A DNA stretch of 46,753 bases, taken from positions 1 to 46,753 of the forward strand of contig JAHEFO010000005.1 of NCBI GenBank assembly GCA_024640135.1. The letters run 5' to 3'. Positions within the stretch are counted from its first letter, which is position 1. Each line of letters starts with the position of its first letter. Source of the stretch: Acidobacteriota bacterium. Lineage in GTDB: Bacteria; Acidobacteriota; Vicinamibacteria; Vicinamibacterales; SCN-69-37. This document shows, one piece after another, positions 1-46,753 of this stretch. The notes under the pieces were generated by a model. It had not been told where the DNA came from. It did not search any database and saw only the letters and a program-made list of their open reading frames with translations. The position numbers and the translations under genes are program-made.

Positions 1-621
1 AATCAGGACGATCAGGCATTCATGCCCTACACGACCGTCCAGAAGAAGCTCCTGGGACGGGATTTCCTGAGCTACATCCTGGCATCAGCCCAGTCCGGCG
101 ACCGTATTGAGCAGACCAAGACGCAGATTACGGAGGCGCTGCGGATTCGCCACGAGATCTTCTCCGGCGAGGAGGATGACTTCCGAGTGCAGACGGCGGA
201 TGACCTGGTGGCGATGCGCACGGAGACGACAAGCACCCTGACATCCCTCCTCGCCGCCATCGCCGGCGTCTCACTGCTCGTCGGCGGCATCGGCATCATG
301 AACATCATGTTGGTCTCGGTCACCGAGCGCACCAGGGAGATCGGCCTGCGGTTGGCCATCGGCGCGAAGGGTTCCGACGTGCTCTACCAGTTCCTCGTCG
401 AGGCGCTCCTGATCAGCCTGATTGGCGGAGGCCTGGGCATTGCCTGCGGCTTTGGCGCATCTGAATTCGTGAAGTGGTACCGCGAATGGCCCGCCGTGGT
501 TCCGACTGACGCGGTCATCATCGCGTTTGGCGTCGCGGCCGGCATCGGCATCTTCTTCGGCTACTACCCTGCGCGAAAGGCTGCCGGCCTGGACCCCATC
601 GAAGCGCTCAGGTTCGAATAG
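1..621 (+). CDS. MacB-like ABC transporter permease, C-terminal part (5' truncated by window edge)
   Basis: Frame open from base 1 (NQDDQAFMPY...); FtsX/MacB motifs GGIGIMNIMLVSVTERTREIGLRLAIGA and YPARKAAGLDPIEALRFE. Confidence 0.9.
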   Translation, partial: NQDDQAFMPYTTVQKKLLGRDFLSYILASAQSGDRIEQTKTQITEALRIRHEIFSGEEDDFRVQTADDLVAMRTETTSTLTSLLAAIAGVSLLVGGIGIMNIMLVSVTERTREIGLRLAIGAKGSDVLYQFLVEALLISLIGGGLGIACGFGASEFVKWYREWPAVVPTDAVIIAFGVAAGIGIFFGYYPARKAAGLDPIEALRFE

Positions 622-633
622 GCTCCGCCAGGG

Positions 634-1893
634 TCATTCTCGCCTCTCGGCATCGGCGCCCAGGCCTCGCAGGCGATTGACCAGATCGGCGTAACCGCGT
701 TCCACGGTTTCGATCTCGAGGATCCGGCTTTCTCCGTCGGCCACCAGGGCTGCCGCGACCAGCGCCATGCCCGATCGGATGTCACGGCTGTCGAGAACTC
801 GCCCGCGCAAGGGCGACTTTCCGGTGACGATGATCCGGTGGGAGTCGCACAGAAACAAATCCGCCCCCATCGCGCTCAACTGCTCCAGGGCAAACAGCCG
901 AAGCTCGTACATCCAGTCGTGCAGGAGCGTCCGCCCCTCAGCCTGTGTCGCCAGCACCGTGACAAGGCTGACGATGTCGGAGGGAAACGCGGGCCAGAGT
1001 CCGGTGGTAATCCGCTTCGTGGCGCGCAAGGTCGACGGCCGCACGACAAACTCGTCGTCACGCAAATCGCAGTCAAGCCCCATATCCACCAGCACCGACA
1101 CCGTCGGTTCCAGATCGGTCGCCGTGGCGCCCCTGACAACGATGTCGCCGCCAGTGACTGCGGCCACAACTCCCCAACTGGCCGCTTCGATGTAATCGCC
1201 GCGCAGGCTGTGCACCACGCCCTTGAGCGAACGGGCACCGGTAATCCGCAGGGTGCTGGTGCCGCCCCCCTCCACCACCGCGCCCATCGCCGTGAGCATG
1301 TCGCACAGTTCCGCCACGTGCGGCTCACACGCCGCGTTGCGGAACTCGGATGTGCCTTCAGCGGCAGCCGCAGCCAGCAGCGCGGTCTCGGTGCCGGTCA
1401 CGCTCGCTTCGGGGAGGTACATGGAGGCGGCTCTCAGACCAGCAGGAGTCTCGAGCCGATGGCCGCCGGCATGGTCGGTCACGCGGGCGCCCAATGCCCC
1501 CAGAGCGCGCAGGTGTGTGGCAATGGACCGGCGCGCGGGAAAATCGCCCCCAGGCGCCGCCAGCGCCGCCCAGCCGACTCGCGACAGCAACGACCCCATC
1601 AGCAGCACCGACCCGCGCAATCGTCCGACCATGGCGACGTCCGGACTGCCCGACGGGATATTGGCGCACGTCACTCGCAGGGTGGAGGTGCCTTCGCCCT
1701 CAACGGTCGCGCCCAGCGATCGCAGGAGCGAGACCATCACCGACACGTCCCTGATCTGCGGCACATTCCGCAGCTCGCAGGTCTCAGGCGTCAGCACGCA
1801 GGCTGCCAGGAGCGGCAACGCCGCGTTCTTGTTGCCGTCCACCGCTACCTGCCCGGACAATCGCGCGCCGCCGCGAACCACCAGATACGCCAT
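634..1893 (-). CDS. murA: UDP-N-acetylglucosamine 1-carboxyvinyltransferase (Asp-type active site)
   Basis: GNKNAALPLLAA, LRGSVLLMG, NAACEPHV, PAFPSD, DIRSGMAL and ERGY motifs; start moved to ATG 1893, 1 nt after the murB stop. Confidence 0.93.
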   Translation of the reverse strand: MAYLVVRGGARLSGQVAVDGNKNAALPLLAACVLTPETCELRNVPQIRDVSVMVSLLRSLGATVEGEGTSTLRVTCANIPSGSPDVAMVGRLRGSVLLMGSLLSRVGWAALAAPGGDFPARRSIATHLRALGALGARVTDHAGGHRLETPAGLRAASMYLPEASVTGTETALLAAAAAEGTSEFRNAACEPHVAELCDMLTAMGAVVEGGGTSTLRITGARSLKGVVHSLRGDYIEAASWGVVAAVTGGDIVVRGATATDLEPTVSVLVDMGLDCDLRDDEFVVRPSTLRATKRITTGLWPAFPSDIVSLVTVLATQAEGRTLLHDWMYELRLFALEQLSAMGADLFLCDSHRIIVTGKSPLRGRVLDSRDIRSGMALVAAALVADGESRILEIETVERGYADLVNRLRGLGADAERRE

Positions 1894-1894
1894 G

Positions 1895-2836
1895 TCACCA
1901 CTCCCCGAGGTACACGATCTCATCCCTGAGCTCGACACCCCACTGCCCACGCACGGCTTCGCGTGCTCGTTCGATCAACGCGCGGATATCCGCGGCCGTC
2001 GCGGTCTCGTCGGCAACGATGAAGTTGGCGTGGACCGCCGAGATCATCGCCCCGCCAACTGTCGCCCCCTTCATGCCGGCCCGATCGACAAGTGCTCCCG
2101 CGGACCAGGGCAGGCCATCCGGCACTCGATCCCGCGAAGGATCAGGGTTCTGAAACACACATCCCGCGCTCGGCAAGTGCAGCGGCTGCGTGCGCTTGCG
2201 ATGGGCCAGTGACGCGCGTGCCACCGTCCTCATCGCCGCCGGGTCGCCAGGCGTCACCCGGACGTCAACCCATGCCACGACCTCGTGCGTGTCGAAGAGC
2301 CGACTGGTGTCGTAGCCAAACCCCATGTCCGTCACCGGCACCGCAGCAAGCGCGCCGAGAGTGGACAGCACTCCGACCTCCACCACGTGCTCACTCAGGT
2401 TGTGTCCGCCGTAGTGCGCGTTGCCGTGAACCGCCCCGCCCACCGTGCCCGGCGTCCCGGCCCATGCCTCGAGTCCCGCCAAGCCCCGCCCAATCAACCA
2501 CCGCACCAGCCCATTCATCGTCACACCGGCTTCGGCCCTGACTCGATCCGCGCCAGGTTGCGAGATCGCCGTCAACCGCGGCCGGACGACCACGCCTCGC
2601 ACGCCGGCATCGGCGACCAGCACGTTCGACCCTCCGCCCAGTACGACCACCGGCGTTCCGGACCCGGCCGCAAGTCGCAGGATGCCCTGCAACGCCTCGA
2701 CTGATCGCGGTTCGACAAGCCAGTCTGCCGGCCCGCCCACGCCAAACGTCGTGAGCCTCCCAAGCAGCACCTGCTCACCAACATGGCCGGGCCCGACAAT
2801 CGCCTCCAACTGTTTCGTGAACGTGGCTGCCACCAT
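1895..2836 (-). CDS. murB: UDP-N-acetylmuramate dehydrogenase
   Basis: TTFGVGGPAD, LGGGSNVLV, GTPGTVGGAVHGNA, QPLHLPSAGCVFQNP, HANFIV motifs. Confidence 0.95.
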   Translation of the reverse strand: MVAATFTKQLEAIVGPGHVGEQVLLGRLTTFGVGGPADWLVEPRSVEALQGILRLAAGSGTPVVVLGGGSNVLVADAGVRGVVVRPRLTAISQPGADRVRAEAGVTMNGLVRWLIGRGLAGLEAWAGTPGTVGGAVHGNAHYGGHNLSEHVVEVGVLSTLGALAAVPVTDMGFGYDTSRLFDTHEVVAWVDVRVTPGDPAAMRTVARASLAHRKRTQPLHLPSAGCVFQNPDPSRDRVPDGLPWSAGALVDRAGMKGATVGGAMISAVHANFIVADETATAADIRALIERAREAVRGQWGVELRDEIVYLGEW

Positions 2837-2837
2837 G

Positions 2838-4235
2838 TCACTGCGCGAGGGAGGCCAACAGCTTTTCGTGAATCCCGCCAAAGCCGCCATTCGACATCAG
2901 CACGACGATATCTCCCTCCCGAGCCTCGTGGGCAATGGTCGACACGATGTCCGCCACCCCTGGCAGCGCCCGCGCCCGGCCGCCGCGCCGAACGAGTTCT
3001 TCGACGACGGCGTCGACCGAGAGCCGGTCGTCCTCAGGCACCGACGTCCGGAACACCTGGGCGAGTACCACTTCTTCCGCACCCGACTCGTCAAACGCGC
3101 GCACGAAGTCGTCCTGGAACACCTTCCGGCATGACGTGGCCGAGCGTGGCTCGAACACCGCCCACACGCGCCGGTCCGGATGGAAGAACTTGACCGCCCG
3201 AATCGTTTCGAGAATGGCGGTGGGATGATGCGCGAAGTCGTCGTAGACTGCGACGCCACGAACCTCGCCACGCTTCTCGAGCCTTCGGCGCACGCCCAGA
3301 AACGACCGCAGGCCCTCGCGCATGCGGGCGGGCGAGATGTCTGCGGCGTGGGCCACCGCGAGCGCGGCCAGCGCATTTCGCACGTTGTGTTCCCCATACA
3401 GAGGCACGTCGAAATGACCGAGTTGCTCGCCGCAGTGGGTCACCTCGAACCGTGTCATCCCGCCGTGCGGCTGCAGTTCCGCGGCCCGCCAGTCCGCCGA
3501 TTCACTCAGGCCGAATGTCTCCACCGGCGAACGCGCCAGGTGCGCCAGTTTGATCGCCTCGGGACAGTCGGCACCCAGCAGCAGGAGCCCATGTTCAGGG
3601 ATCAGGTTCACGAGCCGGCGGAAAGCGATGCGCAACGCTTCCATGTCTGCATAAATGTCAGCGTGGTCGTACTCCATGTTGGCGACCACGGCGATGTCAG
3701 GGAGGTACTTGAGGAACTTGGCCGTCTTGTCAAAGAACGCGCTGTCGTACTCGTCGCCTTCGATCACGAAGTCCCGCCCCGACCCCAGCCGATAGCTGCC
3801 GTCAAAGTTCGACGCGATGCCCCCCACGAGCAGACTGGGATCTTCATTGGCCGATGCCAGCACCCAGGCCGCCAGCGCCGTAGTCGTGGTCTTGCCGTGT
3901 GTGCCGGCAATCACGATGGACCGGCGGTCCCACAGAAAGTGCTCACGAATGGCCTCGGGCAGCGAGCAGTACCTCACCTTCCGATCCAGCACCGTCTCGA
4001 GTTCGGGATTGCCCCTGGAGATGGCATTGCCGACCACGACCAGGTCGATGTCGCTCGTGATGTGGTCGGCGTCGTAGCCGTCAAACACCCTGATTTGCTC
4101 CCGCACGAGGAAGTCGGACATCGGCGGGTACACATTGCGATCGGAGCCCTGCACATCCAGCCCGCGGGCCTTCAGCATCGCGGCCAGCGTGGCCATGGCC
4201 GTTCCGCACACCCCGATGAAATGCACACGCGTCAT
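2838..4235 (-). CDS. mpl: UDP-MurNAc:L-Ala-gamma-D-Glu-meso-DAP ligase (murein peptide ligase, MurC family)
   Basis: HFIGVCGTAM, GTHGKTTT, EGDEYDSAFFDK, DDFAHHPTAI, FEPRS and MSNGGFGG are Mpl-type rather than MurC-type; lies next to ldcA and nagZ. Confidence 0.88.
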   Translation of the reverse strand: MTRVHFIGVCGTAMATLAAMLKARGLDVQGSDRNVYPPMSDFLVREQIRVFDGYDADHITSDIDLVVVGNAISRGNPELETVLDRKVRYCSLPEAIREHFLWDRRSIVIAGTHGKTTTTALAAWVLASANEDPSLLVGGIASNFDGSYRLGSGRDFVIEGDEYDSAFFDKTAKFLKYLPDIAVVANMEYDHADIYADMEALRIAFRRLVNLIPEHGLLLLGADCPEAIKLAHLARSPVETFGLSESADWRAAELQPHGGMTRFEVTHCGEQLGHFDVPLYGEHNVRNALAALAVAHAADISPARMREGLRSFLGVRRRLEKRGEVRGVAVYDDFAHHPTAILETIRAVKFFHPDRRVWAVFEPRSATSCRKVFQDDFVRAFDESGAEEVVLAQVFRTSVPEDDRLSVDAVVEELVRRGGRARALPGVADIVSTIAHEAREGDIVVLMSNGGFGGIHEKLLASLAQ

Positions 4236-5200
4236 GCGGTTCCCTCGCCCACGGCCGACTCCTCAATCACAAGGCCCGGCGCGCCACCATCACCCAGCAC
4301 CCGCGTATGGACGCCGAACGGCAGCGTCACCAGGGGTGTTGTGGCATGACCGGACGGAAACCCATAGAGCACCGGACCGGCGAACCCGGACATCACGTCT
4401 GCCACGGTGGCCCTGGCCGTGACGTCACCGCCGGCTTCGTCACAGCGCGGCATCTGGCCGAACACCACGGCCGACGCCCTCGCCAGCACCCGCGTCTGCT
4501 GCAGTTGCACGAGCATGCGATCCAGACGATACGGCCGCTCCCCCACCTCGTCGATGAACAGGACGTGGCCCGCTGGCGGATCGAACGTCCATGCCGTGCC
4601 CATCGAGGCCAGCAGTTGCGTCAAGGTGCCGCCAAACAGCGGCCCTTCAGCGGCACCTGGCTGCAGTACTTCGACACCATCTGGTCGAAGTTCCCCCATG
4701 GGCGCCGCACGAAGGCTCGCCAGGAACGAGACCGGGTCGTACGCGGCCGGTCCCTCCGACAGCCGCTTCTCGAGCATCGGCCCATGAATCGACACCATTC
4801 CGGCGCAGCACGCCAGCCAGACATGAAGCGACGTGACGTCGCTGTACCCCACCAACGCCGTTCGCGACTGACGCGCCAGGGCGGCGTCTGCCAGGCTGAG
4901 GTGCGGGAGTATCTGCACGCTGCCGTAACCGCCGCGCACGGCAATCACGGCGTCGACATCAGCCCGCCGCCACAAATCGATCAACTGCGCCGCACGGAGT
5001 TCCGAATCACCTGCGACGTATCCCCGGCGCTCGAAGATTCGCTCATCGAAAACGGGCTCGAAGTCCAGCCGCCGCAGTTCGGCGACGCCCTTTTCGAAAT
5101 CGGCCCGATCGAACGGACTCGCCGGCGCGACCAATCCCACGCGACTGCCTGGACCAACGGGTCGAACCTTCAGCAGTCCCGCCCGGGTCTTGAGGCTCAC
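4232..5200 (-). CDS. ldcA: LD-carboxypeptidase (peptidase S66)
   Basis: RGGYG, GYSDVT (catalytic Ser), IDEVGE, GFPSGH motifs; 4-nt overlaps with both neighbours. Confidence 0.9.
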   Translation of the reverse strand: MSLKTRAGLLKVRPVGPGSRVGLVAPASPFDRADFEKGVAELRRLDFEPVFDERIFERRGYVAGDSELRAAQLIDLWRRADVDAVIAVRGGYGSVQILPHLSLADAALARQSRTALVGYSDVTSLHVWLACCAGMVSIHGPMLEKRLSEGPAAYDPVSFLASLRAAPMGELRPDGVEVLQPGAAEGPLFGGTLTQLLASMGTAWTFDPPAGHVLFIDEVGERPYRLDRMLVQLQQTRVLARASAVVFGQMPRCDEAGGDVTARATVADVMSGFAGPVLYGFPSGHATTPLVTLPFGVHTRVLGDGGAPGLVIEESAVGEGTA

Positions 5201-6279
5201 AACCAGGCCGCCATACGATCTGAAATGCGCTGATGGGCATCAAGCCCCACGCCCGACAATGCGCCCGGGGGGGCCTGCAAGAGGTCGGCGAACCGGGTCT
5301 TGACCCGCCACTGTCTCGCCAGCGCGTCCTCAACCCGCGCCACCGCGAGCGCGCCGGATTCCATCGCATGGATGACGGCCTCGAAGGCTTCAGCCTGCTC
5401 ATCCTGGGTCGAGTTGCACAGCAGCACCGCATCACAGCCAGCCTGCAGCGCGGCCACCATGGCGTCGGGCAACGGCCAGTTGGCGGACACCGCCTTCATT
5501 CCCAGATCATCACTGATCACCACACCCTCGAACCCCATCGTCGTCTTCAGGGCGTCGGTGACGACGGCCGTCGAGAACGTTGCCGGCACGTCGGGATCGA
5601 TCGACGGCACCAGCACGTGCGCGGTCATGATGGTGGCCAGGCCGGCCTCGATGCCGGCGCGAAACGGCACGTACTCCACGGCCTCCAGACGTTCCGGCGG
5701 GTGTTCCACGACGGGCAACTCCAGGTGCGAGTCCGTGCTGGTGTCTCCATGACCGGGAAAATGTTTGCCACAGGCCACGATACCCCCGGCATGCAGGCTG
5801 CGGATCAGCGCCGCCCCACACGACGCCACGACCTCAGGCGTGCTCCCGAAAGCCCGGTCCCCGATAATCGGGTTCTTCGAGTTCGTATGAATATCGAGCA
5901 CGGGGGTGTAGTCGAGGTTGATTCCCACCGCCCGCAGCTCCGCGGCCAGCGCGACCCCGAACGCGTCAGCCAGCGCCGCGTCGCCACTGCGCCCCAACGT
6001 CACCATGGGGGGCCATTCGGTGAAAGGGCGCCGCAACCGCGCCACTCGTCCACCCTCCTGATCGACGCTGACCCACAGCGGCCAGTCGCGACCGACCGAG
6101 GCGACTTCCCTCGACAATTCGCGCACCTGCGCGGGCTCGGCCACATTCCGGGAAAACAGGATGACACCGCCCAGATCGAACGACGCCGACAGCCTCTTCA
6201 CCTCTTCCGGCATCGTGTGGCCGTCGAAGCCCACGATGGCCAGTTGTCCTACCTGACGTCGGAGCTGACGAAGAGACAT
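5197..6279 (-). CDS. nagZ: beta-N-acetylhexosaminidase (GH3)
   Basis: GGVILFSRN, DQEGGRVAR, KHFPGHGDTSTDSH, SDDLGM; start taken at ATG 6279. Confidence 0.92.
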   Translation of the reverse strand: MSLRQLRRQVGQLAIVGFDGHTMPEEVKRLSASFDLGGVILFSRNVAEPAQVRELSREVASVGRDWPLWVSVDQEGGRVARLRRPFTEWPPMVTLGRSGDAALADAFGVALAAELRAVGINLDYTPVLDIHTNSKNPIIGDRAFGSTPEVVASCGAALIRSLHAGGIVACGKHFPGHGDTSTDSHLELPVVEHPPERLEAVEYVPFRAGIEAGLATIMTAHVLVPSIDPDVPATFSTAVVTDALKTTMGFEGVVISDDLGMKAVSANWPLPDAMVAALQAGCDAVLLCNSTQDEQAEAFEAVIHAMESGALAVARVEDALARQWRVKTRFADLLQAPPGALSGVGLDAHQRISDRMAAWL

Positions 6280-6287
6280 GCCGACGC

Positions 6288-6297
6288 CATTATAATG
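6288..6297. promoter_or_regulatory. Palindromic bidirectional -10 element
   Basis: CATTATAATG is a perfect palindrome giving TATAAT on both strands inside the 22-nt gap between divergent nagZ and the GHMP kinase. Confidence 0.7.
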
Positions 6298-6301
6298 CCG
6301 C

Positions 6302-7297
6302 GTGCACATCGCCTGTTCCGCTCCCACCCGCATTGACCTCGCGGGTGGCACCTTCGACATCTGGCCGCTCTACCTGTTCCACGATCGCGCGCAGACAATC
6401 AACGCCGCACTCAGTCTTCGGGCCTCCTGCACGCTCCAGGCCCGAGACGACGGACGGGTGGTGCTGCGGTCGGAAGACACCGGTGAAGAGATTGCCGCCG
6501 CTTCGGCGGCGGCGCTGACTTTCGACCGCCTCCCCCTGCTCGCCCGGCTCGTGCACACGTTCGCGGCGTCGGGCCTCACGCTGACAACACGGTCCGATTC
6601 TCCCGTCGGCGCCGGCATTGCCGGTTCCTCGGCGATGAACATCGCGATCACCAAGGCGCTGTCGGTGTGGACCGGCCGGTTTGAGTCGGATGCCGACGTC
6701 ATGCACACCGCGATGAACGTGGAGGCGCAGGTCATTCGTGTTCCGACGGGCGCCCAGGACTACCGACCGGCGCTCTACGGCGGCGTGTCGGCGGTCGAGC
6801 TCGACGCCACCGGTGTTCGGCGTGTGAAGGTCGACATTCCTGCCGCTGCGCTCAGTGCGCGCATCGTCCTGGCGTATACGGGCGCCTCGCGCAATTCCGG
6901 GATCAACAATTGGGACGTCATGAAGCGCCGCATCGACGGCGACCCGGCCGTGATTGCCGCCTTTGACGGTATTCGTGATGCCGCCGTCGGCATGCGCGCG
7001 GCCCTGCTGGCGCAGGACTGGGAGGCGGCCGGTACTTGTCTCAACGCCGAGTGGCAATGCCGCATGCGGCTCGCGCCTGGCGTGACCACGCCGGAGATTG
7101 ACGTCCTGCTGGCGGCCGCAGGCGCCGCCGGCGCCACAGCGGGCAAGGTCTGCGGGGCCGGCGGCGGCGGATGCCTGTTCTGCCTCGTGGACCCGGACCG
7201 GAAAGCGGCCGTCGCCCACGCCCTCACCGCTGGCGGGGCGACAATACTCCCGTGCTCGATCGAGGAGGAAGGTGTGCGACTATCGAGACTGGACTAG
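6302..7297 (+). CDS. GHMP-family sugar kinase (HddA/heptose-7-P 1-kinase-like)
   Basis: SAPTRIDLAGGTFD, PVGAGIAGSSA, GAQD, GKVCGAGGGGC motifs; GTG start. Confidence 0.85.
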   Translation: MHIACSAPTRIDLAGGTFDIWPLYLFHDRAQTINAALSLRASCTLQARDDGRVVLRSEDTGEEIAAASAAALTFDRLPLLARLVHTFAASGLTLTTRSDSPVGAGIAGSSAMNIAITKALSVWTGRFESDADVMHTAMNVEAQVIRVPTGAQDYRPALYGGVSAVELDATGVRRVKVDIPAAALSARIVLAYTGASRNSGINNWDVMKRRIDGDPAVIAAFDGIRDAAVGMRAALLAQDWEAAGTCLNAEWQCRMRLAPGVTTPEIDVLLAAAGAAGATAGKVCGAGGGGCLFCLVDPDRKAAVAHALTAGGATILPCSIEEEGVRLSRLD

Positions 7298-7306
7298 CGA
7301 TCGATC

Positions 7307-7348
7307 ACAGGTTGGCAATTTCAGATTCCAGATTTCAGAGTGTAGATT
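7307..7348 (+). repeat. Degenerate heptamer tandem repeat (consensus nCAGATT)
   Basis: acaggtt-ggcaatt-tcagatt-ccagatt-tcagagt-gtagatt in an AT-rich intergenic gap. Confidence 0.6.
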
Positions 7349-7352
7349 CCCC

Positions 7353-7547
7353 ATGTCCGTGTCCGCCATTCGCAAGCTGTACTTCAATACGAGCAAGGCC
7401 ACCGTCCAGGCTGACCTGACCAGGGCCATCACGCTCTTCAAGAACCTGACCAGCGACGCGGATCGGGAGAAGGCCGCCGTGTTCATGGACGGGCTGTCGC
7501 AGATGCGCTCGGAGTGGGGGGTGCGACCGAAGTCGAAGAAGTCCTAG
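7353..7547 (+). CDS. Small hypothetical helical protein (64 aa)
   Basis: MSVSAIRKLYFNTSKATVQADLTRAITLFK...; GC3-biased codons, fills the gap between two genes; 3' part of ORF 7098..7547. Confidence 0.7.
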   Translation: MSVSAIRKLYFNTSKATVQADLTRAITLFKNLTSDADREKAAVFMDGLSQMRSEWGVRPKSKKS

Positions 7548-7557
7548 GACGGCCGGC

Positions 7558-7959
7558 TCATCCCGGGTGGCTCAGCCGCCAGGCGATGAACCCGACGATC
7601 AGCGCCAGCGCAACGACGACAAGCACGACCCGCAGAGCCAGCCACGCCTTGCGCTGCTTCTCCAGGAACGCGCGATCATCGTCGGTGACATCAGGCCGAA
7701 GGACTTCGCCTTCATCTGGAACCGCCTCAGCCAGTTCCACGTTGAACTTCTCGACCACCTCGTCAGGGTCCAGCCCCACCTCAATCGCGTAGGACCGAAC
7801 GAACGCGCGACCGAAGAGCCCTCCGGGCAGCCGTTTGAATTCACCGCGCTCAAGCGACTCGAGCACTGAGACCGAAATCTTCGTCGCGGTCGCCACCTGC
7901 CGAAGCGAAATCCCACGGCTGTCGCGCGCCTGCTTCAGTTGTCTGCCGATCTCACTCAT
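7558..7959 (-). CDS. RodZ-like HTH protein with C-terminal TM helix
   Basis: IGRQLKQARDSRGISLRQVATATKIS...LPGGLFGRAFVRSYAIEVGLD (HTH_25-like), then a hydrophobic helix; no periplasmic domain. Confidence 0.8.
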   Translation of the reverse strand: MSEIGRQLKQARDSRGISLRQVATATKISVSVLESLERGEFKRLPGGLFGRAFVRSYAIEVGLDPDEVVEKFNVELAEAVPDEGEVLRPDVTDDDRAFLEKQRKAWLALRVVLVVVALALIVGFIAWRLSHPG

Positions 7960-7976
7960 AGGGACACAGTCGATCG

Positions 7977-8645
7977 TTACTGTAGATGACCCGTTGCGGC
8001 AGCGTCAATTGCGTCTCGGAGCGCGGCCACGCCAGCGGCGGCACCCAGTGCGCCTGGCGCCCGTCCGGGAGGAAGAAAAAGGCTGATCCCCGCCACACCG
8101 GCAGCGCCGGCAGCCACACAGGCCGCTGCTCGCGGCACGGTCAACCCGCCTACGGCAATCACCCGCCCCGGGCACACCCGAACAACCGATCGAAGCGCCT
8201 CAATCCCGCGTCCCGGCTTTGGCCCGGACGAGAAGACGGCCCCGAACAGCAGGTAGTCCGCATCCCTGTGCGCGCGCGCCTCGTCAACCGTGTGCACGGA
8301 TCGGCCGACAAGCCATGGTGAGTCCCCGCGGGCGCCAACCGTCCGCATCCGCGCAATTGGCGGTCCATCACCCCGCAGATGCACCCCGTCGCAACCACCG
8401 GCCAGAGCCACATCCGCCCGGTCGTTGACCACGACTCGCGTGCGGGACCCGGAAGCCGTCTCTTTGACTGTGCGGACCAGTTCACAAAGCAACCGCGCGG
8501 ACAGGTCGCGCTCGCGTACCTGGATCAGGTCGATGCCGGCAGCGACGGCCTCTTCGAGCCACCGCGCCAGCGCCAGGATCTGATCGCGTGGAGAGCGCGC
8601 TTCGGGACTCAACTGGGCCCGGTCCGTGACCAGACACAGCGTCAT
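7977..8645 (-). CDS. Thiamine-phosphate synthase/TenI family protein
   Basis: LCLVTDR, IQVRERDL, VNDRADVA, GVHL, RSVH, IAVGG motifs; start ATG 8645 overlaps the upstream stop. Confidence 0.8.
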   Translation of the reverse strand: MTLCLVTDRAQLSPEARSPRDQILALARWLEEAVAAGIDLIQVRERDLSARLLCELVRTVKETASGSRTRVVVNDRADVALAGGCDGVHLRGDGPPIARMRTVGARGDSPWLVGRSVHTVDEARAHRDADYLLFGAVFSSGPKPGRGIEALRSVVRVCPGRVIAVGGLTVPRAAACVAAGAAGVAGISLFLPPGRAPGALGAAAGVAALRDAIDAAATGHLQ

Positions 8646-8887
8646 GACCGCGCGGACCAACGGCTCATGAACGCATTGCTGAGTTCCCGGACTCCGACCC
8701 ATCCGGTCACCAACCCCACACCGGTCACGGCCCCCCGGACGAAGTGGTTGTCCATTGCCACTTCCAGCCAGGGCCACAGCGCCGCAAAGTAATTCCGGTC
8801 CCACGACACCGTCCATGGCGTCAAGGTCAGCAGAAACCCGGCCTCAATGAGGTAGGCGGCGAGGAAGATTCGGCTCAGAAAGCTGAT
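8642..8887 (-). CDS. Small membrane protein, start uncertain (possibly non-canonical)
   Basis: Frame reads (I)SFLSRIFLAAYLIEAGFLLTLTPWTVSWDRNYF...VRGAVTGVGLV with two hydrophobic segments; GGAG ends 6 nt before ATC 8887. Confidence 0.55.
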   Translation of the reverse strand: MSFLSRIFLAAYLIEAGFLLTLTPWTVSWDRNYFAALWPWLEVAMDNHFVRGAVTGVGLVTGWVGVRELSNAFMSRWSARS

Positions 8888-8905
8888 GGTGGACTCCGGC
8901 GAAGG

Positions 8906-9541
8906 CTACTTGTGGATCGTATCAGAGAGATCAAAGAGCGACGGCGGCCGAAAGGTGCGGCGATGCGCCTCAGAGTATCCCCACCGATCCAGGGCGGCCA
9001 GATGATCCTGGGTGGCGTACCCCTTGTGGCGGTCGAATCCGTACCGGGGGTCACGCGCATGCAGTTCGCGCATCAGGCGGTCACGGTGCACCTTCGCGAC
9101 AATCGAGGCGGCCGCGATGGCGCTGACCCGCCGATCACCACCGACCAGCGATCGCTGCGCCAGGACCAGTTGAGGAATGGGAAACCCGTCGACGAACACC
9201 AGTCCCGGCAGCGGCACCAGCGCCATCACCGCCTGGTGCATCGCGTGCAACGAGGCCTGATGGATATTGAGTCGATCGATTTCCGCGGCGGACACCACTT
9301 CGACGGTCCAGGCCACGGCGGCGGCGGTGATCTCAGCCGAGAGGCGCTCACGCGTCTGGGCCGACAACAGCTTGGAGTCAGCCACTCCCGGCACATGGCG
9401 ATCGGGGTGCAGGATCACGGCTGCCGCCACGACGGGCCCGGCCAGACAGCCGCGTCCCACTTCATCGACCCCGGCCACATGGACCACGCCCAGACGCCGC
9501 GCGGCGTTCTCCAGTGCGCGCGATGCCCGGGCTTTCGCCAT
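8906..9541 (-). CDS. rnhB: Ribonuclease HII
   Basis: AGVDEVGRGCLAGPV, DSKLL, IAAASIVAKV, HKGY, HRRTF. Confidence 0.95.
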   Translation of the reverse strand: MAKARASRALENAARRLGVVHVAGVDEVGRGCLAGPVVAAAVILHPDRHVPGVADSKLLSAQTRERLSAEITAAAVAWTVEVVSAAEIDRLNIHQASLHAMHQAVMALVPLPGLVFVDGFPIPQLVLAQRSLVGGDRRVSAIAAASIVAKVHRDRLMRELHARDPRYGFDRHKGYATQDHLAALDRWGYSEAHRRTFRPPSLFDLSDTIHK

Positions 9542-9557
9542 CTCGGCCTTCGCGGGC

Positions 9558-9905
9558 CTACTTCGTGTGCCGCTTTTCCTTCATGCGAGCGGCCTTCCCG
9601 CGCAGTTCGCGCAGGAAGTACAGCTTCGCCCGGCGGACCTTCGCGCTGCGGATGACCTCGATCTTGGCGACCGTGGGCGAGTGCAAGGGGAAGATTCGTT
9701 CGACGCCCTGGCCAAACGACACCTTACGCACGGTGAATGACGCCCGCGACCCGCCGCGATGCATCCCAATCACCATGCCCTCGAAGATCTGGATTCGTTC
9801 CTTCTCCCCCTCGCGCACCTTGACGTGCACGCGCACGGTGTCGCCCGACCGCATCTCCGGCCGGTCCACCAAATGGGGACGTTCGATCATCTCTAACGCA
9901 TTCAT
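9558..9905 (-). CDS. rplS: 50S ribosomal protein L19
   Basis: [44 protein letters not shown]. Confidence 0.98.
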
Positions 9906-10663
9906 GAGCTGTGCTCCCTTGCCTTGTCCAACACTTGTGCCAGCGCGTCGCGTTCATCCGCGGACAACGCCGCCGCTTCCACCTTCTCAAGCAGGTCCGG
10001 GCGCCGCGCCCGGGTTCGCGCCACTCGTTGCCGCGCCCGCCATTCCTCAATCGCGCCGTGATTCCCACTCAACAGGACATCCGGCGCTGCCAGTCCCCTG
10101 AAGACGGCCGGTCGCGTGTAGTGCGGGTGATCAAGCAACCCGCGCACAAACGAATCCTGCTCGACTGACGATTCGTCTCCCACCACACCGGGAACCAACC
10201 TGACCACCGCGTCCACCAGCACCAGTGCCGGCAGTTCACCGCCCGTCACCACGTAGTCCCCAATCGAAATCTCGTCGGTGACCAGTGTTTCGGTCACCCG
10301 CTCGTCAATGCCTTCGTACCGCCCGCACAACACCACAAGGCGCGACATCCGGCTGAACCGCAGCGCCTCGGCGTGGGACAACGCCCGTCCCTGCGGCGTC
10401 ATCAACACCACCGCGTCTGCCTGGCCGCGCTCGGCCGCGATGCCCTCCACGGCCGCAAACAACGGCTCGGGCTTGAGCACCATTCCCGGACCACCGCCAA
10501 ACGGCATGTCGTCGACGACCCGGTGTCTGTCCGACGTGTAGTCGCGCAGGTCTCGCGCCTTCACGTCCACCAACCCCCGGCTGCAGGCTCGCCCCACCAC
10601 GCCTTCGGACAGCACCGCGTCGATCACCGCGGGAAAGATCGTCACGACATCAATCGTCGTCAT
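9902..10663 (-). CDS. trmD: tRNA (guanine-N1)-methyltransferase
   Basis: [39 protein letters not shown]; start ATG 10663. Confidence 0.97.
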
Positions 10664-11226
10664 CGCGCTTCCCCCACCCCGTCGTCCCCGGCCGCGGGAG
10701 CCGGCAGATTCACCTCCAGCAGGCCCTCCGGCGGATCCACCACGATGCGCTTGCCCGCCACATCGATCACCGGGCACATCGCCTTGACCAGCGGCACCAG
10801 CACCTCGGCGCCATCCCGATCGATGCTCAACAACGCGCCGCCGGCGCCTGTATACACCGCCTGCACACGCCCGACATCGACTCCGGCACTGGTCCGCACC
10901 TCGCAGCCCACGAGGTCGTACAAGTAATACTCGTCTGCTCCCAGCGGCATTCGCGCATCTTCCGGGATGCGCAGTTCAGCGTCGCGCAACTCCTCGGCGC
11001 TCTCGACGGACGTCACGCCCTCGAACGCCACCACCCACCGGTCCGCCCGAACATGGCTCTCGGCGATCGTCAGTGCCCCAGGGCCTTCCCCGATGGACCG
11101 CCACACCTTCGCGCCCACGGCAAAACGCTCGGCACCGAAATCCGTTTCGGGCGCAATGACCACCTGCCCGCGCAGGCCATGTGGGCGCACGACCCGGCCG
11201 ACCACTACCATCGATGCCCACTCCAC
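10660..11226 (-). CDS. rimM: Ribosome maturation factor RimM
   Basis: [24 protein letters not shown]-barrel-like C-terminus; GTG 11226 preceded by GGGGGA; canonical synteny. Confidence 0.92.
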
Positions 11227-11269
11227 GACCGGTCCCCCCAGTCTCGCCTGCGCCGCTCCCTCGGAGCCG

Positions 11270-11512
11270 CTAGTCGTCGCGGAAATCCACGCTGACACGC
11301 AGCCCGTCGAGTTCGGCGGCGGCGGCGGCCAGCGTACGGACCGCCGAGGCGGTGCGTCCCTGCCGGCCGATGACGCGGCCCAGATCCCCGGGCGCCATCG
11401 TCAATTCCACGATGGTCAGGTCGCGTCGCTCGAATTCCACCACCTCGACCTCGTCGGGATGGCTCGCCAACGCGCGGGCCACCACGTCAACGACGTCGCC
11501 CGCCCGGCTCAC
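11270..11512 (-). CDS. khpA: KH-domain RNA-binding protein
   Basis: DLGRVIGRQGRTASAVRT; GTGA overlap with the rpsP stop. Confidence 0.9.
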   Translation of the reverse strand: MSRAGDVVDVVARALASHPDEVEVVEFERRDLTIVELTMAPGDLGRVIGRQGRTASAVRTLAAAAAELDGLRVSVDFRDD

Positions 11513-11784
11513 GACGTGGCCGCGGCGTCGTCGGCCACCGGCGCCACCGGTTCCGGCGCGCGGTCCACCAGCGTGCGCAGCGTGTCGGACGGCGTGGCAC
11601 CGCTCTTCACCCAATGCGCGTACCGGTCGCGATCGATGACCAGGGTTTCCGGCTTTGTGCGCGGGTTGTAGTGCCCGAGAATCTCGATGAACCGGCCATC
11701 ACGTGCCGATGCCGACTCAGTCACCACAATGCGGAAAAAGGCCCGATTCTTCGACCCCGCCCGCCGCATACGAATCACTACCAT
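11509..11784 (-). CDS. rpsP: 30S ribosomal protein S16
   Basis: MVVIRMRRAGSK, RDGRFIEILGHYNP, GATPSDT. Confidence 0.97.
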   Translation of the reverse strand: MVVIRMRRAGSKNRAFFRIVVTESASARDGRFIEILGHYNPRTKPETLVIDRDRYAHWVKSGATPSDTLRTLVDRAPEPVAPVADDAAATS

Positions 11785-11793
11785 GCTGTCTCC

Positions 11794-13167
11794 TTAAACC
11801 TGCCTGCCGCCCAACATTCCCATCAGGCGCCGTTTGCCCTTGCGTCCGCCACCTGCGCCACTCATCGCCTTCAGCATCTTGCGCATGTCGACGAATTGCT
11901 TGAGCAGCCGATTGACGTCTTCCACCTTCGTCCCGCTGCCGCGCGCGATGCGCTTGCGGCGGCTGCCATTCAGCAGTTGATGATTCCGTCGTTCCTCGAT
12001 CGTCATCGAACTGATGATCGCCTGCACCCGCTCCACCTGCCCGTCGTCCACCTGAGCGCGCTGTGCGTTCAGGTCCTTCATCGCGCCCATGCCGGGAATC
12101 ATCCCCAGCACCTGGTCCAGCGGCCCCATCTTCTTGATGGTCCGAAGCTGGTCCGCAAAGTCGTCCAGCGTGAAGTCGTCGAGCCGCGTCTTCTTCTCGA
12201 GCTTCTCGCGGCTCTCCTGGTCGAGCGCGCCTTCCGCGCGTTCGATCAGGGTCAGGATGTCGCCCATCCCCAGCAACCGCGACACCAACCGGTCCGCGTG
12301 GAACGGTTCGAAGTCCTGCGGGCGCTCCCCCACACCGACAAACGCGATCGGCACCCCGACCACACCCACCACCGACAACGCCGCCCCGCCCCGGGAGTCC
12401 CCGTCGAGCTTCGTCAGGACCACGCCCGAGACACCGGCGCCGGACGCACTCATGCGCGCGTGAAACTCACCCGCGCTGCGAATCGCATCCTGACCGGTCA
12501 TCGCATCGGCGACATACAACCGGTCCGTCGGCTCCACCGCCCCTGCGATGGCATCCAACTCCGTCATCAGCTCGTCGTCGATGTGCAACCGCCCCGCGGT
12601 ATCAACGATGAGCGTGTCAAACCCCAACTGCCTGGTCGCCGCCAGCGCGCCCGACGCGCGCGCAACCGGGTCCAGTTCTCCCTCCGGGTCGTGCACCCGC
12701 ACGCCCACCTGCCCGGCCAGCACCGATAACTGCTCGATGGCGGCCGGCCGCCGCACGTCAGTCGACACCAACATCGGATGCCGTCCCTGCTGCACCAGCC
12801 AGCGCGCCAGCTTCGCCGAGGTCGTCGTCTTTCCGGACCCCTGCAGCCCAAGCATCAGGACGACTCGCGGCTTCCGCGCCCCTTCTGTCAGCCCTCCGGT
12901 GACATCACCGAAAAGCGCCAGCATCTCGTCGCGGACGATCCGCACGACCTGTTGCGCCGGCGTCAGGCTGCGGAGGACATCGTCGCCCACGGCCTTGACG
13001 CGCACGCGGTCGATGAACGCCTTGACCACCCGAAAGTTGACATCCGCCTCAAGCAGCGCGAGACGAATCTCCCGCAGGGCGGCATCAACACTGGCCTCGC
13101 TCAGGCGCGACTCGCCTCGAAGCGACCGAAAAACGTCCTGCAGACGCGTACTGAGCGTATCCAACAT
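11794..13167 (-). CDS. ffh: Signal recognition particle protein
   Basis: GLQGSGKTT, DTAGR, TKLDGDSRGG, M domain RRKRIARGSG; start ATG 13167. Confidence 0.97.
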   Translation of the reverse strand: MLDTLSTRLQDVFRSLRGESRLSEASVDAALREIRLALLEADVNFRVVKAFIDRVRVKAVGDDVLRSLTPAQQVVRIVRDEMLALFGDVTGGLTEGARKPRVVLMLGLQGSGKTTTSAKLARWLVQQGRHPMLVSTDVRRPAAIEQLSVLAGQVGVRVHDPEGELDPVARASGALAATRQLGFDTLIVDTAGRLHIDDELMTELDAIAGAVEPTDRLYVADAMTGQDAIRSAGEFHARMSASGAGVSGVVLTKLDGDSRGGAALSVVGVVGVPIAFVGVGERPQDFEPFHADRLVSRLLGMGDILTLIERAEGALDQESREKLEKKTRLDDFTLDDFADQLRTIKKMGPLDQVLGMIPGMGAMKDLNAQRAQVDDGQVERVQAIISSMTIEERRNHQLLNGSRRKRIARGSGTKVEDVNRLLKQFVDMRKMLKAMSGAGGGRKGKRRLMGMLGGRQV

Positions 13168-13273
13168 ACCGTTCAACCACACTCAGCCCGATGCCCCGCG
13201 GGGCACCGGTCCGTCACCAGTGCTTACCGTGGCGCTAACCGGTTCAAGCGCAATCAGTTATGTTACGCCGAAG

Positions 13274-13301
13274 ACCTGGGAATCTGCAATCTGGAATCTG
13301 A
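13274..13301 (-). repeat. Heptamer tandem repeat, same unit as at 7321
   Basis: Reverse strand reads tcagatt-ccagatt-gcagatt-cccaggt; the first 14 nt are identical to 7321-7334. Confidence 0.6.
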
Positions 13302-13338
13302 GCCCGGCCAGGGTGCCACAAATCAGGAAATCGGACGG

Positions 13339-14196
13339 TCAGTTCTTGATGATGGTGCCGACCGAGACGTTGAATTGCCGGAAATTCTCGTAGAAGGCCC
13401 GGCCGGTGATGAGCGGCTGGCGGGGAGTCGAGTACCGCTCGTTCATGAGGACAGGCAGCCAGAGCTTCAGCTTCGGCTGTTCGGTGTATCCCACCGAAAT
13501 CAGCGCGGTTGTCGCACCGGTGCTCAGCCTCAGCTCCGTCCTGACCACACGCCCGGTGGCCTCATCAATCCAGAACCTGCCCCGCGCCGCGGCCCCATCA
13601 GGAGTCTGAATCAGCCTGGGCACCGCGCGCTCCTGGAAGCGGATTTCGCGGGCCTCGATCCCGACGGCCACCTCGGTCGATCCTCCCCGTGTGAATTCTG
13701 ACCGATGCTGCTCTGACGTCTTGCCGAACTGCAGCACCATGGTGGGAACGTTGATGTTCCGTGTGACCCAGCCCAGATTCATCCGCGCGCTCGCCTCGAC
13801 GATCTTCCTGACCTGGTCGGCGCTGTCGCCCGTGGGTTTGAGAAACAAGTCGACGAGCCGATCATTCCGATCGCGGACCTCCCGGCCGTCCACCTCGAAG
13901 ACATCGCGAAAGGCCACCCAGCCCAGGTCGCCGGCCTTGGCCAGGAGGAGGTCCGACCGCAAAGCTCTTTTTTGTCCATCCAACCCGGCGGACGCCGCGA
14001 CTTCCTGCTCGTACCGCTCCTCGGACACCACCGCCGCCAGGTCACGTTCGTACTTGTCGACGTAGCTTCCCAGCCGCTCCAGCAGGGCTTCGATAGACGT
14101 GTCCAGTTTCTGCTGGCTCTCCGGGGCGTCCTGCGCGGACAACACCAGGCCGGCGCTGACCAAACCGCACACAATCACGCTGACAATCTTTCGCAT
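13339..14196 (-). CDS. Exported hypothetical protein
   Basis: Signal peptide MRKIVSVIVCGLVSAGLVLSA; beta-rich body (GRFWIDEATGRVVRTEL, YENFRQFNV). Confidence 0.75.
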   Translation of the reverse strand: MRKIVSVIVCGLVSAGLVLSAQDAPESQQKLDTSIEALLERLGSYVDKYERDLAAVVSEERYEQEVAASAGLDGQKRALRSDLLLAKAGDLGWVAFRDVFEVDGREVRDRNDRLVDLFLKPTGDSADQVRKIVEASARMNLGWVTRNINVPTMVLQFGKTSEQHRSEFTRGGSTEVAVGIEAREIRFQERAVPRLIQTPDGAAARGRFWIDEATGRVVRTELRLSTGATTALISVGYTEQPKLKLWLPVLMNERYSTPRQPLITGRAFYENFRQFNVSVGTIIKN

Positions 14197-14206
14197 CGCA
14201 GAATCA

Positions 14207-15451
14207 CTAGACCGACGTCAGTTTGTGCCCCAGCTTGTCTTTCTTGGTCTTCATGTAGCGCCGCGTGAACTCGGTCGCGGCGATTTCGAGCGGCACGGAC
14301 TCAACCACTGAGAGCCCATACCCTTCCAGGCCCACGAACTTCCGCGGATTGTTCGTCAGCAGGCGCATGGTCCGGACACCGAGGTCACGAAGAATCTGCG
14401 CTCCGATCCCGTAATCGCGCTGGTCCGGCTTGAAGCCCAGACTCTCGTTCGCTTCCACGGTATCGAGTCCTTGATCCTGCAACTCGTACGCACGAATCTT
14501 GTTCGCCAGCCCGATGCCCCGGCCCTCCTGATTCAAGTAGAGCAACACCCCCTGCCCTTCAGCCGCGATCAAGGCCATCGCTCGATCGAGCTGCAGGCCG
14601 CAATCGCAGCGCGATGAATGGAACACGTCCCCGGTCAGGCACCTCGAATGCACCCGCACCAGAATCCGTTCGCCCGCGCCCAACTCTCCGCACACAAGAG
14701 CCACGTGCGTCTCGCCATCCAGCCCTGACTCATAGGCATAGACGTCGAATGGACCGTGAACGGTCGGCAGCGCAGCACTCGCCACCCGCTTCACCAGGCT
14801 CTCGGTGCGCATGCGGTACCGGATCAAGTCTGCAATGGTGATCATCAGCAGCTTGTGCTTGCGCGCGAACCTCGTCAACTCCGGCACCCGCGCCATCGTG
14901 CCGTCCTCGTTCATGATTTCGCAGATGACCCCGGCCGGCTCCAGGCCTGCCATGCGGGCCAGGTCCACCGCAGCTTCCGTGTGGCCCGCCCGGACGAGTA
15001 CGCCGCCGGGACGCGCCCGCAGCGGGAACACATGGCCAGGACGCGCGAGATCCTTCGGGGTCGTGCTCCCCGCGATCGCCACCTGCACCGTCCGCGCGCG
15101 GTCTGCCGCCGACACCCCGGTCGAGGTCCCAACCCGCGCATCGACCGACACACAAAAGGCGGTCTCACGCCGCGACGAATTGTCGCTGACTTCGAGCGGC
15201 ACCTCGAGTTCGGCCAACCGCTCGGGCGTCAACGGCAAACACACCAGACCGCGCCCGTGCTTGACCATGAAATTGATGGCGTCCGGCGTCACCTTCGACG
15301 CGGCCATCGTCAGGTCTCCCTCGTTCTCCCGGTGCTCGTCGTCGACGACGACCAGCATCTGTCCGGCCCGAAATGCCTCGACCGCCGCCTCTACCGGCGC
15401 AAACGGTGAGGCTTTGCGCCCCTTGGCCAGACGAAGATCAGGTTTCTTCAC
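14207..15451 (-). CDS. ribBA: Bifunctional DHBP synthase / GTP cyclohydrolase II
   Basis: DDEHRENEGD, RAGHTEA, VRVHSRCLTGDVFHSSRCDCG, QEGRGIGL; GTG 15451 with GAGGA upstream. Confidence 0.96.
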   Translation of the reverse strand: MKKPDLRLAKGRKASPFAPVEAAVEAFRAGQMLVVVDDEHRENEGDLTMAASKVTPDAINFMVKHGRGLVCLPLTPERLAELEVPLEVSDNSSRRETAFCVSVDARVGTSTGVSAADRARTVQVAIAGSTTPKDLARPGHVFPLRARPGGVLVRAGHTEAAVDLARMAGLEPAGVICEIMNEDGTMARVPELTRFARKHKLLMITIADLIRYRMRTESLVKRVASAALPTVHGPFDVYAYESGLDGETHVALVCGELGAGERILVRVHSRCLTGDVFHSSRCDCGLQLDRAMALIAAEGQGVLLYLNQEGRGIGLANKIRAYELQDQGLDTVEANESLGFKPDQRDYGIGAQILRDLGVRTMRLLTNNPRKFVGLEGYGLSVVESVPLEIAATEFTRRYMKTKKDKLGHKLTSV

Positions 15452-16070
15452 TCGTTCCTCCCGGCCACGACGGCCCGCCCGGCTGCTGTAACGACATGAT
15501 CCGGGCCACGTATTTTCCCAACACGTCGGTTTCGACGTTGACCGACATCCCTGGAGCCCCATCAGAGAGAGCGGTGTGCGCCCAGGTATGGGGAATGATT
15601 TGGACGGCGAACATGCGCGCCTCCAGGGCCGCCACAGTCAAGCTGATGCCGTCCACGCTGATCGACCCCCGGGGAATCACCCAGGCCTGAAGCTCATCCG
15701 GCAACCGGAACTCCACCCAATAGGACCCGGCGTCCGAACGCAGCGCCGTCACCTCCGTGACCGCGTCAACATGGCCCAGGACGAAATGCCCCCCGAGCCG
15801 ATCGTCAGCACGCAGCGGGCGCTCCAGGTTCACACGCCGTCCCGGCACCCATGCACCGAGGGTCGTCACCCGCAGGGTTGCCGGAGAGACATCGGTCGCA
15901 AAGGACGAGGCAGAGCGCGCGACGACCGTCAGGCACACACCGTTGACCGCAATGCTGTCGCCCAGCGCCAGTTCCGCGGCCAGCGGGGTGTCGATGGCGA
16001 TCCGATGTCCGTCATCGACTCCGTCGATTGTCGCGACCCTGCCAACGGCTTCGATCAATCCCGTAAACAT
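15438..16070 (-). CDS. ribE: Riboflavin synthase (alpha chain)
   Basis: MFTGLIE N-terminus, GVCLTV, GGHFVLGHVD, GISLTV, NVETDVLGKY. Confidence 0.95.
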   Translation of the reverse strand: MFTGLIEAVGRVATIDGVDDGHRIAIDTPLAAELALGDSIAVNGVCLTVVARSASSFATDVSPATLRVTTLGAWVPGRRVNLERPLRADDRLGGHFVLGHVDAVTEVTALRSDAGSYWVEFRLPDELQAWVIPRGSISVDGISLTVAALEARMFAVQIIPHTWAHTALSDGAPGMSVNVETDVLGKYVARIMSLQQPGGPSWPGGTSEET

Positions 16071-17170
16071 CAGGGTTGTCTTCCTTCCACGGACTCCCAC
16101 GGCCCTTCGATCAGCCAGTCGTCTCCCAGCGGCTGCCGGCTCTCATCCGGCATGCCGGCGCACCACCTTCGCACACCAGCCGCCATCGGCACACCCTCAC
16201 CCAACTCTGCCGACGCCATCAGCCACTGAAGGTGATCCACCAGTCCGGCATCAAGCCAGGCTTGCTGGAGCGAGGGGCCGCCTTCCAGAAGGACCGACTG
16301 CACCCCTGCCGAGGCAAGGCCGCGCGCGACCACGCCCAGATCGCGCGAAGACTGGAGATCCAAGTGTATCCCCCGCGCCCGCATCGCCTCGAACCTGGCC
16401 GGATCAGCCTGGACGGTTGAGTCCAGCACCACCATTATGACGGGACCGGCGGACAGGGTCGACCAGACGCGGGCCCCGGGCGGCGTACGGCCCCGCCAGT
16501 CCACAATGACTCTGGTGAGCGGTCGGGCACGCACCGGGCCGCGGGCGGTCAGAACGGGGTCGTCGACAATCAGGGTCTGCGCACCCACGACCAGGGCATC
16601 GATCCAGGCCCGCTGTCGCTGCATCCAGCGATCGGCCACCGGACTCGACAGTTTCGTCCGCTCTCCTCGTCGCCCAACGAACCCATCAGCGGAGGTCACG
16701 GTCTTGAGCACCGTCCAGGGGCGATTGGCCCGAATCCACGTCAGGAAGGGAGCGTTCTGCCGCGCTGCCTCCAGGCCGCCGACGCCCGTGTCGACTGCCA
16801 CTCCATGGGCGCGCAGCCACGCGTGGCCGCGGCCATCGACGTGTGGATTGGGATCCTGCATCGCGGTCACGACACGGCGCACGCCGGCCGCCGCAATCCG
16901 TTCAACACACGGGCCCGTGCGACCGACATGGCAACACGGCTCGAGGGTGCAATACAGCGTGGCGCCGCGCCCGTGCTCGCCGGCCGCATCAAGCGCCACA
17001 ACCTCCGCGTGCGGACCACCCGCGACCAGGTGTGCGCCCTGGCCAACCACGACGCCGCCGGGCGAGACGACCACGGCCCCCACCAGCGGGTTCGGCGCCG
17101 TGCGTCCGCGCCCGCGTTCGGCGAGCGCCAACGCCCGGGCCATCCACGCGGCATCGGTCAGCAGGGCCAT
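16070..17170 (-). CDS. ribD: Riboflavin biosynthesis deaminase/reductase
   Basis: PNPLVGAV, HAE, TLEPCCH, LLEGG. Confidence 0.95.
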   Translation of the reverse strand: MALLTDAAWMARALALAERGRGRTAPNPLVGAVVVSPGGVVVGQGAHLVAGGPHAEVVALDAAGEHGRGATLYCTLEPCCHVGRTGPCVERIAAAGVRRVVTAMQDPNPHVDGRGHAWLRAHGVAVDTGVGGLEAARQNAPFLTWIRANRPWTVLKTVTSADGFVGRRGERTKLSSPVADRWMQRQRAWIDALVVGAQTLIVDDPVLTARGPVRARPLTRVIVDWRGRTPPGARVWSTLSAGPVIMVVLDSTVQADPARFEAMRARGIHLDLQSSRDLGVVARGLASAGVQSVLLEGGPSLQQAWLDAGLVDHLQWLMASAELGEGVPMAAGVRRWCAGMPDESRQPLGDDWLIEGPWESVEGRQP

Positions 17171-17176
17171 GCGGCC

Positions 17177-18103
17177 CTACTTCGACTCTGAGAACAGTGC
17201 GTCCACATAGGCCCCGACCTCAAACGGCATGAAGTCGTCAATGCCCTCGCCTACGCCGACATACCGAATGGGAAGACCGAGCTCGTGGGCAATGGCCACC
17301 ACGATCCCGCCTTTGGCCGTGCCATCGAGCTTGGTGAGTATGATTCCGCTGGCGCCGCTCGCCTGCTGGAACTCGCGGGCCTGCACGAGTCCGTTTTGCC
17401 CGACAGTGGCGTCGAGCACCAACAGCACTTCGTGCGGCGCCCCCGGCACCTCGCGAGCGACCACGCGGCGGATCTTGTCGAGTTCCGCCATCAGGTTCGC
17501 GCGCGTGTGAAGACGGCCGGCTGTGTCCACCAACACGATGTCGCGGCCCCGCGCCTTGGCCGCCGTCACCGCATCGAACGCACTCGCAGCCGGGTCGGAT
17601 CCGGCCTGGGCCCGAACAAGATCCACTCCGGCTCGCTCGGTCCACACGGCCAGTTGCTCGACAGCCGCGGCGCGAAATGTGTCCGCGGCGCACACCAGCA
17701 CGGAGCGGCCCCCCGTCCGATACAGATTCGCCAGCTTCCCCACGGAGGTCGTCTTCCCCGTGCCATTGACGCCCACCACGACAATCACATGGGGCTTGGA
17801 GGTAATCTCCGCAGGCGCGGCCGTTTCGCTCAGAATGCGGTGGACCTCCCTGCCGACACGCGCACTGAGCGATCCCTGACGATCACGGCGGACGGCTTCC
17901 ACAATCCGCTCCGTGGCCGGCAACCCCACATCGGCGGCGATCAACGCCTCTTCGACGGACTCCAGCGTATCCAGCGCCAGCGCGGGTCTCCCGCTCCGGT
18001 TCGGTCCGGTCGCGGACGCACTGCTGTCGGCCTCGCCCAGTCGTTCGCGAATCTGCCTCGCGGTCCGCGCCAGTCCGGCCCGAAGTCGGTCCAGCATCGA
18101 CAT
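17177..18103 (-). CDS. ftsY: SRP receptor GTPase (NG domain only)
   Basis: GVNGTGKTT, DTFRAAA, DTAGRLHT, TKLDGTAKGG. Confidence 0.96.
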   Translation of the reverse strand: MSMLDRLRAGLARTARQIRERLGEADSSASATGPNRSGRPALALDTLESVEEALIAADVGLPATERIVEAVRRDRQGSLSARVGREVHRILSETAAPAEITSKPHVIVVVGVNGTGKTTSVGKLANLYRTGGRSVLVCAADTFRAAAVEQLAVWTERAGVDLVRAQAGSDPAASAFDAVTAAKARGRDIVLVDTAGRLHTRANLMAELDKIRRVVAREVPGAPHEVLLVLDATVGQNGLVQAREFQQASGASGIILTKLDGTAKGGIVVAIAHELGLPIRYVGVGEGIDDFMPFEVGAYVDALFSESK

Positions 18104-19140
18104 CAGGCCTGCCCCGATTCCTGCTCGAACCGCTGGGGGCGCAACATCAAGTCCCCCACGGCGGCCCGGGGCGTCTTGCGCCCCGCCAGCACTTCCGCCA
18201 TCTGCGCCGTGATTGGCAACTCGACACCGTGACGCGCGCCGAGCGCCAGCGCGGCCGGGGTGGTGACGACGCCCTCGGCCACCATCCGCATGCCCGCCAG
18301 AATGTCATCAAGCGCCCGCCCTCGCCCCAGCTCGATTCCAACGTGGCGATTCCGGCTGAGCGATCCGGTGCACGTCAGCACCAGGTCTCCGAGTCCACTG
18401 AGCCCCGAGGGTGTTTCCCGTTGCCCGCCGATCGCACAGGACAGTCTGGAAATCTCTGCCAACCCGCGCGTGATCAGCGCAGCCATGGCGTTGTGCCCCA
18501 GCCCCAGTGACTCAACAACGCCGGCGGCGATGGCGATAATGTTCTTCAGCGACGCCCCGATCTCGACGCCGGCAACGTCGGTCGACCTGTACACACGAAA
18601 ATGCGGCCCGCGAAATTCTGCCTGAACCGCCGCGACGGCCGCCGCGTTCGTTGACGCCGCGACCAGCGCGGTCGGCAATCGCTGCGCCACCTCCGCCGCG
18701 AAACTCGGCCCCGACAACACCACCACTGGATAGCGTCCACCGGTCTCGTCCTCGAGCACCTCCGACATGCGCTTGAGCGACTCCGCCTCGAGTCCCTTCG
18801 TGGCACTGACGAGAATTGCGCCGGCCGGCAACTGGGGCACGGCGCTCCGCAGGACCGCGCGGAGGCCGTGCGACGGCACCGCGATGATCACGTGCCGTGC
18901 GCCGTCCAGGGCCGATGCCAGCGACGCCGTCGGCCGCACCCGAGCCGGAAACGTCACATCCGGCAGGTAGGTCGGGTTCGCGCGGCGTTCCGCCATCGCG
19001 CGAAGCAGTTCGCGGTCGCGGCCCCAGAGCGCGGCCTCGTGGCCAATACTTCCGAGATGGATGGCCAGGGCCGTGCCCCAGCTTCCGGCGCCGAGCACGG
19101 CGGCCCGGTACCGGTCCTGACTGACTTCGTCCGACGACAT
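18103..19140 (-). CDS. gpsA: NAD(P)H-dependent glycerol-3-phosphate dehydrogenase
   Basis: GAGSWGTALA, SGPSFA, LKNIIAIA, GDLVLTCTGSLSRN. Confidence 0.96.
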   Translation of the reverse strand: MSSDEVSQDRYRAAVLGAGSWGTALAIHLGSIGHEAALWGRDRELLRAMAERRANPTYLPDVTFPARVRPTASLASALDGARHVIIAVPSHGLRAVLRSAVPQLPAGAILVSATKGLEAESLKRMSEVLEDETGGRYPVVVLSGPSFAAEVAQRLPTALVAASTNAAAVAAVQAEFRGPHFRVYRSTDVAGVEIGASLKNIIAIAAGVVESLGLGHNAMAALITRGLAEISRLSCAIGGQRETPSGLSGLGDLVLTCTGSLSRNRHVGIELGRGRALDDILAGMRMVAEGVVTTPAALALGARHGVELPITAQMAEVLAGRKTPRAAVGDLMLRPQRFEQESGQA

Positions 19141-19145
19141 TCCCC

Positions 19146-20426
19146 CTAATTGTAGTCGGCGTCGGTCAGTACGCGCCGGATCAGATTCAGCGCAGCGCGC
19201 ACGGCCATCTGCCGGACCATCACCCGGTCACCTGGAAACCGAACGGTCCGCACGACGCACCGGTCACCTGGGCCCGCCACGGCAATAGCCACGGTGCCGA
19301 CAGGTTTCGCGTCCGTCCCTCCTGCGGGGCCGGCAATACCGGTAATCCCGACGCCGAGGCCCGCATTCAGCCGACGCCGCACACCCTCCGCCATCGCCTC
19401 GGCGACGGCATCGCTGACGGCCCCATGCGCGGCGATGAGTTCGGCGGGCACGTCCAGCGACCGCACCTTCACGTCGTTCGCGTACGCCACGACCCCACCG
19501 GCGATCCAGGCCGAGCTGCCGGGGATATCGGTCAACGCGCCAAGCAACAGACCGCCGGTGCAGGATTCGGCGGCCGCCAGCAGGAGCTGACGCGAGACCA
19601 ACAAGTCGCCTACGACTTCCTCGAGGCTGCGTCCATCGACACTGAACACCGCCGGTCCCAGCACGGCCTGAAGAGCCTCGACGGCCTCCTCGAGCGCACG
19701 GTCCACGCGGGCCGCATCCTCCCCCTGGGAAGACAAGTGCAGTTCCACCTGCCCCAGTGAAGCGAGAATCGTCGTACTGATCGCCGGCTCCGCCTGGCGC
19801 CAGGGTCCGTAGACGGGTTGGGCGATCTCGTCGACATCAGACTCGCCCCGCCCGGCGATCTTCAGCGTCCGGCGCCGAAGCACGACGCCCCCGCAGCGCG
19901 CGCGCAGCCGCGGGAGGACGGAGTCTTCATACATCGGCTGGAGTTCACGCGGCGGCCCCGGCAGCGCGATGACGACGCCGTCCCCGACTTCAATCCACAG
20001 TCCGGGCGCCGTGCCATTCGGGTTCGGAAGGACGACCGCGCCCGTCGGCACCTGGGCCTGGCGCCGGTTGATTGGAGGCATGCGCCGTCCGCGGCGCACA
20101 AAGCGCCCGTCAATGACCGCGAGAACCGCCGCGTCCTCATCGGCGCCGACGCCGGCCACCCCTGCCACCGCCTCCCGCGTCACGTCGTCGTCGGTGGGCC
20201 CGAGACCGCCGGTGGTCACCACCACCTCAGCCCGTGCCAACGCCGCGCGCAGGGCTGACTCGACCGCAGCGCGGTCATCAGCCACGACGGTCTTGCCGCG
20301 CACTTCGAGCCCCAGTTCATTGAGACGAGCCGTCAGGTACAGGGAATTCGTGTCGGAGCGAAATGGCGTGAGCAACTCGGTGCCGATTGCGACAATCTCG
20401 GCGGATCGAAGGCGCCCGCTCGTCAC
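19146..20426 (-). CDS. cinA: Competence/damage-inducible protein A (MoCF-like plus NMN deamidase domains)
   Basis: IGTELL, GGLGPTDDDVT, NPNGTAPG, AESCTGG, GITGIAGP; GTG 20426 overlaps the pgpA stop. Confidence 0.92.
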   Translation of the reverse strand: MTSGRLRSAEIVAIGTELLTPFRSDTNSLYLTARLNELGLEVRGKTVVADDRAAVESALRAALARAEVVVTTGGLGPTDDDVTREAVAGVAGVGADEDAAVLAVIDGRFVRRGRRMPPINRRQAQVPTGAVVLPNPNGTAPGLWIEVGDGVVIALPGPPRELQPMYEDSVLPRLRARCGGVVLRRRTLKIAGRGESDVDEIAQPVYGPWRQAEPAISTTILASLGQVELHLSSQGEDAARVDRALEEAVEALQAVLGPAVFSVDGRSLEEVVGDLLVSRQLLLAAAESCTGGLLLGALTDIPGSSAWIAGGVVAYANDVKVRSLDVPAELIAAHGAVSDAVAEAMAEGVRRRLNAGLGVGITGIAGPAGGTDAKPVGTVAIAVAGPGDRCVVRTVRFPGDRVMVRQMAVRAALNLIRRVLTDADYN

Positions 20427-20878
20427 GCGCCGGGCCACCACCGCAACATCAACATCATCAATCCCCAGCCATACACACCGGCCATCAGATCATCGGCCAT
20501 GATCCCCAGACCTCCGTGCAGCCGCTCGAACTGCCTGGCAGGAAACGGCTTGATGATGTCGAGAACGCGAAAGATGAGGAACCCGACCAGCGCCCCGCGC
20601 CATGTCACCCCTGTCAGCAACAAGGTCACGAGCTGCCCCGCCACTTCGTCAATCACGACCGGCCCGGGGTCTTGCCGCTTCAGCGCCGTCTCCGCCACAC
20701 CAGCCGCCCAGATTCCGACGACCGTGATCCCGACCAGCAGGGCAACCTGGGCCTGCGCCGACCATCCCCGGCTCACCAGATAGATCCCGACGCCCACGGC
20801 AGACCCAACGGTCCCGGGGGCCACGGGAAAGAACCCGACACCACCGACCGTCGCGATGCCGACGCCGACTCGCGTCAC
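20423..20878 (-). CDS. pgpA: Phosphatidylglycerophosphatase A
   Basis: APGTVGS, DPGPVVIDEVAG, FRVLDIIKP, GIMADDLMAG; GTG 20878. Confidence 0.92.
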   Translation of the reverse strand: MTRVGVGIATVGGVGFFPVAPGTVGSAVGVGIYLVSRGWSAQAQVALLVGITVVGIWAAGVAETALKRQDPGPVVIDEVAGQLVTLLLTGVTWRGALVGFLIFRVLDIIKPFPARQFERLHGGLGIMADDLMAGVYGWGLMMLMLRWWPGA

Positions 20879-21786
20879 AAATGCACCACTCGGGTGCGCG
20901 CAACGCGGTCGTGCACCGCAAGGCCGGCGCCGCCAAGCGCTGGAACGAAACCGAGGCCAAGCACCAGGACTGATGGCAACGCCGCGATCGACCGCACGGC
21001 AGCCTGCGCCACGGTCACGCGGTCGTTGATGACGGCCTCCGCCGTCGTACCGACAACACGGATCTTCATGGCCATCTTGCCGACCGTCTGCCCGCCAGCC
21101 GCCGTGAACATCAGGAGATACCCGCCGGCAAGCATCAGAAACAGGGCGACCAAGGGCACCAGCGGCAGGAGGCCGACATCGCCGATCGACAGCCCGACCA
21201 GACGCAACGTGCAATAAACCACCACACCCGCGATCGCACCCAGCAGTGACGCGTCGATTACCGCAGCGGCCAACCGTCTGCCTCCGCCGACTGCCTGCAG
21301 CCATTCGTCGGGCAGCCGCTCGGGTTCGGGTTCACTCGCCCACTGCGACTCTGGAACGGCCGAGAACGACTCGTCATCGGCTACATCGATCTCGTCCAGC
21401 AAGTCGGGCTCACGGCTCTCAGGCGTCCCGTACGTCGCGCGCAGACGGGAAGCATCCGGCGTGGTGCGCCTCACCGAAACCGGAACTCGCGGACGTGACG
21501 GCACCTTGACGAGGGGCTCCAACTCCTCCTCATTCTGGGAACTGTTGAGCGTCCGGGCAAACAGGGGAAACTCCGCCGTCGCTGGCGCAGCCGCGCCTCC
21601 GCCTGGAGCCGACGTCACAGACGACGGGAGGGACGAGGGCCTGACCACCCCCGAGTCGCCGAGCCCACGCAATGTGGTTTCAGCCAGATCGAATTCGGCC
21701 GGCTCGTCCATCGACAAGTCATGGCCACAATTCCGACAACGTGGCTCAGGCTCAAAACTCAGATAGTGGCACTTGGTGCATCTCAT
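20875..21786 (-). CDS. RDD family membrane protein with N-terminal zinc ribbon
   Basis: CxxC...CxxC N-terminus, low-complexity linker, RRLAAAVID...GQTVGK...HDRVARTRVV. Confidence 0.85.
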   Translation of the reverse strand: MRCTKCHYLSFEPEPRCRNCGHDLSMDEPAEFDLAETTLRGLGDSGVVRPSSLPSSVTSAPGGGAAAPATAEFPLFARTLNSSQNEEELEPLVKVPSRPRVPVSVRRTTPDASRLRATYGTPESREPDLLDEIDVADDESFSAVPESQWASEPEPERLPDEWLQAVGGGRRLAAAVIDASLLGAIAGVVVYCTLRLVGLSIGDVGLLPLVPLVALFLMLAGGYLLMFTAAGGQTVGKMAMKIRVVGTTAEAVINDRVTVAQAAVRSIAALPSVLVLGLGFVPALGGAGLAVHDRVARTRVVHL

Positions 21787-22589
21787 CGCGGTCCCTGCCT
21801 TCCATCTCCGGGAGCACGCCCTTCGCCGGCTGCCGCCAGCAGCAAACGCTGAATGTCCACACGCAACGCATCGGACTCATCGCGTCCGACCTGTTCAGAC
21901 TTGACACGGTCCAGGGTCTTGAGGGCTTCGGCCAGCCGGCCCCGGCTATACAGCGCGTGGGCCCGCACCAGCGCCACCTCAGCAGGCGTGAGGACCGGCA
22001 CAGGCGACGAGGGCAGCGTCGGAGCCGGAATCGCAGGGCCCGTTCCCGCTCTCTGTTGTGCCCGCTGCCCGAGGCTGACCAGCACGACCGTCACGACGAT
22101 CACCGCTGCCGCCCCCAGCCACGTCCGCAGAGTCAGGCGATCCGCCAGCCAGGCTCCCCCGCCAGCCGCCGGGGCGCCTTCCGCCGCGCGAATCCGGGGA
22201 CCGCCGGCGATTGCCCGCTCCAACCGCTCCAGCCTGAGTCGCAAGGCTGCCGTCCGCTCGTCTTCGCCGAGCGCGGCGGTGACCAGCGGCAGATGCAGTC
22301 GCGCCTCACGCAAGTGTCCCTGATCGAGCAGAACCTCTACGTGTTGCAGTGCCTCCTCAGCACGCCGCTGCCGCTCGACGATGGCTCCGCGGGCCCGATC
22401 GATGTAGGCGCGGGCGCTCGCGTGGCTGCGGTCGAGAAACAACACCCGCGTCCAGAGGTGAATGGCGTCTTCGTACTGTCCCTGAAAGTAGTGATCCAGG
22501 CCCTCAACCAACAGGGCGTCCACACGGTTGTCCGAACCAGCGTCGGGGCCGGCATTGGACTTGGCGTCGTGGCGCTTCGGATCGGTCAT
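21783..22589 (-). CDS. TPR-like single-pass membrane protein
   Basis: TPR-like helices (GLDHYFQGQYEDAIHLWTRVL), one TM segment, second helical domain. Confidence 0.7.
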   Translation of the reverse strand: MTDPKRHDAKSNAGPDAGSDNRVDALLVEGLDHYFQGQYEDAIHLWTRVLFLDRSHASARAYIDRARGAIVERQRRAEEALQHVEVLLDQGHLREARLHLPLVTAALGEDERTAALRLRLERLERAIAGGPRIRAAEGAPAAGGGAWLADRLTLRTWLGAAAVIVVTVVLVSLGQRAQQRAGTGPAIPAPTLPSSPVPVLTPAEVALVRAHALYSRGRLAEALKTLDRVKSEQVGRDESDALRVDIQRLLLAAAGEGRAPGDGRQGPR

Positions 22590-22606
22590 GTTCTGGTCCG
22601 AACCGG

Positions 22607-22612
22607 ATTATA
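22607..22612 (-). promoter_or_regulatory. -10 element for the TPR-RDD-pgpA-cinA run
   Basis: TATAAT on the minus strand, 17 nt before ATG 22589. Confidence 0.5.
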
Positions 22613-22684
22613 GCGATTGGTGTTCAGAAGTACAAGCCCCGCCTCGCAGCAATTCCCCCGGGGTGTGATAGAACCGTTACCCAC

Positions 22685-23584
22685 ATGCCGCTTATCGAAT
22701 GTATCGCCAATATCAGTGAAGGTCGTCGTCAGGACGTGCTCGACGCGTGCGGACGCGCGATTGCCGCAACTGGCGCGGGCTTGCTCGACGTCAAGTCGGA
22801 CCCGACACACCACCGCACCGTCTTTTCGTTTGCCGGCACCCCCGCGCAGGTCCGCGAGGGCGCACTCGCGCTGTTTGAATCGGCGCTGGCCGCAATCGAT
22901 TTGCGCAAACACAAGGGTGAGCATCCGCGCCTCGGGGCCGTCGATGTCGTGCCCTTCGTCCCCATCAAGGGCGCGACGATGGCGGATTGCGTGGCGCTGG
23001 CCAAGGACGTCGCCGCGGCCGTGGCCGAGCGGCACCAGTTGCCCATCTACCTCTACGAGGAAGCCGCGTCGTCTCCCGCCCGACGGAACCTCGAAGATGT
23101 TCGCCGGGGAGAATTCGAGGGGCTCGCCGAAAGAATGGCCCAACCGGCCTGGGCTCCTGATTTCGGCCCGGCCGCTCCCCACCCGTCAGGCGGCGCCAGT
23201 ATCGTCGGGGCCCGTATGCCCTTGATTGCCTACAACATCAACCTCGCCACGGACCGCCTGGACGTCGCCAAGAAGATTGCGGCGGCTGTTCGCCACAGCA
23301 CCGGCGGCTTTCGCTACGTCAAGGCCATGGGACTCCCGCTGGAGGATCGTGGAATTGTGCAGGTCTCGATGAATCTGACCAACTACGAGAAAACCCCGAT
23401 CTTCAGGGTGTTTGAGTGCGTCAGGCGCGAGGCCGAGCGCTACGGCGTGGCGGTGCTCGAAAGCGAGATTATCGGCCTCGTCCCTTCAGCAGCCATGTTC
23501 CAGTCAGCCGCCTGGTTCCTGCAGGTCAGCGAATTCTCGGAGGCGCAGGTGCTCGAGAACGCGCTCGAGCGAATCGAGACATGA
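22685..23584 (+). CDS. ftcD: Glutamate formiminotransferase (stand-alone FT domain)
   Basis: LIECIANISEGR, HHRTV, GEHPRLGAVDVVPF, GARMPLIAYN, VQVSMNL; no cyclodeaminase domain. Confidence 0.9.
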   Translation: MPLIECIANISEGRRQDVLDACGRAIAATGAGLLDVKSDPTHHRTVFSFAGTPAQVREGALALFESALAAIDLRKHKGEHPRLGAVDVVPFVPIKGATMADCVALAKDVAAAVAERHQLPIYLYEEAASSPARRNLEDVRRGEFEGLAERMAQPAWAPDFGPAAPHPSGGASIVGARMPLIAYNINLATDRLDVAKKIAAAVRHSTGGFRYVKAMGLPLEDRGIVQVSMNLTNYEKTPIFRVFECVRREAERYGVAVLESEIIGLVPSAAMFQSAAWFLQVSEFSEAQVLENALERIET

Positions 23585-23601
23585 GCTGGTGACGGAGATC
23601 C

Positions 23602-23621
23602 GCCGGACCTGAAGGTCCGGC
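23602..23621. repeat. Palindromic hairpin between convergent genes (REP-like or terminator)
   Basis: GCCGGACC-TGAA-GGTCCGGC, perfect 8-bp stem. Confidence 0.5.
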
Positions 23622-23685
23622 TCTCCGGGGGACCTGGAGCCCCGGGTCGTCAACCGCGGGGGCGGGGCCCCATTTCCGCCATCAC

Positions 23686-25053
23686 TCAATTCTCCCTGGC
23701 AGGTCCAATGCCCAGGGTCTTCATCTTCTTGTAGAGATTGCTTCGCTCCACATTGAGGATGTCGGCCGTTCGGGCCATGTTGCCTTCACAGGAGTCGAGC
23801 GCGGCCAGAATGTAGTCCCGCTCCCACGCGTCGCGCGCATCGTGCAGGGGCCGCACGACCGAGGAGTCCCCGGCCTCGCGCGACAGCCCCGGCGCGGCCA
23901 CGTCAAGAAACGCCAACTCCGCTTCCGTGATCAGTTCACCGGGCGCCATGATCATGACGCGCTCGACGACATTGCGAAGTTCGCGAACATTCCCCGGCCA
24001 CTGACAGGCAAGCAACATCGCGGCGGCGCCCGGCGAAAATCGCTTCGCGCGCCGGCCGTATTCCCGCGCCAGCTCGGCCACGAAATGCCGGGCCAGCCGC
24101 AACACATCGTCACCACGGTCGCGCAGGGGCGGCACGAGAATCGGGATCACATTGAGGCGAAAGAACAAGTCTTCGCGGAACCGGCCCTCCCGAATCTCCT
24201 CGACGAGATTCTTGTTGGTCGCAGCGATCACGCGCACATCGACCCGTACGCTGCTTTGCCCGCCGACCGGCTCGATGACCTGCTCCTGCAGTGCCCGCAG
24301 CACCTTCGCCTGCGTCTTCAGGCTCATGTCCCCGATTTCGTCCAGGAAGAGCGTGCCCCCGTGTGCCACCTCGAACTTGCCTCGCCGGTCCGCCACCGCT
24401 CCCGTGAACGCCCCCTTGATGTGCCCGAACAATTCGGACTCGATCAGTTCCTCGGGGATGGCCGCACAGTTGACCTCGACAAATGCCCCGGCCTGCCGCC
24501 GGCTCAGCGCGTGCACGTGCCGGGCCACCAGCTCCTTGCCGGTGCCGTTCTCACCGGAAATCAACACGCGGCCGTTGGTGGGGGCCGCCATCGCAATCTC
24601 TTCCCGCAGGTGCTGGATCAGCGGATGTTCCCCGACGATCACGAACCGGCGATCGACGCGCGCACGGAGTGCGCGATTCTCGACTTCGAGCCGATGCTGC
24701 CGCAGGGCGTTGCGCACGGCCAGCGTCGTCTTCTCCAGCGATAGAGGTTTCTCGATGAAATCGAACGCCCCGAGTTTGGTCGCGCGCACGGCGTTCTCAA
24801 TGCTGCCGTGTCCGGAAATCATGATGACCTGCGCATCGACGTGCCGTTCCCGCAGGCGCGCCAACGTATCCAGCCCGTCCAGACCCGGCAGCCAGATATC
24901 CAGCAACAGCAGATCGTACGCCGTGCGCGTGACCTGCTCCAGGCAGGCTTCGCCGCTGTCGACTGCGTCGACGGTGTAGCCCTCGTCCCGCAACACGCCA
25001 CCCAGTGAGGCGCGAACGCCCGCCTCGTCATCAACGATCAGGATGGCGGCCAT
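23686..25053 (-). CDS. ntrX: Sigma-54-dependent response regulator (NtrX/NtrC family)
   Basis: REC domain (DD, LLDIWLP, K); AAA+ GENGTGKE, GAFTGA, FLDEIGD, WPGNVRELRN; Fis-type HTH. Confidence 0.85.
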   Translation of the reverse strand: MAAILIVDDEAGVRASLGGVLRDEGYTVDAVDSGEACLEQVTRTAYDLLLLDIWLPGLDGLDTLARLRERHVDAQVIMISGHGSIENAVRATKLGAFDFIEKPLSLEKTTLAVRNALRQHRLEVENRALRARVDRRFVIVGEHPLIQHLREEIAMAAPTNGRVLISGENGTGKELVARHVHALSRRQAGAFVEVNCAAIPEELIESELFGHIKGAFTGAVADRRGKFEVAHGGTLFLDEIGDMSLKTQAKVLRALQEQVIEPVGGQSSVRVDVRVIAATNKNLVEEIREGRFREDLFFRLNVIPILVPPLRDRGDDVLRLARHFVAELAREYGRRAKRFSPGAAAMLLACQWPGNVRELRNVVERVMIMAPGELITEAELAFLDVAAPGLSREAGDSSVVRPLHDARDAWERDYILAALDSCEGNMARTADILNVERSNLYKKMKTLGIGPAREN

Positions 25054-27389
25054 TCGGGTCCTTCCATCGGCAACTCAATCGTAAAGGTGGTTCCGGTCGG
25101 AGCCGCGTCGCCCACCTCGATCCGGCCGCCATGCTCGCTGATAATGCGTCGCACAATCGCCAGACCCAGGCCGCTGCCTCGCCCCTTGGTTGAATAGTAC
25201 GGCATGAACAGTTTGTCCCGGTCCGCCGCCGGGACACCGGGCCCGTTGTCCACGACGGTCAATCGGAGGACCTGCTGTGCCTCATCACACTCAGTCGCGA
25301 GCACAATCCTCGGGGTGGCGCCATCCGGACGGAGCGCGGCGCCTGGCCCGCCCAGTGCCTCGAGCGCGTTGTCCACCAGGTTGATGATCACCTGCCGAAT
25401 CTGCTCCACGTCGACGCGCACCAGTGGCACCCGTGGCGCCAGTCGCGGCTCCAGCACCACCAGAGAGGACTGGAGGACACCGACGTACAGGCGCACGGCA
25501 TCGCCAATGATGGCATTCAAGTCCGCCGGGGCCATCTTCGGGCCGCGCAGCCGGGCAAACTGCGCAAACTCATCCACCAGATTCTTGAGCGCGCCCACTT
25601 CGGTGATGATGGCGCCGGTGCACTCGTCCACCAGCGCCCTGGTGTCCGGTGGTGCCGCCGAGAAATTGCGGCGAAGCCGCTCCGCGCTGAGTTGGATGGG
25701 TGTCAGCGGGTTCTTGATCTCGTGGGCCAGGCGTCGCGCCACATCCCGCCATGCCGCGACGCGCTGCGCCCGAATCAGTGGCGTCACATCGTCGAGCACC
25801 AGCACTGCGCCCTCCGGGTCCCCTTCCGTACTGCTGAGGACGGTGGCGGCGGCGGCCAGATGAATCTCCCGATCCTCGCGCACGAGCATCACTTCTTCGA
25901 GCGTTCCCGCCAGCACGTCTCCGGGCCCCTGGTTGCGCGAGCGAGACTGCCGGACGTGAGCCGTGGCCTCGACCAGTGGCAGCAGCCCCCGGAGTTCCTC
26001 ACGATTGAACACGGCCGAGGCCTCCTCGCCGATCGCCGTTCGGTCCAGGCCAAGCAGCCGCTCCGCCGCACCATTGAGTGTCGAGATTCGCCCCGCCGCG
26101 TCCAGCGAAATGACCCCGGTGGCCACACGCTCGAGAATCGTCTCAATGAAGCGCCGCCGCGTATCCACGTCGATGTTCTTCTGCTCAAGAGCCAGGCGAG
26201 ACTGCTCCAGCCGCTCCTGGCTTGTTCCCAGTTCCGCGGCCATCGTGTTGAAGGCTTCGACCAGAGACCCCAGCTCATCGCCGGTCTGCGGCTCCAGGCG
26301 CATATCCAGACGGCCGGCACCGATGGCCCGCGCCCCCTCCGCCAGCATCTGCACCGGCCGGGTGATCCGTTTCGCCACGTACAACCCGAGCCACGTCGCG
26401 CTGACCAGGATCAACAGCGTGACCGTGACGAAGGTCGCAAGATAGAAGCCCTGGAGCGGAGCCTTGAGGACCTCCATCTGCTTGTAGGTTTCATAACGCG
26501 CGGCAACAATGCGCGCCTGGGCGGCCAGGTCCTGGGGCACGTGCAGCGACACCACAACCACTCCCAGCACGACACCTTCGGCATTGCGCACGGGTGCTGC
26601 CGCCCTGACCAGCACCCCGCCACTGCCAACTTCGTCTTCGGTCGCCTGGACCTGACCGGAGGCGGCCGTCCGAGCCGCGATTCGATCCGCCGACGCCCGA
26701 ACCAAATCGCGGGGAGGCACACCGGCCTCCAACGCGAGCAAGAATACCGCGTCGCGTTCACCCGCGGGAGTGGGAACCGTCTGATACATCTCAATCAGAC
26801 CATCGCGCATGGTGGCCAAATCACTACGGGCAATGGCCTGCAACTGCGTCACATTCCCCGCCGCCATATCCGCGGCCGGAAGGCTCGTGGCCAGCCAGGC
26901 GGCGCGCAGCCTCACGGTCTCCTGCCGCTCCCGGTAGTACTGGGCCGCAATCGTCTGCGCCGCCCCCAGGGCCTCATCAACAGGCACGCTGAACCAGCGG
27001 TTCGCCGAACTGCGCAGGAACTCGCTGCCGACGACAAGCACCAGCGACGCCGGCACAATCGTCATCGCCAGCAGAGCCGCGACCAGTTTCGCGCGGAAAC
27101 GGGCGAAGGGGGCACCATGCCGGCGCTCCACCCACAGCTTGATGATGTTTCGCGCCAGCACGAACACCAGCGCTGCGAGCATCGCGAGATCCACGGCCGC
27201 CAGGGCATAGAGGACGACCTCGCCGATGAGCGCTTCCTCCCCAGCCAGGCTGGGCAACCAGAGCGCCACCGCCAGCACGGCCAACAGGAAGAACACGGCC
27301 AGAGCCAGAACACGTGGATTGTCGAGGGCGCTCCTTCGCGACGGACTGGCCGGCGCGGGAGGAGGCGGGGCGGGGGAATCAAGCAGCAT
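25038..27389 (-). CDS. ntrY: NtrY-like HAMP/PAS sensor histidine kinase
   Basis: Several TMs, HAMP, PAS, WRDVARRLAHEIKNPLTPIQLSAERL, DNGPG, GSGLGL. Confidence 0.85.
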   Translation of the reverse strand: MLLDSPAPPPPAPASPSRRSALDNPRVLALAVFFLLAVLAVALWLPSLAGEEALIGEVVLYALAAVDLAMLAALVFVLARNIIKLWVERRHGAPFARFRAKLVAALLAMTIVPASLVLVVGSEFLRSSANRWFSVPVDEALGAAQTIAAQYYRERQETVRLRAAWLATSLPAADMAAGNVTQLQAIARSDLATMRDGLIEMYQTVPTPAGERDAVFLLALEAGVPPRDLVRASADRIAARTAASGQVQATEDEVGSGGVLVRAAAPVRNAEGVVLGVVVVSLHVPQDLAAQARIVAARYETYKQMEVLKAPLQGFYLATFVTVTLLILVSATWLGLYVAKRITRPVQMLAEGARAIGAGRLDMRLEPQTGDELGSLVEAFNTMAAELGTSQERLEQSRLALEQKNIDVDTRRRFIETILERVATGVISLDAAGRISTLNGAAERLLGLDRTAIGEEASAVFNREELRGLLPLVEATAHVRQSRSRNQGPGDVLAGTLEEVMLVREDREIHLAAAATVLSSTEGDPEGAVLVLDDVTPLIRAQRVAAWRDVARRLAHEIKNPLTPIQLSAERLRRNFSAAPPDTRALVDECTGAIITEVGALKNLVDEFAQFARLRGPKMAPADLNAIIGDAVRLYVGVLQSSLVVLEPRLAPRVPLVRVDVEQIRQVIINLVDNALEALGGPGAALRPDGATPRIVLATECDEAQQVLRLTVVDNGPGVPAADRDKLFMPYYSTKGRGSGLGLAIVRRIISEHGGRIEVGDAAPTGTTFTIELPMEGPEWPPS

Positions 27390-27412
27390 GGGCGGACGTC
27401 CCCTCAGTCCCC

Positions 27413-27967
27413 CTATCGAATGACCGGAAGTTCGACGCGGCCAGACATTTCGGTGCGCCCCCAGGGCCAGAGCGAGAATCCGCGCGGAAGGCTGTCACGC
27501 GCGCGCACCTGCACGTAGTAATCACTCGAGCCCCTGATACGCGACGCGTCAGCCAGAAGCACGCGCTCGAATTCGGTGACCCACAGCCGCATTTCCTCTT
27601 CCTTTTGCGTCTGCTTGGCCCAATGCACGGTGCCGTCCCGCAACTTCGAGACCTGATAGAGGCCCGTCAACGTATCGAACTTCACCGCGGAGGCGACGGT
27701 GGTCGCGGCCACGGTGTGGTCGAACCACAATGTCGAGGATCTTCGCAGCTCCGCGACGTAGGTCAGCGTGACCGGCAGACCGCTCTGAACGGCGACTCTC
27801 ACGTCCGACGAGAACGCGGCAGTCGCGACAAAGTTCGCGTACACACGATCCTCGGCCACCACAGGCGTAATCCGCACGTCGGCGGCAGCGGCCAGCACAC
27901 CTGCAAACAGCGAGATGGCCACAGCCGACACACCGAGGACACGCAATGATTCTCTATCCCGCATCAT
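27413..27967 (-). CDS. DUF4390-like exported protein
   Basis: Signal peptide, SGLPVTLTYVAEL...FDTLTGLY; typical position directly upstream of ntrY. Confidence 0.7.
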   Translation of the reverse strand: MMRDRESLRVLGVSAVAISLFAGVLAAAADVRITPVVAEDRVYANFVATAAFSSDVRVAVQSGLPVTLTYVAELRRSSTLWFDHTVAATTVASAVKFDTLTGLYQVSKLRDGTVHWAKQTQKEEEMRLWVTEFERVLLADASRIRGSSDYYVQVRARDSLPRGFSLWPWGRTEMSGRVELPVIR

Positions 27968-28416
27968 GACTTGAACAGATCGTTCAGTTCGTGCTTGAAC
28001 TCATCGATATCGCGGAAATTACGGTACACGGACGCAAACCTCACGTAGGCCACTTTATCAAGTTGCCGGAGCGCCTCCATGACATGCGCCCCAATTTCCT
28101 CCGTGGAGATCTCGCGTTCTGCTTTCTCCTGCAACGCAAATTCGACCTTGTCCGCCACATCTTCGAGGGCCGACACGCGAACCGGGCGCTTTTCGCACGC
28201 CTTGAGGAGGCCGGCCAGCAGCTTCTGCCGCTCAAACCGCTCGCGGCGACTGTCCTTTTTCACCACCATATACGGGATTTCGTCGATCCGTTCATAGCTG
28301 GTGAACCGCCGCCCGCAGTCGAGGCACTCCCGACGCCGGCGAATCACCTCGCCTTCCTTGCTTTCGCGCGAATCCACGACTTTGTCGCCAGGATGGTCGC
28401 AATATGGACATTTCAC
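27964..28416 (-). CDS. nrdR: Transcriptional repressor NrdR
   Basis: KCPYC...RRRRECLDCGRRFTSYE zinc ribbon plus ATP cone, VAYVRFASVY; GTG 28416. Confidence 0.96.
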   Translation of the reverse strand: MKCPYCDHPGDKVVDSRESKEGEVIRRRRECLDCGRRFTSYERIDEIPYMVVKKDSRRERFERQKLLAGLLKACEKRPVRVSALEDVADKVEFALQEKAEREISTEEIGAHVMEALRQLDKVAYVRFASVYRNFRDIDEFKHELNDLFKS

Positions 28417-29444
28417 GTGCGCGTCTCCTCTCCCCCCGCGGGCCGCATCTTGCTGAGGCCGCCCAGCGTCAGGCCATCCTGCCACATGAAGAGGAGTCCC
28501 AGCACCGCGACCGGCGCAAATGACACCAGATGCAGCAAGATGGCGGCCGCGGCCGCGTCATCCACGGTCCCGCCAAAATAGGTGGTGACGGCGAACTGGT
28601 ACGCCACGTGAAACCCCCCGGCGCCCCCAGGAGTGGGCATCGCCACCCCCACAACAAGATACATGACCACAAGGAACGCACCGGAGAACGGCACCGTCAA
28701 ACTGAAAGCGCGAGACACCAGCCAAATGCCCAGACAGATCGACATCCACAAGGCCAGCGACCAGGCAAGCGTGACCACGACCGCACGTGGGTCCCGCATC
28801 ACCGCCAGGCCTTGCGCGAACTTGCGGGCGAACTTCCCGACCGCCACGGCGACCCGTGCGGGCAAGACCCGACTGAACCAGTCCACCCAGAGCCCGACGC
28901 GCTCCGGATGCCCGGCAAAGACGAACATCGCCACCAACCCGGACAGTGCTGCCGCGGCAGCAGCGGCACCCGCGAGCCTGGTCTGGGTGCCGACGTCCAC
29001 ACTCATGAACGGCATGGCCGCCCCAAACAGCAGCAAGACCGCTGTCAGGTCCAGCACACGCTCGATGATCACGGTTGCCAGAATGGCGGAAAAACTGAGC
29101 CCCTGCTGCCGCGCCAGCAGAAAGGGCCGGAGCACTTCACCAGGGCGGGCCGGCAGCAGGAACGTCGCGGTAAACCCGATGACCGTGATGCGGAAGGCCG
29201 GACCGAACGGCACGCGGCCCAGCGGCCGCAGCAGCGCCTGCCAACGCCAGGCGCGAATGAGATACGTCTGCAGGGTGGCCAGCACCGCCAGCCCCACGAG
29301 GCTGAGATCGGCTGCCCCGAAAGCCCGCCGAAGTTCCGCGCCGTCCAGATTGCGGACAAAGAGCCACAACAGGAGAAGGGTCAATCCCGCGACCAGAAGG
29401 CCTGACCAGGGAATGCGGAATGTGGAAGGTGGGCTGGACATCAA
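28413..29444 (-). CDS. Lysylphosphatidylglycerol synthase TM region / YbhN-like flippase
   Basis: RAWRWQALL, PARPGEVLR, ERVLD, PTPGGAG; multi-TM; start uncertain. Confidence 0.8.
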   Translation of the reverse strand: MMSSPPSTFRIPWSGLLVAGLTLLLLWLFVRNLDGAELRRAFGAADLSLVGLAVLATLQTYLIRAWRWQALLRPLGRVPFGPAFRITVIGFTATFLLPARPGEVLRPFLLARQQGLSFSAILATVIIERVLDLTAVLLLFGAAMPFMSVDVGTQTRLAGAAAAAAALSGLVAMFVFAGHPERVGLWVDWFSRVLPARVAVAVGKFARKFAQGLAVMRDPRAVVVTLAWSLALWMSICLGIWLVSRAFSLTVPFSGAFLVVMYLVVGVAMPTPGGAGGFHVAYQFAVTTYFGGTVDDAAAAAILLHLVSFAPVAVLGLLFMWQDGLTLGGLSKMRPAGGEETRT

Positions 29445-29485
29445 GTGGCGGAGCGCGCGAACCCCGCGCCGTAGGTCTATGTTTC

Positions 29486-29496
29486 TACTATAAGAT
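29486..29496. promoter_or_regulatory. Overlapping divergent -10-like elements
   Basis: TACTAT/TAAGAT on + and TATAGT on - within the short divergent gap 29445-29509. Confidence 0.4.
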
Positions 29497-29509
29497 TGGC
29501 GGCAAGTCT

Positions 29510-30610
29510 ATGGGAAAGCGAGAGTTAATCATCGTCGTGGCATTCCTGGCCGTGGGAACTCTGGTCTTCCAGATAGCCGCGCCACCGGAAACAGCGACCA
29601 GTTCGTTTTCGTTCAACGATTTCTTTCGCTCAGCGCGAAGCGAGATCCGCGGCAACCCGGGGCAGGGGAAGTTCGTTCACGAGGCCAGCCTGCCGGTACC
29701 GGCAGGGCTGATTGAAGTGCGCCTGATTGGCGTGCTTCAGGACGTCACAATCGTCGGCGATGACCGGGACACCATCGACTACGAATTCACGGTGAACTCC
29801 ACCGGCCCCGACGAGGCCAGCGCGATTGAACTGGCCAAGTCCACGGAACTGGTCCGGGACGACGTGGGAGACGCCATGATCCTGCGCGCGACGTATCCCA
29901 GGCCCGCCAGCCAGAGATCAACCATCGTCATGCATGTGCCCACTCGAATGGCCGTCCGCGTCGAAGGCAGCAACGGCGTGCAGGTCAGCGGAGTGGCGGC
30001 CGTCCATCTGGAAGCCGTTCGCGGGGACGTCACGCTGGAAACCATCCAGGGGGCCGTGACGGGCGCGCACCAGGACGGCGACCTCACCGTCGGGGGCGCG
30101 GCATCCGCCCGGCTTCGGCTGCTGCGCTCAGCTGCCAAGATCGCGCGAATCGCGGACGGTCTGGTCCTCGATCTTCGCAACTCGGACGTCGGAGTGACGG
30201 ACTCCGGTGGCGCGCTCGAGGTTGATGAACTTCGCTCTGAACTCGAAGTGTCCGGACATCGGGGCGCCGTCGCCGTTCGCGGCAGCGATGGCCGCGTCAC
30301 GATTCGACGACCGGCAGCGGACACTCGCGTGGACGTGCGTCGCGCCGAAGTGGAAGTCCTCCTCGAACGCGCAGTACCACTCACCGTGATCACGACCGAC
30401 GAACCACTGCGCCTCATTCTTGTCGGCGCCCCGGCGTTCGATCTGGACGCCAGCGCGACGAATGCCAGTATTCAGGCGGCTGATCTGGATTTGAAAGCTG
30501 AGACCTCAGATGCGAACGCCCGCCTGACACATACATTCGGCCGCGGAGGCACCACGAAGATTTCGTTGCGCAACACGCGCGGCGACATCGTGCTCAGAAA
30601 AAGTTCATGA
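29510..30610 (+). CDS. DUF4097-like beta-strand repeat protein, membrane anchored
   Basis: N-terminal TM, repeated GDVTL/GAVT/GRVT strands, C-terminal LRNTRGDIVL. Confidence 0.7.
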   Translation: MGKRELIIVVAFLAVGTLVFQIAAPPETATSSFSFNDFFRSARSEIRGNPGQGKFVHEASLPVPAGLIEVRLIGVLQDVTIVGDDRDTIDYEFTVNSTGPDEASAIELAKSTELVRDDVGDAMILRATYPRPASQRSTIVMHVPTRMAVRVEGSNGVQVSGVAAVHLEAVRGDVTLETIQGAVTGAHQDGDLTVGGAASARLRLLRSAAKIARIADGLVLDLRNSDVGVTDSGGALEVDELRSELEVSGHRGAVAVRGSDGRVTIRRPAADTRVDVRRAEVEVLLERAVPLTVITTDEPLRLILVGAPAFDLDASATNASIQAADLDLKAETSDANARLTHTFGRGGTTKISLRNTRGDIVLRKSS

Positions 30611-30636
30611 CTCGCGCCCGTACGGGCACAGAATGC

Positions 30637-30665
30637 TTGACGAGCCGAGTTGAAGGTTCTACGCT
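30637..30665 (+). promoter_or_regulatory. Sigma-70 promoter for purC
   Basis: TTGACG-N17-TACGCT. Confidence 0.55.
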
Positions 30666-30686
30666 TCACTCTCCACAGGCGTCGGC

Positions 30687-31598
30687 ATGAGAACATCAGT
30701 AGTCCTTGAAACTCAGTTATCCGGTTTGACCCTCGCACGTCGAGGAAAAGTGCGTGACGTCTACGACATGGGAGACACACTCCTCATCGTCGCCACCGAT
30801 CGCATTTCCGCGTTTGACTGCATCCTCGGTTCGGGTATCCCGGACAAGGGCAAAGTCCTGACGCAGTTGTCGGCGTTCTGGTTCGAACGGATCGCGTCGA
30901 TCACGCCGCACCACCTGATCTCCATCAACGTGGACGACTTCCCCGCCGCCGCGCGTCCGCACCGCGACGTCCTGCGTGGCCGGACCATGCTGGTCCGCAA
31001 GACCGCGCCGCTGCCGGTGGAGTGTGTGGCCCGCGGATACCTGTCCGGATCGGGATGGAAGGACTACCAGAAGACCGGGGCGGTGTGCGGGGTGACCCTG
31101 CCCGCTGGTCTCCGCAACTCCGACAAGCTTCCCGAGCCCATCTTCACGCCGGCGACCAAGGCCGAATCCGGTCACGATGAAAATATCAGCGAAGCCGAGG
31201 CGGCCGGCATCCTCGGCGCGGAGCGCGTCGCCCAGTTGAAGGCGTTGACACTCGACATCTACAAGCTGGGTGTCGCCCACGCGGCCACACGCGGCATTCT
31301 CATTGCCGACACCAAGTTCGAGTTCGGCCTCGGCACAGACGCGGACGGCGGCCAGCAACTGGTGCTGATTGACGAAGTCCTGACGTCCGATTCGTCGCGG
31401 TTCTGGCCTCAGAGCCTGTATGAGCCGGGACGCAGCCAACCGAGCTTCGACAAGCAGTTCGTTCGGGACTACCTCGAGGAAATCGGCTGGAACAAGCAAC
31501 CCCCCGCGCCGTCTCTGCCTGAGGACGTGGTCACACGAACCCGCGAGAAGTACCTGGAGGCCTTTCGGATCCTGACAGGAAGGGATCTGGAGCTCTGA
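30687..31598 (+). CDS. purC: SAICAR synthetase
   Basis: RGKVRDVY, TDRISAFD, ECVARGYLSGSG, ADTKFEFG, SFDKQFVRD. Confidence 0.97.
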   Translation: MRTSVVLETQLSGLTLARRGKVRDVYDMGDTLLIVATDRISAFDCILGSGIPDKGKVLTQLSAFWFERIASITPHHLISINVDDFPAAARPHRDVLRGRTMLVRKTAPLPVECVARGYLSGSGWKDYQKTGAVCGVTLPAGLRNSDKLPEPIFTPATKAESGHDENISEAEAAGILGAERVAQLKALTLDIYKLGVAHAATRGILIADTKFEFGLGTDADGGQQLVLIDEVLTSDSSRFWPQSLYEPGRSQPSFDKQFVRDYLEEIGWNKQPPAPSLPEDVVTRTREKYLEAFRILTGRDLEL

Positions 31599-31810
31599 TG
31601 ATTCGCGATGACCTCGATACGCTCGTGCGCCACCTGATTGACCGGGGCATCCTCTTTGAAGATGCCCAGCGCGAGTTCGAGCGGATGTTCATCACCCGGG
31701 CCCTGGCCAAGACCAACTACAACGTGGGTAAGGCCGCCAAGATCACCGGCCTGCACCGGAATACGGTCACTCGAAAGATGGCCGCCTACCGGATCAAGCG
31801 GGCGGGATAG
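31598..31810 (+). CDS. Small Fis-like HTH protein
   Basis: EFERMFITRALAKTNYNVGKAAKITGLHRNTVTRK (HTH_8-like); TGATG coupling to purC. Confidence 0.8.
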   Translation: MIRDDLDTLVRHLIDRGILFEDAQREFERMFITRALAKTNYNVGKAAKITGLHRNTVTRKMAAYRIKRAG

Positions 31811-31832
31811 CCCGGCGGCCCGCGCCCCCCTC

Positions 31833-31862
31833 TTGACGGCCAAACCCGGGCTCCCGTAAACT
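31833..31862 (+). promoter_or_regulatory. Sigma-70 promoter of groESL
   Basis: TTGACG-N18-TAAACT immediately before CIRCE. Confidence 0.6.
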
Positions 31863-31888
31863 TAGCAGTCGGACGCAGGGAGTGCTAA
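31862..31888. promoter_or_regulatory. CIRCE element (HrcA operator)
   Basis: TTAGCAGTC-N9-GAGTGCTAA, one mismatch to TTAGCACTC-N9-GAGTGCTAA, upstream of groES. Confidence 0.93.
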
Positions 31889-31911
31889 CAGTCCATACGA
31901 GAGACTGCCAG
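31885..31911. promoter_or_regulatory. Second, degenerate CIRCE element
   Basis: CTAACAGTC-N9-GACTGCCAG, overlapping the first by 4 nt. Confidence 0.55.
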
Positions 31912-31947
31912 GCACGCCCCGCATTTTTTGTCTACGAAAGGACATCC

Positions 31948-33923
<1,976 letters not shown>

Positions 33924-33970
33924 AGACGGTCCACGGGTCCGCGAGATCCGTGGGTTCGAGGAACGGGAAG

Positions 33971-34005
33971 GGCCCGGTGGCATCAGCCGCCGGGCCTTTT
34001 TTTTT
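33971..34005 (+). terminator. Rho-independent terminator of groESL
   Basis: GGCCCGGTGG-catcag-CCGCCGGGCC stem followed by T9. Confidence 0.9.
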
Positions 34006-34085
34006 GCTCGCCACCAGACGGTCCACAGGTCCGCAAGTCCGGTGACTCGAGCCGGGCAGCCGAAGTCTGGCGTATGCTACGGCGC

Positions 34086-35444
34086 ATGCGCCGATACCTC
34101 ATGATCTTCGTCGTCACCCTGTTGGCAGCCTGCGCCCCTGCGCCCTCGGCGACCGGCACGCCGGACACCGACACCATGACGCCCGCCAGCGTGCGCGCCC
34201 GTACCGAGCGGGAATGGTCCCTCAAGGCCGACAAGATGCGGCAGCACCTGATTCCCCTCATGCGCAAACACGGGGTCAACCTGTGGGTCATCATGAGCCG
34301 GGAGAATGCGGTCGACCCGACACTTGAGCTGTTCGGCGGCAGCGGCATCACCGGGTGGTACGGCCACCGCAACGCCTATCTCCTCTTCGATCGCGGCGGC
34401 GATGCGGCCAACGCGCTCGAGACCACAGTCTTCGGGACGCACCTGTCCGGCCATCTGAAGCGCTTCTATGACACCGTCCAGAGTTACGGCGAGTCCGGCC
34501 TGAAGCCCCTGCTGCAGCGCTACGTCACCGATCGGAACCCCGGACGAATCGCCATCAACCAGTCACGGACGATCAGCATGGCCGACGGTCTCACCGCCGA
34601 ACTGAAGGACTACCTGTTCGACGCGATTGGGCCGGCATTCTCGGGTCGTACGACCTCCTCGGAGCCCCTGCTTGTCGACTACGTCTCCGTCCACACCGCT
34701 GACGAGGACGCCGTGCAGGCAGAAGCCGCGCAGGCGACCTACGAGATCCTGCGCCGCGCGTTTTCGAATGAAGTCATCACGCCCGGCCGAACCACGCTGA
34801 TGGACGTGCATTACTGGATCACTGCCGAGCGGAAGCGTCAGAATTTTGAGTTCGACTTCAACGCCGGGCTCGACCTCCAGCGCTTCAAGGACGGCGCCGT
34901 CGTCGCGTTGGACGACGCCGACGATCCGGTCATCGAACGCGGCGACGTCCTGCACGTCGACTTCGGTGTCCGGCTGGCGGGCCTCGTCACAGACCAGCAG
35001 AAAATGGCGTATGTCCTCCGCGACGACGAGACGACGCCGCCGGCCGGCATCCTCAAGGCCTTCGCCGACTCCCAGCGCGCCGCCGAGTTGCATGCGGCCG
35101 AACTCGTGCCTGGCCGCACGGGCATCGACATCAAGACCCGTTCCGAAGCGGCCGCCAGGGCCGAGAATATCGACCTGCTCGTGTATTCGCACGTGCAAGG
35201 CTACTGGGTGCACGATGCCGGAACATGGACGGTCTTCGACTGGCCAGAGCGGTACGGCGCCCACCCGCGCACACCGCTTCATCCCGGCGTCTGGTTCTCC
35301 CTGGAGTTCCGCACGCGCACGGCCGTCCCCGAGTGGGGCGACCAACTCGTCGCGATGCAGCGGGAAGAAGACATGATCATCCCTGCCGAGGGCCGGGCAC
35401 GCTACACGGCCGGGCCCCAGACGGAGCTATGGGTGATCAGATAG
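34086..35444 (+). CDS. M24 (Xaa-Pro aminopeptidase-like) metallopeptidase, lipoprotein
   Basis: Lipobox LLAAC; candidate metal ligands HVDFG, TDQQ, HVQGYWVHDAG, SLE, REED. Confidence 0.8.
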   Translation: MRRYLMIFVVTLLAACAPAPSATGTPDTDTMTPASVRARTEREWSLKADKMRQHLIPLMRKHGVNLWVIMSRENAVDPTLELFGGSGITGWYGHRNAYLLFDRGGDAANALETTVFGTHLSGHLKRFYDTVQSYGESGLKPLLQRYVTDRNPGRIAINQSRTISMADGLTAELKDYLFDAIGPAFSGRTTSSEPLLVDYVSVHTADEDAVQAEAAQATYEILRRAFSNEVITPGRTTLMDVHYWITAERKRQNFEFDFNAGLDLQRFKDGAVVALDDADDPVIERGDVLHVDFGVRLAGLVTDQQKMAYVLRDDETTPPAGILKAFADSQRAAELHAAELVPGRTGIDIKTRSEAAARAENIDLLVYSHVQGYWVHDAGTWTVFDWPERYGAHPRTPLHPGVWFSLEFRTRTAVPEWGDQLVAMQREEDMIIPAEGRARYTAGPQTELWVIR

Positions 35445-35480
35445 GGTCCGTCGATCAGAAAGGTCAGGAGTCGTTCGAAC

Positions 35481-38090
35481 ATGAAACGTGTAACGGGTCT
35501 CTCACTCGTGTTGGCTGCCGTGCTTGCCGCGCCATCGGTCCAGTCAGCTTCCCAGGCCCCCGCTGGGGGCGACGTACCGATTGGGCTCACGTGGCGCAAC
35601 GTCGGGCCCGGGGTCACTGGCACCCGGATCGTGGACTTTGCGGTGGTCGAACAGGATCCCGCGATTGTCTATGCGGCCACGGCATCCAGCGGTGTGTGGA
35701 AGACGCTGAACGCCGGCACCACATGGGAACCGCTGTTCCAGCACGAGGAGTCGATCTCCGTCGGTGGGATCGCGGTCTCGCAGTCAGACCCGGACATCGT
35801 CTGGGTGGCGACCGGTGAGCCGAACATGCGGAACCTCCGCAGCACCTCCTGGGGCACGGGTATCTACAAGAGTCTCGACGCGGGCCGCACATGGCGTCAC
35901 ATGGGACTCGCGGATGCGCGCCACATGGGCCGCGTGGTCATCCACCCCGCCAACCCAGACGTCGTCTTCGCGACCGTACTCGGATCGATGTGGCAGAACG
36001 ATCCTCGGCAGAATGCTGTCCGCGGCCTCTACAAGACCACCGACGGCGGTGCGACATGGAGCAAGACGCTCTCGGCCGGCGACCACGCCGGCATCGTGGA
36101 CCTCGTCATGGATCCCACCCAGCCGGACACGCTGTATGCGGCCGCGTGGCACCGCGAACGCCGCGACTGGAGCTTCGTCAACGTCGGCCCTGAGAGCGGG
36201 CTCTTCAAGTCCACCGACGGCGGCGACACGTGGACGAAACTTACAGCCGGCCTGCCGGTGACGCCAACGGGACGGCCCGGTGTCACGGTCTGCCGCTCGA
36301 GGCCGGCGACGCTGTATGCGGTCGTCGAAGGGGCCGACGGGGGCGTGTATCGCTCAACGGACGCCGGAGCGATCTGGACGCGCGTCAACACGATGTCCGC
36401 ATCATCGATGTACTACGGCCAGGTGCGCTGCGACCCGAACAACCCGGAACGGGTATACGTGCTCCAGACCCAGATGGCAATGTCGACGGACGGGGGCAAA
36501 ACCTTCACAACAGATATCCCTGGCCGGAGCGTGCATGTCGATCACCACGCGCTCTGGATCGATCCATCCGATTCGAGTCACCAGTGGCTGGGCAACGACG
36601 GGGGCATTTACCAGACGCGCGACCGCGGCGTGACATGGAGGTTCCACGATCAGCTCTCTGCCACACAGTTCTACGCGGTGGCCGTCGACATGCGCGAGCC
36701 GTTCTACTACGTCTGCGGCGGCACCCAGGACAACAACTCGCTCTGTGGCCCCTCGGCCACCCGAAACACGGACGGCATCGTCAATGCGGACTGGTATGTG
36801 ACGACCGGCGGCGACGGGTTCGCGCTCCAAATCGACCCGACCGACCCGTCGGTGGTGTACACCGAATCGCAGTACGGCGCTCTCGTGCAGTTCAACCCGT
36901 TCACGGGCCAACGGCGGCGGATTCAGCCTCAGGCGCCAGAGGGCCAGACCTATCGCTGGAATTGGAACGCGCCAATGCGGATCTCGCCGCACGACCCTGG
37001 CACGTTCTACTACGGCGCACAGTTCCTGTTCCGAACGCGCGACCGCGGCGCCACCTGGGATGTCGTCAGCCCCGATCTCACACGCCAGGTGGCAATCGAT
37101 CCGGAGCACCTGATCTCGCCCTACAGCACGCTGCTCTGGATTGATGAGTCTCCCCGCCATCGCGGATGGCTGGCGGTCGGCACGGATGACGGGCTGATCC
37201 AGGTGACCGAGGACGACGGAGCGACGTGGCGGCAGGCCGCTGCGATACCGGGCGTGCCCGAGCGCGCGCAGATTCGGCGTGTCTTCCACTCGGCGCATGA
37301 CGACCGCACCCTCTATGCCGCGGCGTCGGCGCATGAAGACGACACCTTCAGGCCGTTCGTCGCGAAGAGCACGGACCACGGCAGAACGTGGACGCGCATC
37401 GACACAGACCTGCCCATGCGCAGTCCGGTGATGTCGCTGGTGGAGGATCCCGTGAATCCCCTCTTGCTCTTTGCGGGCACACAGTTCGGGATCTACGCCA
37501 CCATCGACGGCGGGTCGCGCTGGTTCTCCCTTCAGCTGAACCTGCCCACCAGCCCCGTGCACGACATGGTGATTCATCCGCGCGAGGGCGATCTGGTGAT
37601 CGGCACGCACGGACGCGGGATCTGGCTGCTCGACTCGCTGGCCGGCCTGCGGGGGTTGACGCCTGAGGTACTGGCCGGCCCTGGCACGATCTTCACGCCG
37701 CGGCCGGCCTTCCAGATGACACGCTTTGATCGAGGCCGCAACGCGATGGGCAGCGCGTACTTCACCGCGCCCAATCCGCCAGACGGCGTGTCTCTCGACG
37801 TGTATCTGAACCCTTCGGGCACCGACGCTCCAACCATCGAGATCGCGGACGCCACCGGACGGGTTGTGCGGCGGCTCACCGCGCCGTCCGCCCGAGGACT
37901 CCAGCGCATCCTCTGGGACATGCGGGGCGATCCGCCCGCGGGGGCTCCCGGGAGTCCGGGGCGCGGACGTGGCGGGGCGCGGCCCCTGGTCGCGCCTGGC
38001 ACGTACGAGGCGCGGTTCACCCTCGCCAGCCTGACCACCCGCGTGCCGATCGTCGTACGCCCGGATCCAGGAGGACCTGGGAGGCCGTAG
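35481..38090 (+). CDS. Secreted BNR/Asp-box (VPS10/GH74-like) beta-propeller protein
   Basis: Signal peptide, many S/T-x-D-G-G-x-T-W repeats, HVDHHALWIDP, GTHGRG, FlgD-Ig-like tail. Confidence 0.85.
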   Translation: MKRVTGLSLVLAAVLAAPSVQSASQAPAGGDVPIGLTWRNVGPGVTGTRIVDFAVVEQDPAIVYAATASSGVWKTLNAGTTWEPLFQHEESISVGGIAVSQSDPDIVWVATGEPNMRNLRSTSWGTGIYKSLDAGRTWRHMGLADARHMGRVVIHPANPDVVFATVLGSMWQNDPRQNAVRGLYKTTDGGATWSKTLSAGDHAGIVDLVMDPTQPDTLYAAAWHRERRDWSFVNVGPESGLFKSTDGGDTWTKLTAGLPVTPTGRPGVTVCRSRPATLYAVVEGADGGVYRSTDAGAIWTRVNTMSASSMYYGQVRCDPNNPERVYVLQTQMAMSTDGGKTFTTDIPGRSVHVDHHALWIDPSDSSHQWLGNDGGIYQTRDRGVTWRFHDQLSATQFYAVAVDMREPFYYVCGGTQDNNSLCGPSATRNTDGIVNADWYVTTGGDGFALQIDPTDPSVVYTESQYGALVQFNPFTGQRRRIQPQAPEGQTYRWNWNAPMRISPHDPGTFYYGAQFLFRTRDRGATWDVVSPDLTRQVAIDPEHLISPYSTLLWIDESPRHRGWLAVGTDDGLIQVTEDDGATWRQAAAIPGVPERAQIRRVFHSAHDDRTLYAAASAHEDDTFRPFVAKSTDHGRTWTRIDTDLPMRSPVMSLVEDPVNPLLLFAGTQFGIYATIDGGSRWFSLQLNLPTSPVHDMVIHPREGDLVIGTHGRGIWLLDSLAGLRGLTPEVLAGPGTIFTPRPAFQMTRFDRGRNAMGSAYFTAPNPPDGVSLDVYLNPSGTDAPTIEIADATGRVVRRLTAPSARGLQRILWDMRGDPPAGAPGSPGRGRGGARPLVAPGTYEARFTLASLTTRVPIVVRPDPGGPGRP

Positions 38091-38116
38091 GAACCGATCC
38101 GGCTTCCTGGCTGGTG

Positions 38117-38719
38117 TCAGCGCTGAGTTCTGCCGGTGGACGCCCGTCGGCCCCTGGGAGGCTTCGGAAGGACGCTGACGGCTGCCTGCAGCTGCGCGCC
38201 CGCCGTGCCGAGCGCGTCAACCAGTGCCCGCAACTCAGGCGTGAGTTCAGCCACCGCCAATGCCGTCGTCACCCGTTCGATCGCGGCAGCGGGCGCGTGA
38301 ACGGCGGAGGCCTGGCGTTCCAGTTGCTCGGCGGCCAGCATGTGTTCGCGCGCCTTCTGCAGCAGCGGCCGTGTGTCGTTGTCACCGGTCAGGCGCTCGA
38401 TGACCAGCAGAGCCCGGCGTTCGACCGTCAGCGCCGTGGCGCGCATGAGCGTCTCTTCGCCGGCGATCGGCACCACGAACGGACCGGAGTCGGCCCGGGC
38501 GCCGCGCCGTTCGTGCCATGCGACCCACGCCTGCGGCAGGAAGTGATCCAGGAACGGAAGCCTGGTGTCGTCGTCTGACGTCTCGGGCGGGTCCACGCCC
38601 AGCGCAGCTTCGAGCCACTCCGGCGCCGTGCCCAGCGTCCGGAATCGTCCATCCATGGTGTGTTCGAACACCGTGACATCCAGGGCCCGCAGGACACTGG
38701 CGAGTAACGTTTCGCTCAT
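38117..38719 (-). CDS. Hypothetical protein: PAS-like domain plus degenerate HisKA-like helical hairpin
   Basis: ATGA overlap with the GTPase stop; alpha/beta N-domain (ALDVTVFE...PFLDHFL...SGPF...LLVIE); C-terminal ELTPELRALVDAL helix. Confidence 0.75.
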   Translation of the reverse strand: MSETLLASVLRALDVTVFEHTMDGRFRTLGTAPEWLEAALGVDPPETSDDDTRLPFLDHFLPQAWVAWHERRGARADSGPFVVPIAGEETLMRATALTVERRALLVIERLTGDNDTRPLLQKAREHMLAAEQLERQASAVHAPAAAIERVTTALAVAELTPELRALVDALGTAGAQLQAAVSVLPKPPRGRRASTGRTQR

Positions 38720-39249
38720 ACCAGCCCCTGACCAATCAGCGGCCCGGCGGAGGCGCCGGCCAGCATCGCCCGCGTGAGTGTCTCGAACGCCTGTTCCACG
38801 CCTTCGCCGGTCTTCGCGCTCGTTCGAATGACCCGCCAGCCCTGTTCGGCCATCTTGAAGAACATCTGCTCGTCAATCTCCCATTCGTCGGCGAGATCGT
38901 ACTTGTTCAGGAGCAGAATGAACGGCACGGATCCGACGGCCTCAACGGCCTTCTGCTGCATGAGTCGCGCGGTCTCCAATGTCGCGCGCCTGGTCCCGTC
39001 CACCACGAGCAGATACCCTGACATGCCGCGCAGATGCGACACCGGCACCGCCTGATAATCGTCATGACCGTAGATATCCCAGAGCATCAACTGCGCATCC
39101 TGCCCGTCGACGGTGACCTGCTTCTTGTCGATCTTGACGCCAACCGTCGTCAGGTACTTCTCCGAGAACATACTGGTGACGTATTGGGCGACCAGACTCG
39201 TCTTGCCGACGGCGAATCCGCCCAGCATGCAGATTTTCTTCTGAATCAT
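38716..39249 (-). CDS. Ras/Rab-like small GTPase (stand-alone, 177 aa)
   Basis: G1 GGFAVGKT, G2 YLTTVG, G3 WDIYG, G4 NKYD, G5 TSAKTG; strong AGGAGG RBS. Confidence 0.92.
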   Translation of the reverse strand: MIQKKICMLGGFAVGKTSLVAQYVTSMFSEKYLTTVGVKIDKKQVTVDGQDAQLMLWDIYGHDDYQAVPVSHLRGMSGYLLVVDGTRRATLETARLMQQKAVEAVGSVPFILLLNKYDLADEWEIDEQMFFKMAEQGWRVIRTSAKTGEGVEQAFETLTRAMLAGASAGPLIGQGLV

Positions 39250-39274
39250 GATCGACCTCCTCGTCCGCCGCCGG

Positions 39275-41008
39275 CTATTCGCCCGACCCGGTCCGCCTCG
39301 TCACCGTGATCTGCACCCGCCGGTTGCGTTGCTTGTCGACACTATTCTCGCTCATCACGGCCGGTTGCCGGCTGCCTTCTCCCCGGGACACCACTTCCAG
39401 AAACGTCGTGGCGGCCGGGGCGATCGAGACGCGGACGAAGTCGGCTCTGGCCTGGCTCAGCGGCACATTGGCGGCCTCGATCCCATCCGAATCAGTGTGC
39501 CCCACGACTTCGACCCGAAAACGCAGTCCGGTCACACCGGCGATCTGCTCCAACTGACGGGTCTCCTCTGCCAGGCGGCCCAGGGCCACCTCCTGGCCTG
39601 ACGTCAGCCGCGCCGCGCCGCTGATGAACAGGAGCGTCTGCCCTTCAATGGCATCGACCAGGCTCTGGATCTGCCCTGACAGCGCACCGGCCGCGTCAAG
39701 CGACGTCACGCCGGCGACCAGCGGCGCCAGGCGCGCGGCCTCCGCCACCCATTCGAGGGTCACCGCACCGTCCGCCGACAGCACGCCATCGCGTACCGTC
39801 AGCGTGACCCCCGGCGGTGGCCGCAGGGCGCTGGCGGCACGGGCCGCCACCAGGATCGGGTCAAGCGCATAGTAGGGGGTCCAAACGCCGTGCACGTCAT
39901 CGGACGGCAATCCGGTGTCCACCAGCAACTCCTGCGGATCGCGCGCGAGCGGATCACGAAGCCCGGAGACCGTGAAGCCGCCCCACGTCCGGTCGGAAGC
40001 CACCACGACAATGCCAGGCTCGGCGCGCAACGCCTCGAGGTAGGACGACCATCGCTCGGCCGTGCGCCATCGGAGCCCCGCCCACACGAGGATCCCCAGC
40101 AGGACGAGACCCGCGATGACCCAGGTGCTCCGGCTTCTCGGCGCAGTGTCGTCGGCACGGTACTCGGCCGACAGGCAGGTCTCGAGCGTCTGCTGGGTGC
40201 CCGCGAGGGCGCTGGCATCTCCGGTGAACGACTCCAGCACATCGCCGAATTGCAGGTGGATGGACTCGACGGCCTCCTGGAGCCGGCCGCGCAGCGAGGC
40301 GGGCGCGGATCCGCGAATCACCGCGGCCACGATGGCATGGGGCCCGGGCTCAATCCACACAGACAGATCGCCCACCTTGAGGGCTTCAAGGGAATCCGAC
40401 GATTCGACCCGGAACGAGTCCTGCACGAAATCCTTGATGGCTGTGAGCATGCCCGACACCATGTCGGCGTCCTGAACGGCCGCGTGCGCCGCCGACACGT
40501 GCTGGAGGAGCAGGCCGCTCTTGCGTTCGATCAGGAACACCTGCTCGACCCTGTACAGCAGTGTCTTGATGAGCACCAGTTCGGCGAACGATTTCCCGGT
40601 TCTCCACGCCTCCAGACGCCACTGGAGTGAGCGTCGCGACACGGCTTGTTCCAGTGTTCGATTGAGGCTTTCGACCATGCTGGCCAGGCCGGCGGACACA
40701 GCCTTGCGGATGGCCGGTCCCATCACCGGGAACAGCGCATCGGCCAGCGGCTTCGGGTTGCGCTGGACTGACGTCGTGATGGCCTTTTCGATTGGCGGCG
40801 TCAATGCTGCCGTGAAACGCGGATCCTGCGAGTGTTGCAGGAAGACGCGCGGCAGCACCTCGGCTACGTCGGCAGCGCGCTCCTCAGGATCGTCCAGGCG
40901 CGCCTGCAGATCCGCCAGTTGCTGCTGCTCGGGTCCAAGGAGTAACGTCCGAAGTTCTTCGAGGTCGGCTGCCGGCCCGGGATCGCCTGAATCGGCGCGG
41001 TCATCCAC
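39275..41008 (-). CDS. Single-pass membrane protein: cytoplasmic helical and longin-like domains, periplasmic BON-like and OmpA-like domains
   Basis: TM at aa ~296-312; C-terminal VVGHTDSDG..N..LSQARA...NRRV OmpA_C signature; GTG start overlapping the upstream gene's end. Confidence 0.85.
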   Translation of the reverse strand: MDDRADSGDPGPAADLEELRTLLLGPEQQQLADLQARLDDPEERAADVAEVLPRVFLQHSQDPRFTAALTPPIEKAITTSVQRNPKPLADALFPVMGPAIRKAVSAGLASMVESLNRTLEQAVSRRSLQWRLEAWRTGKSFAELVLIKTLLYRVEQVFLIERKSGLLLQHVSAAHAAVQDADMVSGMLTAIKDFVQDSFRVESSDSLEALKVGDLSVWIEPGPHAIVAAVIRGSAPASLRGRLQEAVESIHLQFGDVLESFTGDASALAGTQQTLETCLSAEYRADDTAPRSRSTWVIAGLVLLGILVWAGLRWRTAERWSSYLEALRAEPGIVVVASDRTWGGFTVSGLRDPLARDPQELLVDTGLPSDDVHGVWTPYYALDPILVAARAASALRPPPGVTLTVRDGVLSADGAVTLEWVAEAARLAPLVAGVTSLDAAGALSGQIQSLVDAIEGQTLLFISGAARLTSGQEVALGRLAEETRQLEQIAGVTGLRFRVEVVGHTDSDGIEAANVPLSQARADFVRVSIAPAATTFLEVVSRGEGSRQPAVMSENSVDKQRNRRVQITVTRRTGSGE

Positions 41009-41597
41009 GTCGACCCTTGTCGGTGCCAGGAAGCTGCAGCTCGTTCGTGAGCCGCATGGCCATTTCGGTGAGCAGCGACGCCAGGATGGCTCGATCCGCC
41101 TTTTCGGTGCGGAGTTCCGTGGCTTCCTGCGTGAGCCGCGCCAGAACCTCGTCAGTCTTCTGCTGCAGCTCGTCAGTCATGCGCTTGTGCAAGTCGAGTG
41201 CCTGCTGGCGCAACTCCCGCTGCGCGCGGTCGATCTGGTCACCCAGTTGCCCGCTCTTCTTTTCGAACGTCTTGGTCGCTTCACGCGTCTCGCGGGCCAG
41301 GTCCTTGTCGGCGCTCGTGCGCTCGCTGTTTTCGGTCTTGATGCGTTCGCCGATCGACCCGGACTCCTGCTTGACAAACTGCTCGAGGGCGGCGAGGCGC
41401 TTCCGCACGTCCTCCTTCATCGCGCTTGTTTCCTTCAGCAGGCGCTCCTCGAGCCGCACGAAGCGGCGCTCGTAATCGCGCATCTGACCGCCGAACAGGA
41501 TGTCGCGGACCTTGTCGATGTTTCCGGCGCCCAGATCGTCCGAGGGCGTAGCGGCCGGCTTCTTCTTGGATTTTGCTCGGTCGGTCTTGGTGGCCAC
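41001..41597 (-). CDS. Coiled-coil hypothetical protein (198 aa)
   Basis: GTG 41597 with GAGGA RBS; NIDKVRDILFG, then charged heptad-like helices. Confidence 0.8.
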   Translation of the reverse strand: MATKTDRAKSKKKPAATPSDDLGAGNIDKVRDILFGGQMRDYERRFVRLEERLLKETSAMKEDVRKRLAALEQFVKQESGSIGERIKTENSERTSADKDLARETREATKTFEKKSGQLGDQIDRAQRELRQQALDLHKRMTDELQQKTDEVLARLTQEATELRTEKADRAILASLLTEMAMRLTNELQLPGTDKGRRG

Positions 41598-41722
41598 GAT
41601 GGGTATCCTCTGTGCTGCGATGTCGTCACACCCGGTCCCGGGTCCCGATCCCGGATCCCAAAACAAATATCACACCGGCTCGAACGCGTGATCCCAGTGC
41701 GCCCTGACAAGGCGTGACGACC

Positions 41723-42064
41723 TCAGGCCACGCCGAGCAGTTCCACCTCGAAGACCAGCGTCGCATTCGGCGGGATCACTCGCCCGGCGCCACGCGCTCC
41801 GTAGGCGAACTCAGGCGGCAGCACCAACCGGCGATGTCCACCGACCTTCATTCCCTGGACGCCCTGATCCCAGCCTCGAATGACCTGTCCCGCGCCGATC
41901 CTGAACGAGAAGGGGCCCCTGCCAATCGAGGAATCGAACTGGGCGCCTTTGTTCTCGGGCCCGCTCTCCGAGTAGAGCCATCCGGTGTAGTTCACAGTGG
42001 CGGTCTGGCCCGTCATCGCCATCGCCCCGGTGCCGTCCTGCAGGTCCGTCTGAGAATACGTCAT
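41723..42064 (-). CDS. FKBP-type peptidyl-prolyl cis-trans isomerase
   Basis: VNYTGWL, FDSS, VIRGWDQG, AYG...IPPNATLVFEVELL. Confidence 0.95.
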   Translation of the reverse strand: MTYSQTDLQDGTGAMAMTGQTATVNYTGWLYSESGPENKGAQFDSSIGRGPFSFRIGAGQVIRGWDQGVQGMKVGGHRRLVLPPEFAYGARGAGRVIPPNATLVFEVELLGVA

Positions 42065-42069
42065 CCTCC

Positions 42070-42660
42070 CTACCTCCCCACCTTGCCGATCATCCGCATG
42101 ATGTCATCCAGGGGATTGCCGTCGCCGTCCAGATCCAACATCGACGCGAGTCCGCTGCCCGATTTGGCGCCGGCTCCGGAGGCGCTGCCTCCAAGCAATC
42201 CTCCCAACAGATCGCCGAGTCCGCCACCGGCCGGCGCCATCGGTGCCTGGGCGCCACCGCCCTGCTGCTTCGAAATGAAGCCACCGACGAGCATCGCCAG
42301 CATCGGCAACATCTTCTTGAGCACCGATGCATCGAGTCCCGACTGCGACGAGGCGTTTTTCGCCACCGCGCGGCTCACGTCCTTCGAACCGAAGATTTGC
42401 CCGAGCACGTCGTTACCGCGGGCCACATTCGTCGGCCTCGCCCCCAGCACGTCGTCGAGCAGCCCACCACCGCCGAGTTGACCGAGCAAACCGCCGAGCC
42501 CTTCCAGGCCGGAGGTCTGCTGCGCCTGTTTCTTGAACCCTCCGAGAACCGCCGGGCCCAGAGCTGCAGCGCCCTTCGCCGCATCGGCTTCGCTGACGCC
42601 GAGTTCCCGGGCGATTGATTGAAGGCCGCCCATCTGGGCAAGGATGTCTGAAAGCTGCAT
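42070..42660 (-). CDS. DUF937-like Gly-rich protein
   Basis: IARELGVSE, GNDVLGQIFGSKDVSR, LKKMLPMLA, LDLDGDGNPLDD. Confidence 0.8.
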   Translation of the reverse strand: MQLSDILAQMGGLQSIARELGVSEADAAKGAAALGPAVLGGFKKQAQQTSGLEGLGGLLGQLGGGGLLDDVLGARPTNVARGNDVLGQIFGSKDVSRAVAKNASSQSGLDASVLKKMLPMLAMLVGGFISKQQGGGAQAPMAPAGGGLGDLLGGLLGGSASGAGAKSGSGLASMLDLDGDGNPLDDIMRMIGKVGR

Positions 42661-42831
42661 TGTCGGCTCCTTTGGCTGGTCGTTTGGCGGTGTCGCCCTT
42701 CATGATTGCGTTTGGCACCGCGGACTGCAAGGACAATGGTGGAACACCGGGCTCTGCTGACCGCCGCCCCTGACGATCGGCGGAATCCGGTGACACTGAC
42801 AGAGTCGAAAGTGTGGCTCTACAATACTGGC

Positions 42832-45492
42832 GTGGATACGAAAGCCCCCCTTCGCCTTATTCTCGCGGCTGCGTTTCTTGCGGCCGCGTCGGCTGCGCCT
42901 GTGGCTCGCCAGTCGGCGCAGGCCACCTCCCCCGCAGAACGCCGTCAATCCTGGATTGACCACGTGGCCATGCGGGACGGGTCTGAGTTTCGCGGCATGC
43001 GCTGGCACGCGCTGGGACCGTCGCAGCAGGGATCGCGAATAGAAGCGATCGCGTTGTCACCGGGCGATCCAGCGACCATGTACGTAGGACCTGGCGGCGG
43101 CAACGTCTGGAAGACCACCAACAACGGAATCACATGGTCCCCAGTCTTCGACCATGAATCCGCATTCTCGATCGGCGACATCGCCGTCGCGCCGTCCGAC
43201 GAATCCATCGTCTGGGTCGGCACCGGAGAGGTGCAGCCAAGGCATAGCGGTCCGTCGTTTTCCGGGACCGGTGTGTTCAAGTCTTCCGACGCCGGGCAGA
43301 CGTGGACCAACCAGGGCCTCGGCGACACGCATCACATTGGCAAGGTCCTGATCCATCCGACCAATCCGGACCTCGTGTACGTGGCGGCCATGGGCCACTT
43401 CCGATCGGCCAACGACGAACGCGGCGTGTTCCGGACGACCGACGGCGGCCGAACTTGGAGCCGGTCGCTTTTTGTCAGCGACCAGACCGGCGTCATCGAT
43501 CTGGTGATGGATTCATCAGATCCCGACACGCTTCTTGCCTGGGCCTGGCAACTGACCGTGGACGGCGAGAGCGGCCCCCAGAGCGGGCTCTACAAAACGA
43601 CTGACGCGGGTGTGAGCTGGAAGAAGATCACGGCCGGATTACCGGCCGGTCCGATGGGGCGCGCGGGACTCGACATTGCGCCGAGCCGGCCCAACGTCAT
43701 GTACGCCTTTGTCGACAACTGGACGCCGGTGACGGGCGATGGCAACCGCTCCATCGTCGGTGGCGAAGTCTACCGCTCTGACGATCGCGGTGAGTCCTGG
43801 AAGAAGGCGAATACCGACGATACCTATGGCGTATTTGGCATCTTTGGATGGAAGTTTGCCGATGTGCGCATATCGCCCATCGACGAGAACGAGCTCTACA
43901 TCCTTGGCAACCGGATGTTCCGTTCCACCGACGGCGGCAAGACCTTCACGCGCATCGGCGAAACGATTCGACGGGTCAACAATACGCCCGGCGAAACAAT
44001 GCACCTCGATCACCATGAACTCGTGATCGACCCCAGGAATCCAGCGCGCCTGATCCTGGGCAACGATGGCGGCGTGTTCATCTCACACGACAAGGGCGCC
44101 ACCTGGCTCCATCTCAACAACATTCCGATCGGCCAGTTCTACTTCGTCACGGTTGATGACGGAGATCCCTATCGCATTTATGCCGGGTCACAGGACACCG
44201 GCGCGCTCGTGGGGCCATCGACGTATCGCTACGCCGCCGATCCGGTTGCGACTGATGCGTGGCGCTACATCTGGCTCGATCAGTGGACCGGCGGCGATGC
44301 ATTTACGACGCTTCCGGACCCCACCCATCCAGGGCTGGTGTACTACGAGCACCAGAATGGCGCGATGCGGCGCATCGACATGTCGGTCGGAAATCCCTAC
44401 TCCGGGGGACCGGCGACCGAAGTGGTTCGGCCGCGTCCGGCCGACGGTGATCCTCCGGTGCGCTTCAGCTGGTTCACGCCGTATCTCATCTCGCATCACG
44501 ACCCGCACACCTTGTATGCCGCGGGCAACGTCGTGTTCAAGACCACCGACCGGGCGGCGACCTGGCGCCGGATCAGTCCCGACCTCGGCGAGCCGGGAAG
44601 CACCGAACGCGCGATGGTGCCGACCGGCGCGATCACGACGCTGAGCGAGTCGAGACTGAAGGCAGGCGTCCTCTATGCCGGCACTGAGGGTGGCAAGGTC
44701 TGGGTGACCCAGGACGATGGTGAACAGTGGGCCGAGATCACGGCAGGCCTGAGAGACAGCAAGTGGGTCACGCGCGTAGTGGCGTCTGAGCATGATGAGG
44801 CGGTGGTCTACGCCGCTCAGAGCGGGTACCGGCAGGACGACTTCAGGTCGTACATCTTCCGATCGGCCGATCACGGCACCACGTGGCAATCGATTGCCAA
44901 CGGCCTGCCTGCCGAGCCCGTCAACGTCATCATTGAGGACCCGACATCACCCTCCATTCTCTACGTGGGGACGGATCTGGGTGTCTACGTCACGCTGGAC
45001 GCCGGCCGGTCCTGGCAATCGCTCGTCGCGGATCTCCCCAGCACGCCCGTCTACGACCTTGTTGTTCATCGGCGGGAAGGCGAACTGATCGCCGCGACAC
45101 ATGGGCGGGGGCTCTTCCTTCTGGATGTGCGGCCGGTTCAGGCGAGTGCGGCGGCCACTTCCGGGCCCGGACTTACCGTGTTCCCGGTACGTCCCGTCCG
45201 ACTGACCTGGCACGTGCGGCGTGAAGTGCCCCCGCAGCCCCCTCGGGGAATCGCGGAAATCCACTACCGAGTGGCTGCGGGCGGCGATGTGCAGATGATC
45301 GTTCGAGACGGACAGGGACGCGTGGTCAGGACCCTGGCCGGTCGCGCCGTGCCGGGCGTCAATGTCCTCGAGTGGGACGCGCGCAATGATGCCGGCCGGG
45401 ACATGGCCCCTGGCACCTACCAGGTGGAGGTCAGCTCGGCAGGGATGCAGGCAACCACGATGGTGGAGTTGTTGCCAGTGGAGCCGCGCTAG
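42832..45492 (+). CDS. Second secreted BNR/Asp-box (VPS10-like) beta-propeller protein
   Basis: Signal peptide after GTG 42832, Asp-box repeats, HLDHH, ATHGRG, FlgD-Ig-like tail; TACAAT ends 6 nt before the start. Confidence 0.85.
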   Translation: MDTKAPLRLILAAAFLAAASAAPVARQSAQATSPAERRQSWIDHVAMRDGSEFRGMRWHALGPSQQGSRIEAIALSPGDPATMYVGPGGGNVWKTTNNGITWSPVFDHESAFSIGDIAVAPSDESIVWVGTGEVQPRHSGPSFSGTGVFKSSDAGQTWTNQGLGDTHHIGKVLIHPTNPDLVYVAAMGHFRSANDERGVFRTTDGGRTWSRSLFVSDQTGVIDLVMDSSDPDTLLAWAWQLTVDGESGPQSGLYKTTDAGVSWKKITAGLPAGPMGRAGLDIAPSRPNVMYAFVDNWTPVTGDGNRSIVGGEVYRSDDRGESWKKANTDDTYGVFGIFGWKFADVRISPIDENELYILGNRMFRSTDGGKTFTRIGETIRRVNNTPGETMHLDHHELVIDPRNPARLILGNDGGVFISHDKGATWLHLNNIPIGQFYFVTVDDGDPYRIYAGSQDTGALVGPSTYRYAADPVATDAWRYIWLDQWTGGDAFTTLPDPTHPGLVYYEHQNGAMRRIDMSVGNPYSGGPATEVVRPRPADGDPPVRFSWFTPYLISHHDPHTLYAAGNVVFKTTDRAATWRRISPDLGEPGSTERAMVPTGAITTLSESRLKAGVLYAGTEGGKVWVTQDDGEQWAEITAGLRDSKWVTRVVASEHDEAVVYAAQSGYRQDDFRSYIFRSADHGTTWQSIANGLPAEPVNVIIEDPTSPSILYVGTDLGVYVTLDAGRSWQSLVADLPSTPVYDLVVHRREGELIAATHGRGLFLLDVRPVQASAAATSGPGLTVFPVRPVRLTWHVRREVPPQPPRGIAEIHYRVAAGGDVQMIVRDGQGRVVRTLAGRAVPGVNVLEWDARNDAGRDMAPGTYQVEVSSAGMQATTMVELLPVEPR

Positions 45493-45538
45493 TGGCCTGA
45501 CACCGAAGGCATGGTGCAGAGGCAGACGCGATTGTCGC

Positions 45539-45853
45539 TCACCCGCCGAACGACTTCTGCCCGCCGACTGTCAGCGTCCAATCCGACTCCAACTGCGGAC
45601 CATCCAGATTCTGATAGATCGGAAGCAGCGCTTCGATCGCCAGACGGTGGCCACGAAGGCTGCCACTGCCGGACAGGTTGAGGCCGAGGCCAACGCTCGC
45701 CCGTGTCCCGCCGCGCAGAGACGGATTCGCCGTCGGCACCATCGCCGGGTTGAGCGCGGGGTCGGCACCGTGGATGGTGCCCCAGCGATTCAGTTCCCCC
45801 CTGAACGACAGGCCCGGTAACCGCCGGCACACTCCAAGGCGCCCTGACGTCAT
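45539..45853 (-). pseudogene. C-terminal remnant of an outer-membrane beta-barrel 'transporter'-type gene
   Basis: VPTANPSLRGG...GLGLNL...HRLAIEALLPIYQNLDGPQLESDWTLTVGGQKSF amphipathic strands; no signal peptide, only ~100 aa. Confidence 0.6.
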
Positions 45854-46752
45854 GCTTTCAGCGCATAGAGCAGGTCGCGCTTCAGGTCGGACAGGTGCTC
45901 GAGACCCACTGAGGCCCGGATCAGCCCCGCGGTCACGCCCAGCGCCTCCAACTCTGCCGGCGGAACGTCGGCATGGGTCATGGCCATCGGGTGCTCCACC
46001 AGGCTCTCGGTGCCACCCAGCGACACCGCCAGCCGGAACACCTCGAACCGGTCGAGGATTGCGAAGGCCGTCTCCTCCCCGCCGTCCACCTCGAAGGCAA
46101 TCAGCGAGCCCGCGCCGGTGCACTGACGATGGAATAGCGCGTGCTGGGGCGAGCCCTCTTCAAGCTGTGACGGGTGCAATACCCGAATCACACGCGGATG
46201 CTCGGCGAGCACTTCCGCCAGGACCCGGGCGCTCTTGGCTTGCCGGCGCATGCGCACCGACACCGTCTCGAGCGAGCGCAGCAGCAGCCAGCCGTTGAAC
46301 GGCGTCGTGATTGTGCCGAGAATCGTGCGCAAGTCCTTGATCGGCCCAACCAGAGACGCGGGACCGGTGAGCACACCGGCCACCAGATCGCTGTGCCCGC
46401 CCAGAAACTTGGTCGCCGAGTAGACAACCAGGTCGGCACCCAGGGGCGCAGGACGCTGAAAGACCGGTCCCAGCAACGTGTTGTCCACAACGACAACCGC
46501 GCCAGGGCCCTCGCGTCCTGGCGACAGTTCGCGCGCCAGCTTCGCGACTGCGGCGATATCAGTGTGAACCAGGTTGGGGTTCGCCGGCGTCTCGACGAAG
46601 ATCACTTTGACACGCTCTGCGCCCACGTCGATCGCCGCCGCGCGCAGGGCGTCAGGTGCGCCGTCTCCCGCAGGCACGAAACGCGCCTCCACGCCAAAGC
46701 GCGCCAGCACGTGCGTGAACAGATAGTGCGTGCCGCCGTACACGGGCGAGGT
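45850..46752 (-). CDS. Cys/Met metabolism PLP-dependent enzyme (cystathionine gamma-synthase / methionine gamma-lyase family), 5' truncated
   Basis: YGGT, ETPANP, VDNT, SATKFLGGHSD (PLP Lys), LAVSLGGTESL, RASVGLE. Confidence 0.92.
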   Translation of the reverse strand, partial: TSPVYGGTHYLFTHVLARFGVEARFVPAGDGAPDALRAAAIDVGAERVKVIFVETPANPNLVHTDIAAVAKLARELSPGREGPGAVVVVDNTLLGPVFQRPAPLGADLVVYSATKFLGGHSDLVAGVLTGPASLVGPIKDLRTILGTITTPFNGWLLLRSLETVSVRMRRQAKSARVLAEVLAEHPRVIRVLHPSQLEEGSPQHALFHRQCTGAGSLIAFEVDGGEETAFAILDRFEVFRLAVSLGGTESLVEHPMAMTHADVPPAELEALGVTAGLIRASVGLEHLSDLKRDLLYALKA

Positions 46753-46753
46753 G

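Follow-up and report, generated by a model that had tools for sequence, protein, structure and literature searches.

A putative Group 1 Rup module in Acidobacteriota, with a Rab-like GTPase, a longin-fold membrane protein, and a kinase-derived partner candidate

Gene layout and protein products

The window that we analyzed is a stretch of 46,753 nucleotides (contig JAHEFO010000005.1, assembly GCA_024640135.1) from a Vicinamibacterales-like member of the Acidobacteriota. Its ORF listing holds four genes, A-B-C-D, at positions 38117-41597, all on the minus strand, as are all features given below. The ORF of gene A (41001-41666) encodes 221 amino acids (aa) from a TTG codon. Matches to A found by tblastn in relatives start mostly past residue 20, which fits a shorter product of 198 aa (41001..41597) from an in-frame GTG at 41597 that has GAGGA upstream. 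Genes B (39275..41008; 577 aa), C (38716..39249; 177 aa), and D (38117..38719; 200 aa) follow. A and B overlap by 8 nucleotides (GTGGATGA), C and D overlap in ATGA, and the 25-nucleotide gap between B and C contains an AGGAGG ribosome-binding site (39256..39261), 6 nucleotides before the ATG of C. This layout reads just as a preliminary description of the DNA had claimed. Among the neighboring genes inspected, no kinase or regulator gene adjoins the operon.

Protein A is long, highly charged, and helical; an alignment of 18 homologues (A9) shows a variable middle flanked by two conserved ends. A hydrophobic periodicity of 3.6 to 3.65 is present in all 18 homologues and was reached by 0 of 1000 shuffles, while the power at the heptad value of 3.5, reached by 266 of 2000 shuffles, is not significant. 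Pfam gave weak matches alone (the best to Apolipoprotein, E 0.016). The nearest named look-alike of A in the Atlas is SF-assemblin, at a score of 0.76 that we treat as a lead only.

Protein B is a bitopic inner-membrane protein in which a cytoplasmic helical region, a longin-fold domain (residues 150-283; 40160..40561), one membrane helix (residues ~296-313; 40070..40123), a periplasmic linker module, and an OmpA-like peptidoglycan-binding domain (residues ~455-570; 39299..39646) follow one another. The hydrophobicity of the helix peaks at 2.09 (Kyte-Doolittle, 19-residue window), and it is the single predicted membrane helix of the four proteins: by the same measure, nowhere do A, C, and D rise to 1.6 or above. 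The OmpA-like domain is matched by Pfam OmpA (E 4.6e-7, residues 496-563) and by NCBIfam models of the OmpA/TssL/YfiB type (residues 455-571), and it contains the TDxxG and LSxxRA motifs. In the predicted model of B (mean pLDDT 67.8), residues 1-149 are poorly defined, and the mean pLDDT of 10-residue blocks within residues 150-283 ranges from 46 to 93. The modeled secondary structure of this domain, beta-beta-alpha-beta-beta-beta-alpha-alpha, has the longin order. In VIA-align, the model superposes on the longin domain of Sec22b (1ifq_B) with a Z score of 14.6 and an rmsd of 2.4 Å over 125 of 128 residues, followed by Ykt6 (Z 13.6), Fuzzy (Z 12.6), and Mon1-Ccz1 (Z 9.6-9.8); MglB is absent from the 50 matches listed. 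Foldseek TM scores by target likewise are 0.66-0.72 for longin chains versus 0.41-0.47 for MglB. The longin assignment, which comes from the predicted model, is new in this analysis.

Protein C is a Rab-like GTPase of the Rup type, consisting of a single domain of 177 aa. Its Pfam scores are 110 bits for Ras, 72 for Roc, and 48 for Arf, and the solved structures nearest to it by sequence profile are Rab23, a Thorarchaeota Rab, and Rab1, 2, 7, and 8. It has the G1 (GxxxxGKT), switch I Thr, G3 (DxxG), G4 (NKxD), and G5 (SAK) motifs (alignment A6); among 81 homologues, G1 is found in 80, NKxD in 78, and SA[KLR] in 72. Asp58, the G3 Asp, is invariant in the alignment. The G3 box itself reads DIYGH, with His in place of the catalytic Gln of Ras and Rab, and this position is unconstrained: in 79 homologues, DxxG is followed by Q (28), E (28), A (14), T (5), or H, D, N, or S (1 each), with E in Mesorhizobium and S in Nostoc. 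The C-terminal tail of the translation has no Cys for prenylation. When C was used as the query, we found no second close GTPase in the genome, which is 98% complete, and the Roadblock/MglB family (PF03259) had no match in it at an E value of ≤0.01; the same search was positive in 3 of 14 control genomes.

Protein D joins a PAS-like domain (residues 1-112) to a helical hairpin (residues 113-182; 38174..38383) made of model helices 113-155 and 161-182, in a model with a mean pLDDT of 88.5. D has no Pfam or NCBIfam family match, HATPase_c included, and its best Foldseek matches are chains of PAS-histidine kinases, over ~210 columns. In alignment A7, kinases fuse the N-terminal domain type of D directly to HisKA and HATPase_c, and the stretch that carries their phospho-accepting His is a gap in D and in the other short forms. 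The His of D stands 2 residues before the conserved Pro, versus 5 in the kinases, and the residue at this site differs among relatives (H, Q, K, R, L, or M). The hairpin retains the conserved Pro and the second helix of HisKA. A profile of the C-terminal part alone matches HisKA weakly (i-E 0.0076), so the kinship, as far as the hairpin goes, would follow from its modeled fold and one alignment. Taken as a whole, D is a PAS-like domain with a kinase-derived hairpin from which the phosphorylatable His and the ATPase domain have been lost.

The relatives of D are mostly either short forms or full histidine kinases. Among the best 150 of 1347 clusters obtained at an E value of ≤0.001, 90 are ≤235 aa, and the 60 longer ones carry HATPase_c in 42 cases and HisKA in 32; parts found on relatives include kinase, HD-GYP, cyclase, and PAS domains. 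The genome has no second D-type domain. Two features of this family are newly noted here. The kinase-less short form is common, and a Gln-x-x-Arg pair where the long helix of D begins (Gln121-Arg124; codons at 38348..38359) is near-invariant: Gln121 and Arg124 are each present in 144 of the 150 representatives, that is, in 85 and 87 of the 90 short forms and in 59 and 57 of the 60 long forms, respectively.

These results bear out most of what the preliminary description had read from the letters, namely, a stand-alone GTPase with five G boxes that is Rab/Ras-like rather than MglA-like and has no mglB partner, an upstream protein with a longin-membrane helix-OmpA architecture, and a PAS-like last protein with a pseudo-HisKA hairpin. 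Its term "trans-envelope" is too strong, since B crosses the inner membrane and carries a domain for peptidoglycan binding, and nothing extends to the outer membrane. Its coiled-coil scaffold would be a tentative role for A, whose hydrophobic periodicity, newly noted here, is 3.6 to 3.65 rather than the heptad 3.5.

Conservation and relation to Group 1 Rup

In relatives, B adjoins the GTPase gene, and the order A-B-C-D was found in all 8 loci with a full B. Among 80 public-genome loci, tblastn detected ABCD in 38, ABC in 35, AB in 6, and ABD in 1. A and B occurred together in all 80, with A always upstream, and of the 7 loci that lack C, 6 break off within B. The constancy of A-B-C-D in 8 of 8 loci and of A and B in 80 of 80 argues that the arrangement does not arise by chance, and we conclude that the four genes are a conserved unit. 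The same order is present on plasmids of Mesorhizobium sp. WSM1497 and Nostoc flagelliforme, where RefSeq calls C a "Rab family GTPase" (53% and 37% identity to C in the Mesorhizobium and Nostoc homologues, respectively); the gene order is thus shared by Acidobacteriota, Mesorhizobium, and Nostoc. Among 72,556 plasmids, the 5 records that match C at an E value of ≤1e-15 are the same 5 that match the cytoplasmic part of B. An even sample of the phylum, 151 genomes in all, contained the N-terminal part of B in 9 genomes and the D-type domain in 8; both were present in 8 genomes, B alone in 1, and D alone in 0. Within the genus, 5 of 20 genomes have a full-length match to B, one of them in two pieces. 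The fourth gene in relatives nearly always encodes a signaling-type protein. In Pyrinomonadaceae and Mesorhizobium, rup is followed by a different N-terminal domain (hhalign against D, probability 0.2%), which has Asn at the position of Arg124 of D.

The module itself has already been described from genome comparisons (Wuichet and Sogaard-Andersen 2014, Genome Biol Evol; PMC4316618, cited here from parts of its text). In that account, the neighborhood of Group 1 Rup comprises rup, a coiled-coil protein, a protein with an unknown domain, a transmembrane segment, and an OmpA domain, and a signaling protein with an invariant Gln in its N-terminal part; the fourth protein is typically a GGDEF/EAL protein or a histidine kinase, the GTPase has no conserved G3 Gln, and Mesorhizobium and Nostoc are among the genera named. 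Group 1 Rup GTPases are the nearest bacterial proteins to eukaryotic Rab, Ras, Rho, and Ran, and they are placed with that group both there and in a 2024 Asgard preprint, again as far as the parts consulted go. Our locus shares the membrane protein with an OmpA domain, the single-domain Ras/Rab-like GTPase, and the Gln-bearing fourth protein; its long helical protein A, with a periodicity of 3.6 to 3.65 rather than 3.5, may be the counterpart of the coiled-coil protein. Gln121 of D probably corresponds to the invariant Gln of PMC4316618. Synteny and motifs, rather than a tree, suggest that C belongs to the Group 1 clade. Three differences stand out. Acidobacteriota are outside the taxa listed in those parts of the text; D has no output domain, which makes it a variant rather than an exclusion because PMC4316618 says "typically"; and no conserved Arg beside the Gln is mentioned in the same parts. 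The word "longin" occurs 0 times in PMC4316618, and no fold is given there for the domain of B.

The preliminary description had named the Rup group but overrated the novelty of the neighborhood, which these authors had already reported together with nearly the same hypothesis for the four-gene module. We found no functional study of Group 1 Rup in the literature and none in the portions of PMC4316618 consulted. The locus described here makes the 2014 speculation concrete and testable.

Predicted complex and proposed switch

The predicted complex of C and D, also new in this analysis, has an ipSAE of 0.66 (0.66, 0.64, and 0.67 in three runs), with 0.01 for the best control. Of 80 solved complexes, 58 attain that ipSAE mark, as do 2 of 110 mismatched pairs, a calibration that applies only roughly because the C-D model used custom alignments and GTP/Mg. 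The runs share at least 93% of contacts, and the pLDDT of the partner is 81. In the model, switch I and strand beta2 of C pair with strand 79-82 of D, and the pairs with the lowest predicted error are Thr34 of C with Gln121 of D and Phe12/Ala13 of C with Arg124 of D. Gln121 and Arg124 are thus predicted to lie against the P-loop and switch I. The picture of D as reaching into the active site is drawn from these contacts rather than from distances to GTP; a Gln/Arg pair at the modeled nucleotide pocket suggests that D serves as a GAP (GTPase-activating protein); D may therefore exceed the part of an effector. The wiring that the preliminary description had proposed, in which a wall-anchored receptor controls the GTPase and the PAS-like protein is its effector, is compatible with our results. 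Direct support, from the complex model, extends to one of its contacts, that of C with D.

With a little more than even confidence, we lean toward reading this Group 1 Rup module as a GTPase switch that is anchored to membrane and wall and on which a GAP acts in trans. B would sit in the inner membrane, tied to peptidoglycan, and its longin domain would recruit C and set its nucleotide state. By analogy with the longin pairs of eukaryotic Rabs, B would act as an exchange factor; by analogy with the related Roadblock protein MglB, it could instead be the GAP. A would be a conserved helical partner, possibly on the membrane. GTP-bound C would use switch I and strand beta2 to bind D at its PAS-like sheet, and Gln121 and Arg124 would reach the P-loop and switch I and supply in trans the catalytic residues missing from C, making D both the reader and the off-timer of the switch. 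Where other lineages carry the domain joined to an output, be it a kinase, HD-GYP, or something else, that output would be gated by the binding as well. In the present lineage the output is gone, and D is therefore probably a dimeric GAP or adaptor. Since 28 of the 79 GTPase homologues keep the G3 Gln, a Gln in trans is not strictly needed everywhere. The residues predicted to matter are Gln121 and Arg124 of D and, in C, 12-13 of the P-loop and 32-40 of switch I.

The same 28 GTPases with a Gln of their own fit a plausible but clearly less probable reading, in which D is purely an effector or adaptor: Rup-GTP would bind the PAS-like domain and repack the hairpin, which would then dock onto an unlinked histidine kinase or response regulator as a modulator without kinase activity, and C would hydrolyze GTP on its own or be driven to do so by B. 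The conserved Pro and the second-helix surface of HisKA serve dimerization and regulator docking in kinases, and the hairpin of D keeps both; moreover, the modeled pairing of switch I and beta2 with strand 79-82 is a typical effector mode. However, a pure effector leaves unexplained why 144 of 150 representatives retain Gln121 and as many retain Arg124, whether the form is short or long, and why the model places them at the P-loop and switch I. Nor does the operon have a kinase or regulator gene beside it or the genome a second D-type domain.

The eukaryotic Rab cycle is a close comparison for a switch with a GAP in trans. The profile of C is nearest to Rab23 and other Rabs, and the modeled domain of B superposes on longins that include the Rab exchange factors Mon1-Ccz1 and Fuzzy. 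Longin is the fold from which eukaryotic Rab exchange factors are built (the longin-domain Mon1-Ccz1, Fuzzy-Inturned, and TRAPP), and the GAPs of that cycle are TBC-domain proteins. TBC RabGAPs supply both an Arg and a Gln in trans, as a "dual finger," which is the role predicted for D. The differences are that C has no C-terminal Cys, that the longin domain lies within a wall-anchored membrane protein, and that the putative GAP has a PAS-like rather than a TBC fold. More tentatively still, this locus could encode a complete Rab-style cycle in a bacterium, with a wall-fixed longin protein that loads the GTPase and a Gln and Arg dual finger on a PAS scaffold, independent of TBC, a possibility that we consider doubtful. 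If so, the longin-Rab partnership would not be an archaeal or eukaryotic invention, and the short D proteins would be widespread stand-alone bacterial GAPs derived from histidine kinases. The locus also bears on how histidine kinases decay into noncatalytic regulators, and a minimal fourth protein of ~200 aa without enzymatic output is handy for biochemistry.

Two bacterial systems are also similar. The MglA/MglB pair of Myxococcus and Thermus likewise combines a small GTPase with a regulator of the longin/Roadblock class, and MglB chains appear in the Foldseek list of B; C differs by its G3 Asp and Rab-like motifs, and no PF03259 match was found in the genome. We consider it unlikely that the module is an MglA/MglB-like landmark or polarity system, in which B would mark a site on the wall, A would form a polymer or coat, the GTPase would mark the place, and the signaling fusions would be secondary. 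A peptidoglycan-binding domain would make a fixed anchor, the fold class of its longin neighbor includes the polarity regulator MglB, and A is long and helical, with the SF-assemblin likeness (0.76) as a lead only. Against this, the fourth gene is nearly always of a signaling type, and the patchy spread (a full-length B match in 5 of the 20 genus genomes, a match to its N-terminal part in 9 of the 151 sampled from the phylum) suits an accessory sensor better than a core element of cell organization. The G3 Asp of C is, moreover, absent from MglA according to the parts of PMC4316618 cited above. The analogy with the actinobacterial conservons (CvnA-D, "actinobacterial G protein systems") was drawn in the same source: both are four-gene operons with a small GTPase, a longin/Roadblock-class regulator, and a histidine-kinase-type protein. 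The conservon GTPase is of the MglA type and is accompanied by a free Roadblock protein, a third protein (CvnC), and a membrane kinase, whereas the present operon has a Rab-like GTPase, a longin domain in one chain with a membrane helix and OmpA, and a soluble, dead relative of the kinase.

That A and B form a Zorya-like or stator-like antiphage or motor pair is highly improbable: PADLOC has no match for C or D, and its weak matches to A (best E 8.7e-5) and B (ZorB, E 2.3e-6) are limited to the helical tail of ZorA, in a protein without a membrane segment, and to the OmpA/MotB-type domain (residues 498-570). As a candidate for Zorya itself, which comprises ZorA with a MotA-type membrane domain, ZorB, and ZorC/D or ZorE, the locus yielded matches in the tail and OmpA regions only.

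A variant of the Group 1 Rup module

Four minus-strand ORFs in a head-to-tail arrangement encode a helical protein (A), a longin-TM-OmpA protein (B), a Rab-like GTPase (C), and a PAS-like protein with a helical hairpin (D). B spans 39275-41008 (577 aa), C spans 38716-39249 (177 aa), and D spans 38117-38719 (200 aa). ORF A can be read from a TTG (41001-41666), but the likelier start is an in-frame GTG at 41597, which has GAGGA upstream and gives a 198-aa protein. The junctions are as the preliminary description had them: A overlaps B by 8 nt, a 25-nt gap with AGGAGG 6 nt 5' of the ATG separates B from C, and C and D share an ATGA.

Downstream of D, a convergent Sortilin/BNR-type gene ends at 38090. 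This gene (35481-38090, plus strand) and a second one (42706-45492, plus strand) encode paralogous Sortilin-Vps10/BNR-repeat proteins of 869 and 928 aa on either side of the operon; the 928-aa protein has an additional FlgD Ig-like domain. Directly upstream, on the strand of the operon, are genes for an FKBP-type prolyl isomerase and a DUF937 protein (41723-42064 and 42070-42660, both minus strand), with ∼125 nt separating them from where A starts. A consensus scan of positions 37900-42100 returned no promoter-like sites, and terminator-like sites there were no more numerous than in shuffles.

The accessible part of the study by Wuichet and Sogaard-Andersen (2014; PMC4316618) defines the Group 1 Rup GTPases, describes exactly this type of neighborhood, and proposes a conservon-like signaling complex. 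It reports that the G3 Gln is missing in Group 1 Rup and that the fourth protein's N-terminal region has an invariant Gln, and it states that no Rup protein has been characterized. In the accessible part of a 2024 preprint on Asgard GTPases, Rup1 is still merely a reference group, clustering with Rab, Ras, Rho, and Ran. Our literature search, with subscription journals mostly outside it, found neither a functional study of a Rup system nor a paper tying together a longin fold, OmpA, and a bacterial GTPase. The operon had been put forward as a eukaryote-like switch; the observation is real and its domains were well read, but we conclude that the system is not of a new kind: the operon represents a variant form of a module that comparative genomics had already described. 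Relative to the accessible part of PMC4316618, what is new is Acidobacteriota as a phylum, the longin assignment, an Arg next to the Gln, and a modeled interface. The short, kinase-less form of D and its abundance, a second type of N-terminal domain, and the non-heptad periodicity of A are also new. What makes the operon valuable is biology still to be probed, together with the specific predictions it now offers. A Zorya or stator reading was rejected because the only matches in its favor were weak tail and OmpA matches.

Gene order and the variable fourth gene

Full-length B was found in 9 of 41 related genomes, the window's own included, and in 5 of 20 within its genus; the remaining B matches cover the OmpA part only. 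Two B homologs are split in two (G017:C4:1281583-1283302 and G024:C7:111631-113323), one with an in-frame TGA; a frameshift, pseudogenization, or misassembly could explain the split. By tblastn, A, B, and C were in order in 8 of 8 relatives, and D came next in 7, the eighth locus ending too soon after C to show it. C was the most conserved of the four (60 to 75% identity) and D the least (28 to 44%).

A one-genome-per-species scan yielded 319 relatives of the cytoplasmic part of B. The best 80 of these 319 loci were almost all labeled Acidobacteriota (Vicinamibacterales, Pyrinomonadaceae, Blastocatellia, and Thermoanaerobaculia), and tblastn found ABCD in 38, ABC in 35, AB in 6, and ABD in 1. 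Six of the seven loci lacking C stop inside B; the other, L083, has room, yet no C was detected. The GTPase gene is not in its usual place in L016, where it is upstream, or in L084, where it is on the other strand. In L052, L060, and L084, the only D-like match is upstream of A, and at G136:C2:707567-710101 a D-type gene sits on the other side of B instead of following the GTPase gene. Across 151 evenly sampled genomes of the phylum, 9 had the cytoplasmic part of B and 8 had the D-type domain. Both were present in 8 genomes, 1 had B alone (G055, 45,593 bases of which fell outside the search), none had D alone, and 142 had neither; the counts include kin, which are not independent, but span 7 genera.

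Beyond this phylum, the cytoplasmic part of B and C were present together in five plasmid records. On the plasmid of Mesorhizobium sp. WSM1497 (L094), a gene for a hypothetical protein is followed by genes for an OmpA family protein (1021 aa), a “Rab family GTPase,” and an adenylate/guanylate cyclase; on that of Nostoc flagelliforme (L095), the order is hypothetical protein, OmpA family protein, “Rab family GTPase,” hypothetical protein, and ATP-binding protein. A, B, and C of the window matched both loci by tblastn, and D had no tblastn match on the plasmids. Conservation across phyla, which the preliminary description had proposed as a check, was found, as the order recurs in Acidobacteriota loci and on the Mesorhizobium and Nostoc plasmids.

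Four kinds of genes were seen 3' of C. Short forms of D make up the first, with 30 of 67 ORFs downstream of C matching D, and a 954-aa hybrid kinase with the N-terminal domain of D (L054) represents the second. About 23 ORFs of 287 to 312 aa, mostly in loci labeled Pyrinomonadaceae, form the third; the one scanned has a PAS domain. The fourth is a 343-aa cyclase (L070:6840-7871). The 287- to 312-aa ORFs and this cyclase have in common an N-terminal region other than that of D (profile A8, 17 sequences), with a conserved Gln-Gln-Lys at the corresponding place and Asn where D has Arg. The A8 profile also matched the N terminus of the Mesorhizobium cyclase (L094:8432-9502; E = 1.5e-34), and hhalign gave a probability of 0.2% when A8 was compared with A3, the profile of the D-type N-terminal domain. 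A second, seemingly unrelated N-terminal domain can replace that of D after the GTPase gene, fused to PAS in L044 (7272-8150, labeled Pyrinomonadaceae) and to a cyclase in L070 and Mesorhizobium.

At E ≤ 10, A3 had no match in the Mesorhizobium or Nostoc locus, nor did A8 detect the latter. The Nostoc GTPase gene is followed by a hypothetical protein of 176 aa and the 622-aa “ATP-binding protein” (L095:8102-10482), possibly a split fourth gene, and then genes for an anti-sigma factor, a SpoIIE phosphatase, and a STAS protein.

The GTPase and its modeled partner

All five G boxes claimed for C are present, and its description as Rab/Ras-like rather than MglA-like is borne out: Pfam Ras scored 110 bits, well over Roc (72) and Arf (48), the G3 Asp is in place, and a profile of 25 homologs had Rab23 (E = 2.6e-36), a Thorarchaeota Rab, and Rab1, 2, 7, and 8 as its nearest solved proteins. 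Because C has the G3 Asp and the genome has no Roadblock match, we rejected membership in both MglA/MglB and conservon systems. The residue directly after DxxG is the catalytic Gln in Ras and Rab and His in C. Among 79 homologs of C, it is so variable (Q in 28, E in 28, A in 14, T in 5, and H, D, N, and S in 1 each) that the position is unconstrained.

D contains no Pfam or NCBIfam family, and Pfam stayed empty even at E ≤ 1. Its model (20 sequences; mean pLDDT, 88.5) has a PAS-like domain (residues 1 to 112) followed by helices 113-155 and 161-182; the best Foldseek matches were PAS-histidine-kinase chains over ∼210 columns and then many PAS domains. A profile of residues 1 to 140 hit 1347 clusters at E ≤ 0.001 among 1.84 billion representatives. 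The best 150 of these comprised 90 proteins of ≤235 aa and 60 longer ones, in which we found HATPase_c (42), HisKA (32), PAS_4 (19), receiver (15), Hpt (13), HD-GYP-type HD_5 (4), sigma-54 activator (1), and protein kinase (1) domains.

Some relatives have the D-type domain joined straight to HisKA and HATPase_c. Aligned with these direct fusions (alignment A7), D and the other short forms are missing 20 to 30 residues that include the phospho-accepting His and retain the subsequent Pro and the second helix; the His present in D precedes this Pro by 2 residues instead of 5 and is not constant across relatives. When only the C-terminal part was used as a profile, it matched one kinase (i-E, 0.0076) among 61 sequences. 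Because this sequence evidence is weak by itself, the HisKA assignment draws on the fold and the A7 alignment; both agree with the PAS-like/pseudo-HisKA reading proposed earlier, for which a significant domain match is absent. Together, alignment and model indicate that D is a histidine-kinase relative that lost its kinase. The genome has no second D-type domain.

Gln121 and Arg124, at the start of the long helix of D, are each kept in 144 of the 150 representatives, whether these are short or long. When C was modeled in complex with D(1-140), GTP, and Mg, the runs gave scores of 0.66, 0.64, and 0.67, with 0.01 for the best control. A score at this level was obtained for 58 of 80 solved complexes and for 2 of 110 mismatched pairs, a calibration that applies only roughly, because we used our own alignments and the ligands rode along. 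At least 93% of contacts agreed among the runs, with a partner pLDDT of 81. The modeled interface involves residues 12-13 (P-loop), 32-40 (switch I and strand beta2), and 63-66 (switch II) of C and strand 79-82 and helix 116-131 of D; the surest pairs are C Thr34 with D Gln121 and C Phe12/Ala13 with D Arg124. This is what the Gln-in-trans idea of 2014, as set out in the accessible part of PMC4316618, would look like, with an Arg added.

The helical protein and the membrane protein

In A (41004-41597, minus strand), 40% of the residues are charged, and an alignment of its homologs (A9) is conserved at both ends and variable in between. Hydrophobic periodicity peaked at 3.60 to 3.65 residues, not 3.5, in 18 of 18 sequences (A and 17 homologs), and the peak of the window sequence was reached by 0 of 1000 shuffles. 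Since 266 of 2000 shuffles matched its power at the heptad period of 3.5, this crude sequence test lends no support to a classical coiled coil; the observed periodicity fits hendecad repeats or an amphipathic helix lying on the membrane just as well as it fits a coiled coil. Weak Pfam matches were to apolipoprotein- and phasin-like families.

B has, as claimed for it, one hydrophobic helix (residues ∼296 to 313) and a C-terminal OmpA-like domain; its sequence contains TDxxG and LSxxRA, which we take to be peptidoglycan-binding motifs. It has no signal peptide and an acidic N terminus, which makes its topology N-in and places the OmpA domain in the periplasm. A model of residues 1 to 300 (alignment of 27 sequences; mean pLDDT, 67.8) was poor over residues 1 to 149 and better from 150 onward. 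The predicted structure of residues 150 to 283 superposes on the longin domains of Sec22b (Z, 14.6; rmsd, 2.4 Å; 125 of 128 residues), Ykt6 (Z, 13.6), Fuzzy (Z, 12.6), a part of the Rab23 exchange factor, and Mon1-Ccz1 (Z, 9.6 to 9.8), in keeping with the longin domain first described. Foldseek matches also include Roadblock proteins such as MglB, at lower TM-scores. ESM Atlas look-alikes of B(1-295) and of A were unnamed clusters only (Pseudomonadota, Chloroflexota, and Acidobacteriota across the two queries) and serve as leads.

The periplasmic stretch of B between the TM helix and the OmpA domain (residues 315 to 424; ∼39737-40066) has no Pfam match. On top of the main collinear match, it has three extra matches in the 1021-aa Mesorhizobium homolog (L094:6318-7928), so it acts like a module that can be repeated, perhaps as a length-variable spacer.

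Follow-up and report, generated by a model that had tools for sequence, protein, structure and literature searches.

The window, by which we mean the whole stretch of DNA that was analyzed (46,753 nt; positions 1 to 46,753 of contig JAHEFO010000005.1, assembly GCA_024640135.1), originates from an Acidobacteriota bacterium (GTDB lineage Vicinamibacteria; Vicinamibacterales; SCN-69-37) and contains a cluster of four genes, all encoded on the reverse strand. The first of these (41001..41666) is an open reading frame of at most 221 aa, the true start of which is uncertain, and encodes a coiled-coil protein that gave only weak matches of the coiled-coil type in Pfam. Its stop overlaps by 8 nt with the start of the second gene (39275..41008), which encodes a membrane protein of 577 aa, as delineated from the open reading frame, Pfam, NCBIfam, and the translation. 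The third gene (38716..39249) encodes a Rup-type, Rab-like small GTPase of 177 aa (PF00071, E 9.1e-32), and the fourth (38117..38719), whose start overlaps with the stop of the GTPase gene by 4 nt, encodes a protein of 200 aa for which an AF2 model and Foldseek indicated a PAS-like domain and a long helical hairpin.

A neighborhood of four genes has been described for the Group 1 Rup GTPases by Wuichet and Sogaard-Andersen in 2014 (PMC4316618), and the gene for the membrane protein lies in such a neighborhood. The GTPase is of the Ras family and lacks the G3 glutamine conserved elsewhere, and adjoining it are the genes for a coiled-coil protein and for a protein with the domain of the description, a TM helix, and an OmpA domain. 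The coiled-coil protein corresponds to the "coiled-coil cytoplasmic protein" of that neighborhood, the membrane protein carries, in the same order in a single chain, a conserved domain, a helix that spans the membrane, and an OmpA domain, and the fourth protein has a conserved Gln in its N-terminal domain (PMC4316618). Two differences stand out. The fourth gene is described there as encoding an output protein, either a kinase or a c-di-GMP enzyme, with an invariant Gln in its N-terminal domain, whereas the protein found here consists of the PAS-like domain and the hairpin alone, with no kinase or cyclase output. In addition, the cytoplasmic half of the OmpA protein is listed in PMC4316618 as a domain of unknown function, while here it models as a longin-type domain, belonging to the longin/roadblock superfamily.

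The best match of the GTPase among PDB sequences was Rab23 (E 6e-24), bearing out the first-pass annotation, in which the neighboring GTPase had been called Rab-like. Its motifs are GGFAVGKT (G1), WDIYGH (G3, in which an equivalent of Gln61 is absent), NKYD, and SAK, and among 57 sequences of its family the position of Gln61 is occupied by E, Q, H, A, or D. Without a conserved catalytic Gln, the GTPase is expected to need partners in order to cycle, as argued in PMC4316618. Its C-terminus, as read from the sequence, contains no lipidation motif.

No Pfam or NCBIfam family matched the PAS-like protein of 200 aa, and its AF2 model (pLDDT 86.7) contained no output domain. LOV/PAS histidine kinases were the top Foldseek matches of this model, with 8a52_A as the best (E 2.2e-5). 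Residues Q121 and R124 are nearly invariant in the family alignment, and it has been proposed that the Gln missing from the GTPase is supplied by the conserved Gln of this fourth protein (PMC4316618). Elsewhere, the same N-terminal domain heads histidine and hybrid kinases, a sigma54 activator, a SpoIIE phosphatase, and a GAF kinase. The longin-like and PAS-like domains of the cluster were also compared with each other and, with an hhalign probability of 2%, are unrelated.

Predicted fold of the cytoplasmic half of the membrane protein

The 577-aa protein consists of an N-terminal helical region (aa 12-149; 40562..40975), for which AF2 predicted six helices and which is conserved, a longin-like domain (40160..40561), assigned from AF2 secondary structure, Foldseek, structural alignments, and a complex model, a predicted single TM helix (aa 296-314, WVIAGLVLLGILVWAGLRW; 40067..40123), read from the translation, a periplasmic region, and an OmpA-like peptidoglycan-binding domain (aa ~455-571; 39296..39646). 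Pfam PF00691 (OmpA) matched aa 496-563 with 30.5 bits (E 4.6e-7), above its gathering threshold of 27.2, so that the earlier claim of a longin-like domain fused to an OmpA-family peptidoglycan-binding domain holds on the OmpA side; the NCBIfam matches to this region (aa 455-571) were partial, and all fell under the full-protein cut-offs. An OmpA domain was found in 66 of the 82 family members scanned with Pfam. The longin-like half presumably lies in the cytoplasm, since there is no N-terminal hydrophobic stretch, the only such stretch is that at aa 296-314, and the OmpA-like domain follows beyond it. The predicted helix agrees with the "inner membrane spanning alpha-helix" of PMC4316618.

The first-pass annotation had placed a longin-like domain at 40169-40555, which corresponds on the reverse strand to aa 152-280 of the 577-aa reading frame; the peptides VEQVFLIERKSGLLLQH, DADMVSGMLTAIKDFVQDSF, and LEALKVGDLSVWIEPGPHAIVAAVI on which it was based are indeed present in the translation. 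The domain stood up in the analyses below, and the stretch named in the first-pass annotation falls within the longin-like domain as delineated here. The conserved cytoplasmic unit is larger, however, and spans aa ~10-286 as one block, of which the longin-like domain forms the C-terminal half. In the family alignments, P94 and W130 of the N-terminal helical region are invariant, and G97-R101, R131, R136, T137, and G138 are conserved in at least 90% of the sequences. R131 is invariant across 82 sequences; R232 and Q156, like R136, are conserved at 90% or above. The structure searches barely covered aa 12-149.

An AF2 model of aa 1-295 was built from an alignment of 131 rows (mean pLDDT 87.0, pTM 0.62). 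The predicted elements of its C-terminal half are strands at 150-161 and 167-172, a helix at 181-199, strands at 209-212, 215-221, and 225-233, and helices at 237-259 and 265-276. [quoted passage not shown] Longin or roadblock proteins topped the matches when the model was searched against the PDB with Foldseek: 19 matches had E<=1e-3, and TRAPP Bet5, Mon1-Ccz1, MglB, and Ragulator head those listed. A separate search with VIA-align against 48,161 representative chains, made without Foldseek, yielded 57 chains at Z>=8. The best 50 of these 57 all belong to the longin or roadblock superfamily, and none of them is a PAS, GAF, or profilin protein; VAMP7 and Fuzzy (both Z 13.0), Sec22 (12.6), and MglB (11.2) were the best.

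Pairwise structural alignments point to a longin rather than a roadblock arrangement in the model, with Z-scores of 13.0-13.3 to the longin domains of VAMP7 (4afi_A, Z 13.3, 118 residues aligned, rmsd 2.5), Sec22b (1ifq_A, Z 13.2, 120 aligned, spanning all 127 residues of the chain), and Fuzzy (LD1, 7q3d_C, Z 13.0, 125 aligned; Z 12.9 for 9rs9_A in the Rab23 complex). Longin chains superpose over the model from 151/153 to 281-285, the two C-terminal helices included. In roadblock chains, the alignment starts at residue 16-28 of the chain and is confined to aa 151-261 of the model, so the N-terminal helix of the roadblock proteins is left without a counterpart and the last helix of the model is unmatched. 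Taken as a match of a predicted structure, the similarity to longin/roadblock proteins is far above chance. In the main texts of the open literature, we found no paper that gives a longin fold to a Rup-linked protein, and the fold assignment appears to be new, with prior notice being possible; the pairing of the protein with the GTPase had already been described.

Sequence searches gave a different picture. Pfam and NCBIfam returned no match for the cytoplasmic part, and none of the longin-type families of Pfam appeared at E<=1. These families include Longin, Sybindin, Sedlin_N, and Fuz_longin_1. Among the 82 family members scanned with Pfam, no longin or roadblock family was significant, Fuz_longin_1 appearing once (E 0.078). 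The roadblock family Robl_LC7 (PF03259) did not match the 577-aa protein in Pfam, nor any protein in 61 genomes (that of the window and 60 relatives), while control genomes did match. When PDB sequences were searched with aa 1-295 in phmmer, the single match was at chance level (E 1.3), and a profile of the longin-domain alignment detected no longin or roadblock chain among PDB sequences at E<=10. That profile matched only a phage tail protein (E 0.12) and one other chain (E 0.69), neither of them relevant. In the ESM Atlas features search with aa 140-290, the best score was 0.83, to unnamed clusters, and all scores stayed below the level at which they are more than leads; a Roadblock/LAMTOR2 cluster appeared at rank 30 (0.76, likewise below threshold). 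With aa 1-295, no usable match was obtained among the named clusters. As sequence-based methods provide no link to longin or roadblock proteins, homology to either is unproven.

The missing sequence-level link and the subthreshold ESM Atlas leads would fit a domain that merely shares a common alpha/beta arrangement with longins and serves for dimerization or ligand sensing, with the GTPase being acted upon by other parts of the operon's products, such as the coiled coil, the PAS-like protein, or the N-terminal helices. The closest structural neighbors, VAMP7, Sec22b, and Ykt6, are moreover not regulators of GTPases. We nevertheless consider this explanation highly improbable, given that the best 50 VIA-align chains were without exception of longin or roadblock type, and given the genomic association and the modeled complex described below.

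Gene order and spread of the family

To place the cluster in a wider context, 80 related loci from many phyla were examined. The gene for the protein with the domain, TM helix, and OmpA domain was present at all 80 loci, and the coiled-coil gene lay directly upstream of it at 77. A GTPase gene was found at 70 of the 80 loci, and at 61 of these 70 it was located directly downstream on the same strand; at 6 of the 10 loci lacking it, no more than about 500 nt separate the module gene from the end of the contig. Similarly, in a phylum sample of 201 genomes, 12 carried the longin module; all of these also had the GTPase, which was found in 13 genomes in total. So tight an association with the GTPase, both in gene order and in occurrence, argues against a domain that has nothing to do with it. 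The family is large, with aa 1-295 matching 4996 representative clusters (50% identity, E<=1e-3), and record titles name Acidobacteriota, cyanobacteria, Nitrospira, Desulfomonile, Planctomycetota, Verrucomicrobiales, and Armatimonadetes, some of the titles of MAGs looking unreliable.

Other genomic indications of an interaction were set aside. One candidate for a Rosetta-stone fusion, a family member with a Ras match (P0160), contained a GTPase fragment of 60 residues, and another (P0131) carried the tail of a coiled-coil protein; both are likely artefacts of gene calling or assembly rather than fusions. Pairwise identities of the longin domain and the GTPase were correlated over 52 loci in a mirror-tree analysis (r 0.55), but other pairs within the operon scored higher (0.66 and 0.69), indicating that the value reflects shared phylogeny, and it was dropped as evidence.

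The modeled complex and its possible function

When two copies of aa 1-290 were modeled together with the GTPase, ipSAE values of 0.67, 0.69, and 0.69 were obtained, against 0.00 for the best of three controls. In the calibration of the method, 58 of 80 solved complexes attained the mark passed by these values, as did 2 of 110 mismatched pairs; our complex differs from that set-up, having been built from unpaired alignments and with two module copies. The pLDDT was 78 for the partner and only 60-62 for the module chains, and the runs shared at least 92% of their contacts. Since solved complexes of longin and roadblock domains with GTPases exist, the score may reflect memorized geometry.

In the model, the helix alpha1 (aa 179-198) of both copies and the loop at 163-167 lie on the switch regions of the GTPase, in agreement with the longin/roadblock platform described in PMC3747258. 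On the side of the module, the interface includes the invariant residues A190 and F194, as well as M187, I191, D193, and D197, which are conserved in at least 90% of the sequences. The GTPase contributes the invariant residues Y32, G37, V38, W57, and G75. That the conserved residues of both proteins fall on the interface, and that the complex passes while its controls stay at zero, further speaks against the common alpha/beta arrangement discussed above. The modeling thus suggests that the longin-like domain probably binds the neighboring Rab-like GTPase via its switch regions.

Based on these findings, we propose, with moderate confidence, that the 577-aa protein belongs, as its membrane component, to a Group 1 Rup small-GTPase signaling module in which an OmpA-anchored longin dimer binds, holds, and regulates the GTPase. 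The periplasmic OmpA-like domain would fasten the protein to peptidoglycan, while the longin-fold domain would dimerize into a platform like those known from MglB, Ragulator, TRAPP, and Mon1-Ccz1. Each protomer would use its helix alpha1 (aa 181-199), along with the beta1-beta2 loop, to contact the GTPase at switch I, at the interswitch strands, and at the end of switch II. Such binding would keep the GTPase on the inner membrane and set its nucleotide state. By likeness to the eukaryotic longin GEFs, nucleotide exchange is the favored activity, making the protein a receptor-like GEF, and the GTPase, once loaded with GTP, would go on to engage the PAS-like domain encoded by the fourth gene. 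The fold, the gene order, the co-occurrence, and the modeled interface are in silico results; dimerization, binding in the cell, a GEF rather than a GAP direction, and an input signal are what we infer. Several observations fit this proposal less well. The N-terminal helical half is equally conserved but has no place in the mechanism, a shared fold does not fix function, and the SNARE longins, which are the top structural matches, regulate no GTPase. With regard to exchange in particular, the roadblock proteins that partner bacterial GTPases (MglB, MfpD) have been characterized as GAPs or as having both GEF and GAP activity.

The platform could accordingly be thought of as activating GTP hydrolysis, with exchange being spontaneous or carried out by something else, either by repositioning residues of the GTPase itself, as MglB does, or by inserting an arginine, as the eukaryotic longin GAPs do. 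MglB is a strong structural match (107 residues at the Z-score given above), and the module does contain conserved Arg and Gln residues (R131, R136, R232, and Q156). Without an equivalent of Gln61, the GTPase would also need a GAP that supplies or organizes catalytic residues, and MglB-type roadblock partners of bacteria are mainly described as GAPs (PMC9481161, PMC11016934). However, these conserved Arg and Gln residues are absent from the confident interface residues, with Arg232 and Gln156 lying outside the modeled interface, and the missing Gln is assigned in PMC4316618 to the PAS-like protein. The best matches with full coverage, moreover, have the longin order, and those listed that act on GTPases are the GEF subunits Fuzzy, Mon1-Ccz1, and TRAPP. 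A GAP platform appears unlikely to us.

Alternatively, the domain may have no catalytic role and act as an anchor or receptor specific for one nucleotide state, tethering the GTPase at sites of the inner membrane defined by peptidoglycan. A model for this is the longin domain SRX of the SRP receptor alpha subunit, which binds SR-beta-GTP. The structure search did return SRX-SR-beta complexes (5ck3_A, Z 8.2; 2go5_1, Z 9.1; 6frk_y, Z 9.4), yet these matches rank below those to SNARE, GEF, and MglB proteins. An interface over the switch regions is what effector-type binding would predict, and the lack of a lipidation motif means that the GTPase must be recruited to the membrane via a protein. Tethering is compatible with catalysis, though, and we regard a purely noncatalytic anchor as rather improbable, slightly more so than a GAP.

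Comparison with known systems

Longin and roadblock domains are recurring platforms for the regulation of small GTPases. Should our model hold, a very large family of bacterial proteins would pair a domain of longin order with a Rab-like GTPase, extending the rule of a GTPase plus a longin/roadblock platform to the Rup family and offering tractable bacterial systems, such as Nostoc and Anabaena, for the study of such platforms. The widespread label "OmpA family protein" would then hide a probable signaling receptor that joins the envelope to the cytoplasm, and the source of eukaryotic Rab regulation would become a directly testable question. Rup GTPases are the bacterial kin closest to Rab, Ras, and Rho and are described as not coupled to MglB-type partners (PMC4316618), while the roadblock/longin families have been considered probably archaeal in origin (PMC10933270). 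A scenario in which the Rup GTPase and its longin partner form an ancient bacterial module homologous to the systems of Mon1-Ccz1, CPLANE, TRAPP, and DENN, and in which bacteria gave eukaryotes both together, instead of the longin domain arising from an archaeal roadblock by circular permutation, seems doubtful to us. With profile methods linking nothing, the suggestion of the first-pass annotation that the pair bears on how GTPase regulation arose in eukaryotes draws on structural similarity alone.

Among known proteins, the SNARE longins VAMP7, Sec22b, and Ykt6 are the best structural matches (Z 12.8-13.3) and are covered over the whole domain. They govern SNARE assembly and adaptor binding, whereas the protein described here occurs in a bacterial signaling context and has no SNARE motif. 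The MglB/roadblock systems (MglA-MglB, the LAMTOR proteins of Ragulator, and the conservon proteins CvnB/MfpD) share with the cluster a partner encoded beside a bacterial small GTPase, but differ in their uncounterparted N-terminal helix, in the last helix that is extra here, and in the profile of Robl_LC7, which is silent on our protein.

The eukaryotic longin Rab GEFs (Mon1-Ccz1, Fuzzy-Inturned of CPLANE, and Trs23/Bet5 of TRAPP) have the same order of elements and share the fold over ~125-133 residues, with Z-scores of 13.0 for Fuzzy, 12.7 for Trs23, and 11.3 for Ccz1 or Mon1 chains. As in these GEFs, the partner is Rab-like, and two alpha1 helices touch its switch regions, here in the predicted complex. 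Unlike them, the domain shows only 9-18% identity in structural alignments, with no similarity at the profile level. Finally, where the eukaryotic longin GEFs form heterodimers, a homodimer is assumed for the protein of the window, in which the longin-like domain is fused to a TM helix and a peptidoglycan-binding domain.

A membrane protein within a four-gene cluster

The longin-like domain that the first-pass annotation placed at 40169-40555 (minus strand) corresponds to residues 152-280 of a 577-residue product, translated from an open reading frame at 39275-41008 (minus strand), and the peptides quoted in that annotation were found in this translation. On inspection, the N-terminus of the protein contains no hydrophobic segment, and a single hydrophobic stretch was identified by eye at residues 296-314. 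Towards the C-terminal end, an OmpA-like domain was detected at residues 496-563 (PF00691, E = 4.6e-7), scoring 30.5 bits where the cut-off is 27.2, and OmpA/Pal/MotB/TssL-type NCBIfam models match residues 455-571 partially. Because of these three features, the first ~295 residues, here called the module, are predicted to be cytoplasmic. Pfam and NCBIfam scans gave no model over this part.

The module gene is the second of four tightly packed genes, all on the minus strand. Its start is overlapped by 8 nt by the stop of a gene for a coiled-coil protein (41001-41666), and after a gap of 25 nt it is followed by a gene for a 177-residue Ras-family GTPase (38716-39249; PF00071, E = 9.1e-32). The best PDB sequence match of this GTPase, a Rab-like protein of the Rup type, is Rab23 (E = 6e-24), and the genome carries only this one close copy. 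The fourth gene (38117-38719), which overlaps the GTPase gene by 4 nt, encodes a 200-residue protein with no family match in Pfam or NCBIfam. The flanking genes look unrelated to the cluster: they encode an FKBP, a DUF937 protein, and 2 large Sortilin/Vps10-type BNR-repeat proteins, one of 869 residues (35481-38090, plus strand) and one of 928 residues with a FlgD Ig-like C-terminal domain (42706-45492, plus strand), both probably unconnected with the Rup system.

A very large protein family is recognisable by this cytoplasmic part. A word-indexed search, in which 8000 candidates were scored, yielded 3619 proteins matching it at E<=1e-3; among the 120 matches listed, source names such as "OmpA family" or "OOP family porin" occur, and a precomputed OmpA domain is annotated in the majority. 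At E-value limits of 1e-3, 1e-10, and 1e-30, an exhaustive search matched 4996, 3344, and 1676 cluster representatives, respectively. As matches span query residues ~10-286 in one unbroken block, the conserved unit exceeds the proposed domain; it consists of an N-terminal helical half and a C-terminal beta-rich half. Residues P94, W130, L159, A190, F194, and G233 are invariant in a 131-sequence alignment, and conservation is strongest in the helix DxDMVSGMLTAIQDFVxDSF. Longer family variants have BON domains added to the periplasmic part. The N-terminal helical half (40562-40975, minus strand; residues 12-149) equals the longin domain in conservation, with the motifs FPVxGPAIRKA, W130-R131, and R136-T137-G138, and lies outside the modelled GTPase interface.

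Predicted fold of the module

An AlphaFold2 model of the module, built from a 131-row alignment, had a mean pLDDT of 87.0 and a pTM of 0.62. In this model, residues 12-149 form six helices, followed by strands at 150-161 and 167-172, a helix at 181-199, strands at 209-212, 215-221, and 225-233, and helices at 237-259 and 265-276, which is the longin order that had been proposed from the sequence. Foldseek returned 19 PDB matches at E<=1e-3, led by TRAPP Bet5 (2j3t_C, 1.3e-4), Mon1-Ccz1 (5ldd_B, 1.7e-4), MglB (3t1s, 2.8e-4), and Ragulator, with AP sigma subunits, Fuzzy-Inturned, and Sec22b next. Upon re-alignment of the Foldseek candidates, the highest scores were those of the VAMP7 longin domain (Z 13.3, 118 residues aligned, rmsd 2.5), Sec22b (Z 13.2, 120 aligned, residues 1-127 of its 127 covered), Fuzzy LD1 (Z 13.0), Ykt6 (Z 12.8), and Trs23 (Z 12.7). 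A Foldseek-independent search of 48,161 representative chains found 57 with Z>=8, and all 50 of those listed belong to the longin or roadblock superfamily. The structure searches are in agreement, and the first-pass observation is upheld.

Longin chains superpose on model residues ~153-283, with both C-terminal helices included, whereas roadblock chains (MglB, Z 11.2; LAMTOR, ~10.9) align only with residues ~152-260, and enter the alignment at their own residue 16-28, so that their N-terminal helix finds no match in the model. As longin domains are defined as bbabbbaa, and roadblock domains as the circular permutation abbabbba, in PMC3747258, the modelled domain is of longin type by that definition. 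The assignment is based on a predicted structure, aligned at 9-19% identity, and makes a fold of the longin/roadblock class very probable. At the sequence level, the relationship escaped every method applied: a domain-only alignment profile found nothing relevant among PDB sequences, and a Pfam scan of 82 family members gave no significant longin or roadblock match (one Fuz_longin_1 at E 0.078). Robl_LC7 was not found in this genome and 60 relatives (0/61), and every ESM Atlas lead for the module was under the useful level.

Association with the Rab-like GTPase

At least 600 stretches were matched in a search for related loci, 590 of the matches listed encoding relatives, and the best 80 loci were kept. 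Their record titles name Acidobacteriota, cyanobacteria (Nostoc, Anabaena, and others), Nitrospira, Desulfomonile, Planctomycetota, Verrucomicrobiales, and Armatimonadetes, with a few MAG titles that look unreliable. Among these 80, 77 have a coiled-coil homolog directly upstream of the module gene. A GTPase homolog accompanies the module gene in 70 loci, and in 61 of them it is the next gene downstream, on the same strand; of the 10 loci that lack one, 6 have a contig end within the gene or no more than about 500 nt from it. Of 201 genomes evenly drawn from the phylum, 12 gave a match to the module (E<=1e-20) and 13 to the GTPase (E<=1e-10), the latter comprising all 12 module genomes and one with the GTPase only. 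These counts are descriptive, because related genomes are not independent.

A rearranged version of the cluster is found in six loci of the Desulfomonile and Desulfobacterales type (L043, L050, L051, L053, L062, and L069), all with a longer module protein of 637-721 aa. A GTPase was found in four of them, L043, L053, L062, and L069, where it is encoded upstream or on the opposite strand. A PAS-like domain protein is encoded upstream of the coiled-coil gene in L043, L050, and L051, fused in L043 to a SpoIIE phosphatase. In one genome of the phylum sample (G157:C213:55482-56626), two tandem Rup GTPase copies lie downstream of the module gene.

Two copies of residues 1-290 were modelled with the GTPase, using a separate alignment for each, alongside 3 controls. 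The ipSAE values were 0.67, 0.69, and 0.69, and the best control had 0.00; in calibration, 58 of the 80 solved complexes and 2 of the 110 mismatched pairs reached the score mark, counts only roughly valid for such a job, and a pass can stem from likeness to solved complexes, comparable ones being MglA-MglB, Ypt7-Mon1-Ccz1, and Rab23-Fuzzy-Inturned. The partner pLDDT was 78, and contacts agreed between runs by at least 92%. On the module side, the modelled interface is formed by alpha1 of both copies (residues 179-197 in copy 1, 186-198 in copy 2), the beta1-beta2 loop (163-167), and residues 262-265, and on the GTPase side by residues 1-5, by 25-42, which cover switch I and the beginning of the interswitch, by 53-57, and by 69-77, where switch II ends. 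It holds the most conserved residues of the module (A190, F194, M187, I191, D193, and D197) and of the GTPase (Y32, G37, V38, W57, G75, and the N-terminal QKK). We consider direct binding of the GTPase by the module likely. The first-pass annotation had proposed a candidate bacterial GEF/GAP, in a longin and Rab-like pair linked to a peptidoglycan-binding domain. This interpretation gains partial support, as to fold and pairing, from the modelled fold, the gene order, the co-occurrence, and the complex model.

The GTPase begins with MIQKK, a stretch that is at least 90% conserved among 57 sequences of its family alignment and lies within the modelled interface; this is unusual among Ras-family proteins.

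Putative role and relation to known systems

The model of the 200-residue protein (pLDDT 86.7) has the order alpha-beta-beta-alpha-alpha-beta-beta-beta, followed by two long helices, and resembles LOV/PAS histidine kinases, phytochrome PAS domains, and NifL (best match 8a52_A, E 2.2e-5). A homolog of its N-terminal domain is present in 48 of the best 80 loci; 46 of these also have the GTPase, and in 40 of the 46 the homolog follows it by no more than 1.2 kb. Among 12 proteins scanned from other loci, which lie in other phyla, this domain of ~140 N-terminal residues stands at the head of histidine kinases, hybrid kinases with receiver and Hpt domains, a sigma54 activator, a SpoIIE-type phosphatase, and a GAF kinase. 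Q121 and R124, in the LQKARE motif, hardly vary among 37 sequences, and the protein therefore looks like an effector or output arm. In this lineage, it comprises the PAS-like domain and a helical hairpin, without a catalytic output domain. Stand-alone forms of ~146-201 aa recur in 15 of the related loci that were aligned, and one more is truncated where its contig ends.

The 577-residue protein is probably a receptor-like regulator, fixed to peptidoglycan outside and presenting a longin dimer inside. This dimer would bind the switch face of the Rup GTPase, keep it at the membrane, and control its nucleotide state, and the GTP-bound GTPase would then act on the PAS-like domain of the output protein. 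If the module binds the GTPase, a GEF activity has close to an even chance; it is preferred only because eukaryotic longin GEFs are among the best structural matches and the PAS-like protein is the better GAP candidate. Bacterial precedents argue against this preference, as MglB and MfpD are described as GAPs, and a GAP role for the module is possible if rather unlikely. A non-catalytic anchor or effector is slightly less likely again, and any other role improbable.

Wuichet and Sogaard-Andersen (PMC4316618) defined the Rup family together with its Group 1 neighbourhood. [quoted passage not shown] A Thiomargarita preprint (10.1101/2022.04.11.487978) describes a Ras gene and a peptidoglycan-binding gene in a possible operon. 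From these two sources, the operon and the GTPase-module pairing are already known. The predicted fold of the neighbourhood's unknown domain appears to be the new part; our literature search, with subscription journals mostly beyond its reach, found no paper assigning one. The module would be a bacterial, membrane-anchored platform of longin order for a Rab-like GTPase, inside a previously described operon, and its modelled arrangement is that of the "top-face single helix" platform of longin and roadblock dimers, as set out in PMC3747258.
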